From Oikopleura dioica (taxonomy: Eukaryota; Animalia; Chordata), in assembly GCA_907165135.1 (NCBI GenBank), contig OU015566.1:8122001-8186000 (forward strand): a stretch of 64,000 nt of DNA. Direction: 5' to 3'. A program made the position numbers and the translations under genes. A model generated the notes under the pieces. That model searched no databases. It was not told where the DNA came from and saw only the letters and a list, made by a program, of their open reading frames with translations. Shown one piece after another: positions 1-64,000 of the stretch. Each line of letters opens with the position of its first letter. The stretch's first letter is position 1.

Positions 1-23
1 GTCTACATTAACTCCCTGCTAGA

Positions 24-1237
24 ATTCTTCATCGGCTATTACTACCCTGGACAAATACAGGACTTGGCTACAGACAGTCCTCCCTCTGAATAAATTATAC
101 TAGAGAAAAAGGCTGAAAAAGCGAATAGCCCAGCCTAAGCGACTTCTTGAAAAATCAACAAATCGCGCGCTAGAATTAGAAGAATCCCTCCTTTGGCGAC
201 CAAAGCAGATCGATTGCGAGAAACTGTCGGAGAAAGAAATTCTCAAAGAACTGAAGGGAGAGGTGCGACAAGAGGACGGGCCGTGGTTGTTGAAGATGAT
301 CTGTAGCATCAAGAAATTCCAGCGGCTGAGGCATGAAATTGAAATGAAACGCGCAACGAGGGTGACTAGGGAGCTACACCGTGACCATTTAGAGCATCTC
401 TACGAATTGATAAAGGAGGAGAAGATCAATGTTGGACTTGATAAGGAGGTTAGTTATTTGATATATCGTTTTGATACAATAAAATTGGATTGTTGGTAAG
501 CGGTATTTTATTAACAGAGGATATAATTATGCAGATGACAGGATGTTTCAGATTCTAAGCATAAAGGGTGAAGACATTTCATACTGAAATGATAATTTTG
601 ATGCATTTTGGCGATTCATTCCTATTTATCTGAAAATCGCACTCTATTGCCGATATAAAAATATCATAAATGATCTTTATCTCGCTACTCGCAATCTAAC
701 CACCAATCTAACCAACTGTTTCAGGAGGATAAACTCGAAGATTCAAAAGAAAAGCCCGACTGGGTCTCGATTGGCTTCCAAGGATCCGATCCGATCACAG
801 ATTTCCGCGGCGGTGGATTGCTCTCCCTCTCACAGCTCATTTACTTCTGCGAGAATTACCAAGAGAAAGCGAAAAATTTGAATCTTCGTGCGTCTCATCC
901 GACGAAAGGATATGGCCTGGCAATTACTGGAATAAATCTGACTGTATTGCTCACGAAGGCTCTTCAAGCAGGCGCCTTGAAAAAGGTAGGTTCAAGTTCT
1001 TTGAAATTCCATATTCAATTTCTCTTTCAGTATTTCTACAACACTACAATCTGCGAAGAACAGTTCAACATCGTCTTTTCCGAATGCATTCTTTACTTCG
1101 ATTTTCTCTGGAAACGCGAGGATCCCGAAGACATCATGCAATTTTCATTTATTTTCGACATTTTCCGCGCTGATTTTGAAAAAGCCGTCAAAAACGGAGA
1201 CATTCCTTCTATTCCTTCTTCAACATCGCCCAGTTAA
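24..1237 (+). CDS. ELMO domain-containing protein (ELMOD1/2-like ARF/ARL GAP), 5'-partial
   Basis: Exons about 24-60, 104-448, 725-985 and 1031-1237. Translation contains WVSIGFQGSDPITDFRGGGLLSL...GYGLAITGINLT...WKREDPEDIMQF, the ELMO-domain signature. Confidence 0.88.
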
Positions 1238-1309
1238 CTTAGCTTATCTTCTGTAATTTGCATGTCACTCTAGCCCACTGTAATGAATCTCTAAGGAAAT
1301 CTATTTCAG

Positions 1310-3998
1310 ATGGAATATGATACGAGGAAAGGGACAATTTATCGAAATAGAAGTCGGTTGAGGCAGGAACTCAACGAAAGAGCCCAAAATGTTCACTCTC
1401 CAAATAATAGAATCTCCATGTTTGGCCCTAAAGAACACTGTATCCCCCGTAAGTCGCTTTTATAATCATTAATTCTCATCGTCTCTTTAGGTCATCTCGC
1501 CGAAACTGACCAAGAAACTCAATCACAACGAATTTCCAACATGATTTCAAGCCATTTATCCCTCTCAACTCAGAATCTATCAAATGTTGGCCAAGCCGTT
1601 GGTCAGCGAACCAAGCAAGTTTCAAAGGTCGCCGCAAAGAAAACAAAAGAAGCCTCAAAAGTGGTGAAGCACTACGCAAAGGCTGGCTGGAAAGTTGGCA
1701 AGACAGAGGCTCTCCAAGCTGCTTCTGACATAAGAACTGCCGCGACTGAAGTTGGGAACAATGTGAGAGAGCATTTGAGCTCCAGATCATCTTCTAGCGA
1801 TGAAAGCCAAAGAAGATCGAATAGACGATCCATGCCTGTTATGATGGTTAACGCAGTGCCTGTGTCAGAACATCCAGCGTTTTCTGAAGGGCACAAACTC
1901 GCCAATGTCCCAGGCATGCATCCACCATCATACGAACAAGCCCTCAAAGATCCGAAAGAGCCCCCTTCTTATGCTCGTCCACCGCCTTCAGATGCTTCTG
2001 GCCCGTATGGAATTGTAGAGAGAATTCCTTATCCCGACTTTGACTCGAGCATTTACGACATTGGTGGAGTAATGGAAGAATCTGGGCCTCCACCAGAAGT
2101 TCCGAAGCGCAAGCAAAAAAATGCGAAACGCGCCAAATCTATCAAAGAAAACATTCCAATCGACGATGATATTAAGCGTCTGAGCTTGACAAGTTGCTCT
2201 GATCACACTGATCCGGGCATAGTGTCGACTAGCAAGTTGATATCTTCCTCAAAAAAGTTAGATGATCAATTTGTTGAAATATCGATGCCATCGATGCTGA
2301 CTAGTGCCTTTTCCAATGAAAACACAGCGTCCAGTTGCAATGAGTTGAATTCAAAGACCTCCTCATTTGATGAGAGCTTCATCAAAGCTGTTAACAGCAG
2401 CCGTTCTTTACCTCCAAGGCCGGATTTAGATGCTCCGCAAGTTGATTCTCCCCTGCCGCCGCCAAGACCATCACTAATGAAGGAACACTTTCCTGTGAGA
2501 AAAGTCCTGCAAGCTCAAGGTAGTGCAAAAATTAATACTTTTTTTTCTCACTAAATTCAGAGCCAAATTTCTGCACCCAGCGTTGTACGGAAGTAGAATT
2601 TCCAAGAATAATGGACAACAGCATGGAAATCAAGATCGAGTACGATTCTGAGCTCCAAGAAGACTCCGCCGCCGAATGTGATCTTCATCGATCCAAGAGC
2701 ATGAGAGATCAGCTTTACGATATTGAAGCCTAGGTCTAGGATGGGGGGGTGATCGTTGGAGATCCGAAATGAGGCGCTCGAGATGAATCACCGATGAGTG
2801 GAGCGCGGGTTGTTTGGATCTCCAGCGCGCGGAGATCGAAGCTCGATCTCCAAATGAATCCCAGGGATTTTGTCGATCTCCAGTTTTCGGTGATCGAAGC
2901 TCTGAATTTTCTCGAGCATGGATTTTTCTCGATTAAATTCATATTTTGCAGGTACTTTGCGAGTCAGTATCTCAGAAAATAATAGTTTCTAATGCTAATC
3001 TTCAAGAAATTATCGCTCACCCACCGAGCTGAGTCTTTGGAAATTGAAACCGAACCAATTTTAAAATTATGTGATTTCAAATGTTCAAAAATTTTGAAAA
3101 CCATCTTTTTGAGAAAAATACTCGAGCAGAGATAGTAAATAGTACATTTTTTATCCAAAATTACAATCCATGCACTTGATTTGACAAAAGATTTGAAATC
3201 TACACTGGAGAATAAGTATTTCTGAGATTTTTAAGTTGATCCGGTTAGTCGCTTCTGATATCAGTAGGCTGGCAGAAGATTGTCTGAAAGTGACTCATCC
3301 GACTTCGGGGATTAAAAATTTTTGGATCTCCAAGAAGTGGAGATCGAGAGTGGTGATCGATCACCGCAATTTCGGGGTGGAGATCGCGCGGATCTCCACG
3401 CAATCGGAGATCCAAACAACCCGCGCACCACTCATTTGTGATTCCTCTCGAGCGCCTCATTTCGGATCTCCAACGATCACCCCCGATCCTAGACCTAGAT
3501 TGAAGCAGATATCGACAACTTGCTCCTATCGTAAGTTCTAGTGCTTGCTCATGTTTTTTATGCTTTATTTGTAGGGAAGATGACGAGAAAGATGATTTTA
3601 TTACCTCCAGAGAAGCTAGAAAGTCTGTAAAATCATTAGAAGATGAATTTCTTAGAACATACAAGTAAGAAAGCCCGCGAATCGAAATTCTAATACTGAT
3701 TTTTTGTTGTTAGATTTCCAAGTCTTTATCGGGTTGTGGAGAATTTCGACTTTGGCGGAGATGATTACTTGAAGCTCTATAAAGGCAACTTTATCATTGT
3801 GAAATCAATATCAGAAGAGCACTCAATTAATGGTCAAATCTTCTTCAATGGAGAAAATTCAAGTAAGACAATATTCGCGAACATGAAATTTAATGATTCA
3901 TAGATACGAGAGAAAGCGGCGTGTTCCCTTCTGAATTCGTGAAAAAGGTCAAAATTCGAGCATCTACGAGTGATTCCGAAGCTGCCGACTGGATATAA
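1310..3998 (+). CDS. Proline-rich adaptor with a C-terminal SH3 domain, interrupted by a MITE
   Basis: Exons 1310-1448, 1491-2519, 2561-~2727, 3499-3530, 3575-3664, 3714-3862 and 3904-3998 join in frame. The C-terminus YRVVENFDFGGDDYLKLYKGNFIIV...SGVFPSEFVKKV fits the SH3 pattern. PPSY and PPRP motifs lie upstream. Confidence 0.75.
2730..3498. mobile_element. Non-autonomous DNA transposon (MITE), 769 bp, hAT-like 8-bp TSD
   Basis: Imperfect terminal inverted repeats at 2730-2823 and 3406-3498 (ctaggtctaggat...gttgtttggatctcc). Direct repeat attgaagc at 2722-2729 and 3499-3506. Many subterminal ggagatc/gatctcc motifs; no transposase ORF. Confidence 0.93.
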
Positions 3999-4340
3999 AA
4001 CTCTTTTTATTAATTATCAATCGCATATTCTTATCAATGTATGAAAAAGCTGTTTTTTGGTGATAAACTGTATATTTTTTTTTGCTTCTGTTCGTTCTAT
4101 ACCTAATTATTGCCTTTTCTATCAAAACAAAAGTATACCTCCTCTTCTTCCAAAACTCGCTCAAAAACCGTTACCAACAGATTCATTGTGAAATTCTGAC
4201 GAAATTCTAATAAAAAATGTTCACTCGTTTTCTCCTTCAAATCTGCCTTAGATTCTTCCAACGCAGATTTTTATTTTAAAAAATTGAAAATTTATTTTGT
4301 TCACACAGAAGAAAGCAGGTCAATTTTGTTGATTTTAGGC

Positions 4341-4804
4341 TTAGATTCCTTCTCTTGGCCATTTGAGCTTTGCAACAATGTCGCCTTTGGTGTGGTTCTT
4401 GTCGTTTGTGAACTTGAATTTTTCCAAATTGTAACGGGGGTCAGTCGATCGCCAGCCGATAAGTCCTAGAAATCGTCTTTTTTCTCGTAAATTCGTGTTC
4501 ATTTTCACCTGAATCCGTGAGAGGAACTTTTGGATGTGGCTTTTTCTTTGGCTTGGGCGCTTCTTTGACCTCTTCTTTTGGCTTTTCGTTGATGAAATCT
4601 TTCTCTTGGCCGACATTTTTCAGCTTCTCCTCCATCTATTCGTGTTAAGTTAACTATATTTTATCATTAAGTAATTACCTCGTGGATTTCGTCCAAGATG
4701 TAACCATGCTTATTCTTCCAATTCTTCTGCGCGAACTTTTCTTTCTTGACGTGGTCCTTGAAGATTTCCTCCATCCAGAGAGCATTTTCTTGAAAGACAT
4801 TCAT
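4341..4804 (-). CDS. CIMIP1: Ciliary microtubule inner protein, C20orf85/CIMIP1-like
   Basis: Three exons give MNVFQENALWMEEIFKDHVKKEKFAQKNWKNKHGYI...VPLTDSGLIGWRSTDPRYNLEKF...KGDIVAKLKWPREGI, matching the family's IGWRS and WP.EG motifs. Confidence 0.75.
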
Positions 4805-5067
4805 TGCTTGTGGACTTGGTTAGGAAGCGGTAAAAACTGATAAGCTTGGTCTTTGTTTATCAAAACTCGTAAACGCTTCTAGAGAAAAAATATCACTTTT
4901 GATCATTGATCAAATGACTGGTAAAACGAGGAATTCTTATAATCCTAAATTTCAAAGCTGCACGCGCGCTTTCGAAATCGTAAAAGGCCGATCTAACGAG
5001 TTTTGAGTAGCTAGCATGTTTACTCCTCATAACCGGTGATGACCGTTCATTATCCGACAGCATAATA

Positions 5068-7264
5068 ATGAATTCGCGGCTTTTGCTTTTTGTTTTCACC
5101 GCGATCGCAAGTACGGAAATCAAGGAAGAGGTGAAAGAGCTGCTCAAAGATAGTACCGTTGTAAATACACTTGTTGACATCCTCGATTACAAATTGAACA
5201 AGAAAACAGAAGAGCTTCAGAAGAAAACTGCCGTAGAGAAAGCTATCGGGCAGAAAATTGTTGGGAACGAATGGAAAGAAGTCAACGCGGATTCTGATGA
5301 AAGCTGTGCAACTATCTGTACGTTTTATGAAAAATGTGTTGGGTACAATTATCTCAATGCGGACAAGCTGTGTTCGCTTTTTGATTCGGTCGAAAAACTA
5401 CAGCCTGAAGAAACAGTAATATGCGGCCAGATTCGAAGATCGTTTGTTCTTGCGAGAATTCCTGCGAGTCCAAATGATACAGCTCCTCCTTCAGCAGCGG
5501 ACGCGTATGATTTGAAAATGGTTAAAAGTGCAGTTGCGAAACACATTCATGTTTGCCAGAAAAAGTTCGAATTTCTTACGAAAAAATTGAAAGTGACTAG
5601 AGATAGCCTTGGTGGAAAAATTCGATCGCTTGAAATTGATACTTCGAAGGCAAAGTGCTTGAAGGGAGGAAGACCGTCCGCCTGCGATAATTTTGCGAAA
5701 AGGATTGAGGAAAGGAACAACGATATTTACAACGCAGGTAAACGAGTGATGAAAACCACTTATTTTCATGAATTATTTTTTATTTACTTGCAGAACATAA
5801 TTTGGCTAGTAGCCTCTCTCTACTGAATGATAGGCAATATTGCATTTTGCTTCATTTTGTAGCGATAAAAATAGCTTATCAAAAGCGATGGTGCGGAGAC
5901 TCAATTTTGTATGGAAAGCATTTTATCAATATTCTTTTGATACTGTGAAAACTCTTTCGTGGCTTTTATGAGAAAACGATCCAAAGGAGGGCGTGATGAG
6001 ACGCTCAGCGGGGGATTTGAAATCTCCTAATCTTATCATCGCTCTGAATCTTTGGTATCTCAAGAAAATCTATCTTTAGTTCTGACATACGTGGAGGAAC
6101 AAAATGCGATCAAGCAGCTTCAGGAAGGAATGGACACTCGTCTCACGGAAATGGGTCATTTTCTTGCTACCTATCAACCAGTTACTGTCGCAGAGCCTGC
6201 CCAGGTATTCTTTCGCTCTTTCATGCAATTAGCACATTTTAAAGGACCTAATCGGATCAGTCCTCATGCAGACGAAGGAAATGCAAAACAACGTCAGAAT
6301 CGAGCTAGAGTCAAAAATCGAGCGCAACGATGCTGAAATGCGCCGGAATCAAGGAGCTATTCGTAATTTACGCGCGAAAATTGACAATCTTCCGCTCGTA
6401 GCGGATCAGCCTTCGGAAATTGTCATGAACGAATTGGACGTGAGCCGAGTTTTCTGAACACTGAAATCATAAACGACGAAAAATCGTTGTTAGAAAACTC
6501 TTGAAAGACTCAACGAAACGATAATCTCTTGCCAAGCTTCTGTCGATTCGATAAAATCAGAATTCAATTCGACAAAAATCAACGAAGATATCTCCGCCGC
6601 CCATAAACTAGCGCAGGGAGCATGGAACCGCGCTAGAAAAGTGGATAACTTCTCCAAACGACTCAATGCCACGATATTTTCGATGCAAGAGATGGATTTC
6701 AGAAGTCAAACGCCGGATAATCAAGCGCCAGTTCGACGTGACATTTCAAATTTGAGAATCGAAGAAATGACGGAGGAAATAGAAGGGATCATTGATCGAC
6801 TGACCAGGCTCGAAGGCGATTTGGCGGAGACGAATTCCTTCGTCTACGATGTTCTTCTGGACGATCTGAATAAGAAAGTGGACGAGCTGGAAAAAGCGAC
6901 GGGAGGAAGAGTTAACGAGTTGGACACACAGGTCACTGGTTTGTATCGGAATAGAAAATAGTGAGTTATACAGTTGTATTCTTCAGAATTCGTCAATAGA
7001 TCGAGTCGAGACATGATGAAGCTTCACGCTTACATGAAGAAGACTGCGGAATCACTGGAAGGAAAAGTCATCTTTTCCAAGAAAACTTTTGATAAATCAA
7101 TGAAAGATCTTATATCAGCCGCAAAGGTGAAGATTAATGAATCTTTTTAGTGAAGAAAATTTTAGGCAAACAAAGAACACTTCAGAAGACTGGAAGAAAA
7201 AGTCAACAGCCATGAAAGCAGTGAACACGTGATTCAAATTGTCGCTAAAGACCTGACTGATTGA
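5068..7264 (+). CDS. Secreted protein with a PAN/apple domain and long coiled coil
   Basis: Signal peptide MNSRLLLFVFTAIAS; CATICTFYEKCVGYNYLNADKLCSLFD is a PAN pattern; downstream exons (about 6080-7264) are heptad-rich. Confidence 0.6.
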
Positions 7265-7542
7265 CTGAAAAACTCTGTAATAAATGCCTTTTCTATTCGT
7301 AATCATTGCTTTTCGCGAAAATGGGAGTTTTCTAAGATTTTGGAAGTTCGCCCCGAGCTCGCGTTTTTATTGGTCACTGCGCGCACGCGTTTCTTTAATT
7401 TTTGAGAATTTTCAAAGCAAGGAATAGAGGATTATCGCCTGATTAAAATCATTTTTCTAGTGATGGATGTTTTCTTCTTCTGAGAATCTTTTCTATCGAT
7501 TCTACTAAAAAATACTTTTTTAGATCGAAAAGAGTATCGGAC

Positions 7543-9341
7543 ATGCCTCTGAACGTACTGTACGAATCTCCTGTAGGCTTTGCCCTCTTCCAGGTTAAAA
7601 ATAATTCAATTATCATCTTTACAATTCATTCTAGGTCTTGGATGAAGGCAAAATCGCCGATGTCTCCGATGTCGAGCAGCTTTTCAAGGACCCTTCCCAG
7701 CTTTCTGGAGTTCTTCAGCTCAAGAAATTCAAGAAGTTCACTGATCAGGTCGAAGCTACTCAAGCTGCTGTTTCTCTCACTGAAGGAAAGGCGCCAAAGA
7801 CTCTGAAAAAGATGTTGAAGAAGCTCGTCAACGAGGATGTCATCGAAACCCTCGCTGTTTCTGACACTAAGGTAGGCGTTTCATTTTTGTTTCATTGGAA
7901 GAATATCCTTTCTAGCTTGGATCGATGATCCGAGAACAAATCGGTCTTGAATGCATCCACTCTCCTGCCATTCACGAGCTCACCCGAGGCATCCGAGAGC
8001 ATTTGGTCGAAATGACCGGAATCCAGGAATCCGAGCGATCCGCCATGGCTTTGGGTTTGGCTCACTCGCTTTCCCGATACAAACTTAAGTTCTCTCCCGA
8101 CAAAGTTGACACCATGATCGTCCAGGTAACTTCCTCTCTCCCTTTCTTCTCCATTAAAATTAAGGCCATCTCTCTTCTTGACGATTTGGACAAGGAATTG
8201 AACAACTACATCATGCGCGTCCGCGAATGGTACGGCTGGCACTTCCCCGAAATGGGCAAGGTCGTCACCGACAACCTCGCCTACGCCAAGACCATCATCA
8301 AGATGCAGTACCGTGTCAACTGCTCCGAGACCGATTTCAGCGACATCCTTCCCGAGGATATCGAAGAACAGGTCAAGGAACTCGCCGAGGTTTCGATGGG
8401 AACAGACATCAGCGAAGATGATTTGGAAAACATTCTTGCTCTTGCTGAGCAGGTCGTCGAGATCACTGCCTACAGAGCCCAGCTGTTCGAATACCTCAAG
8501 GTAATAAACTCCCCGAGAAAAAGTTTCTATCGAGCTCTAGAACCGAATGGCTGCTATCGCGCCAAACCTGACCGTCCTCCTCGGAGAACTCGTCGGAGCC
8601 CGACTCATCGCCCACGCTGGTTCTCTCCTCAACTTGGCCAAGCATCCCGCCTCAACTGTTCAAATTCTCGGAGCTGAAAAGGCTCTCTTCAGAGCATTGA
8701 AGACCAAGCAGGATACTCCCAAGTACGGTCTTATCTACCACGCTAGCATGGTCGGCCAGGCTGCTCCCAAGCACAAAGGTACCCTTTTCGTTCTTTATGA
8801 AAACTTTCTATTCGTTGATAAGGTAAAATCTCCCGAATGTTGGCTGCCAAGGCCGCTTTGGCGATCCGATACGACGCTCTCTGCGAAGGAGACGACGAGA
8901 CCAACGTCGACTTCGCCATTGAAGCCCGCCAGCAGCTCGAGAAACGAGCTAAGGAACTCGAGCTCCGAAAGGCCAAGATCTCCGGCGGTAGAAAGTGAGC
9001 AATTCTTCCTTTTTGGTTTCGTTAATCGTGTTTTAGATCCGCTGGAGGAGACAAGTACAGACATAAGTCGGATGTTGTCACCTACGACGCTGCTGCTGAC
9101 AATACTTTCAAGAGAAAGCAGGAGAAGGTCGAGGAGTCGCCAAAGCCAAAGAAGATGAAGAAGGTAAAGGAAGAAGCGAGCGAGGAAAGTGTTAAGACTG
9201 AACCAGAAACTGAAGACACTCCCAAGAAAGAGAAGAAGGCAAGAAATCTCTTTCATGACATTATAATTACACCATTCGTTTCAGGATAAGAAAAAGAAGA
9301 AGAAGAAGGATAAGGTTAAAGAAGAACCCGAAGAAGAGTAA
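7543..9341 (+). CDS. NOP58: Nucleolar protein 58 (box C/D snoRNP)
   Basis: [73 protein letters not shown] and a KKE/D tail. These are NOP58-type rather than NOP56-type residues. Confidence 0.96.
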
Positions 9342-9566
9342 AAAGCGCTCTTAGCTCCAAAGTCCCCATCCCGAAAAAATCTGAAGACTGCTTGTCTCAT
9401 TCTCCCTGACTTCCAACTCGGCTTGATTTCTGTTATCTTTTCTGTTCAACACTTTAGAAAATTTAGACTGTAAGTCCTTTATTTTGAACAGCAAGTAAAT
9501 AAAGTAAATCGCCGATAAAATCTGTCTAACGCGTTTTATTCTTAAGAATTTTGAATTTGGCGCATC

Positions 9567-10009
9567 ATGGCGTCTCTTATGAACAAGCCAAAAGCCGAGC
9601 TTACTCCAGAGGAGCTCGAGGAACGTGAGAAGCATGAGTTCCAAACCGGGCCCTTGTCGGTTTTGACCGAGTCCGTGCGAAACAACACTCAGGTTCTCAT
9701 CAATTGCCGAAATAACCGAAAGCTCATGGGCCGCGTCAAGGTACCAGTTTTGGCTTCTCAATTGATAAGAAACGGCTTTTCTAGGCTTTTGATCGACACT
9801 GCAACATGGTCCTTGAAAACGTCAAGGAGATGTGGGTCGAGCGACCAAAAACTGCGAAGGGAAAAGGTAATTTTTTATCCTAGTATATTTTAAACTCATT
9901 TATTGAAGGTGGCCAGCCTGTCAACCGAGATCGTTTCATCTCAAAAATGTTCCTTCGAGGAGACTCCGTCATTATCGTCCTCAAGAATCCGCTCGAAGCT
10001 GCCAAGTAA
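9567..10009 (+). CDS. SNRPD2: Small nuclear ribonucleoprotein Sm D2
   Basis: [52 protein letters not shown]...[21 protein letters not shown] after removing two short introns. Confidence 0.97.
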
Positions 10010-10208
10010 ACAAGCGAACATAGATTTTTTCACAAGCTACTGGCCTGTCACACATTTTTCCTGTCGTCTTGCGTTAAATACAAACGTTTCACCGCGGGGT
10101 TGGCGCCCTGTTGCTTTAAATTTCCTTCTCAAGAGCTGCTTACTCCCAAAGCAACTCCTGATAGTTTTATTGTATTTGAAGCAGTTGAAATATGCGCAAT
10201 TAAAATAT

Positions 10209-12094
10209 CTAAAATTCTGATTCTCTCGTCCCTTCTGACTTTTCTTCGGTGTTTTCCTTAGACTCGTCTTCCTTCTTCTCGGCTTTATACGGCTCATCAG
10301 CGTCAACTTTCGCTGTTTCTTGTTTGTATCTGAGGTAGCACGCCAAAGATACACAAGCAATGAAAACGCTCATTCCAGCAAGGACATAATTCATCGTCGC
10401 GTATTCTTCATGATCTTTTTATCGGATTTTATAACCTCAGTTTCGTTTACAAAAGCTTTTATGACGTAAAAAACATGTTTACGGGAAGATAACCGTGAAT
10501 CCGTTCCTAAACAGAATTGAAGCATGACAATATTCATCAGAGCAAATGGTTGGGTCGCCAAAGAAATTGAACCAAATATAAATCTTCAAAGTCGGTGATT
10601 AAATAAACATATTTAACAATTATTACCCGAAAACCGCTGGTGGGAACACAAAATAATATGTTGGCGTCCAGACGACGCTGAAAACACGCCCAAAATTGTG
10701 CAATAGAATCGATCTAAAAAAGTATATGACTAGCAAATAGAGTTCAGAGATGTACATACATGTAGGCAATAAGTTCATTTTGTTGCGCGTGAAAGATGCT
10801 ACTCAAAGACATAAAGAAAGCTCCGATCGCGAAGGAAAGTCCGATTCCAAGTCCGGTCCCTTTGAGTCGACCATATTTTGAAGTGAACATATCTAAATAA
10901 AACACCTAGAAAAATGTCTTGGTACTAGAATTTACCGATCATAAGCCCAGGTAAGATATTAACCGGAAAGAACGCCAGCGCGAGAATACTTTGGAACTCG
11001 TTAATTTGCTCGTTGAATATCTTCGGGTCGGTTTCTTGCGCGACCCATTCAGGCCAACCGCTCCCAAGCCAACTTGTGAATGCTTGACGACGGATGACCA
11101 TCGCCACGTGGCCGACAAGGACAAGAATGTAGTTGAATGTGTTCGCGCAGTCGCCGAAAACCATCTTCAAATACGATGTTTCCGGTTTCGGAGGCGCTTT
11201 GGGTGCCGCTTTAGATTTATCTTTCTCGCCTGAGCAACCCATGCAATTCAAGAGGTACGAGTTCTCCATCAAGCTGAACTCATCATTCGTCTTCGCCATG
11301 GGGACATGATTCGGGGTCCAAACAATAATCTTGATCACCGCGAATGAAAGATACGCGACGAACCATATCCACCAAACAGTGTCAAATTCTAGCCCTAGAT
11401 TGTCCATCATCAAAGTTATTATCCAGCCAACAGATCCAGCAGTTCCGAAAGCGCCAGAAAGAATCTGCATAAGCGTCGCCTTGATCGTAGGGGTCGCAAA
11501 GCATGATTTCAAATTTATGACATGGCTGGCTAAAAATGAGAGTGACCCCCTTAAATCAATTTGACTTACAAAGGCCGCCCATAGCGATAAGAGGCCAAGC
11601 TAGCCAGATAAGAACTTCATTTTCTTCGACAAAGGTCATCGTAACTAGTCCAGCTGCAAATATCGCAGTGGTAATTAATCGTGGAACAAAGAGTCCTATC
11701 TTGTCCGATACGATCCCAATACAAAGATTATAAAGCGACATCATGATACAACTAGTTGTGTAGATATTGTTGAAGAGGGAATTTCGTTCATCACAGTTTA
11801 TGAGAATTATTTCTCCAGTATTTTGATCAATTTCTGTTTCACAATATCTTAATAATAATTAGGACCTCTGTACTGTCAAAAATCTCTCTGAAAACTTTTA
11901 ATTAAGTTGATTTTTTCAATGAAATTTTGAGCCGCAGAGAATCCTAATCTGGTGATTAGTAAATTGACTTACTCTAAGAACATGTCTTTGCTTTTAAAAA
12001 TCGTCGCGATTTGACCCCAAGAAATAAACATTCCACAAAATAAAAAATTCTCTATCGTTTGTAGCACCACGCATAATATATTTCCAATAAACAT
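10209..12094 (-). CDS. SLC43-family (LAT3/LAT4/SLC43A3-like) MFS transporter
   Basis: N-terminal ENFLFCGMFISWGQIATIFKSKDMF followed by a Cys loop, GIVSDKIGLFVPRLI (MFS motif A) and multiple hydrophobic helices over several exons. Confidence 0.72.
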
Positions 12095-12871
12095 TATTTT
12101 ATCCTAGAAAAGCGAAGAAAATTTTTTGCCAATTAATCTCTTTCGGCAGTTGGTTATTGCGTCTAAATACGTAATAGTAAAAGATTGTACGGGTTGTATG
12201 CATTTCATGCCGAGTAAATATGGCCCGCGCCAAGGGTCAACAGAGGTCCTGAAACGAAAGCTTTCGGAACATTCTAGCTTTTCGACAAAGTTCAATTTTA
12301 AAGACTACTTTCAGTTGTTGATGGTAAAATTTTTTCAAACCACAAATTACGAGGCTGTGAACCAGACGATTCATAAAGACTTTCAATTATTTTTCAATAT
12401 GTGTTTTAAATAACCGGTAAATGATATTGACATGTAAGCAAAGAAATGATGCGCTTGATGAGGTCGATTTTGTAGAACCAAAAATTGACACCTTATCTTC
12501 TTCGTTGATAAAAGTCAAATTGAAAATAGGGGTCAGGAAGTCTACCCCGAGGAATATTTGATATGAATCCGATCGTTAAAACTATGGACGCTTAGCAAAT
12601 CGTATTAACACGGTCTGAGATTTAATAGTGTTGAATTACGTTGCACTCAGGTCAATTACGCGCCCGGTAATAATCATTTTGAAGCAGAAATGGTTTTCTT
12701 TATAAGTTATGGCTCCCAGAAGAGCGTTAGCTGCTGCGCAAAGCACAACACTCACGAGTTTTTACGAGCGAGCTAGTCAGATTTCGGCATATTTTAATCT
12801 CTTCAACATAATTCACCGTTAACTTTCCGCAGAGAGAGAGAGTATCTTTTTTTGAGTGACCAAATGATTTT

Positions 12872-15194
12872 ATGAAGAAGATGCCGCTCAGAGATAAATT
12901 TCTACTCCTGACGGTTATAGGACTAGCAAGGTAAAAAACATCACACATCAAGAAGACCATTTGTAACATCCGCGTCATTTAGAGCACAATTTCCCACCTG
13001 TCCCGAAAATCTTAGAGCTCAAGGAGATTCAGTTTTTATAACAAGATGTAATCTTGAAGGTAACTAAACTCCTCATTCCGTAAATGTATCCATCTCTCAA
13101 GAATTCACGATCATCGTTGAGCCCCAGTGCTACAACAATATCACGACGGAAGAGGCCCACGATTTGGATAAGTGGATCATAACATCGTACAAAGTTTCTG
13201 AGGTCGAGAACTTCGATGCAAGTGTAAATGCGACCTGCACTGATGAAAAACAAAACGGACAAACAAGTTACTGGCTGAATGGCGAGAAACAAGAGAATGT
13301 CAACGCCGATTACTTTAATTTTCAACACAGGAAGAGTTGCTAAATTTCAAAATGGTATTGTACTAAAGGTACTTTGGATGACCCAAAAAGTTAGGACTAT
13401 CAAAATAGTAAAGTCAATGTTTCTTTTGAAGAAATAATTGATTTACTCCGTCATCATAATTTTATCGAGTGACACCGTAAATAAAAAGCTTATCACAAAG
13501 CTGATAATTACTGCCAATAAAAATTGACAACACGGAAAAGTGATTGTGGAGGAATAGAGCTTCAGAATCCGGAAGATGGAACAGATTCATTCTATGAAGT
13601 CTGGATTGCGCAGCTTGAGAACGAAGGAACCATTATAACGGGCGAGTGGAATGTCCGTTGTGTTGTTCAAGACGAAGAAACTGATGCAGCAACGTATAAT
13701 ATCGATACATCGAGGTAAATTTCATGATCAAAAATGTGCGTTTCAAGGTTTGATTTAGCGATGCTTTTGACAGCACTGGATACATAAACGCATTAGCTCT
13801 TGAAATTCAAAGCCTAGAGGTACCCTTAACAATGAAACTTCCCCAATGATCGTGAATTTACTTCAAGAGCGAGGCGCCGAGACTTGGTGAGCTTCAAAAA
13901 GTCGTCGTGAAAACAACGGCCTCCAGCGCGAAGGTCTTGGTTTGAGCTCAACCTTGCTTACTCACATTTGAGCCCAAATCAAATTTTATTTTTTACGGTC
14001 TTTACCGAGCTTAATCCAATCAAAGCTACTCAACGCTATCACAGATTTTTACAATATGCCCTATTTCTAAACACTTTAAAGTTTATACGCTCTTTTTCAC
14101 CTCTTCTTTTTCCAATAAAATCATATTATATTGAATTATTATATAGATTCTATTAATAATAGACTATTATGCACCTGATTAAAATCATAAAATATTTGGT
14201 GTGATCAAACCCACGTCAAGTTTAACGAAACCTTCGAATTCCGACTGGATAGGTGCTGGGGAAACAATGGTGAAAATTGGCAGTCGTCGAAATTCAAACA
14301 GATGGTGATTCTGGGCGAAGAGGAACGGTTATATTAAATCAATATAATGACTATGATAGACCACTATCATTCACGAACCTGCATCATATCAAATAATTAA
14401 CGGTTATAAAGACATCTGGTTGTCCCAACTCGCCGATAATAACAACTTACTCTTCAAAAGAGTTCCAATTCAGGAATAGGCTCGTAATTATCTGCTGAGT
14501 CATCAGAAGCTCTCGTAAAGAAAAGTGCATATTTCTACAACCTTGTTTACTTCCTTCATGACTTCCGTATCCGATTGATTTAAACATAAATAGTAGTTCG
14601 AAAGCCTCAAAAAAGAACTTTTAAGTTTCCCGGCAGGTGCGTTTCTAATCTAATTAAACCTTTTTCCAGGGGTCAGTTGTGCCTGGGCCACACATTTACA
14701 CAGATTTTATGCGGGACAAGCTACTTTAGCAAAGTCTCAATCTTTCTCTACTGAATACGTTTCTTGTAGTGACACGGTGCGAATTCAATGCGAAGTCAAA
14801 ATTTGCGAGAGTAAGTAAAAATATCGGACTCCAAATCTTGAAAATTGTCCATGATGGTGGACCAATTTAGTAATCTGTTAGAAGTTTTGTAATCCGATCT
14901 TTTAGAGGGCGAAGACGGATGTGAAGAACCAGGATCGTAATTTATGAACTTTACGGCAGTCACGTGAAGTGAAAATCTTTTTCTTGAGTAATGCTTTGCC
15001 ACAGTCATAAATTCAAGGCAGACTGCTCGGAAGGACAAGGAAACTCCGGAAATTCCGGAAATTCTGGAAACACCCGAAAGAAGAGAAGCATCGGAAGTCC
15101 GAATGAGAAGAAAATTTTGTTAGCTGAAGGTATTGAATGTTTACTCCAATATAAGTTTCTTCTTTTTCTAGCTTTTTTCGATTATGATGCCTGA
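12872..15194 (+). CDS. Secreted ZP-domain-like protein, many small exons
   Basis: Signal-like MKKMPLRDKFLLLTVIGLA; later exons DCGGIEL...WNVRCVV, SGCPNS...EFQFR and VRIQCEVKIC, then a furin site RKKR. This is the typical ZP-C layout. Exon boundaries are approximate. Confidence 0.6.
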
Positions 15195-15447
15195 AGAGTT
15201 GAGTCGATGATTCTTTCCCAAAAACTCCGGACCTGCCAAAGATAGTTCCATTCTATGTATTCAAAGCAAAATTTATACCAAACAAAATAAATATCCATAG
15301 CTATCATAATTGATTGATGATTAATCGAAGATTTTACGCTCATCCGTAAAAGCATCTATGAAAAATGCAGCTGGAAATAGCTGGCATGTCAATAGAATGT
15401 CAGTAGACCAAGGTCTTAGCGGCGCGGAGAGAGGTAGTAGCGCGGAA

Positions 15448-16764
15448 ATGCGCCCCCTCGTGGTTACCTTCTCATACTTGACATGGTTCTTGAGCATAAC
15501 ATAGCCATAAAACAGAGAGTTTATTCTTACAAGGAGAAAATAAAGGAATAAAATGGCTTAGAACGAAAGAAATAGGCTCAAAAAGGTAAGATTTCTCCCT
15601 AAAGACGAAAAAATATAAAGAAAAAATTTTTAATAAAGAGAAGTAAAAGCAACATTATGTTCGAGCATCAAGTTCCCAGAACATCAATTATGCAGCACTC
15701 AGTCTAAATTCTCTTTTTGAGAAATTATTTTCAATTAAAAATTTATTCTAGCAATTAAACTTTCTAAAAGTAACGCCGAACTTTAAGAGAAAAAGAGAGA
15801 ATATACGCGGCAGAAGATGGGTTGGAATCCAAACTCGTGGCGGGAGTATGCTAATTACGAGTGTGCAAAGGCTCATGTTGGAAATAATGGAAGTATGAAA
15901 ATCGTCCAGTGTTATTTCAGGTAAAATATTGATGTGTTCGGCGTTTTCTTCGTATTTGTTTAATGTTCTTTATAAATTGAATAATCAGTGAAACATCATT
16001 TTATATTTGCATGTATCTGTCATTATAGTTTTATGTGATTAATATAAATTTCAATTCATGTTTATCAAATATTTTTTCAGTCATCTAAATCGCTAAAAAA
16101 ACAAAATAAGTAGGAATAACTTTAGCAAACTATGCAAATTTACATTTTCTGGTATCAAAGTTAGAAGATGTCGAAGATGTTTACATATGTAGTAAGAAGC
16201 AATTCGCATGTGTGTTAGTCGTTTCACTATTTGTTACACTAGGATATGTTGTAGCTCTGAAAAAGTGAAGCTACCACGCTGTCTCATTGACTTTTCCGCT
16301 CGACTTTTTGGCGAGCAGGAATGTCGTCAGCACATGTTTCAGCTCTACGAAAATCTCAATCCTTCCAACAAAATCGTAAGCTCCCTATTTCAACTAGCAA
16401 ATTACAGTAACCTTGCTGTCTTCCAGCACAAAGATAACATCGACTGGCAGGAAAATCTGCGCGACGAGCTTTTCGGAATTATTTATGATAAAAAAGGTAG
16501 AAGAGGAAAAATTATTCAAGGTAAAAGAAAACCCCTTTAATTATTTTCTAACAGTGGAATACTTCAGGAGAATATCTTCAACCGTTACCGCAAGAAATCA
16601 TCAATTATTTCATCATTGGAAGTCTCGGCTTGATCTTTCTTCTCGCTCTGATATTCAGAAAAATTCGAACCCGCAAGAAGAAAAATTTGACATTCACTCG
16701 ATCAGTGGACGACTGTCTACTCGACGAAAAGAGCTCTAAAGACGAAAAAGTACTTATATCTTGA
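15448..16764 (+). CDS. Hypothetical single-pass membrane protein (5' end uncertain)
   Basis: Exons about 15788-15920, 16243-16375, 16427-16520 and 16568-16764 join in frame: a Cys-containing ectodomain, TM YFIIGSLGLIFLLALIF, then a basic stop-transfer RKIRTRKKK. Confidence 0.5.
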
Positions 16765-18267
16765 AAACTGCCACTCTTTAACTTGTTTTTGCACAAAAAA
16801 CTTTGAAACAATTTGAAAGCGAATTGCTCTTGATTTCATTTTAAATGACTTGATGTTTTAAAAAGGAGAGTTCAAGACAATACAGATGCGCTGATCTTAC
16901 TGTCTGGCTGACAGTAAACTCACAGTCAAACTTTTTTGAGGGCTTGAGGGCTGAACCTCTTCTTGAATTGTTTCTGCGTCCTGGGATTGGAGTCTGTTCA
17001 ATTGCCCTGTTAATTATGAACCGTGACACCCTTAAGCGTGCATGTGTTTTGATGAATAACTAACACCTTCTGTAGTCGGTTACACGTTCTTCCTAGAGCT
17101 TATTTCAAAACTAACATTCTTCTTGCAGCACATTTACATTTTAGAGAGAGCTACAAGTAAAAAATACAACCAGATACAGACTCATAAAGAGGCGTTAAAA
17201 CAGAGAAGCGTTCACTTGCAACAGAAGATTCCAAAAAAAAATCTATTTTTTTTCTCTTGTTTTTGACGGACTTTGATGGACGGATGGCTTTGCTTCCATC
17301 CATTGTAAGTTTTTTTGTTGTTTTCGTTGATTTTGAAGGATAATTAAAAAATAATTATAAGAAGATTTTTTTGGGAATTGATAATAGCAACTTTGATTCA
17401 CATTTTTTGCACTACCGTTTTTGCCAGAGAGTCTCTGGAATATTTTCTCGAACAGTTACTTTTGTACAGACGAGGAGTTCTTGGGTATTTTCGTTCATCG
17501 CTCATCTGACAAAAACTCCAGTCGATATTAAATAAATGAACAGCACGTGGTTTTATTCAGCCGAAAAGTGAATGCACTTTTGAATTCCGGTTCAGCCCCT
17601 CGAAAATTCTTGAAGCTACTGATAATTGCTTGCCGTCTATGCTCAAATTCTGGTCTATTTTTTGTCTATCATTGCACATTGTTGAAATAAAAAATTCAGC
17701 TCCTTCGTTAAAAGACTCAAAAGGATGATCAAGGAATGTTCACAATGGGGCTGTGTTGTCAAAGGTTCTCAATATTAAAAACATTGTTGTTTCCACTTTC
17801 CAAAATTATCAAAAGAAACCTCTTTCGCTTAAAATCGTGTTGAACCTTTTCGTCTGACTCGTGTCTCTTGTTGTGCATGGGTTGGGAAGACGACAAACTG
17901 CTAGAGTGGTTTGCTGTGCAAAAGTTTAACCAATCGTTTCAACAGCAGGAAGAAATGGTGAATAATTACGGCTATGAAAGGCGCCACCAGAGGGTTTACT
18001 TCCAAAATGGCCAGGCGAGCAGGGAGGTTTTTTAAGCCAACATAGAAGACTTGAAAGCTGAGAAATTCACCTTAGTCCGTTTGAAAACCTCAAGAGTGCA
18101 TGGAAAAGACCAAAGGATGAGTGGAGAATTCTACACATGGAAGAACATGATGAGAGAGTTCAAATGAATATGGGATCGAGTTTTCAAGTTCGTCTTTTTT
18201 CTTAAAAAACGATCCGTTTTTTCTCACGAATTATATTATCTCATGAGCGATTTGAAAACTTGTGATA

Positions 18268-19595
18268 GAGTTTGACGCGGCAGCTGCCGAAGAAGACGAC
18301 GAAGATGATGGCTCATCGTCTGGATCAGAAGAAGAAGATGACTTGTAAACTTGTCTCAGTTGATAAGCATTTATTAATAATTCCAGGGCGCAAGAACAAT
18401 ACGAAATGGACATCGCTTTCGACATGATAGAGGAGTCTGACGGCGGCGACACTGAAAATGATTTTGAAGGCGAGTTTACAGAAATTTCCATTACGCTATC
18501 TGATTATTCGCCTACTGGTGGAAGGAGAGGGTTAATTTGTATTTTCAGGTGTTTAATTTCGACGAAAATTTTTGGTTTGTATAATCATTTAGAGTAGATA
18601 ATAGTAGTGTTAGAATGTCAATTCCTGCAAATAAATATCGTTAAAATGCTCAACCCTTGTTAAAGTTGCTTCGTATTCGCCCGCTGTGAGAGTCCAGTTG
18701 GTTCAATAATTTGAAAAATTGAAGGAGCACTCTTTTTGTATCATAAAAATACTAACGCTGCCAAATTTTTGCTACTAACCAAATTTACTTCTATTTGCCT
18801 TTTCTCTTACTCACCAAAAGCACTTCTAATAAACAAACGAAAAAAATTTGCAGATTCTTCATCAAACATTTCATTTTTGCCGAAAAGGAGAACTTGATTT
18901 TGGAAATTCAAAACTTGAAAAAATGTCCACAGAAGGTCCATTTTGGGAGAGACATTTGGGGCACATGGAGGAAACGGCGTATTATGGGCACGAGTTAAAC
19001 TTGTCAACTTATTAAAATCAGTGATGAAAATGTTGAAAAAAAACTCGAAAAAGGATTACCACAGTAGCTTATTTTGTTGCTGTCATGTTTGGATTCGGTA
19101 AGTTAGGGTTCGGCGTGAAACCGTTTTATTTTTTTTGGCTAATAATTGTCATTTTCAGCTTATCAGTGGGTCCTGTTAAAATCCGATTCCGACACTAGAA
19201 TGGCTGGAATCAACGTTTCAATCTTCTTCATCGTCATTCAGGAACTTGGTTGAAATCATAGAAGCCTAATCATTTTTGTAAGAAATCAATTTTAGTTCAC
19301 TCTCGAGATCGCAATTATAATTTTCAATTGTGCAATGTTTGTTCGATGACGGTCGCCAATAAGTGGCTTTATTAACCTTGTTAGTGCGCACTGAAAGCTT
19401 ACGGTGGTTTTATTTGCGTCTTCGCGTACGCAATTGCTGGGTAAGGCTTATTATTTATTGAGGATTATTTACGATCGTTATTTCTTCATTCTTTGAAAAA
19501 TTATTTTAAGGATGGTTAGCTTTTACTGCCTTCCAGGAGTTGCAGAAAGGATCAGAGACGGGCCAAGAAAATTGAAGAAGAAAAAGACTCAATAA
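18268..19595 (+). CDS. Hypothetical multi-pass membrane protein with acidic N-region and C-terminal KKxx (5' end uncertain)
   Basis: Exons from 18854 splice in frame to ...TVAYFVAVMFGFAYQWVLL...INVSIFFIVIQFTLEIAIIIFNCAMFCALKAYGGFICVFAYAIAGMVSFYCLPG...KLKKKKTQ*. Linkage to the acidic exons at 18268-18530 is assumed. Confidence 0.45.
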
Positions 19596-19699
19596 AACTG
19601 CGATTATCACACAATTAAAGCGATACATTAATTCATAAAAATTGTATCAAGGATCGTTCTTGTGATTTTGAAGACAGATTCTTTTTAATAAATCAAGTC

Positions 19700-21600
19700 A
19701 AATCATTACCATTTAGATGATTTTAGACTAACAGACATGATCAATTCTGACATTGATCGAAAATTCGTAAATTTACGAAAAATACTATTTTGTCGATTCT
19801 TTGGTGAATTTCGTCTTTGGCCAGTATAGTCCACGCTTCCGGATATGCAACAAAAAAGCGTGAGTTCTACACTTTGCCAATTCAAACTTCCCAGAATAAT
19901 TTCAAGCAAAAAGAGTTTTCCATTTGGTCCTTCTCTCTTTCAAAATGGTTGAGGATGGTTCGTCTTGGAACAAATTTACGTATTCACATGAAAATATAAA
20001 TATGATTTTACTCTCTATCTCTTTTGTGTCTCTTGTGTAGTATTGTTGTACCGATAGTGCTGCTATCGATTACCGACTACGGGTAGGAGAATGAGGCCTT
20101 CTCGAGGGATCAGCCGTCGCGAAGAAAAAGTCCCGTTTTGGCGGCGCGAGAGAGCCAGCTACCCGCAAACTCATCGGACTTCCACCCTTTCTTATCGATA
20201 GTCTCTCGGTAATAGTGAATGTTTTATGCTTATTTGAAATCATGATGTGCTATTTAACTTTATTTTTTTAAAGAAACGATGAAATTTCTAAAATTCTATT
20301 ACAAAAAATTCGATAAAATCCCAACCGTTCTTGTTCCGGCCAAGTGATCAAAACGAGCAAGCGTTGTTCTATTGGAAAAAGAATAGTTCTATAGTATAGA
20401 ATCTATACGATATAAGAACAGTACTCTCTGTCGTATAATTTCATCTCATAAATGAGGACATCTATCCGATAGGCCTTGACCAGAAGATGAATTGTTAATG
20501 CAATTATTTCTAGCTATGCAATGCGAATACTTCCCGATTTCCTTGGGTGAATAATTCACAATCGGGCGCACGTAAAATATTGAAAATATATCCACAACCT
20601 GATGGAATATTCAATTTCGTCGATCAAACATTACGCGTCTTGGGAGGAAATTGCTAGAGCATAGATATGCTCTTAGAAGTTTCACTCAAGCGGCACTTGA
20701 TCAAAAAGACTGTTGCCGTAAACTGAAGCTGGGCGGATTTTTCTAGGGATCAAGCTGGGCTCACTTTACAAACACGATGTAACTGGGATACTCGATACAC
20801 TGTTTAACCCCTTCTCGACACAACATACGCATCGGCAAATCCGCCAAGCCTAATCCACCGGTAAAGAATCGGTACGGTTTCCCCAGTTTTTGGAAATTAT
20901 CCAAAGTTCAGTTTACAAAGTTATAAAAACTTAAGTTCCATAGGCTATGAATTGTCTTATCGTAATGGCAAAAAATGGCCATTAATACAAGGAAGGTTAA
21001 AATCACAATAACAAGAAATCGAATCATGAAAATTATATATGCAGATAATGACAAAATCAAATAAAAATCCTTCCGTTTCTGATTTTTTTTTTTCAATTAA
21101 AGAGAATCGAGATATTTTTGGATCATTCTGGGAGAGGGTAAAGTGTAATTGACAGTAGGTTGGTAAGCGCAGTTGGCTATTTTCAGTGGTGACACTTTGA
21201 CTCGTCTTCAATTTTTTTCTTCAGCGCGATCTCTGATCTCCTAATTACTTGCATAGCGCTGAATCTCCCTGAATAACAGACGCAACTACAGTAAGAGAGA
21301 AATATGGGAAACTGTGCAGGAAAGCCGAAGACTAAAGAGCCTCCAGTATCGTCACGGGCGAAAATTGAGGTAATGAAAATGTAAAAAATTAAAATATGTC
21401 CGAATTTTTTGGAAAAGTCGAACTCAGACTGAGTTGTTAGAACAATGACTATTCCTACTCTAAGAATTTGTCGTATGTCATCAGAAAACGCATTTTTAGT
21501 CGCCCCGCCAGCCCAAAGAGACAGCAGCACAGGAATCGGGTCACCAAATATTATCGCCAAAAGTGCCAATCTAGGCCAAAAATCAAAAGCACCTCTGCAT
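19700..21600 (-). CDS. Possible uncharacterised membrane protein (fragmentary model)
   Basis: Hydrophobic minus-strand ORFs at 21183-21569 and 20908-21096, plus coding-like segments near 20100-20215 and 19780-19870. No complete splice path established. Confidence 0.3.
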
Positions 21601-21915
21601 TTTTCCTCTTACACGCCCTTGATTTCGTTTTTTCCGCCTTCGTCTAAAACCTAAGAGAAGATGGGCCAGGAGATCTTAAGGAAACGAGCTTTTAAAATTT
21701 TTCATAATTTGATCGAAGGAATTCTGCTGTTTGAAATGTCTCTAAGCTCAAACAAAGAGCTGGATTAGTACTGGGATTGACCACAGCAGTTTTCATTTTT
21801 TTAGCCCTGAAAAAGCCAAGGTCACTAAAATCTGACATGATTGATGGCGAGTAACACGCATAATACACCTGCTTAGCACTAGAATCTCGAGTGACAGGTG
21901 ACTTATTTTTGACCT

Positions 21916-24900
21916 GAAAAAGAAACAAAACAAGCCAGCAACTCCACCAAAAACAGAAGTTGACCAGCGAGGGCCTCGACCAGATCCGTTTACCAAAACT
22001 TCTTCCGAGACAAAATGGATCACCCCAACCCCAAAGAAGCCCGAAGTAATTGTCGAACCCGAACCTGAACCAGTCGCCGAACCAGAACCCGAGCCAGTGA
22101 TTGAACAAGTGATCGATCAGCCTGAGCAGGCTCAGCAAACTTCTGCTGACATCGCAGTTGATGATGATCAGAAAGAGGTTAGAGGCGTGAGAATCAAATT
22201 TCACTGTACTAGATTGCTCAGAACCGTATTTCCTAAATGCTAATTGAATCAATAATCACTTCAGATCGACGCGAACGCTGTCAACGACTTTGCTGACGCC
22301 TTATCAGACAGCTGCAAAAGGGTTGCTCTTGAGGAGATTGATATTCAAAAAGGCAAATTGCAAAAACATTACGCAGCGAAGTCAATGTTTTTTAGATGAA
22401 GTCGAAGGGGAAACGATTATTACTCCTGATTTCGTCGAGGAAACCCTCATCCAGCCCATCAAACGGGAAGATTCTATGAAAAATCGAATCGAAGGCAAAA
22501 CTCTGGCCGATTACACCAAAGAAACTCCTATCGAAAAAGTCACAGAAGCAACCCAAGAAGTTGAAGCCTTCATAGAGGAAGAGTTCATCGCTCCTGTCGA
22601 GCGACAGGAATCCCTAAAAGACCGAATCGAAGGCAAAACATTTGAGGAATATCAAAAAGCTCAAGAAGAGGCCGAGGATTTGGCTGATGTCGGCAAGGAG
22701 ATTGAAGCCGCATTGAATGAGCTTGAATCTTCACAAGTTGCCTTAGATTCTGTTCGACAGGCAAATCTGGTAAGCGAAAACGTGACCAAAGAAAATGCAA
22801 ACTTATCATTTTATAGGAAGCCACCATCGAAGCTGTCACCAAGGTAAATATCATTTGTTCTCGACCTGAATTTCGCGCACTTGAATTTCGCGAAATCGCA
22901 ATTTATATCCATCACCAATCATCACATAAATTTCGTTTTGTAGCCCTTTGAATCTGCTCAGGTAATCTTACAAAAAAACATATTCACACGCATATAACAT
23001 GACTTCTACAAAATTAACGAAAGCTATTAAAAATTTGCAGTTTGATTTACTAATTACTGATGAAAAAGACTAACGAGTGAGAATCAGCAATCCTCGAATC
23101 GCGCGCAGACGGAAATCAAAGATGAGTACGATTACGTGCAGAACATCGGTAGCAGCGTTGAGAAGTTCAAACCTGCTGAGCAGGCCTCAGCTCCAAAATC
23201 AATCGGGTAATAATGCCGTAGTGACAAATCAGTTCCTTTCTTATTCGAAATTTCAGACCTCAGTATTCATCTCTCGCCGATGCGCCAATAATTTACGACG
23301 ATCTTGAAGAAGAATATTTCTCCGCTCAATCATCTGTTCCGACATCAACTAAATTCGACTCCGCTGAAAGCAGAGATATCTTCTCAAACGAGACCTCCCG
23401 AAACGATGAACTCGAAGATGAGGAGGTTGATGATGAGATCGTCGAAGGTGGACTCAATAGCAACTCTTTTGATGAAGAGCTTGAAGGAGAAGAGAAAGAG
23501 GATCTTCTTCAACAAGAGGATTGTGGCATCATGGAAGACCAACAAGCTCCATCAATTCATAAAATTCACTTGAAGAACGTCATTGACACCGAAAAAGATG
23601 AGACGGCTGAGCCTGCTCAAGAGAAACCAAAATTCACAGAAGATGACGGAGAACCCGGTAATTTGATCGAAGATTATGAAGACCAGCTGAAAGATGACTC
23701 CTCAAAAGATGTTGCGAAAGAAACATCTAAGGCTGATAAAGAGAAAACCGATGAAACTGTTTCAGAAATCATCGAGTGTTCTACCGAAGCTACTGAAGTT
23801 GAGGAACCAGTTGAAGCTGTTGCTACTTCAAAAGAAGACATCGTTCACCATGGATTCATCGAAATCATTCCCAAAGATGGCTCTGAGATCATCACCAAGG
23901 AGTATGAAATCGTCGAGAAGCCCCAGTCTGACCTCCCTGAAGAAATTGCCGACCATGAATCTGAAGCTTTAGAAAGCACACAGACTGACGTTGAGGATCT
24001 CTACAAAACTGAAGCGTCGGAATTCCCAACAGAGATGGACATTCTTTCCGAGCCTGATTCACGAGAAGCTTACCATCCACTTGAAAGCATGATTAGACAT
24101 CTGTCTCTTGATGTCAATATGGACGAAGCCATGGTGCCTGAAAACTTGGAACCTATTGTTCAATTCCATGAAGAATCAAAGTGCAAAGAAACTCTTGACA
24201 AACTCGCATTGACTCTTGCTGATGATTTTGAAAATCAAGGAGAAACTTCTTTTCGAGAAATCGATGAACCAGAAATCGAAATTGAGGAAGAAAAGACTCC
24301 AAAAGAAGAGGCTGATAACAGTGGTCGAAGTGAATTTGAGCCCATCGAAAATCAATCGGCTGAAGAAGAAGAACCAGAAACTCAAGTTCAGGGTGACCAA
24401 CCTGTCGCTGAAGAAAAAGTTTTGGACGCAGTAGTGGAAGAAATCTTCAAAAAGTTTATTCCGAATCCTGAGGCATACGTGCCAGTTTACGATTACAGCC
24501 GTCCTGCTCTTTATGAGCAGCAAGTCTTTGAAAAAACAGAGGATGTGTCGTCATCTCCGGTTCCGAAAGATGATAATCGAGTCACCCAAGAAAATATCGA
24601 AAGCTTTTTCCGATCTGTTTCCCAGGAAAATGTCAATGCAGAACCAAAACAAGAAGAAAAAGAATACACGCCTGTTTTTTACTACAGCAGACCCAGTCCC
24701 GTAGATGAAGATGTTGTTGCTTCTGAAGTCCTAAAGACTCCCGAAATTGTCGAAAAAGGAATTGAAATTTCTGAGACGAAAGAATACACGACTGTTTTCG
24801 ATTATAGTCGCCCTTCACCTTATGACCCAGAAGTTGTCGAATCCGAAGTTGAAAAAACTGTCGAAATTTCCGATTCACTCGCCAATGAAGACGAAAAAAT

Positions 24901-27900
24901 TCAAAAACCAGAGCCCGCAGAGTATAAAACTGTATTTGATTACAGCAGACCGTCTCCTTACGATCAGGATATTGTTGATTCTGAAGTCGAAAAAGTAGAA
25001 CCGGTAATGAAAGAAGTCTTCGAACAAGAACCTGAATCAGCTGTGTCCGAGGAAAAGGAATACTCAACTGTTTTTGATTACAGCAGACCAACTCCTTACG
25101 ACCAAACTGTCGTAGACTCAGAAGTCGAGAAACCCAAAGAGGAAGAAAGTAAAATCCTCAACGATTTGAGTAGCGCGACTCCTGATCAAGAGAATGCTGT
25201 TAACCCTGAAGTGTCAACAGAAGAAGAAAGAAACCCCATTGCAAACTACAAGGTTGTCTTTGACTACAGCAGACCGTCGCCATTCGACCAAGAAATCGTC
25301 GACTCCGAAACTGTGAAAGATGAATCCGAAGTAGAACATGTTCCTGTTTTTGATTACAGCAGACCGGCGCCTTTCGACTATGAAGTCGTTCATTCGGAGA
25401 CTGATAAGGATGATAAGTCCGTTGAGGAGGAAGCTCAAGATCTCCAAAATAATGACGAGTGTGAATATGAAGCTGAAAATACTGAAACTGTCGAAGTTGC
25501 TCAACCTGAAGGGAAACCTATCCAAGAAATTTCTCTCGCTGAAGACTTTGAGGATCCAGTCGCCCCTGTTCCCATTTACGACGCAGTTGACCTCGAAAAC
25601 AACGATGAACCATTTGAAGTCATCGAACAAGAGTATATCCCCGTTTATGACTACAGCCGACCCGCTCCAGCTGGTGATCTCATTATGGTCAAGCAAGATG
25701 AGTCTGGAACGAAAATTTTCATTCCTGAGATCGGAACTGATGAGATAAACGTAAAGACAATCGATTTGGAAAACAAACAGGAGGAAATTGATGAACCTGT
25801 TTCGGCCGAAAGCATTGAGCCTGAAATTGACCGTCCAACTGCAGAAAATGTTGAGAACTTTTTCCGCTCTATCTCAAGAGAGAACATCAATGAGGCTGTC
25901 GAGAAAGAGTGTCCACTTGATAAGATCGCGCATCAGCTGTCACTTGACGTTGATGTTGACCAAGTTCCTGAACCAAAAGAAGAAATCTACAAAGTAAAAG
26001 AAGAAAGAAATGATGAAGACATTGATCGATTCGCATCTGAAATGGTCAAACAAGTTCTTGCTTCGGATGATTTGCTTGAGTCGGACAAAGAAACTGAAGA
26101 AAACGAAGAAAACAAGCCTCAAGAAACGGAGTCAACCTTGAATGAAAATAAGCTCTCCGTCTCAGTAGAGAAGGTACGAGAAGACGACAACGAGGAAAAG
26201 AAATCTGAACCTCCAACTCCAGATGTAGAAGTGTGGGAAATTGATAACGAGTTTTATGTTTACGAAAAACGAAAAGTTGAGAAATATCTCGAACCCGAAA
26301 AAGAGAAAGAAACAGAAGCAGAGCAGGAGTCTGAGGCCGCGACCAAACAAGAACCTGATAATTTTACAAGCGAAAAAACTGAGGATGCTGAGGAGCTTTA
26401 CGCAGAATCATCAGCCGACGAATCTTCTGCTGACGAAGAACCTGCAAAGCGCGTGTCTTTTTCCGATAGACCAGCAGAACTTATCGGTACACAAGTAATC
26501 CCGACTGAAACTATTCCAGATCTTCCTCCGGTTGACGAAAAGCCTTCTTCTGAAGTCGTTGCTGGGCTTGAGAAAGAGGAAGAAACTCCAACCTTTGAAT
26601 ACAGCATGTCGCCAGAAGTAAAAGATGAGCAGCCTGTCTTTGATTTGAGTGAGCCTTCATCTGCTCAATTTGAACAGCCAGAAATTGTTCAAAAAATTGT
26701 CGAGGGCATCGTTCAAACTCGAGAACTTGATGAGCAAGAACCAGTTGGCGCGGTAATTGAAAATGTCATCAAAAAAGAAGCAACGGATTTGGATACTCAG
26801 CGAGACTTGGAAAATAACGATGAGCTTGACTACAAAAATGAAGCTCCAGCGGCACTCAAGATCACAGAACCCGAAGTTATTGCAACTGAAGACATCATTG
26901 ACACTCGTAAACTAGATGAGCAGGATGTTGTTGAAGAAGAAGTCGAGGCTGTCCAAGAAGAACCAGACCTTGAAAACAATGATGAAAAAGAATACGTTCC
27001 TGTCTTCGACTACAGTCGACCAGCACCCCAAGAAGATTTGGATACTGAAAGAGATTTGGGAAATAATGACGAGATTGACTATGAAAATGAAACTCCAGCT
27101 GCACTCAAGATCACAGAACCCGAAGTCATTGCAACTCACGATATTCCCGAAACTCGAAAACTTGAAGAGCAGGATGATGTCGCGGAAGAAGTCGAGGCTA
27201 CCTTAGATGAACCAGACCTTCAAAACAATGACGAGAAAGAATACCTCCCCGTATTTGACTACAGTAGACCAGCAACTATTCCTAAGGAAGAGACTCGATC
27301 GGGTGAAGAGATCAACATTCTTCAAGAAGAAGACGAAATTCAAGAAGAGAAGCATCAATTGGATTCCTCTGACCTTCAAAACGAGGATGAAGATGATCTT
27401 GAAGAACCAGAATCACTCGAACATCTAACACAAGATCAAGTCGAAAACTTTTTCAAGTCTGTATTCAAGCCCCCTGTTCAATCTGAAGAGCCTACTGAAC
27501 CCGAAGAGGAATTGTCACTATCTGATGAAGAGAGAGCCCTCGAGGAGGAAATTCGAAAAGCGCAAGAGTTAGAACAGCTGGAGCGACAACTAGACACTCT
27601 TGAAAACCAGTACCTCGATGGTGAAGAGGCAAAAGTAGCTTTACCACGAGATGTAGAAACTTTTATTGAAAAACTTCGAGCAACAACGCCACCTCCTCCA
27701 AAAGAGCCAACCCCTGAGCCGCCAAAAGAGCCGACACCTGAGCCTCAAAAAGAAGCAACACCGGAGCCTCCAAAGGATCCAAAAGACATGACTTTGGACG
27801 AGCGATTGAAAATGATCAACAAAGATGTCCTCGAGCTGCTTGAACCAGCTGATGTCCCTGTTTCCACAGTTAAAGATGAAGAAGTCGAGCGTTCCTTCGG

Positions 27901-30047
27901 ATGCCGTGTTGAAAGCGAGCCGAAGCTCGAGCTTACCCCAGAACCCGCTGAAATTGAGCTCCAACCAGAAATTGAACTTGAGCCCGAAGTTGTTCTTGAA
28001 CCCGAAGTCGAAGAAGAGTCTCAACCGGATGAAAAACGATCCAAACTCGACAATGAAATCACATCCGTATACAGTGAATACAGCACGGCAAAGAACAAGA
28101 AGCAGCTGGAAAGCTTCTACGCTGTAAAACTTGGCGATGAAAGCCCAAAGGTTGTTCTCCCAAAGTAAAGGGATGATAACTAATTCATTCATTTATTTTC
28201 ATATTATTTGACCATTCACATCGCTAACTAAACTAATTTGATTTCATCCTTCTCACAGCCCTTCACAAAGAAAAAGAATTAACACGGAACACGTGACTAT
28301 TATTGAAAACGCGCATGTTCCACATTTTTACTACCTCTTTCATCACAGTTTACTTGTAAATATATTTAACCAATAAACCATTCTAACATCCCATGTTCTC
28401 ACTTATCAATCAACTATTTTCTATGAGAATCATCCCTAGCAGGAGGACGAGGATCAGGCTGAACTTGAGCTTGAATGTCAAGAAATACCGTCATCCGATA
28501 ATCTTGAAGATCCAGAGACAACTCCTACTAAATCAGCTGTACCAGTTCAAGTTCAACTTGATGTTGACGTAGACACTATCGAAGAGGAAGACGAGGAGGA
28601 TGAAGAGCCAGAATCTGAACTTGTCGCTGAGGAACAAGTTGTCTCTAACCAAACCAGCGTGCACTTACTGACCGATTCTCAAAATGAATCTTTGAAAACT
28701 GAACTAACACAAATTGATGCTCTTCAGGAATCAGAACCGCAAGCAACCGCAACTGAAGAAGAAGTCAAACCAGAAGTCATCGAACCCGCTTATGAAGTTT
28801 CAGAAGCGCCAATTACAGCGCGAGATGACTTTATTCAGCCTCAAATGGAAAAACAGGATTCTGAAGAAGTCTCGGAAGAGATCGTAGCAGATAGCGTGAC
28901 TGACAAGAGCATTGAATTCGAAAACGAAGAGGAGCAATCGGAGGATAAATCTGAAGAAACTGAAGATAAGTCGCAAGAAACTGTCGTTGAAGCACCATTT
29001 GTCACTCCCAAAGTCGCATTCTCAGAGCCAGAGATTCCAAAAAGCGTTGGATTTGCTGAACCGGAGCCTGTTGTTGAACTACAGGTTTGAAAAGATCAAA
29101 AATATCGATACTAAAATATTTTGAAGGGAGATTTCGAGTCTTCGTTCATCGATCGGATCGCCGAAGAAATGATAAACTCCATCATTCTCGAGGCAACAAG
29201 AATCGTTGAGATCGACCAGCAAAACGATACTTCTGAAAAGGACGATTCCGACCCTTTCCAGGTTTCTCAGAGCTCGAAAATCTCCATCGAAGACAACATC
29301 GACGACGATATCAGCATTCCAACTGATGACGAGCTCGAGCACGTCTCTGATGATGAAATCAAAGTCCGTCAGCTTTCAACTGACTCTACTGACGAGCTTC
29401 TCAATGTTCCATCGCCACTTGGTAAAGAAAATTTGACGATCCGGTCTAATCGATTCTAGCGCGACCAGATGAACCATCACCGACCGTCATGACTCCAGCT
29501 GTTCTCAAAACCCCGGATTCGCAAACTTTTTTCCCGGAGAACGATCAATCCTCAGAGCCTGGTGACAATATTTACGATTTCGTTGAAGGTACCAGTAAAA
29601 AATCTCACTTTTGTCAACATGAATTTCAGACGAGCTCGAGCCAGGAGATGACATTCACGGACTCATTGATTCTGCTAGAGCCTCTCGGGAAGCGTCGTTG
29701 AAGGGTTCTCAGCGATCAATTAACAAGTTGGTTCAGTCCATCGACGATGATGTCCCGGACATCTATTCAAAACGTAAGATCAACAAATACTAAAGAAACT
29801 TCAATTTCTAGCTGACCGACCATCAACTCCAGAAAGAATTGTTGACCAACTCCAGGACGAAGCCTCAAAAGCCGAAGAACCTGTGACAATCGCTAGAAAA
29901 TCCTCAATTTCTGTCTCAATGGAAGCTTTGGAACGAGAAGGAAGCCCAACACGAGTGGAAATTAACGTTGCTCAGCAGTCTCCTCAAATCTTGAAGCACA
30001 CAATAAATGTTGGTTTCAAAAAAGATCCCAAAAATGGAATGGTATAA
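21916..30047 (+). CDS. Giant acidic (E/D/P-rich), repetitive, probably disordered protein; start not identified
   Basis: A 1545-aa ORF within a ~4.9-kb exon (about 23257-28164), flanked by similar-composition exons from ~21916 and 28440-30047. Contains DYSRP, DLENND and PPKEPTPE repeats. Confidence 0.75.
26786..27280 (+). repeat. 249-bp (83-aa) tandem duplication within the coding exon
   Basis: gatttggatact starts at both 26786 and 27035; the two units DLDTQRDLENND...FDYSRPA and DLDTERDLGNND...FDYSRPA align without gaps. Confidence 0.9.
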
Positions 30048-30227
30048 ATATTTGAAACCATATAAAGATCAAGCGAACCGATTCCGCTGACAAAGAATAG
30101 AAGATTTTGATGAAGACTTAATTATTTATATAAAACCTTCCCTTATTGTCTTTTCGAATAAATGATGAAAATCTTAAATTTGAGTTCTCTTCAAATATCA
30201 AGATCGGGTGTGATAAATTTGGCTGGC

Positions 30228-30234
30228 TATAAAA
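30228..30234 (+). promoter_or_regulatory. Candidate TATA box of the RING gene
   Basis: ctTATAAAAgag-type match (tataaaa) in GC-flanked context, 40 nt upstream of the ATG at 30268. Confidence 0.45.
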
Positions 30235-30267
30235 GAGCCTCCTTTCGGGTCCATCTTCATTCAAATT

Positions 30268-31103
30268 ATGAATCTCACAATGGATTCGGAAGACGAAAAA
30301 GAGATGAAGTTTAAGTTTGCTTCGCAGCCAATTGAATGGTCACCGGAGAACTTCCTGTGTTGCATTTGCAAAGGACCACTGCTTGATCCCAAGTTTACAC
30401 TTTGCTGCAAGAAATATCTTTGCTATAATTGTTTCACAACGAAGACAGACGAGATTATGTATAATAATAGAGTCGGAGTCAATGATAATTTATACTTCAC
30501 TGCAATGGTGAAATATCCTTGCTGCGACGAAACGTTTTTAGTAGAAGCTGATGATTTTTATAAACATCATGTTCTGGGGGAGAAAATTAAGCTTGGAGAA
30601 CACTTCTACAATTTCGCCATGGATCGTATAATAGAGAACCCATCGGAGTTCTTTTTGAATAAGTTGAATCAGACGACGTACAAATGTTCACTGCCAGATT
30701 GTCAGGTAAACTTCATCGATTCGCTAAAAGTTTTGAGAAATCAAATTCAGACCACTGTCAAGTATCCTAATCTTAAAAAGCACGAGGAATACGGATGCTC
30801 AAGAATATACAGGTAGATTTTAGAATGAAGCTTCATAAGAGTGAAAATATTTAGGTGTATCGGATGTGCTGAAGTATTCAAAGTCTCCGACAAACATGCT
30901 TGCGCTGAAATACTGAAATTGAAAATCAAGAACGCAGCAGTTTCATTGATGAGACAAAAAATAGAAGTGCAGAAGTTTTACAACAAGTTTTTCGCGAACT
31001 TCCAGTTTATATACAAGAGGAATTTGTCTTCGAGATCAACTTTGATGAATTAATGCCGGAAGAATTCCGAAATCTGTTTGATGACCGATGGAAAATGAAC
31101 TGA
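30268..31103 (+). CDS. RING-finger protein with TRAF-like zinc finger
   Basis: CCICKGPLLDPKFTLCCKKYLCYNC...YPCC (RING-like), followed by CSLPDC...KKHEEYGC and CIGC...HAC. Confidence 0.7.
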
Positions 31104-31488
31104 GAATACCCTTTTGATTGAAAAATTACCTTGCTTTCTTTGCATTATAAACTTATTGTCAAAAATTCTGACTCAAAACTGAAATTCATCTATTTTCGAA
31201 GCTTATTTATAAACTGTATAAATTGTTAAATAAAAGTCAACTTATTGAGCTTCAACATGAGAGCACTAGAATTCTCTTCCATCGAAAGGCGAAATTCCCA
31301 CGCGCGCCTTCGCGCCCCAGATCGAACCAATCGTATTTGAGACTCATTCATCGCCGTGAAAAAAATCCAAAAGCGGAGTCAACATTGAAATCTTGCATCA
31401 GAGGCCTCCCACTTTATTGAGAATCTGTTACAGTAGTTCGCAGTTTGTTAGAAGAAAAAGTGTTAATAATGCTCTTTCCAAGAGAAAA

Positions 31489-33560
31489 ATGCCGAGATTG
31501 TCGGGAATCCGGTTTTCGAAATCGCCTGCAGCCCTTCGGGCTCAATGGTCTAAAGGTATTTATTCTGCTTCATATTACACTCTCTTTATTTCCATTCAAG
31601 CCGTGCCCGTCAAAGACCTCCAGCAAATCATCGACCACGACAATCACGAAATGCGCGCTAATTTCCGCGAATTTTTGAAGCAAGACACATTTCGCCCAAA
31701 ATATGCGATTACTCTCAATGAAGAGCGCCAACTTGCTTTGGATCGGCTTCAGATGGTCTGCTCAAATGACTTTTTGTCCGTCAGGGACTTTGCCACCAAC
31801 CCACATCGAATTTTCGCCGCTCACGAGTTGATGGCAATGATCGATCCAGCTACCACCACGAAAATGACTGTTCAGGTAAATTAATAAATGATCTTTCCCT
31901 TACTTTGACGACCATGTTCTTTATTCAATTCTTAGTTCAACTTATTCGGAGGAACCGTCTTCCGCCTCGGAACTGAGCGCCACCACCACCTTCTCGATGG
32001 AATCGACAATTTGACGGACATCGGTTGCTTTGGCTTGACAGAAGTTGGCTTTGGGAACAACGCTGTAGAGATGGAAACCACTGCTGTTTACAATAAAGAA
32101 GACGACACAATCACCATCAACTGCCCTACAGAGCTCTCACACAAGTACTGGATTACCAACGGCGCTCTTCATGCTCAGCACTGCGTTGTTTTTGCCCAGC
32201 TCAATGTTGATGGAGAAAATCACGGTGTTCATGCTATTCTTGTTCCCATCAGAGACGGTGAGATCTTCCTCCTTTTTTCCTTCAATAATTCTCTTTAGGA
32301 GTCGCTGGAGCACCCCTAGAGGGATGTACGATCAACGACATGGGTCACCGAATGGGATTAAATGGCGTTGACAACGCCTTACTTTCGTTCAAAAACGTAA
32401 AAGTTCCAAGAACGAATCTTCTCAACAAATATTCCGACATTGACGAAAACGGAAAGTTCCACTCAGCGATCAAATCAAAACGCGGTCGATTCCTCTCCGT
32501 TGCCGACCAGCTTCTTTCCGGTAGAATTTGCATTGCCGCCATGTCTCAGGGCGGCGCGAAAGCAGCGCTTTCCGTCGCAGTTCGATATGCAATTACTCGA
32601 CTTACAGTGGGTCCGACGGGCAAGTCTGACTTCCCAATAATGAAGTACCAGCTTCAGCAACGAGCGATTGCCCCTCTTCTCGCTCGAACAGTTTCTCTTG
32701 GCATCGCCCTCGACGATGTCAAAGACGAATGGTTCAAGATCAACTCAGAAGAGATCGAAGACAAGGTCAGGGTGATGAACATGGTCACGGCTTGCTGCGT
32801 CATCAAGCCTCTTTGCTCCTGGAACTTGGAAAGAACGGCTAGCATTGCTCGTGAACGATGCGGCGGTGCTGGTTATCTTTCTTGCTCAAGATTTGGCACG
32901 ATGATTGGCCTTGCTCACGCTGCCATGACTGCTGAAGGCGACAACTCTGTTTTGATGAACAAGGTGGCCAAAGAGCAGCTCGGCCTTTTCAAGCCAAGAA
33001 AAGTCGTCGTTCCGGAATTCGATTTGAAATCAAATGAGTTTATCCATGCGTTGATGGAGGCAAACGAAGTCAACAAGTTCATGGCTCTTGGTGGCGAAAT
33101 GATGAAGGCTGGCAAGGGCGCTATATTCGAAACCTGGTCGCTCCTCAATCAGGATCTTGTACAAGCAGCAGCTCATGCGTACGGAGAGAGAATCGTTTCA
33201 GAATCTATGATCAATGCTATCGCCAAGAATCCTGCTGCTGCGGACGTCTTGGACGCTATCTACAAGGTAAAAGACGTCAAAAACTATCTCAAATTGAAAT
33301 TGTACTTCTAGCTTCATGCCGTGAACACGATTCAAAACAATCTCTCAGACTTGATCCTCTCCGGCCTTCTTTCAGTTGACAATGCTCAAGCTGTCCGCGA
33401 CGAATTCAACTCTCTTGCGGCTTCAGTTTCGGAGCTTTCTCCCGACATTTGCGAGTCCTTCGGAATCCCCGAAGAGCTACTTAGCGCTCCCATCGCCCGA
33501 GATTGGCATGAGTTTAATCAGTATGATAACCGTGGTGAAGTTCAGCCGGGCGTTTTTTAA
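31489..33560 (+). CDS. Acyl-CoA oxidase family protein (ACOX3/ACOXL-like)
   Basis: [61 protein letters not shown] and TAEGDNSVL are acyl-CoA oxidase motifs; four short introns. Confidence 0.9.
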
Positions 33561-33776
33561 CCACACTCGTTTAAAAAAATGGGGATTCGTTCTATTCAAT
33601 TATTTATACGAAAAAGACAAAAAATAATCTGTTCTACTGAAGCAAAAACTTACGAAATACCGGTAGTCACAGAATTACCTACATTTATACCTTTTTCTGT
33701 GCAGAGTACAGACAATATCATTATTTATTCAAGCGTTCAAAAAACGGTATCTGATGAAAATTGTTCTTCAGATAAA

Positions 33777-36700
33777 ATGTCAGATACCGAGGATGAACCA
33801 AGTAGCCAAGAAATAATTGAAGAAGAAGTCGGGGAGGAAATGGAAGTTGTGGACGCGAAGGAGGCGGAAGGAGGCAATGACAAGGGCTCAGATTCCAGCG
33901 AAGATTCAGACGAGGACGAAGAGTACGAAGTCGAGAGTATTCTTCAATCGAGGTTCGTGAAGAAGAAAAAACAGTACCTGGTCAAATGGGTCAATTACTC
34001 CGACGAATGGAACACGTGGGAACCGATGGAGAACTTGGAAGGAAGTCAGGACTTAGTCGCAGCGTTTGAGAAGAAAGAAGCGGAGAAGCTGAAAAAAGAA
34101 GAGAGCGAAAAAGCTGCGGCGCTAGAGCGAAGAAAACAAGCGAAGGCGGAGCGCGAGGCGAAGCGAAGAGAGCGCGAAGCTGAAAAAGAAGCAAAGCGCG
34201 CAGAAAGGGCTAAGAAAGAAGCCGAGAAGCCAAAAAAGGAAATTAAAATCAAAACCGAAGGCAAGAAAAAATCACGTGCGATTATTTCCAGCTCTGAGTC
34301 TGAAGATCCCAGCGACGACGAAAAGAAATCTTTCGAAAAACCAAAACCAGTAGCAGTGAAAAATGAAAAGAAAAAGGAGTCTGACGCTGAGAGGCGAAAG
34401 AAGGAGCGAAAACAAGAAGCGAAAAGAAAAGCGCTCAAAGAAAAGAATGAGTTCCGACGAATGGAGCTTGAAGCTGAACGAAGGAAGAATATGACTAACG
34501 GAAGGGATATGATATTTTTATCGATATCATATGAAAAACAAGGGTGAAAAATATACGAAAATATACTAAAATATATAATAGAATCTTGTATTGCATGAAA
34601 AATCAGCCACCCACGAACTTTAATGTTCATGAATCTGATTGGCTTATATTTTAAACGCTGGTTTTTGATTGGATAAATTCAAATCAAATCCCGCAAAAGC
34701 TTACAAAAATCCTGGTCATGGGAAGGATGACGTAAGAGCACCTACTCCGGAAGTACCTCCGGAGATTCAAAGGTACGGGAAAAAATAGTAAACCAATAAA
34801 CTATTAGGAATGATATCAGTAGATTGAGTTCTACTGATACAATGTGTATGTGTGTTATTGTCAATTTTATTTTGAAATCCGGATATTTACATTTGTGGTT
34901 ATAGCGAGCGAACTGAACCTGAGCCTAAGTCGACGGAGGAGGTCACGCTGAGATTTCTTTTCGGATGCGACAAAGAATCTTATGGGTGGCAGGTGTGTTG
35001 GATGGTCATGAAAGTGTTTGTTTTGTCTAGGAAAGAGCAGGGCACCATTTTTCATTTCTCAGGCATTTTAGTGGAACAAGGCATGATTTAGTAAATTCGC
35101 GCAATAAATATTCGTAAACAGTTCAATTTTTGCAGTAAAATTGATAGAAGAGCAACTTCCATTTACTTAGATCTCTATCGAAGCGGAAATTGGTTTCCTG
35201 GGAGACACAACCTGTACGGATCGCGATTCGGGCGATTTTAAATACGTATTTTTAATCCATTGATTGATTAAATTTTATTGCAAAATCAAATGGATTTAAA
35301 TAAGCTCGAATAGTGGATTTATTGCATATTTTTCGACACTTTTTCTGAATAAATTACCCACTTAGTGCATTGAATTGGCAAGCATCATTTCATTACAGTC
35401 AGATTTCGTTTGACCTCGTTATTTAGCTTCCTCGAGTTGCAGACGAGTTCTCGCGTAGCAAGCTTGTCAAAGTTCAAAAGAAAGTCAAATGCAATGTGCT
35501 GAATTCAATGACTGTTTCAAATATTCCTCCGTCTGAAAAGGAATGGATTCATTTTTGTCGTGGATTCACTACTGCTTAATATGATATTATACACTATAAT
35601 ATTATATTAAATATATCGCAACAGTGACTCCCAAGCGCGTTAATTATGTATATCCAATGACAGTCAAAGTTTTCACATGGCGAAACACTTGTTGAACTAA
35701 CTGGAACTTCGACCAATCTTTCAAATACTGTTATAGCGGTGATGCGTGACTTGGTAAATCATCGCAAGAATTTACCTAAGTATCGACAGGTGCGGTAGTA
35801 TTACAGTAGTGTCGCGTTCATCAGTTTTTTAGGCGGAAAGTAAACATTTGGTTCTCAGTGTTATCATCCGCCATGAATTTTGGGAAAGTGTGTTCGGCAA
35901 AGGCAACGTCGAATTCCAAGGTCAGCGCTCGCTCTAACCACAAATCCGGGATTTTTTTTATCAAAACAAAACTTATTTTGATCTCTTAGGTTTTCAAAAG
36001 CAATGTTTTTCAAAACTCGCTTGTGGACTGGATCTTCCAGATTCCACGGAACGCTTGGTGCATATTCAGGGAGATGACGCTGGCTTGGCTGTCAGTGTTC
36101 GTCGGATTGCTAATAAGCTTATAAATGCATATGGCAATAACTTGGAAAACGCAAACGTAAGATTCAATTTATCGATCAAACTTTACTGTCTTTTCTAGGC
36201 TGACATTTACGAACCATACCAGCCTCGTTGCTATACCTCCAACGGCGTCCAGCGGGAGTATATTCTTTCAAAAATTGAAGCTGCTCCAGAAGAGAGTCGT
36301 CTTTCAATCCTAAGCACAATCACCAGTGGAAGTTGCGAGGTAGCTCTGGCACACCAGGAAGAAAATGACGACCATCTGGATGACTTGACGTTAGCCCCAC
36401 ATCCTGGCTTTAACTTTATACTAACGGGGAAACCAAGCTGCATCTCAATCATGAAATACTATCTTGTCGAAGACGGAATTATGACGAACCACAGCTTGAG
36501 CAAGCGACAGCTTGAAATCGTCAAGGAGGAAAAAGAGAGATTCGATCGACAGAAAGAGGCTGAAAATTTGAGCGTTGACGACGCGTGCTTTTACTCCCTT
36601 TCCAATCTCGCGTGCGATAAGACGGTGAATATTTATGGCCTCGTCGGAGACTTCGATTCTGCCGCTATTTCCGAGCATATGGCGCAATTTGGTGCGGTGG

Positions 36701-38707
36701 AAAAAGTATCTCGAACAGAAGAAGCAGATATTCCTATCATTGTCAAATTTGCCGAGTGGTCTGGCGCATTGGCAGCTTTGAAGAAACGAGACCAAGTCAT
36801 AAATGGCATGAAAATACTCGTTATTCCCTTTCGCTTCGGCGACGATAAGTGTTCAAGAGTCAGCAGAGCGGTCATTCTTGAAAACTTGCCTCAAATGGAC
36901 GAGAGTAGTTTGTACACTAAGTTTCGAGAAAATGGCGTTGCGTTGGCTCGCATCTGGCCGGAGAACCCGAAAATTGCTTTCGTCATCTTTTCAACGATGA
37001 AAATCGCCAAGAGCACTGAAAACATGAGTCCGATAACCATGCAGCCAATTTTTCATCAAGAAGAAGGGACAAAACGAGTTGACGCTTATTTGTTGACAAA
37101 TCGAATTTTCAAAGACCAGTTATTTACGCCTGAACAGAGGGTCTCTATTTTCGAAGATTTCGAGCTCATAAGGATAGAGTCTACGAGCGAAGAGAGGGTC
37201 AAGTCTATTCCTTGGAAGGAACCGATCAAACTTCACAGTGCAAAGCGGCCACAAGATTCTAGTTCTCTCCCGAAAAGGGCAAAAAAGCCTCGCCCTCCAT
37301 CAGAATCGAGTAGCCACCTTTCCTCCACCGTTTCCGACGATTATTTCGGCCCTGACAAGAGAGCAACTGTAAAAGCTCCAAAAATTCCCCCTCCATCAAA
37401 CGACGCTGTCAATCTTCTCGGCGGCATTACTGAAAATATGTCCATAGAAAAAGACCGAAAAGTAATTCAACAGCGGGAAAAAAGGATTGCAACTTACAAA
37501 TCTAGCCGTGAATGGTTCTATTTCGTCGAAAATGCTGACAATAAGACACAAGCGAGTATGCTGCCGCCGGAGACGACCAAGAAATACGAGCTCAATAAGA
37601 TCTTCCATCAACGCGCATTTGAATGGAAGGTTAAAATCGACGAATGGGTCGATAATGACAAGAAGAAAAAGATGCGTACGAGGACTCCCGAGCCTGATTT
37701 CAATGACTTTGAGGAACCGATGGAAGGACCTTGGGATCCTGCTAGTGAGGCGCTGAATGATTCGATTGAATCGATAGACCCGCCGAGTTCTGGAATCTTG
37801 AATACTGACGATCCCCAAGAGCCTCATCAAGAAATGAACCAGTTCGAAATGGTCGACACAATTGAAGACGATCCCTTCGATGCATCTCCGATGAATCCAC
37901 CCGCGGCTCCAATGTCAACCTCTTCTGGATATCAATCTGGATCAGCGGGTAGCTCTGGAGGATGGAATCTCGGTTCAACCAATTCCAGATCGAGGAGCGT
38001 CTCGAAAAAGCCTTCTCCTTCGCCACATGTCGGGCAATTCATTCCCAATCGCCGACAGAGAGGTAAAGCCAAACAGCAAGAGAAGAAAAACGACATGAAT
38101 CTTACTCCCTCACAACTGAGCAAAATAAATATCGGCAGCAATTTGGCGGCTACACTCAAAGCTCTTGGCCAAAATCGTAATATTTTGGAAAATCTTAGAA
38201 ATCAGCCGATAGAGGAAGAGGCTCCAGAAACCGATCCGATTGCCAGTCTCTCTGCCAATCCGCCTCAAGAAATTCGAAAAATTCTTAGAAATCTGAAGCT
38301 GGGAAAGTCTGATTTGGATCTGCTGCTGAATATACCACTGAAAGTGATGACTGAGCATAATGTGTACGCACTGATTGATAGCAAGCATGGAGATAGAGAT
38401 CACGTTAACGATAAAGACCCTGGAAAACTGATATCGCTGATAAAGATGTATTTGACGCCGCCTGATGAATCCGAAGATTACAAATCAGAGAGACACTCGT
38501 AAGTCTTTTGTCGTGTTTAACTATCTTCAAAATCTTTTTAGCCCAGAAGAGAGGCCCAAAATAAGAGATGAAGATGAAATTTACAAGTGCGTCGAATTCC
38601 GCGAAATTCTCCAGAGCAGTTTAAAGCTTCTCGCTCGAGGAAAAGCAATCATGACGGAGATTTACGACATAAACTCCATCGAGCTTGAAGCTGGAGCGGA
38701 CTTTTAA
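33777..38707 (+). CDS. Chromodomain protein with three degenerate KH domains and two RRMs (single-gene model inferred)
   Basis: Chromodomain EYEVESILQSR...YLVKWVNYSDEWNTWEPMENL (33922-34070). KH-like VFGKGN...LPDSTERLVHIQG and LTGKPSCISIMKYYL. RRM-like VNIYGL...FGAVEKV...IVKF and VILENLP...AFVIF. Confidence 0.65.
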
Positions 38708-39004
38708 TATTCTGTACCTAATTTTTTCCTCTTTACCTTATTGGACCCTTTTCAATTTCTATCTTATTCCAGTAATTCACTTATTTCCCGCTTCTTTGAC
38801 TGATAAATCGAGTTATGAATAATTACACCACTAGCGAGCTGATCATTTCAGAGTTAGTTTGTATGCTCAATGCGCTAGCCCACTGCAGACGGTTGTTTCC
38901 TATTCACGTTCACAAACTGTCCAGAAGAATATCTTCTACCTATATGAAAAATAGGTGACGATCAAAATAAACTCACGATTTATAAAAAAAAATACTTTTT
39001 CAGA

Positions 39005-42000
39005 ATGACCGGACTCGAGCCAGTCCCGGAGAGTATTGACTTTCCAAAAACAGAAGAGGAAATTTTAAAAGTAATTTTCAGCGCAAAAGTCTCTTTTTTA
39101 TTATGTTTTACAGTATTGGAAAGAAATCGATGCCTTCCAGACGAGTTTGAAGCAATCGAAAGGCAAGCCGCCATATGTATTTTATGATGGCCCTCCATTT
39201 GCGACTGGAAAGCCCCACTACGGTCACCTTTTGGCGGGAACTATCAAGGTTTATTGACAGTTTAAATTTCGATCTTAAGAGGAGGTTTTCTTTAGGATAC
39301 AGTGACACGTTACTGGCATCAAAATGGATACCATGTGGAGCGACGATTTGGCTGGGATACACACGGTCTCCCAGTTGAACACGAAATCGACAAGACTAAC
39401 AATATTACTGTAAGCTCCCTAGCTAAGAATCGATCAACTGTTAACTAAAATCTATCTGTTAGGGACCTGAAGACGTTGAAAAGATGGGAATCGACAAGTA
39501 CAACGCCCTGTGCAGATCAATTGTGATGCGTTACAGTGGCGAGTGGAAGGATACTGTCGACAGAATTGGTCGATGGATTGATTTTGAAAATGATTACAAG
39601 ACTCTGTACCCATGGTTTATGGAAAGTGTTTGGTGGGTGTTCAAGCAGCTTTTCACCAAGGGCCTTGTTTATCACGGACAGAAGGTGATGCCCTTCTCCA
39701 CTGCTTGTAACACTCCCCTATCCAATTTCGAAGCTGGCCAGGACTACAAGGATGTCAACGATCCAGCTGTCTCCGTCAGCTTTCCTCTTAGAGATCAGCC
39801 CGACGTCGCTCTTGTCGCCTGGACAACTACTCCATGGACACTTCCATCTAATTTATCACTCTGTGTCCACCCCGAGATGGACTACGTAAAGGTTCTTCAA
39901 AAGAAAGACGAGAAAAAGCTCATCGTCCTGGAAGCTCGTCTCTCCGAGCTCTTCAAAAACGACACTGAATATGAAGTTCTCGAAAAATTCAAAGGAAAAA
40001 CACTCGAAGGCAAAAGATACGTCCCACTGTTCGACTACTTCGTCGAGGATTTCCCGAATGCTCACAAGGTCTGCTGTGATACTTACGTCACCGCCGACTC
40101 TGGTACTGGTGTCGTCCACCAAGCCCCTTACTTTGGTGCTGACGATTTCCGAGTTGGAATCGAAAACAACATCATTACTAAAGACGGTGTCACCGCTTGC
40201 CCTGTCAACAACTCCGGTAAATTCACCTCTAAGGTTGCCGATTTCCAGGGACTGCACGTAAAAGACGCCGATAAAGAAATCATCAAAACGTTGAAGGGTA
40301 AAGATCGAGTCATCAAACAAGGACAGATCAAGCATAGTTACCCCTTCTGCTGGAGATCTGGCACCCCTCTTATTTATAAAGCCGTGCCTTCGTGGTTCGT
40401 CCGCGTTGAGCACGCACGTGACCAACTTCTCAAGTCCAACGATGAAACTTACTGGGTGCCAAGTTATGTGAAGGAGAAAAGATTCGGAAACTGGCTCAAG
40501 AATGCCAATGATTGGTGCATTTCTCGAAATCGTTACTGGGGAACCCCCATCCCTCTTTGGGCTTCGGAAGATCTTGAAGAGATCGTTTGCGTCGGCAGCA
40601 TCAAAGAACTTGCTGAACTATCAGGTGTTACTGTTACGGATCTTCATCGTGAATCCATCGATCATATCACTATTCCTTCTCAAACCGGCCGAGGTGTTCT
40701 CAAGCGAATTCCAGAAGTTTTTGATTGCTGGTTCGAGTCTGGCTCCATGCCCTACGCTCAGAAGCACTACCCGTTCGAAAACAAAAAGCTCTTCGAAGAC
40801 ACCTTCCCCGCTCATTTCATCGCTGAAGGAATCGATCAAACCCGAGGATGGTTTTACACGCTCATCGTGCTCTCTACCCACCTTTTCGGCAAACCCCCAT
40901 TCAAAAACGTCATTGTCAATGGCTTGGTACTCGCTGAAGATGGAAACAAAATGAGTAAATCGAAGCGAAACTTCCCCGATCCAAACTTACTGTTTGACAA
41001 GTATGGTGCCGACGCTATCCGACTGTATCTCATCAGTTCCGTAGCTGTTGCCGGTGGCGATTTGCGCTTTAAGGAACAGGAGGTCAAAGAAATGATCCGA
41101 GACGTCTTCCTCCCGTGGTACAATGCCTACAGATTCCTCGTCCAAAACATTCTCCGACATCAAATCGATACGAATAGCACTTTTACCTACGACCCAGCAC
41201 TTGTTGGAACTTCCGACAACATCATGGACAAATGGATTCTTTCCTACTCTCAGAGTTTGATCAAATCCGTCAAAGAGGAGATGGAAACATACCACCTCAA
41301 CAGAGTCGTTCCTAAGCTCTTGAAATTCGTCGATCAACTCACCAACTGGTACGTCAGACTCAACCGACGACGACTCAAGGGTGAAACTGGCGCTGAAGAT
41401 TGTGTCCACGCTCTGACCACGCTCTATACTGTCATCGATTGGATGAACAGGCTCATGGCTCCAGCAACTCCATTCTTGACCGAGCATCTTTACCAGAATC
41501 TCCGACGACTTCAACCTGCCAACAACCAAGACGGTTCGATCCACTTCCAGATGATGCCAGAAGTCAACGAGTCTCTCATCCAAATCGACATTGAACGAGC
41601 AGTTTCCAACATGACAACCGTTGTTCAAATCGGTCGAGCTCTCCGAGATCGAAAGACTCTCCCAGAAAAGTACCCGCTTCCAGAAATCGTCGTCATTCGA
41701 CCAGAACAAATTCAGCTTGACGAGCTCAAGATCCTCGAAACTTACATAATGGAGCAGCTGAACGTCCGCAAGGTCACATTCTCCGCTGATCGAAGCGCCT
41801 ACGGTGTTGAGCTAAAGGCTGAGCCGGAAATCCCAATCCTTGGAAAACGACTTGGAAAGCAAGCTAAAGCTCTGTTCGCTGAGATCCGAAAGATGGATAC
41901 TAATGCGATCGAGAAGCTCCGAGCTGACGGAAAGATGATTGTTGGTGGCCATGAAATCACCAAGGATGAAATCAGAATTCAATTTAACGCAAAATCAGAG

Positions 42001-42945
42001 GTGAAAATTCTCCATTTTTCATTCTTTACTCATAATAATTTCTAAAAGGGAACTGTCAAATACGAAGCTGATTCGGAAGGGTCTCTACTAGTCCTTCTCA
42101 ATATCTCCCTCAGCCAAGATATGATCGACGAAGGAGTCTCGCGAGAAGTCGTTAACAGAGTACAAAAGTTGAAGAAGAAGGCCAAACTTGTCGTAACTGA
42201 TGAAGTTACAGTTTTCTACCAGGTATGGAACGACCTTATCGGCAACGGATAAAAAGTATTGTTCAGACGCCCAAAGGTTACTTGGATGACGTCATCACTT
42301 CGCACTTTGAGAAGATCCAGTCGGCCATTCGAGCCACTTTTGTAAAGAATGACTGCCCTGGATATGCAGATATTGCTGCTACATCGAAAGAAGAGATGAA
42401 GGTAATCAATCAAAATCCCATCATCTTGTAAAAATCGTTCATCGTAGGGCGAATTCTTCAAAACCAAGACAGTCCTCAATCTCCAAGTCGCTCATGGAAC
42501 CATTGACCCCAGCGCACCAGTACCCCTTTGCGTCAAAAATTCCGCGAGTGCCGGAGTAACGACCCTTTTGGAGAACCCCAAGGGACGGCCAGCGAAGAAG
42601 GTTGTAGTGAAATCTGCCGGCGATTCTAGCGCGCAGAGCGATTTTGTCAATTTGGAATTTGTTGGAAACGATAGATATGGAGTGGTCCAGGATCCGAAGG
42701 CTGCTGTTGTGTTGAATAATCCTGGATACGAGGTGAGTTCTCGTTGATTACTGTTAGTGATAAGTTTCTAGGTGAAATCGGTAGAACAAGTCGAATCCCT
42801 TGCCGCGGATCTCTTCGGCTGGGGTGGCGATTCTGCCGCGTTGAAGCTTTTTTTCGACAAGAACTGCACAAAACCAGTCAAGGACTTTAACGACCTCAAG
42901 AATGCGACAGTGTTTGTTAAGAATTTGGCGAAGCCGATCGCCTAA
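39005..42945 (+). CDS. IARS1: Isoleucine--tRNA ligase, cytoplasmic
   Basis: [20 protein letters not shown] (HIGH variant), WTTTPWTLP and GTGVVH editing motifs, [25 protein letters not shown] and KMSKS. Confidence 0.97.
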
Positions 42946-43683
42946 ATTATGTGGTGTTGCTTGTGCTAGGAAAATTACTTTCTGTCTTCAGAAGCTCAAA
43001 CTTCTTACTGTAGGAAAATTTAAAGAATAAAAAAGGGAAAATATATTACCGTGATCCATGACGGAGATAAAATTCGAATACAGATGTTTTCATGGATTAA
43101 TGAAAACATCTATCGTTGATAAAAAATCGAGCAGGATGAAATCACGGAAGATAACCAAATCAAAGCAACTTGCGTAAAACTATCATAAGGCAACTCAACT
43201 TTGATACTTATCTTTGCAAAATCAGCATTAGCAATTGTTTTCAATGAGAGAAGATAATCCGAGAAAGAAAAAAGAAATCGATAATAGAAACAAGAAAATC
43301 AAGGAAAAAGAATATGAGATTAGTTCCTTTCTTTCGTAAAATCTCTTCTGAATACGAATGATTCCTCGCTGATTTCGAATTTTATTAAAAAAAAAGTGGC
43401 GATCGTTTCAAGCCGAGTTGCTCGCTTTTCGCGAGGAAGAAAAAAGCGAAATTGGTGAGTCATCTCTCGGGTCTCGGGGCGGATCTTTTGTGGCGATGTA
43501 GCGCGGCCAATCCGCACCCAAAAACCCATTCACCCCGTTCACTCCGCGCTTTTTTTGCACATTTTCTGCTCTTCGCACTATTCTAGGGCGAAGGAATGAG
43601 AGACAAAGAAAAGAAAAAATAGAAGCCGTCAATTCCAAAAAGAATGAGAAAACAAGTGAAATAACGAGGAAATAAATAGAGAA

Positions 43684-46600
43684 ATGACCAGGAGAAGCCG
43701 AAGACAGAGGGAAGTCGGACTAAAGTCTGAAATCAAAACTGCCTATGCTCCTGTAAGTATCGATTTTTGACATTTTGACTTGATAATTTCCCTCGGAAAC
43801 CTATTTTTGATGTGAAAGAAATCATATTTTTATTATTTTTTATTCAAAAATTGATGACATACATTTTTTAATCTAAAATTGAGCAATTTTTCCTAGTAAC
43901 CAATTTTTAAATTCATGTTATTGAACATAAAATTGAAGAAAACATGTTTCTTTTTATGAAAAGTTGGATAAAATCGATCGAGTTATTTGAGGAATCGATT
44001 TTCCCCGTCAAAATTCAATTTGGAATGATGATTTCATGAAGCTTTCAATTTGATTCAACTTTCGCTTTCAATAAATTTTTATTAAATTTAAATTTTAAAT
44101 TTACGGCTTTCTATTTTTGACAGTTTTCGTTTTTCCTGGTCTTTATTTTGCATCAAAACAAACTGTTAATTTTCTTGTGTTCTATTTTCCATATTTTTAG
44201 CCCCGCATTTCTCATGCTCCCGAAGTCGCCCACAATTTGTCCGTTCGCTGTTTTAAATATGATCCTTCAATTCCCAATCCCATTGTTCTGACTAAACCTC
44301 TCAAGGTAATTCTTGCGCTCTTACTCGACCATGACTGAATTTTTCTTCCTTTGCAGCCGCGGGCAGTTTCAAGCTCGGAGGACGAAGATGAGCTGGAGGC
44401 GGTTTATCCCGGTCCGATTTGTATTTCGTGCTCTGGCGTCGACAACGACCCCTTGATTTGGTGTTCTGGTTGTGCCGAGCCCTATCATTACGAGTGTGCT
44501 AAAGGTTATCCTAAAGAAAAGTACGGCCAGACCTACCGCTGGCTCTGTCTCGATTGTCGACAGAGCTGCGTTTCGTGTTCCTATCCTGTTTTGACGATAT
44601 CGACCTTCAACTGCAAGACCTGCTGGAAGATTATCCACAGGCGTTGTATAGACCCCCAAGTATGATTTCTCGAAATCAACAAAACCAAACGAGAAAATTT
44701 CAGCTGCGGAGCGAGTTCCGTCAAAACGGCTGGACCTGCTCCGAATGCCTCAGACCTAATCATGAAGAGCCGCCACGAAGTACCTGCGAGCTCTGTCTAT
44801 CCGACCCGCTACCCAACTGCCAACCTAGTTACCAATGCGACCGCTGCCGAACCTCCGTTAAATCCTGTTGTTTGGACCTCTCCGACGATATTCTTCATTT
44901 TTATGGTAATGCATCTCAATAAGCAGCCTCTATTATCCCATTTTTAGATAATTTTGCACAACGTCAGACCTTTCTTTGTGAAAACTGCGATGCGAGCATT
45001 TCGTGGAAGAATCATCTTCTCTGCGCTTGGCGAAGAAGTCTTCTTCAAATCCTCAGTCCTCTTTCGCAACTGGCCAAAAGTGGCCACTCCGAAATCTCCG
45101 AAATCCAGAGAAATATCGACAAGGTACCAAAAAGAAATCATCTTTGATTCTAAAACGCTCTTTCTAGTTCGATTCAATAGAAGATTTTGCCAAAAAGATC
45201 AAGGAACTTCGTAGATTAGAGAAATTTCGCTCAGACGAGATCCAACGCAAATTTGAGCACTCAAAGAATGTGCTAGAGGAAATCTTTCCAAAATATGACG
45301 CTCAAGTCGCTGCGCTGCCTGAAACTGAGTTTCCTCCTGAATTTACCTTTCACCTGAGAAAAGCGCCTGAAATACCTCAGTATCAAACTTCACTCTATCG
45401 TTCACCAGGTCCGGGGATAAAAAGATTCTCAATTTTAAATCTAAGTTAAAAAGGACTTGATCTTTAAATCCCGATAAAAGCATGTTGTCTTTGTACGGCA
45501 AAACCATCTTACGCTCGGTTAATCTACCTTGGCCAGGATGAGTGGGCCCATGCAGCCTGTGTTCTTTGGGCAGGAAGGCTAGCGAATACAAAGGGAAATT
45601 ACTCCCCTATGATTCGAGGATATTCACATGGAATTGGCCCAAGTGCATCAAGAGAAGAAGATTCCTGCCGCCACTGTGGTTACAGTATACGCACAGCAAT
45701 ATCCGTCAAATGCTGTAAAGAGGGCTGTAACTTGGTTATGCATTTCTTCTGCGCAAGATTAACTGGCTGGTTGGTGATGGACAAGATGTCGTCTCTTTGT
45801 GGCCGCCATAAACCCCGCTGCGAATCGAAGAAAAACATGGTATTGGAAGCTTCTCTTGCGAGGAAGCAGTCGACAGAACAGGGAGCTGAGACTCCAAATT
45901 TATTAGCCGACTTGATAAGACAGGAAATGCCATCGCAAGACCAGAACGTCCCACCCTCTGACGTCAAGCCGGTCACACAACAAACTGACGCGGGTAAAAC
46001 AGTAGTTACTCCAGGCATAACTCCCGCACCGAAGACCGGAAAGCCGTCGTCGTTCGACCGACAGACCTCTCCAGTAAAAGTTGCCCCTATCCTTTCTAAC
46101 GGAAACCTCAAACCTAAATCCCCATCATCTGGCGGAAAACCGCAAGCCTTTCAGCAAATGATGACTTCGCCGCCACCGCTGATTGTGGGCAAGAAAGCAC
46201 CATTAGCTCAGTCTGCAGAAAACTCAACGCTCAAGGAACTACTCAGAGCATCCCCAAGCAAATCTACTCCTGTCCCAGCATCTCCACTCCAGTTGTACAC
46301 TAGCCCAAAGCCAATGCAGAAATTAATTAGCCCACCAAAGAATCAGCCTACACAGAGGCTGCAGATCATCCCGCTCGAGTCACAAGTGAATTCGAAAGCG
46401 ATGGCCTCGAATATCATGACAAAGAAGCCAGAACTTCAGCAGTTTGGACAAGACAAACTCTCACAACTGATTGAAACTCTCTTCAACGAAGGACCTAGTA
46501 GCACACCAACTTCAGTAAATCATTTTTCAACAAACCTAAAAGAAAGTTCCGCTTCAACCTCTTCCAACTTATTGCCCAGCTCAAGTACCAGCTCTATTAC

Positions 46601-49600
46601 GACTCAACCTCAAAATCCGCCTAACCTTACGCCCAAGCCAATGCCAATGCTCAACAAATCTCCTATCCAAGGCGTTCCAATTCAGAATAGCGAGAAAGTT
46701 ATGCCACAACTTCAACGGAATGCACCTCCACCGCCACTGCAACAAATCCCAGGGACACAGATTGCTTCGAAAGTTCAGCCCTCTATTCAGCCCGAGACTC
46801 AAGTTCCTCAAACAGATGGACTGATTGATATTGATCAAATGTCGCCCGGCATGATTTCGGAAAATAATGAGGAAGACTCCGATTTCGATATTTCCGATAA
46901 TGAATCTGCAAATGCTAAAGTTCCGGAAGCATCAGATGAAATTAAGCCTCGCCCAAAAAAGCCAAGAGCAGCGTATGGAAGTCTGAAGAAAAAGAAAATC
47001 ACACTTGAAGAAGTTTTTACTGATGTCGAGAACATGCTATTACGAAAAGGACGTGCTCGGCCAGATCACAACGATCAAGCGCATCATCACAAATCAAAAT
47101 GGGCGCATGGAATTCGACCTGAAGATGCATACATCGCTTTAGGTGGCCTTTCGGTTAAAAATCTCGGAAAGATCCATCCTGAATGTACTCAGCGCTACAA
47201 AGAAGCTCTCTGTCCAGAAGGATATGAAGCCATCCGATGGTTTTGGTCTTCGAAAAATCCTGGCAATCTGACTAAATACATTTTGAATGTATCAATCCAA
47301 TACGACCCGCTTCCGGAAGCAGTTTATGTGAATGAAACTATCGTGCATGAACCCGACTTGATCATTCCTCCAGAGGAAGATATTTCAGAAGCATCTACTC
47401 CTATCACTTGCGAAGCGATCAACTACACTTTCGACGAATGGCCTGAATGGGAAGAAGTTGATATGGAAGAGATCGCACCACCGCCGAAATATTTTCAGAG
47501 AAAACGGAGCGCCGATGAAGGATCTGCGCAGATGGTCCCCGAAAAACGGGGGCGAAGAGGGCGACAGAAAATAGTCAAAAAAGAGGTGTTAGAAACGGAC
47601 GATGAAGACACAGAGGACATGCTGAATAGAAGAAGTGTCCGTGTTTGGGCAAATAAAATTAAGAAAGAATTCGTCGAAGAGGTCGTAATTCCTGAGGAGC
47701 TTGATGGCTTCAAGGTACCAACTGATGATGAGGATGATTTGGAGGAAGTCGAAACAACAGATCCAATGGACACAAGCTTCGAGTTAGTTCCGAAAAAGCA
47801 AGCAGCGCAGCCTTCAAAACCACTCCGAGTTCAATCAAAAAGAATGTCCAAGTTTAAGAATGCACCAAAGCGAACCACACGCGGTCGAGGCAGGCGTGGC
47901 AAGAAAAATGAAGATTTTTCTGACGAAGAGAATGAGCGTGACGACGAGGAATTGCACGAAGTTGAACTTATAATTGATGACTTTGAAGGAAGATCTCCAG
48001 ACTCAGATCGGCCAAATAACGTTGAGATGATGTCTCTTTCTGATGTGAGAACACATTTGAGATCCGATGATGAAGATGAGGATGATATTATCAGAAGAAG
48101 ATCAAGAAGGATGAAATTGACTAGTCTCGACTCTGATTCGGAAAGTGACGAGAAAACTTCGCCAAAGTCAGAGCCACTTGTCGAAAACACTCAAGAATTG
48201 AGTCCACTGGAATCTCTTGAGACGATTACATTGGACACGGAATCGAGAGAAGTAATTACAATTGTTGATTCTCCTGAGGAGCTAAAAATCGAGCAACCAG
48301 AAGTGACTGAAGCCGAGACTGTCCAAGAAGGACCTCAGTATGAGGCTGGTGTTTTGAAGACTGTCATGGAAAATGTCGATCCCGAGACACTTCTTCAAGA
48401 ACGAAACGATTCTCCTTCTCCTGAAGAACCTCAGATGGTCTCTGACGAGTCACCTCAGCCATCGAGTGAAGTGGGGGTTCAGACGCCACCTGGAGCAGTT
48501 GGAAAAGAAGAAGAAGAAGAGCCGGATACAGTAGAGACGAGAGATAATGAGCCTACATCAGCCGAGATACTTGGTGAAACGGGAACTAGCATTGCAGAAC
48601 TCGATCAAGAGCAACCCAAAAGCCCTTCCGTCGATTTTGATACCAGAGAAGATCTAAAGACCCCAAATGATGACCCCTCAGAAACTTCCGTGGATAAAGA
48701 TGAAGTCGCCGCTGAAGATCAGAAAGAAGAACCAGAGGCAATTGAACAGTCCGATCCAAGTGTTGATGACGATCAGATTGAAGAAGAGATAGGTAAAAAT
48801 TGTAGTTCATCCGGTGGCAAGTCTGAATCAGACAATTGTGAAAAGAATCCCCAAATGGGTAACTTGACAATTGTCCTCACTCGTGTTGATGTTCCCGTAG
48901 AATCGAGTAGAATCATTTCTGGTGATATTTTGTATGCGTTGCAGGTGTTAAAATTTATTTAGAATCGTCGGAGACCTCATCTGAAAAAGAAGCTTCTCGG
49001 AGAGACTCGGCGAGTCCAGACGCTGAAGACAACTGGTCTCCTAGCTCGGAGCCCGAAAATGACATGGAAGATATGTTTCGTATTGAAGAACACCATGAAA
49101 TGGACGACGAGGAGTCGGAGAAGTCATCGGAACTACTGGCGAAGGAGCTGACACAGAGCTTTGTACGAAGGTCTGGGAGAGCTGTTAAGAGCCTTTCTTG
49201 CGCTGTTAAGGATTGCGAAAAAACTGACAAAGACATCGAGAAGATCTTGCTGCATATGAAAGTCAACCATCCATATCATTACGCAGCTTTAATCACTGTG
49301 AAGCACTCAAAGGTTTGAACATGATTCTTAAACTTTTTTTGAGGTTCTCTCTCTAGGTTCACAAATCATGCGATACTTGTGGATTCATTTTTATGTGCAA
49401 AGCAACATTCGATTCACATCTTGAATTGTCCCTTTGCAAAAGAAATCTGGCATATCTCAAACGATATAACGAACCTGAAAAGTTTGATGAGCTTGAGCTT
49501 GAAGTTATTGAAAATGAGTACCAGTGGAGCTACCCCAAGAGGAAGGTATCGAAGCGAAGAACGCCGACGAAGCCAAAGTATTGTCCAGTTCGAGAATAAA

Positions 49601-52600
49601 AACTAACACTTTTTAAGAAAACCGGTATCGCCTCCGAAACAGACTCGCCGATGCCAGAAAAAAGCTGAGAATCTCAAAACACGTTCCGGCAGGCGAGTTA
49701 AAGTCCCTCAACTAGACGGAAATGCAGACTCGTCCGATGAATCATCGAGCAGATCTGGTATGGAAGTTGATCTTCCACAAACAGATGGGTTAAATGACGC
49801 GCCAAGACAGCCGCAAGTTCCGCCGATGTATCACCAACAGATGGCGCAAAATCAACATCAGCCCAACGGTAACACTCATAGCAGACCAACGGTCATTCCG
49901 ATTCTCATGCCACCAGGCAATTGGTAAAATTCACATCTGATTCATTTTGGTGATCATTATTATAAATTTCCATCTTTGATTTTATCCTTCATCATTTTCT
50001 TACATTTTCATCGGTGATTTATCAATTCTAAAACAGCACCAGGACAGTCCTTGGAACAAACTCTAGCTTCACCAGTGTTTCGAATGCAACCGGTAATGCA
50101 GCAAACGAATTACATCCACGTTGCTCAAGGAGGAACTGTTATTCTTCCTGGCGGCGCAAATCAGCAAAATCAAGTCACTCACCAACAGGACAATCAAGCT
50201 TCATCTACTCAACAGAGTAACGTTCAGCGTATAGGTTCTTCCCAAAGCGGACATTCTGCTCCTCCCGGATACTATCAGGTAAAACACCTTTTTAAGCTCA
50301 ATTTCTTACTTTGCTATCTAAGGTCGTCAATCCGCAAGGTGAAGTGATAGGCCAAAAGCCGATGATGCAACAACGCCAACAACCACAAGTCCAGTATCAT
50401 CAAGCCCATCAGCGACAGCCGCAACAGCAGCATGGTCAGAATTTTCAGCCTGTCACCTCACAAATTGCATCTCACTTTCCAATATTTTTAACTCCTGGGA
50501 ACTCTCAGGGGCAGCCTATGAATGTTCAACGTGTCGTAACACCGAGTCCTATGCCTCAACGAATGGGATCGTCAACACCACATGGGTATCCTCAAGCTCC
50601 TACGCCAACACAACGCCTGACAGCCACTCCTTTTGACAATCGCGAGCATATGCTGAGTACTCCACTCGGTACCCTTGGAGCTCCAACGCCAACTCCTTCG
50701 TACGGAATAGATCAGCGAATGCTCGAGCAGCAGCGACTTCAGGAGCACCGACAAAGACAGCAGCGGGCACTAGAAGAGCAGCGGCATCGTGAAATGCAAG
50801 CTCGTGTTGAAGAGCAGCATAGAAGAGAGGAAGAAGAGCGAAAACGACAAGAAATGCTTCGGAAGCAGAGGGAAGAAGAAGAAAGGAGAAGACTAGAAGA
50901 GGAAAAGCGAAAGCGCGAAGAGCAAAAAAGACAAGAACTTCTTCGAAAACAACAAGAAGAAAGACGCCTCGCCGAAGAACAGCATCGAAAACGAATTGAG
51001 CATGAGCGTATGATGCAACAACAGCAAGAACATCAACGACTCCTCATGCAGCAGCAACAATCGCAGCAGTTCCGCGGACATCAACAACATCAAGGTCTTT
51101 TGCATCGTCAAATGTCTCCTGGACTTCACTCACCACCTCAGCAACCGTTTCACAGTCAGAATCGTTCGCCTGGTTCTGCTCATAATCTCCAATCTCCACC
51201 TCAAAACTTTCAGTCCCCTCCACAATACCAAAATCAGCCGATATCAACCCCTCAACAGCGACAGCAGAGTACTCAACAGCAGCCGCCACAGGCGCAACAG
51301 TTTGTTCAAGCACCTAACCAGCAATTCTTCCACAATGGACAACGCTTTATTCGAATACAAACGCACCCACAGCAAGCTCCAACGCCAACTTATATCAATT
51401 CCAACCAGCGATTCGTGATTGCAAATCAACCTGTTCAGCAACAAAAACCGCAACAAACGATGATGAGTAATTTCCAGCAACGGCCAGTCGCAAGTTCACC
51501 CGTCAATCAAAACTCGCAGATTGCAAGTTTTGCCAATCAACAAGTACTTCAGCAGCCAAAGCCACCTCAGTACCAAGATGTTCAAAGGCCGTCAAGTTCT
51601 ACACAAGCGCCTCCTCAGAGATACTTCAACGTTGGTCGAAGTCCTAAAATCGACGAGTACAGATTGCAACAAATCAAGAACGACTTGAAGTCGCCTATAA
51701 ATGCACCCAAAAACATTGTGGTGAAGGCGGAGCCCCCGCCAACCTATCAAGAGCGACCTCAGCAGCAAGCTCCTCGGCATCAAACAAATGTTTACGTAAA
51801 AGGCGAGCCAAGGGATGAAAGTTACCACAAGAAAGTTATCAAAGAGGCGATTAAAACTCAAAGTGAGTTGAACAAACGTCAGTCAAAATCTCCTGTTCGA
51901 AGTCAACAACCAGGTCCGCAGGCTGCGGTATTTGGAAATCAGCAATACAGGATCGCACCAGGCGCTGGTCCATTGCCAGGATTGAGCACTCAACAGCACA
52001 GGCCGAACATATTGCAACAGCCGCGTGGACAGCCGATGCGTGCTCAGCAGCAACATGTTTTCAGCGCTTATAATCCAGAAAATGGAACATTCACAATCCA
52101 GCCACAGATGACCTTGGCGCCTCGGCCTGCTCAAATCGTACCAGCTAATCAATCTCAGCGAGTTCCCCCTCAGTCTGATTCGTCCACATCAGCGAGAAAA
52201 CCGTGGGATCTAGATCTACAACCACCTAGAAGACAATCTGGAATAGAAGTGGTCGGTAGAAGTCCGGTTCGTCAACAGCAGAGTCGCCCGCAGCAATTTC
52301 AAAGATACCAAGTTGGAACTATTTTGCCAAATAATCAAGGGCTCAAACCAGGACTAAATCTCATCAACGGTCAACTGATTGAAGTCCGTAACGGGCCAAT
52401 GCCAATTACAGGAAGACAACTGTGCATGGATCCCTCATCATTCAGCATCATTAAGGAAGAGCCAAAGCCGATTCCTTTCAAGCAAGAACCTAAGCAGCCG
52501 AAAGCGCCGAAGCAGAAGCCGCTTATATGGGATCCCATCGTGCTCGAAGAGTCGCTTGTTCAAGGTTCTGTTGAAGATGGCCATGATGATGACTTTGACG

Positions 52601-53668
52601 GGTCTATTTTGCTAGACAGACTCATGGTAGAAGAAAAGGCTAATGAGCTGAAAATTGTGGAGCGCCCAGAAACCCCTGATGCAGTTGATGAAGTAGAAGA
52701 ATACAATCTGATGTTCTCTATTGTTTCAGAAGATGGTGTTCGAAAGTCCGGAAAAGATCTTGAAAGTTTATGGAATGAAATTATCGACGAGTTGCCAACA
52801 TCAGGCCGTCTTCCAGGATCTGCTCCGAAAGCGACACGCCCAGATGTGTTTGCTGCATTTGGTTTTTCAAAAGATATGGTCCGATACCTTCTCGAACAGC
52901 TTCCTCTAGCTGATAGTATCCCTGGAGCTTACAAAGCTGTCCATTTCCCTCGTGACGAGAAGAGCATTTCTGTGACGAGAAATTCGAAGGGTTGCTGGAG
53001 GGCACAAGGCTGGTCTGGAAAGCGAAATCCTTCAGATATGTTCTCGTTCCTGAACTCCAAGCATCGTTCTGGGCTAACCCATGATCCGAATTTCCGGCCA
53101 ACGTTGGAGACCGACTTGCCATTGACGATGAGATTCAGGAAGATGGTGGAAACTAGTAGAAACTCCCTTCAAGGTACAAAATCACTATCAACTTTGACAA
53201 TTATTCTGTTAAGTCCTGCCATCGGCTATTCACGGACGAGGATTGTTCGCACGTCGACCTTACGAGCCCGGAGAGTTGGTAATTGAATACTCTGGTACTG
53301 TCATCCGCGGAGAACTTTGCGACATGCGCGAAAAATACTACGACGACAGAGGCATCGGAACATACATGTGAGTACTTTTTGCTAAAATCCGATTGATTTT
53401 CTTTTCAAGGTTCCGAGTCGATGACGATTTTGTTGTCGACGCAACGATGGAAGGTGGCAGAGCGCGTTTTATCAACCACTCGTGTGGTCCCAACTGTTTG
53501 AGTAAGATCATCACTGTCGATTCGCGAAAGCACATCTGTATCATCGCCGGCCGATTTATCGACTTCGGCGAAGAACTGACCTACGACTACAAATTCGATC
53601 GCGATCTCGGATCTGAGCGTATTCAGTGCGGATGCCAAGCACCAAACTGCAGACGATTTATGAACTAA
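43684..53668 (+). CDS. Trithorax/MLL-type (KMT2A/B-like) histone H3K4 methyltransferase
   Basis: PHD fingers (~44410-45010), extended PHD (EWAHAACVLW...MHFFCA...CGRH), FYRN (~47130-47300), FYRC (~52700-52920), WIN-like motif, SET (IHGRGLF, RFINHSCGPNC, EELTYDY) and post-SET CGCQAPNC. Confidence 0.9.
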
Positions 53669-54024
53669 AGAATGAATTTTATAATAAGAAACTCAACTGC
53701 TTGTAACTGCACATATTGTATTCTAAAACTGTATAATCTGTAACTTCGCACTGCACTTCCAACTTCCGAAAACGATCTTTCTTACACTAATATAAAACAG
53801 ACCTACTGCTTAAACTCAATACATGTCATTTCGGAAATGCATCTTATACTGACGATATTTCCAAAATAAACTAACTAATTATTCATGACGCTTATTCATG
53901 ATGCTTAGTTCACCTCGCCTAAAAACTAGGTGATTTTTAACCCTGGTTTTGACGTCAACAAAAAAATAAAATAACATTTATTTATTTACAAGTACAAAAA
54001 CGTTTTTCTTTCTTGGCGCAAAGT

Positions 54025-56541
54025 CTACGCAGATGTATCAGAAATTGATCGCCGAATGCGTTTTCTGTCTCGTTTTAAAGACTCTCTTCGTAAATCCTCG
54101 AAAGTCTCGACGTCAAACTCTTCATCAAATCGTTGACTTTCGAGCTCCGTCCAAATGCCATCCATTTCCCGTCCATCGGAATAACAGACTTTTCGAGTGA
54201 TCTCGTTTAGAAATTCTGGAGTCATGAGGTCATCCGGTGATTGTGCCTTGAAATAAAATATTTGGAAATGTAAAAATTCTCAGATATTACCTTGACAAAG
54301 TTTTCGGATTGGTTCAATGCGGCTATTTGGCCAATTGCACTGTTGGATTCTTCCCCAAGACCGACGGCAATCACAGATGTTCTCAGAGTAGCAAGGCTGC
54401 CAAATGGTGTGTCCGATAAAAAGTCCGGTGTCTTGAAGCCGGAGTCCCAGAAATCTATCGACTGTTAGAGCGATACAGATTTTTTACTGAACCTGAGAGA
54501 ATTATGACGATGCTTTCTGCGTCGGAATCTTGATTACGCCGTCCAACAACCTTTCGGACAAGATTGGCCGCATCAGACAGATCTGATCCAACTTTTTCAT
54601 CGAGTTCGATTGCGTCCATTCTTTTCACAATCTATGATAAAGTAGAACAAATTCAAAAGTCGGTATTACCTTAGCAAGAGAATGATTCTTTAGCGGGATA
54701 TCCAAAGTGGCGCTATCGGCGTAAGTGACAACACCAACCTTAAAAATTTAAACACTGGAAATTTTTCAATAAGTTTTTACTTGAACAAGATCGAGGTCGA
54801 ATTCCCCGATTAAATTTTCAATCCACGCTTTTGAAGCATCGAAAAAGTTGCTTTCGCCGCGCATTGAAGTTGATCTGTCGACAACGAAGAGGATATCCAT
54901 TGGTTTTTCATAGCACCAAACCTAAATAAGTAAGAACAAGCCGCGAATGATTCTTAATCACCTGAGTGGGAACAGACTCCTCGCAAAGTCGACCAATAAA
55001 CCCAGTTGTGCAAGAGCATGTGAATCCATCACTGTTGGCCACGCACTCGCCACCATTGAAGCAAGGATCAGGATCACAAGGATTTGGAGGAACAATCTTT
55101 TGCTCGCAATTTGTCCCTTCAAAGCCTTCTGGACACTGACAGACTGGATAATGATATTCATTCAAAATGCATTTGCCGCCGTTTTCGCAATCAAAGTCAT
55201 CGCAAGCAGAAATCTGACAGAAATCACCGTAGTATCCCTTTGCGCACTCGCAAATCGCCTCTCCCCCGATCGCAACGCATTTTCCATGGCGACAAGGAGA
55301 AATCGAGCAAGGATCTCGCTGGCAGAATTCTCCAGAAAATCCAGTTGGGCAGTCGCATTGTCCCAAATTGCATGTTCCGCCGTTTTGGCACTTGACAAAT
55401 TCGCACAAGTCATTTTCTGAAAGTCGCTCCATTCCATTCGAAAGAGCAGAAGTGATGTCCGATTCTTGTTCTCCCGATCCTTCTTCGTCCAAAATAAGTC
55501 GATTTTTCTTTGATTTTTTCGTCTCGCAGAACTGCCCAGTGTATTTGTCTGTGCAAGTGCAAGAAATAGTGCCATATTGTCCTGCGTTACAAGTTCCTCC
55601 GTACATGCATGGGTTCGGATCACATGGGTCGTCCGTCAAATCGCATACCATATCAATGGTTCCGTCGGCACAGCAGGAAAGAGCGTTAGCATCGTATGTT
55701 TTTCCGTAGCAACAGGCACGAGCCCCGTTCTCCGAGTGAAACGGAAATCGATCTGGGTAGGTTCCACAGCAGCTATCAGTAGCACCAGACCCGTTGCCAG
55801 TACCACTCTTGACACAACGCGCAATCGGATCGAATCCTCCAACAACAGTGTCTGCTTCACTGTGATAGCCATCTCTGGTCATGATCGTTAAGATACTCTC
55901 CACGAGTTTGACATCGCAGGAGCAAGCGTTGTGCTCACATGTGCCAGGGACGCCCGGACAAGTATACGATCGAGTTGAGCGGTCGTAAAGAGGAGAACCG
56001 TAGTTTTGACTGATACCGAGGCAAATGGAATCGTCGATAGTAGTGCACTGGTGACATTTGTACCAGGCTCGGCCGAGATAGTCCATTTCATTTACGGGCT
56101 CAGCTCTGTTGGAAGCTTCCCATCCTGGAGGATTGAGAAGTTGAAGCCAGCAACCTTGCTGCAAAAGATTCAAAGGCAGGTCAGCTTCATCACGCCAGCC
56201 ATTTACTTTCAAAAGCCTAAAATCTCATTATAATAGATTCCTTCTTCGTCACTTACCGTTTAAGCATACTGTAAACATTGTCTCTGTTATCTCCAGCATC
56301 GCTCTGAGCTTCAATGGACGCTTTTAGTGCAACCAAAACTGCGCTAGAAATCTTCATCCCTTCTACGTCGGGTTTTGTGTCTGATTCTAATTAAACTTTT
56401 TGGGCGACTAATGAGTGAATTCGACAACTCTGAGCTGGTGCTCTGCGCCGGATTTGTCACGGCGGTGGCGAATAGTGCTCCACCACTAGCGATTGCATGG
56501 CTGGTAAACAATCGTGCGGTTTTTGTGCAGTAGTGAACCAT
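54025..56541 (-). CDS. Extracellular protein: PLA2-like domain, five EGF repeats and a VWA domain
   Basis: QGCW...EPVNEMD...WYKCHQC...CEHNACSCDVKL (sPLA2-like); CxPxPCxxGGxC EGF repeats; PMDILFVVDRSTSM (VWA MIDAS DxSxS) and VGVVTYAD. Confidence 0.82.
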
Positions 56542-56920
56542 TTAAAAGCTAATAAAACGTGGACTTGAATCTAAGCCTTCCAGTAATGCGATTGTTGAGA
56601 TAATTATTTTAGGGATGGAAATTTGATTCAATTTCCACCTGATATGCTTATCAGCGAAAAAAAGATTCATGAAAACTTCTGCTAATTCAAAAAGAACATC
56701 GTTTCTGACGTCTAAAGTGTATAAATTTATTCAGTGACGTAAAACTTGACACGTCCTCGTTCAGAAAGTGTATTTTGATGAAGACATTTTTTGATATTTT
56801 CAATTTTAAATCATCATAACGTTATTTTTGAATATTTATGGTTTTTCTAGAACACGCACGCACCTGAGGCGTTGTTTTCGATTCCCGGCTCAGTTATAAA
56901 AATAAACCAAAAAGATCAAA

Positions 56921-57885
56921 ATGTCTGACTTGGGTTCCATCGATCTTGAAGACGGAAACGACTTCTACTTTGGCGAGTACGAAGGCGAACGAAACGATGC
57001 CGGAGAGCGCCATGGCCATGGAAAGGTAATTCATAAGGTTTGTTCATCGAAAGCAAGGGATTATTTTAGGCTACCCTGCCAAATGGTGATTATTATGAAG
57101 GCAACTATGAAAATGGAAAACGACATGGAAACGGAATCTACAAATTTAAGGTACTCTCTCTCACTTTACTGATATTTTACTATTTTTAGAGCGGCGCCCA
57201 GTACGTCGGACAGTATGATAAGAACAAGAAGCACGGCAGCGGCACGTTTTATTACCCCGACGGTTCCGTCTTCAAGGGCGACTACGCCGATGATCATAGA
57301 AATGGAAAAGGAACTTACACTTATCCTAACGGAGATACTTTCGAGGGTCACTGGCAGGTAAATCTAGCCTCTTTTTTCTTTCTAAGTTTCTAAACCATCA
57401 TGTTCAGGATGGTCAGCGACACGGCGTAGGAACTTACATTTACTCTGACACACAGTCCCGCTACACTGGCAGCTGGGTCAAGGGCAAAGCAGAAGGCGCC
57501 GGCGAACTCGTCCATGCTAACCATAGATACCAAGGTAAACAACTCCCGTTCTAGAGAATTACTGGAACTTTTTTGTAGGAAGCTGGAACGACAATCTTCC
57601 TAATGGCCCTGGAAAGTATATTTTCAACATCTGCTGCGAACAGCATGGTGAATACATTCCTGTTGAGATTCCAATGGATGTTGATGGTAAGTTTCATTAG
57701 AAATTACATTCTAAATGATTATTTTTGATTTCAAAACTCAAATTTGAACCGTCACAGGAAATAGGCCTTTGACGAAATCTCAATTTTGTCAATTACGTGA
57801 CCTGTTTTTAGACGAAGAAGCTACCAACATCACGATTCCAAAATGGAAGGCCACCAAAGTTTGCGGCATCAGCGTCGAAAAGTAA
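56921..57885 (+). CDS. RSPH1: Radial spoke head 1 homolog (MORN repeats)
   Basis: MSDLGS...[45 protein letters not shown] followed by tandem MORN repeats. Confidence 0.92.
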
Positions 57886-58150
57886 ATTTAATTCTGCTTT
57901 TTATCATTCAAAATTGTAAATTTGTAATTAATGTACTCAAATAAACACTTTCATATATTTATAATTTACACGCGCAATTCGTGATAATTTTATTTCGGTT
58001 GTTCGTGTTGTTGACGACGTATCTGTACTCAGTACTGTTACAGATTGGTGCGGTTTTAGTTTTTAGGCTTTTACAGAAAGGAAGGAAAAGGATTTTTACA
58101 GTAGAAAATTTGAAATATTGGGAAAACTTGAAGGGCAGTAGTAAGTTTGT

Positions 58151-61100
58151 TTAGAGCTCGTCCTTGGACCAGCAGGGACCTGATTCGAGTTTGAGATCGT
58201 CGATAGCAATTGGCGTTCCTTTTCCTTCTGATTTTGTCGCCTCGATGACAACCTAAGTGATGGTTTGATAATGATAAACATAAACGACTTTACTTGATAG
58301 GAAATCGTCGGCGGCATGAATACAGTCTGTTGGACATTGAACCAGTCTCCACCCTGATTGCCATTGTAGGAAATAATGGTCTCTTCTCGTTTTCTCTCCT
58401 CGCCCTCTACCGCGAAGCGCACCTTGACTGATAGATTTAATGAGGTTTGTTGGAAGATGAGGGCTCGAAGGGAGAGACACTGAGTTCCTTTTCGCGCTGG
58501 AGACATGATTCTAGCAGAATTGAGGTTTGCGTTTCTGTTCAACGGAGCGACCAAGATTTTGTCTATAAAACAAAGATAAAAACTGTTCGAAAAAGATACT
58601 TCGGTGGTGAGATCATCATCAGGAAGCAACAGCATGCGGTTATGATAGTTAGTTAATGTGAGTCTTGGTATCTGTTGTAAGTAGTGTTAGAAAGAGGAGT
58701 TAGTTATTTTGCTGTTTCCGTCATGCAGTATACCGTCTGATGGGGTAAAATTCAATTTTCTTTTTATATTACTCTTCTCTAGGGTATTCCTCTCAGTGTC
58801 CACACGCCAACGGAAGAATCCGAATCTTTTCGAGCTCTGCGTCCATCCGCAAAGTCCACCTACAAAGGAATTAACTTCTGAGATAAAACTTAAAAACTAA
58901 CCTCCTTCAAAGTCACAACTAGAAGAGGACTTTCGCTCAAGACTTTCAAATCCACATTGAACGGAAGAATCTACAAGCTCTCGAGATTTTCCATTTGTAG
59001 TGAACTCGAAGTCGGAAATGTCAGTTTGAGCGCCAGATGTGAGAACAGCAATAACTTCCACAACGTAGGTTGTGCCTTCTTCGAGGTTGGTGAAAGAGAA
59101 AGAGCTGTCCATGGCCAAGTTTCGAGATTCTCCACCAATTGGAGGAGGGTTGATGCTGACGAAGTAATTGATAACGCCAAGGTGGTCGTCATGATCGGCG
59201 GATCCTTCCCTCTCAGCCTCTTTCTCCTCTTCATGGCGATGATCGACCCAAGAGATAGATGCAGTCGTGTTTCCAATAAAATCCGCTTTTGGAGATTCGA
59301 GGGTGAACGCAGTCTGCGTCTTCAAAACGGTTCGATCCGTTTCGACGATTTCGTTGAAGATGGCTTTGATAGAGACTGTGTACTGAGTATTTGGCTCAGC
59401 TTCGAAAATTGATAAGTAGCTCGTGCTAGAATCAACGAGAGAATTATCGAAGTCGTCAACTGGCGGCTCAATCGCGACATCGTATCCTTGAGCATTTGGA
59501 ACAGACTTCCAGAGAATATTGAATGCAGTTGACTGAACATTCGTAATGTCAACTTGAGGAGCAGCGCTTGCTGTCATAATATTTTTATAGAAAATGTCTG
59601 TCCGTCGGACTTCATCGAAAATACCAACGAGTGAGAGACTGTAATCAGTTCCAGGCAGGAGGTTTGTAACGGTGGCGGAGTGCATACCGCTGAGGTGAAT
59701 CGTCACTTCGCCAACGACTTTGAAGTCCCAGCGAGTCACGCCTTCAACTTCGGGCCATTCTACCGTGAACGATGTACTTGCGATATGTTTAGCGGAAATT
59801 CCAGTGACTTGGGGCAATGTAGTGAATCTTTGCGAAGCTGGATCAGTTCTCACTTGATTCTCCATTTCTCCTGAGATGAAGACATTGTACGAAGATTCAG
59901 GCTCGAGATAGCTCAAAACAATGCTCAACTCATTGGCATCTTTGAAAGCATCATAGACAGTTTGTGATCCCTTCTTCAAAATCACTCGATATCGAATCAC
60001 GTGCTCAACAGCAGACCAGGATACCTGAACCGAAGAAGACGTTATCTCCTCGATATTAACGCCACTTCCGCTTGGTGCAGTTTCTTCAGTGAAAATGACA
60101 GCGTCGGTTTCAGCATTAGCGACAAGTGCTGAGATCGCAATCTCGTACTTGGTCAGAGGGATCATTTGAGTGAGTCGAACAAAGTTAGCAAAGCCTCCTT
60201 GGAGCCCGTTGGTAATTGATGCAATTGGTGGTTCCACGACGACTCGCAGATCCTTGGCACCCATAACGTAACCGAGAGCGATGGCGATCTGCGATGACTG
60301 CAGGAGGGCGACTCTCGAGTTTTCGAGAAGTGGGGCCGTCTTGGGAATACTAAAGACCTTGTCTGTCTTTCCCTGATAACCTGAAGCTCCGCTGGATGAA
60401 TAAGTGGCAGTCATAACGATCGAATAGATTGTGTTTGGACTAGCACCGTCAAGTAAAAGCGGACTCTCAAGCTCGACCATATATCCATCAAAATTGGGAA
60501 TCGGTGGATTTATCAAAACATTGTAGAAGTCTGGTTTGGTAGCAACATCCCAGGTTAGCCTCAGTGATGTCGATCGTGCCTTCGCAGAGAAGTTATCTAG
60601 AGATGGAACTGTAGAGATTGTCGTTTTTGCATAATCAGTGCGGATATTTTCATCATCATCGATGACTGCTCTGACTTCAAAAGTGTACTCAGTGCTTCCA
60701 TTCAGGAATTCGGCGTGATAGTACGTCTCATTTAGTCGCTCGCTCAACTGTGCCTCTGAGCTTACCAGTTCGTAAGCGATAGCACCTGGAATCTCGTCCC
60801 ACTGGAGATAAATCAAGGACGATTCGACTGATGGTGCAGTTAAAACCGGTTTCTCTGTCGCTGTTCTAAAAAGAATCTGTCCAGCTTCTGACTTTTGTGC
60901 AGCCAGTAGATAAACAATTGTTAGAGAATAATTGGTATCGCTGTCAAGTCCCTTGATGATCATTTTATCGTCACTTCCCGATTTGATTCCGTTTTTGAAT
61001 TGCGCAGATGGAGGGCTGAGCTCAACAAACATGGAAGTGATCAACCCCTTCGACTCTAGGTTGACTTCAACTTGAGAGGAACTTGTCGAGACAACAGAAA

Positions 61101-64000
61101 TTTCCGGTCTTGGTGGCGATCTTTGATGAGTTGATGGTGGAATGACAGATGGTGTAATCATTCCAGAAATACACTGAATCGGGCTAGTTCGTTGAATGTT
61201 GATTTCAGTGTCGCTGAGAACAAAAGGCCAGACATTAGCATCAATTATGGTGGAAGGACCTTGACCAACAAATACGGCTGCTCCCGTGATCTTTTCAAAG
61301 GCACTTGAAGAGGCTTCAATTTGCTCAGAGTTCACAAAAATCCGATGCTCCTGCTCATCGGAATCCTGGGTCACGCAGATAAAAGAGAGATCAGTGACTG
61401 ACATTTCTTTTTCTGCAGACTTTCCGCCAACATTTACTTTCCAACCACTCGCTGTTGTTGACAGTGAAAGTACTGATGATACGCCTGAAGCAGAGGGTTG
61501 CATAAGCGAGAGAACTGATGGCATTGATGGCGCTGCTCGAGCCCAGGTACAGACAGTCCAATAATCTCCTAAATTGTATGGTCCAAGTTTAGTTGTTTCT
61601 TTTGAATCCATTTGATAATGAGACCGCTCACAATTGGCCTTGAACTTGATTTGGACCTCATCTGTGTATGTATCATCGAGTTTGGCAGATAGGGTCAACG
61701 TGTACTCAATATCAGGATGAAGATTGCCCACTGTTAAGAATTTATTCATCACTTCGACAGGTCGGTTGACTCCCTGAGCTTTTTCGAATAATTGACCATT
61801 TGAAGGGTTCAAATGAACTAAATATGACGCTTCGTCGCTCTCAGCGTAGTCTGACCAGTCGATTTTGACTGAATCCTTTCGTTGTTCCACAACTGATAGT
61901 TTTGGCGGTTCGGGCCCTGTTCTCACGGTAAATGTCTTCTCGTCGGAAAGTTTTGTTAACGCATGTTTTTCGACAAGAAGCTCGAACTCCTGTGCAGACT
62001 TGGGTATGACAGGAAGATAACCGATAACAAACATCGTGATGTTGAACTCCGTATCTGGTTCAAGGCCTTTGATAATTAAGTTGTCTTTTGTTGGTGGAAG
62101 TATCGAGCTTGACATTTGAGCTGGTTTCGGATCGATTTTGATAACAGTTCCCCTAGACCCCTTTGGATTTTGCCATCCAAGTTGGAACTCAGTCGTCATC
62201 GGTCGAACTGCATGCGGTGGAGGAAGTGGACCAGTTGAGACAACGATTTTGACGATGTTTGATTTGTAGTTAGAACCGCCTTTTCCAATACCGCGAATAT
62301 TGATGTTATGTGTCGAACCACCTCGCAAACCACCAACAGCCGTTTGAACACAGTTTTCACCGCGACCGCCGCATTGGGGGATCCCGGCAGCCTCGAACGA
62401 CTCCCAAATGCTCAAGTCCATGTAAAGACCATTCTTGAAACTCTCTGACTCCGGCCACACGGTTATTTCATAGCCGGCAAAATCATCGTTTTTCAATCTT
62501 ATCAATTGTGTTGAGCGTGATTTTGTGTTGGCGGCTAGCATAATGCCAAGTTTTGGAAGTGTGCGGAAGGTGGCCTCGGAGTTGTATTCTTCAATATTGT
62601 CACCGTCTTTAGTGATTGTTTTGAGAGTGATCTTGTAATCTGTATCTGGGCTGACAAATCGAATGAATTTGATTTCTGTTACTGTAGTGTTTCCATTTGT
62701 ATGTGTTTGAATTGGAGGCTCGACATTGACTTCAAATGTCAAGAGGTTTTCGACGGCGCCCCATCTGACGTGGAACTCATCAGTTCCGACAGAAACAATT
62801 TCAATGCATGGGCCAGGTCGAACGACAAGATTATCAATGGCAATGTCAGATTTGAAGTTGTCCCCTCTCGTGGCAAAAACGTCAAAGGCAACTTGAAAGC
62901 TCTCATTTGTTGGTCTGTAGTTATACCTCAAGTTGTTCCATAAGTTTCCTTTGTCGCCTTTCAGTACGACGAGTTCTCTGCGAGAAGCTTTATCATCGTC
63001 TTCTTCTTCGTCGTCTTCTTCGCCTTCGAGGGTAGTTTTGATATCCAAGACTTGGCTCTGCGTTTTTTCTAGAGCAGTGATAGCTAAGGAGCCAGTTCCA
63101 GATCCCCACATGTGATAGTCGAGGGATACACAGTACGGAATCGATGCCATGGGAATAGATTTGATTCGAGCTCCTTGTCCATTTTCGACATCTGACGCCT
63201 CGAGGTACAAGTACTGATCAGCTTGGTCGTAATTTTTAGTTATGATGGGTCCGCGACCAGCTTCTGGCCCAGTCTCGTCAGATGGAGTACGAGAAGCCGT
63301 CCGTTTAAAATCTACTGCATCGATTCGTCCACCCAGTTGACTCCAGCCGCATTGATGAATGTTCTTCTTGTTCATGTCGCACATTTCAAGGCCTTTTGGA
63401 AGAGCCAAATCAGCAACAAGTGCTTCGACACGTTGTTCAAGACTGTTTTCATCGAATTGTTTGACAGCGTTGCAGTCGCTGGGAATCAAGGAAATTTCAT
63501 CAAGACCAATGTCCGATTTGTACGAATTTCCTCGAGTTGCCTCAAATAGGAACATGAACGGTCCCTTATTATCTTTTTTGACACTGATTCTTGCGTTGAT
63601 CCAGTTTTTGCCCTGATCTCCACTTTTATACCAAATCATAGTTGATTTATCGGGTCGTTGGCCATTTCTGATCATGTAAACTTTCAACTCTCCCATTGGA
63701 CTTCTGACGGTACTGGTAGTCCACATATGGTAGTAGAAATTCAGACAGTAATCAGAGTCCATCTCGAATTTTTTCGTCGCGATCATTGCATTATCACCGG
63801 GTCTGGCAGGTTTGGAAGCTTCAAGGAAAATATAACCTCCTTTTCCAGACACATCAGTCTGTGGACCAGTTCCTTCAGTAGGAGTGTAGCCCGAATGAAC
63901 AATCCAATCATGCTTTGCCATTCCTGGAGATTGTCTCATCGCACATTTATCGTCAAGACCTTTGTTGAAGTTGCAAGACCAACCATCACAAGGATGCATA
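58151..64000 (-). CDS. Large MAM / fibronectin type III / pentraxin-LamG protein, 5'-partial, ending in KDEL
   Basis: Two MAM domains (~62800-63990; CNF...TPTEGTGP...YIFLEAS...CLNFYYHM...DIGLDEI), FN3 arrays, a pentraxin-like domain (WTVCTWA...DANVWPFVLSDTEI, ~61200-61630), more FN3, and a final MAM ending IAIDDLKLESGPCWSKDEL*. Confidence 0.88.

What the first reader, a model, noticed from the sequence alone, without database searches (positions are those of the whole stretch)
33777..38707. Unusual chromatin-RNA reader: chromodomain + three PCBP-derived KH domains + two RRMs
Seen: an HP1/MPP8-like chromodomain with aromatic-cage residues (Y, W, Y). Hand-splicing of small exons missed by the ORF track gives three segments that track PCBP KH1-3 in order: GETLVELTGTSTNL (cf. 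PERIITLTGPTNAI), VFGKGN...LPDSTERLVHIQG...EPYQP (cf. LIGKGG...LPNSTERAITIAG...IPYQP) and LTGKPSCISIMKYYL (cf. ITGSAASISLAQYLI). The GxxG loops are degenerate. Two RRM-like domains follow (~36620-37040). A GA-AG intron at 34501-34699 links the chromodomain exon in frame; splicing through 34940-35660 is only partly resolved. I know of no animal protein with this architecture; fission-yeast Chp1 (chromo + RRM) is a functional analogy. Inference: a lineage-specific factor coupling methyl-lysine reading to nascent RNA, possibly in silencing.
Basis: partly seen in the sequence, partly recalled or inferred. Interest (0 to 1): 0.85.

Follow-up and report, generated by a model that had tools for sequence, protein, structure and literature searches.

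The report
Chromodomain–KH–RRM–SLBP fusion protein of larvaceans
The planktonic tunicate Oikopleura and its relatives carry a real, conserved gene that joins a histone-mark reader to three kinds of RNA-binding folds, including a second copy of the module that normally grips histone mRNA hairpins; I found this combination described nowhere, and it is a good candidate for a bridge between marked chromatin and RNA.

Summary
Real single gene of Oikopleura dioica (Okinawa assembly): 9 exons, 33777-38707, 1281 aa, single copy, spliced-leader trans-spliced, between acyl-CoA oxidase and IleRS. A database orthologue (CBY22010.1, 1261 aa, labelled only 'chromo domain-containing') maps exon for exon. RNA reads from a sister lineage show the GA-AG joint; in two distant relatives chromodomain and KH1 (or KH1-2) lie in one open frame. 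The chromodomain is HP1-type with intact cage and acidic clasp. KH1-KH2 fold is supported (Z 12-14 to IGF2BP3, Nova-1, PCBP2); KH3 is reduced and untested; PCBP origin is plausible, not shown. RRM1 supported, RRM2 weaker. RNA-contact residues are degenerate in KH, RRM1 and partly the SLBP-like domain. Best reading: methyl-lysine (probably H3K9me) reader that tethers an RNP; function untested. Found only in plankton contigs (at least 5 further lineages); no paper or earlier scan note describes it.

The parts
33770..33776 (+). Spliced-leader acceptor AG (33770-33771) and 5-nt 5' UTR
   Evidence: 189 reads of the sister lineage carry a loose 5' end before 33777; its 17-mer is absent from the window, occurs 54 times in the genome, is followed by a GT donor and lies beside 5S rRNA genes
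33777..34500 (+). Exon 1: acidic N-terminus, chromodomain, Lys/Glu-rich linker
   Evidence: 79% identical to orthologue residues 1-240; read depth up to about 160
33924..34076 (+). HP1-type chromodomain, cage Y/W/Y, acidic clasp E/E
   Evidence: PF00385 E 1.5e-17; CBX5 best PDB hit; 72-96% identical among relatives
34501..34699 (+). GA-AG intron 1 (199 nt)
   Evidence: joint 34499>34699 in 11 + 7 reads; phase 1
34700..34772 (+). Exon 2 (linker); also donor of an alternative joint to 35990
34905..34992 (+). Exon 3: start of KH1 (first strand at 34939)
   Evidence: joints 34770>34903 and 34992>35430
35427..35540 (+).
   Evidence: tblastn of orthologue; reads; phases
35664..35789 (+). Exon 5: end of KH1
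   Evidence: KH fold
35833..35920 (+). Exon 6: KH2 first half, loop GxxN instead of GxxG
35990..36156 (+). Exon 7: KH2 second half, most conserved KH surface
   Evidence: same-lineage contig 36007-36157
36199..38498 (+). Exon 8: KH3, RRM1, RRM2, SLBP-like domain, low-complexity region, C-terminal helical domain
36253..36471 (+). KH3-like domain, reduced (one helix and the GxxG region missing)
   Evidence: secondary structure strand-helix-strand-strand-helix; only non-significant KH hits, E 0.2-1
36619..36831 (+). RRM1, surface aromatics of RNP1/RNP2 lost
   Evidence: Z 11-12 to many RRMs
36865..37095 (+). RRM2, keeps one RNP1 aromatic (F/Y) in all relatives
   Evidence: TDP-43 tandem match E 0.003
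37447..37656 (+). SLBP-type RNA-binding domain (three helices), divergent
   Evidence: family profile hits SLBP in PDB E 1.3e-4; one member hits PF15247 over positions 2-69 of 70, E 2.8e-5; Foldseek ranks 1-6 all SLBP; Z 9.2, rmsd 2.3 over 67
38233..38463 (+). Conserved C-terminal helical domain (40-49% identity in distant relatives), no clear known fold; faint Rpb4/RPC9/HRDC resemblance
   Evidence: Z 5.1 and 3.4 only; no sequence support
38542..38707 (+). Exon 9: last conserved helix and stop
   Evidence: same-lineage contig splices 38498 to this exon (loose end)

Best explanation
A larvacean-specific nuclear adaptor. Shown: one SL-trans-spliced mRNA encodes chromodomain, three KH-fold domains, two RRMs, an SLBP-type domain and a helical C-terminal domain, conserved in this order in several species. 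Inferred: the chromodomain docks on a methylated lysine in an ARKS-type motif, most likely H3K9me2/3 (intact cage, acidic clasp as in HP1). Inferred: the KH trio and RRM1 have lost canonical RNA contacts and serve as a protein-binding or dimerising platform; RRM2 and the SLBP-like domain keep partial RNA-binding surfaces and hold a structured RNA (a hairpin, probably not the canonical histone stem-loop). The protein would thus tether an RNA or RNP to methyl-marked chromatin, working like Chp1 or MPP8-HUSH at transcribed heterochromatin such as transposons, without being a member of either family.
For: One gene; splice-free fusion in P0034 (chromo+KH1+KH2 in one ORF) and L004:3733-4851; transcript-derived P0059 starts with the translated leader and runs from chromodomain to KH2. 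Chromodomain 72-96% identical where the rest is 25-45%; clasp rule from PMC3013012. KH, RRM, SLBP folds. Acidic substitution of the GxxG loop abolishes RNA binding (PMC3413153); KH domains without RNA binding act as protein-binding sites in KHNYN (PMC11997328). O. dioica has transcribed, H3K9me3 plus H3K4me3/H3K36me3 marked transposons (PMC5240408).
Against: No binding, localisation or knock-down data. All RNA modules are degenerate, so RNA binding may be gone altogether. The genome already has several ordinary HP1 genes, two SLBP genes and PCBP/hnRNP K genes. Chromodomains of this type also read non-histone methyl-lysines (own knowledge). Operon neighbours are metabolic or housekeeping genes and say nothing on function.
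Confidence: 0.45

Rival explanations
1. Chromatin reader whose RNA-fold domains are all recycled as protein-interaction modules; it binds no RNA itself and scaffolds a chromatin complex.
For: GxxG lost in every KH and often acidic; RRM1 aromatics lost; SLBP TPNK motif and Arg180/Arg181 positions vary among relatives (roles from PMC10388802); the best-conserved KH surface is the strand-helix face away from the loop.
Against: Three unrelated RNA-binding folds kept together in one chain across species; RRM2 keeps an RNP1 aromatic; the SLBP-like domain keeps the basic first helix, Lys146 and the tryptophan core.
Confidence: 0.22
2. A histone-gene factor: the SLBP-like domain binds histone pre-mRNA stem-loops and the chromodomain anchors processing at histone genes, complementing the two ordinary SLBPs.
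For: Full-length SLBP homology; at least 54 histone stem-loop matches in the genome; no U7 snRNA above cut-off (inconclusive); the window and Bergen proteins keep K/R at the Arg181 position.
Against: Arg181 position is A or Q in three relatives; TPNK is PPET, PPDP or EPDC in most; Tyr144 and His195 positions changed (their roles from own knowledge); two intact SLBP genes exist; active histone genes are not an expected H3K9me site.
Confidence: 0.12
3. An RNA-processing adaptor (splicing, SL trans-splicing or 3' end formation) whose chromodomain reads a methyl-lysine on a non-histone partner or on transcribed chromatin.
For: Most of the ordered chain is made of hnRNP-like folds (KH, TDP-43-like RRM pair); faint Rpb4/RPC9-like C-terminal fold; the lineage uses trans-splicing and non-canonical splice sites.
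Against: HP1-type clasp and strong conservation of the histone-binding groove; C-terminal fold match is at background level.
Confidence: 0.14
4. The working product is mainly a short chromodomain-only protein; the long form is minor.
For: Alternative joint 34772>35990 in 8 reads against 21 for the in-frame joint in the same runs shifts the frame and stops after 28 codons; exon 1 has far higher depth than later exons; exon 1 frame reads on to a stop at 34547.
Against: Depth is biased by the 80% likeness filter on reads from another lineage; all downstream domains are conserved in order in at least five distant lineages; the skipped form may be a decay substrate.
Confidence: 0.06
5. Two separate genes: a chromodomain ORF ending at 34547 and an RNA-binding gene.
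For: The exon 1 frame has its own stop at 34547.
Against: Spliced reads across 34500-34700; one 1261-aa orthologue model; intron-free fusion in two relatives.
Confidence: 0.01

Closest known systems
HP1 family (CBX1/3/5, Rhino, LHP1)
   Same: Chromodomain with full aromatic cage, acidic residues before it and acidic clasp; best PDB hits.
   Different: No chromo shadow domain; 1281 aa with RNA-fold domains; ordinary HP1 genes exist elsewhere in the genome.
SLBP (histone stem-loop binding protein, PF15247)
   Same: About 70-residue three-helix domain, same fold and core pattern.
   Different: Below Pfam cut-off (24.5 of 27 bits at best); TPNK and Arg181 not conserved; embedded in a chromatin reader; two ordinary SLBP genes are present. 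A 2026 survey of SLBP across eukaryotes (10.64898/2026.10.14.759114) mentions neither tunicates nor chromodomain fusions in its main text.
PCBP / hnRNP K / Nova three-KH proteins, and IGF2BP (RRM+KH)
   Same: Type I KH1-KH2 tandem (Z 12-14); LPxSTER and PYxP motifs as in PCBP (comparison with the genome's own PCBP exons, and memory); IGF2BP also combines two RRMs with KH domains.
   Different: No GxxG; no Pfam KH hit; very short KH2-KH3 linker; KH3 reduced; RRMs follow the KH domains and resemble TDP-43; chromodomain and SLBP-like domain added.
S. pombe Chp1 (RITS) and MPP8 (HUSH)
   Same: H3K9me-type chromodomain at the N-terminus of a large scaffold linked to RNA-dependent silencing (own knowledge).
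   Different: No SPOC/PIN (Chp1) or ankyrin repeats (MPP8) detected; chromodomain is closer to HP1; functional analogy only.
UniProt E4WXB8 / E4YII0 (CBY22010.1, CBY35291.1)
   Same: The orthologue itself, 1261 aa, catalogued as 'Chromo domain-containing protein'.
   Different: No KH, RRM or SLBP annotation in its name, and no study found.

Membership tests
Chromodomain (PF00385) | Score above the curated cut-off, whole model | tested here: met
   63.7 bits vs 25.1, positions 1-53
Chromodomain (PF00385) | Three-residue aromatic cage | tested here: met
   Y, W, Y align with CBX5 Y20, W41, F44; invariant in 5 lineages
HP1 family | Polar clasp (Glu19/Asp58 of CBX5) | tested here: met
   E before the cage Y and E or D after NL
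HP1 family | C-terminal chromo shadow domain | tested here: not met
   no PF01393 in the protein or at this locus
HP1 family | Binding to H3K9me2/3 | not testable with these tools
   needs peptide binding
MPP8 | Ankyrin repeats after the chromodomain | tested here: not met
   no Pfam ankyrin hit; models show KH, RRM, SLBP folds
Type I KH domain | Fold, KH1 and KH2 | tested here: met
   Z 14.4, rmsd 2.7 over 153 residues to IGF2BP3 KH12; Nova-1 13.0; PCBP2 12.2
Type I KH domain | Fold, KH3 | tested here: inconclusive
   one helix missing; no row covers it alone; sequence hits to KH proteins E 0.2-1; no profile match to KH2
Type I KH domain | GxxG loop | tested here: not met
   KH2 loop is GxxN (GKGN, GDEN, GEEN, GVGN); KH1 and KH3 have none
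PCBP subfamily | Closer to PCBP than to other KH families | tested here: inconclusive
   no hit; hnRNP K-like E 0.03, PCBP E 0.3-0.5 in a small set
RRM | Fold | tested here: met
   RRM1 Z 11-12; RRM2 by secondary structure and tandem match to TDP-43, weaker
RRM | RNP1/RNP2 surface aromatics | tested here: not met
   absent in RRM1; one RNP1 aromatic kept in RRM2
SLBP RNA-binding domain (PF15247) | Homology and three-helix fold over the whole domain | tested here: met
SLBP RNA-binding domain (PF15247) | Pfam gathering score | tested here: not met
   best member 24.5 bits vs 27; window copy no hit alone
SLBP RNA-binding domain (PF15247) | TPNK motif and Arg181 | tested here: not met
   TP kept in 2 lineages only; position 181 is K, R, R, A, A, Q
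SLBP RNA-binding domain (PF15247) | Binding of the histone 3' stem-loop | not testable with these tools
   needs EMSA
Rpb4/RPC9 (HRDC-like) | Fold or sequence match of the C-terminal domain | tested here: inconclusive
   Z 5.1 (7a6h_D), 3.4 (1y14_A), background level; no Pfam or profile support

The most novel reading that the evidence does not exclude
A larvacean invention in which an SLBP-derived hairpin-binding domain was recruited into an HP1-type chromatin reader, so that one polypeptide recognises a structured RNA and a methyl-histone mark and couples them: either a new RNA-guided route to silence transcribed transposons, or a chromatin-anchored histone mRNA or trans-splicing factor.
Probability: 0.3. 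Interest if true: 0.88.

Novelty: new variant of a known kind. Interest (0 to 1): 0.72.

Why it matters
The SLBP domain is normally thought of as a dedicated histone-mRNA module; here a divergent copy sits in a chromatin reader together with KH and RRM folds, and the whole string has been kept across several larvacean lineages. O. dioica lacks DNMT1/3, has little heterochromatin, a reduced PRC1, and transposons with mixed silent and active marks (PMC5240408); how it recognises such loci is open. This single-copy gene gives a direct, testable candidate in an animal with laboratory culture, and shows how RNA-binding folds are recycled in a fast-evolving chordate.

Tried and rejected
Pfam gave no KH hit and only sub-threshold RRM hits. 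PDB sequence search with the single KH-RRM region or with the KH1-2 profile found nothing. ESM Atlas: KH-like leads at 0.82 only, nothing for the C-terminus. A search meant to collect PCBP sequences returned 5 fragments and was not used, so no PCBP tree was built. First alignments with short fragments were misaligned and replaced. JGI metagenome scan added no new locus. Rpb4/RPC9 reading of the C-terminal domain: not supported beyond background. A match of the C-terminal profile to IGF2BP3 (E 0.016) is rejected because the model is all-helical. U7 snRNA search inconclusive. The conserved stretch 38830-38960 is not a known RNA and folds no better than shuffles (z -1.5); it is a coding exon of the next gene. 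Two papers (SL discovery, SLBP crystal structure) were not held. As the operators asked, the spliced window model was never joined or searched: exons were searched by reference, phases were checked exon by exon, and the database orthologue P0004 stood in for the full-length protein in folds.
Full report
Source. The genome has 64,281,565 bases in 19 contigs, the size given for Oikopleura dioica Okinawa OKI2018_I69 in PMC11067885. The gene lies on the + strand 216 nt after an acyl-CoA oxidase gene and about 150-300 nt before an isoleucyl-tRNA synthetase gene, an operon-like layout.

One gene. A search with the largest exon led to a cluster holding CBY22010.1 and CBY35291.1, O. dioica proteins of 1261 aa named 'Chromo domain-containing protein'. 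tblastn maps this protein onto the window from 33777 to 38704 in order. Nine exons result: 33777-34500, 34700-34772, 34905-34992, 35427-35540, 35664-35789, 35833-35920, 35990-36156, 36199-38498, 38542-38707; phases fit, there is no internal stop, and introns 1 and 4 are GA-AG. Poly(A) reads of a sister lineage (mostly under 90% alike) show the joints 34499>34699 (18 reads), 34770>34903 (22) and 34992>35430 (16); a same-lineage metatranscriptome contig shows the last intron. 189 reads carry a foreign 5' end just before the ATG; that sequence is the end of a 40-nt leader encoded 54 times in the genome, followed by a GT donor and next to 5S rRNA genes, i.e. the spliced leader. The start codon is thus 33777.

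Relatives. An exhaustive search of 1.84 billion representatives with the KH-RRM part gave only 17 proteins, all O. dioica-like or 28-42% identical pieces from marine plankton contigs. Five distant loci (L003, L004, L007, L020, L022) carry the parts in the same order; three include the chromodomain, the other two contigs start after it. In L022 chromodomain, KH1 and KH2 lie in one open frame of 462 aa; in L004 chromodomain and KH1 lie in one frame, and a transcript-derived protein of that species begins with the translated leader and runs to KH2 (P0059). L020 keeps acyl-CoA oxidase directly upstream. These contigs are unnamed; the shared leader and synteny point to other larvaceans, which is inference. 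The gene is single copy in the window's genome.

Domains. The chromodomain passes Pfam (E 1.5e-17), is closest to HP1 proteins among solved structures, keeps the Y/W/Y cage and an acidic clasp, which in PMC3013012 marks the H3K9me-selective class, and is 72-96% identical across lineages. AlphaFold2 on the orthologue's residues 268-800 with 22 aligned rows (mean pLDDT 65.5) gave three KH-like units and two RRM-like units. KH1-KH2 match IGF2BP3 (Z 14.4), Nova-1 (13.0) and PCBP2 (12.2) tandems. KH3 lacks a helix and was not matched alone. No KH has GxxG; the KH2 loop is GxxN, acidic in several relatives, like the GDDG change that abolishes RNA binding (PMC3413153). PCBP ancestry rests on short motifs and was not resolved. 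The RRM pair best matches TDP-43 by sequence (E 0.003); RRM1 has lost its surface aromatics, RRM2 keeps one.

New element. A conserved block at 37447-37656 is homologous to the RNA-binding domain of SLBP. The family profile hits four SLBP chains in the PDB (E 1.3e-4 to 5.7e-4, next unrelated 0.2); one relative matches PF15247 over 68 of 70 positions (E 2.8e-5); the predicted domain (pLDDT about 90) retrieves only SLBP at the top of Foldseek and scores Z 8.7-9.2 against a background of 6.7. Z 9 alone would be modest for a helical domain; the agreement with independent sequence hits makes the call firm. The genome has two ordinary SLBP genes, so this is a third, divergent copy. The phosphorylated TPNK motif and Arg181, the only base-specific contact (PMC10388802), are not conserved across the family, so recognition of the histone stem-loop is doubtful. 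A last helical domain (38233-38463) is well conserved and has no clear match.

How it likely works. Shown: the architecture, its expression, its conservation. Inferred: the chromodomain binds methyl-lysine, probably H3K9me2/3; the KH trio and RRM1 act as a protein platform (precedent KHNYN, PMC11997328); RRM2 and the SLBP-like domain hold a structured RNA; the protein ties an RNP to marked chromatin (0.45). Rivals: a scaffold with no RNA binding (0.22), an RNA-processing adaptor (0.14), a histone-mRNA factor (0.12), a chromodomain-only main product (0.06; an alternative joint 34772>35990 in 8 reads shifts the frame), two genes (0.01).

Comparison. It works, on this reading, like Chp1 or MPP8-HUSH, but it is a member of neither, nor of HP1 (no shadow domain; HP1 genes exist elsewhere), PCBP or SLBP proper. 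Full-text searches found no paper on this protein or architecture; most subscription papers are not searched. The scan's own notes hold no matching finding.

Verdict. Observation confirmed and extended; interpretation partly supported. New domain architecture made of known parts, function untested. Interest 0.72.

Noticed in passing
window 38863-38954 (+): A small conserved upstream exon of the cytosolic-type IleRS gene encodes about 30 residues rich in Arg/Lys/Ser with no acidic residue, splices in frame (GT at 38955, AG at 39003) onto the IleRS ATG, and is kept in three O. dioica lineages (4 reads leave from 38954). It looks like a mitochondrial presequence, suggesting a dual-targeted IleRS.
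   Followed up: partly
window 34772 to 35990: Alternative splice that skips exons 3-6 (8 reads, sister lineage), frameshifting: a roughly 293-aa chromodomain-only product or a decay substrate.
   Followed up: partly
G000:C5:10943547 and G000:C2:7187770 (L045, L046): Two ordinary SLBP genes; both have TPSK for TPNK and F for Trp183, the latter shared with the SLBP-like domain of this gene.
   Followed up: partly
whole genome G000: No U7 snRNA above the Rfam cut-off (best 25.9 of 34 bits) despite at least 54 histone stem-loops; may be a search miss.
   Followed up: no
whole genome G000: 54 spliced-leader gene copies, many as divergent pairs flanking 5S rRNA genes; about 35 chromodomain matches and at least 6 chromo shadow loci.
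   Followed up: no
L004:4830-4915: The transcript-derived protein P0059 implies an intron in this relative that does not read as GT-AG or GA-AG at the simplest cut (CT..AG or GC..CA); unexplained.
   Followed up: no
L020:4276-14467: The acyl-CoA oxidase / chromodomain-gene pair is kept in a species about 40% identical in this protein, although operons are said to be poorly conserved even within O. dioica (PMC11067885).
   Followed up: partly
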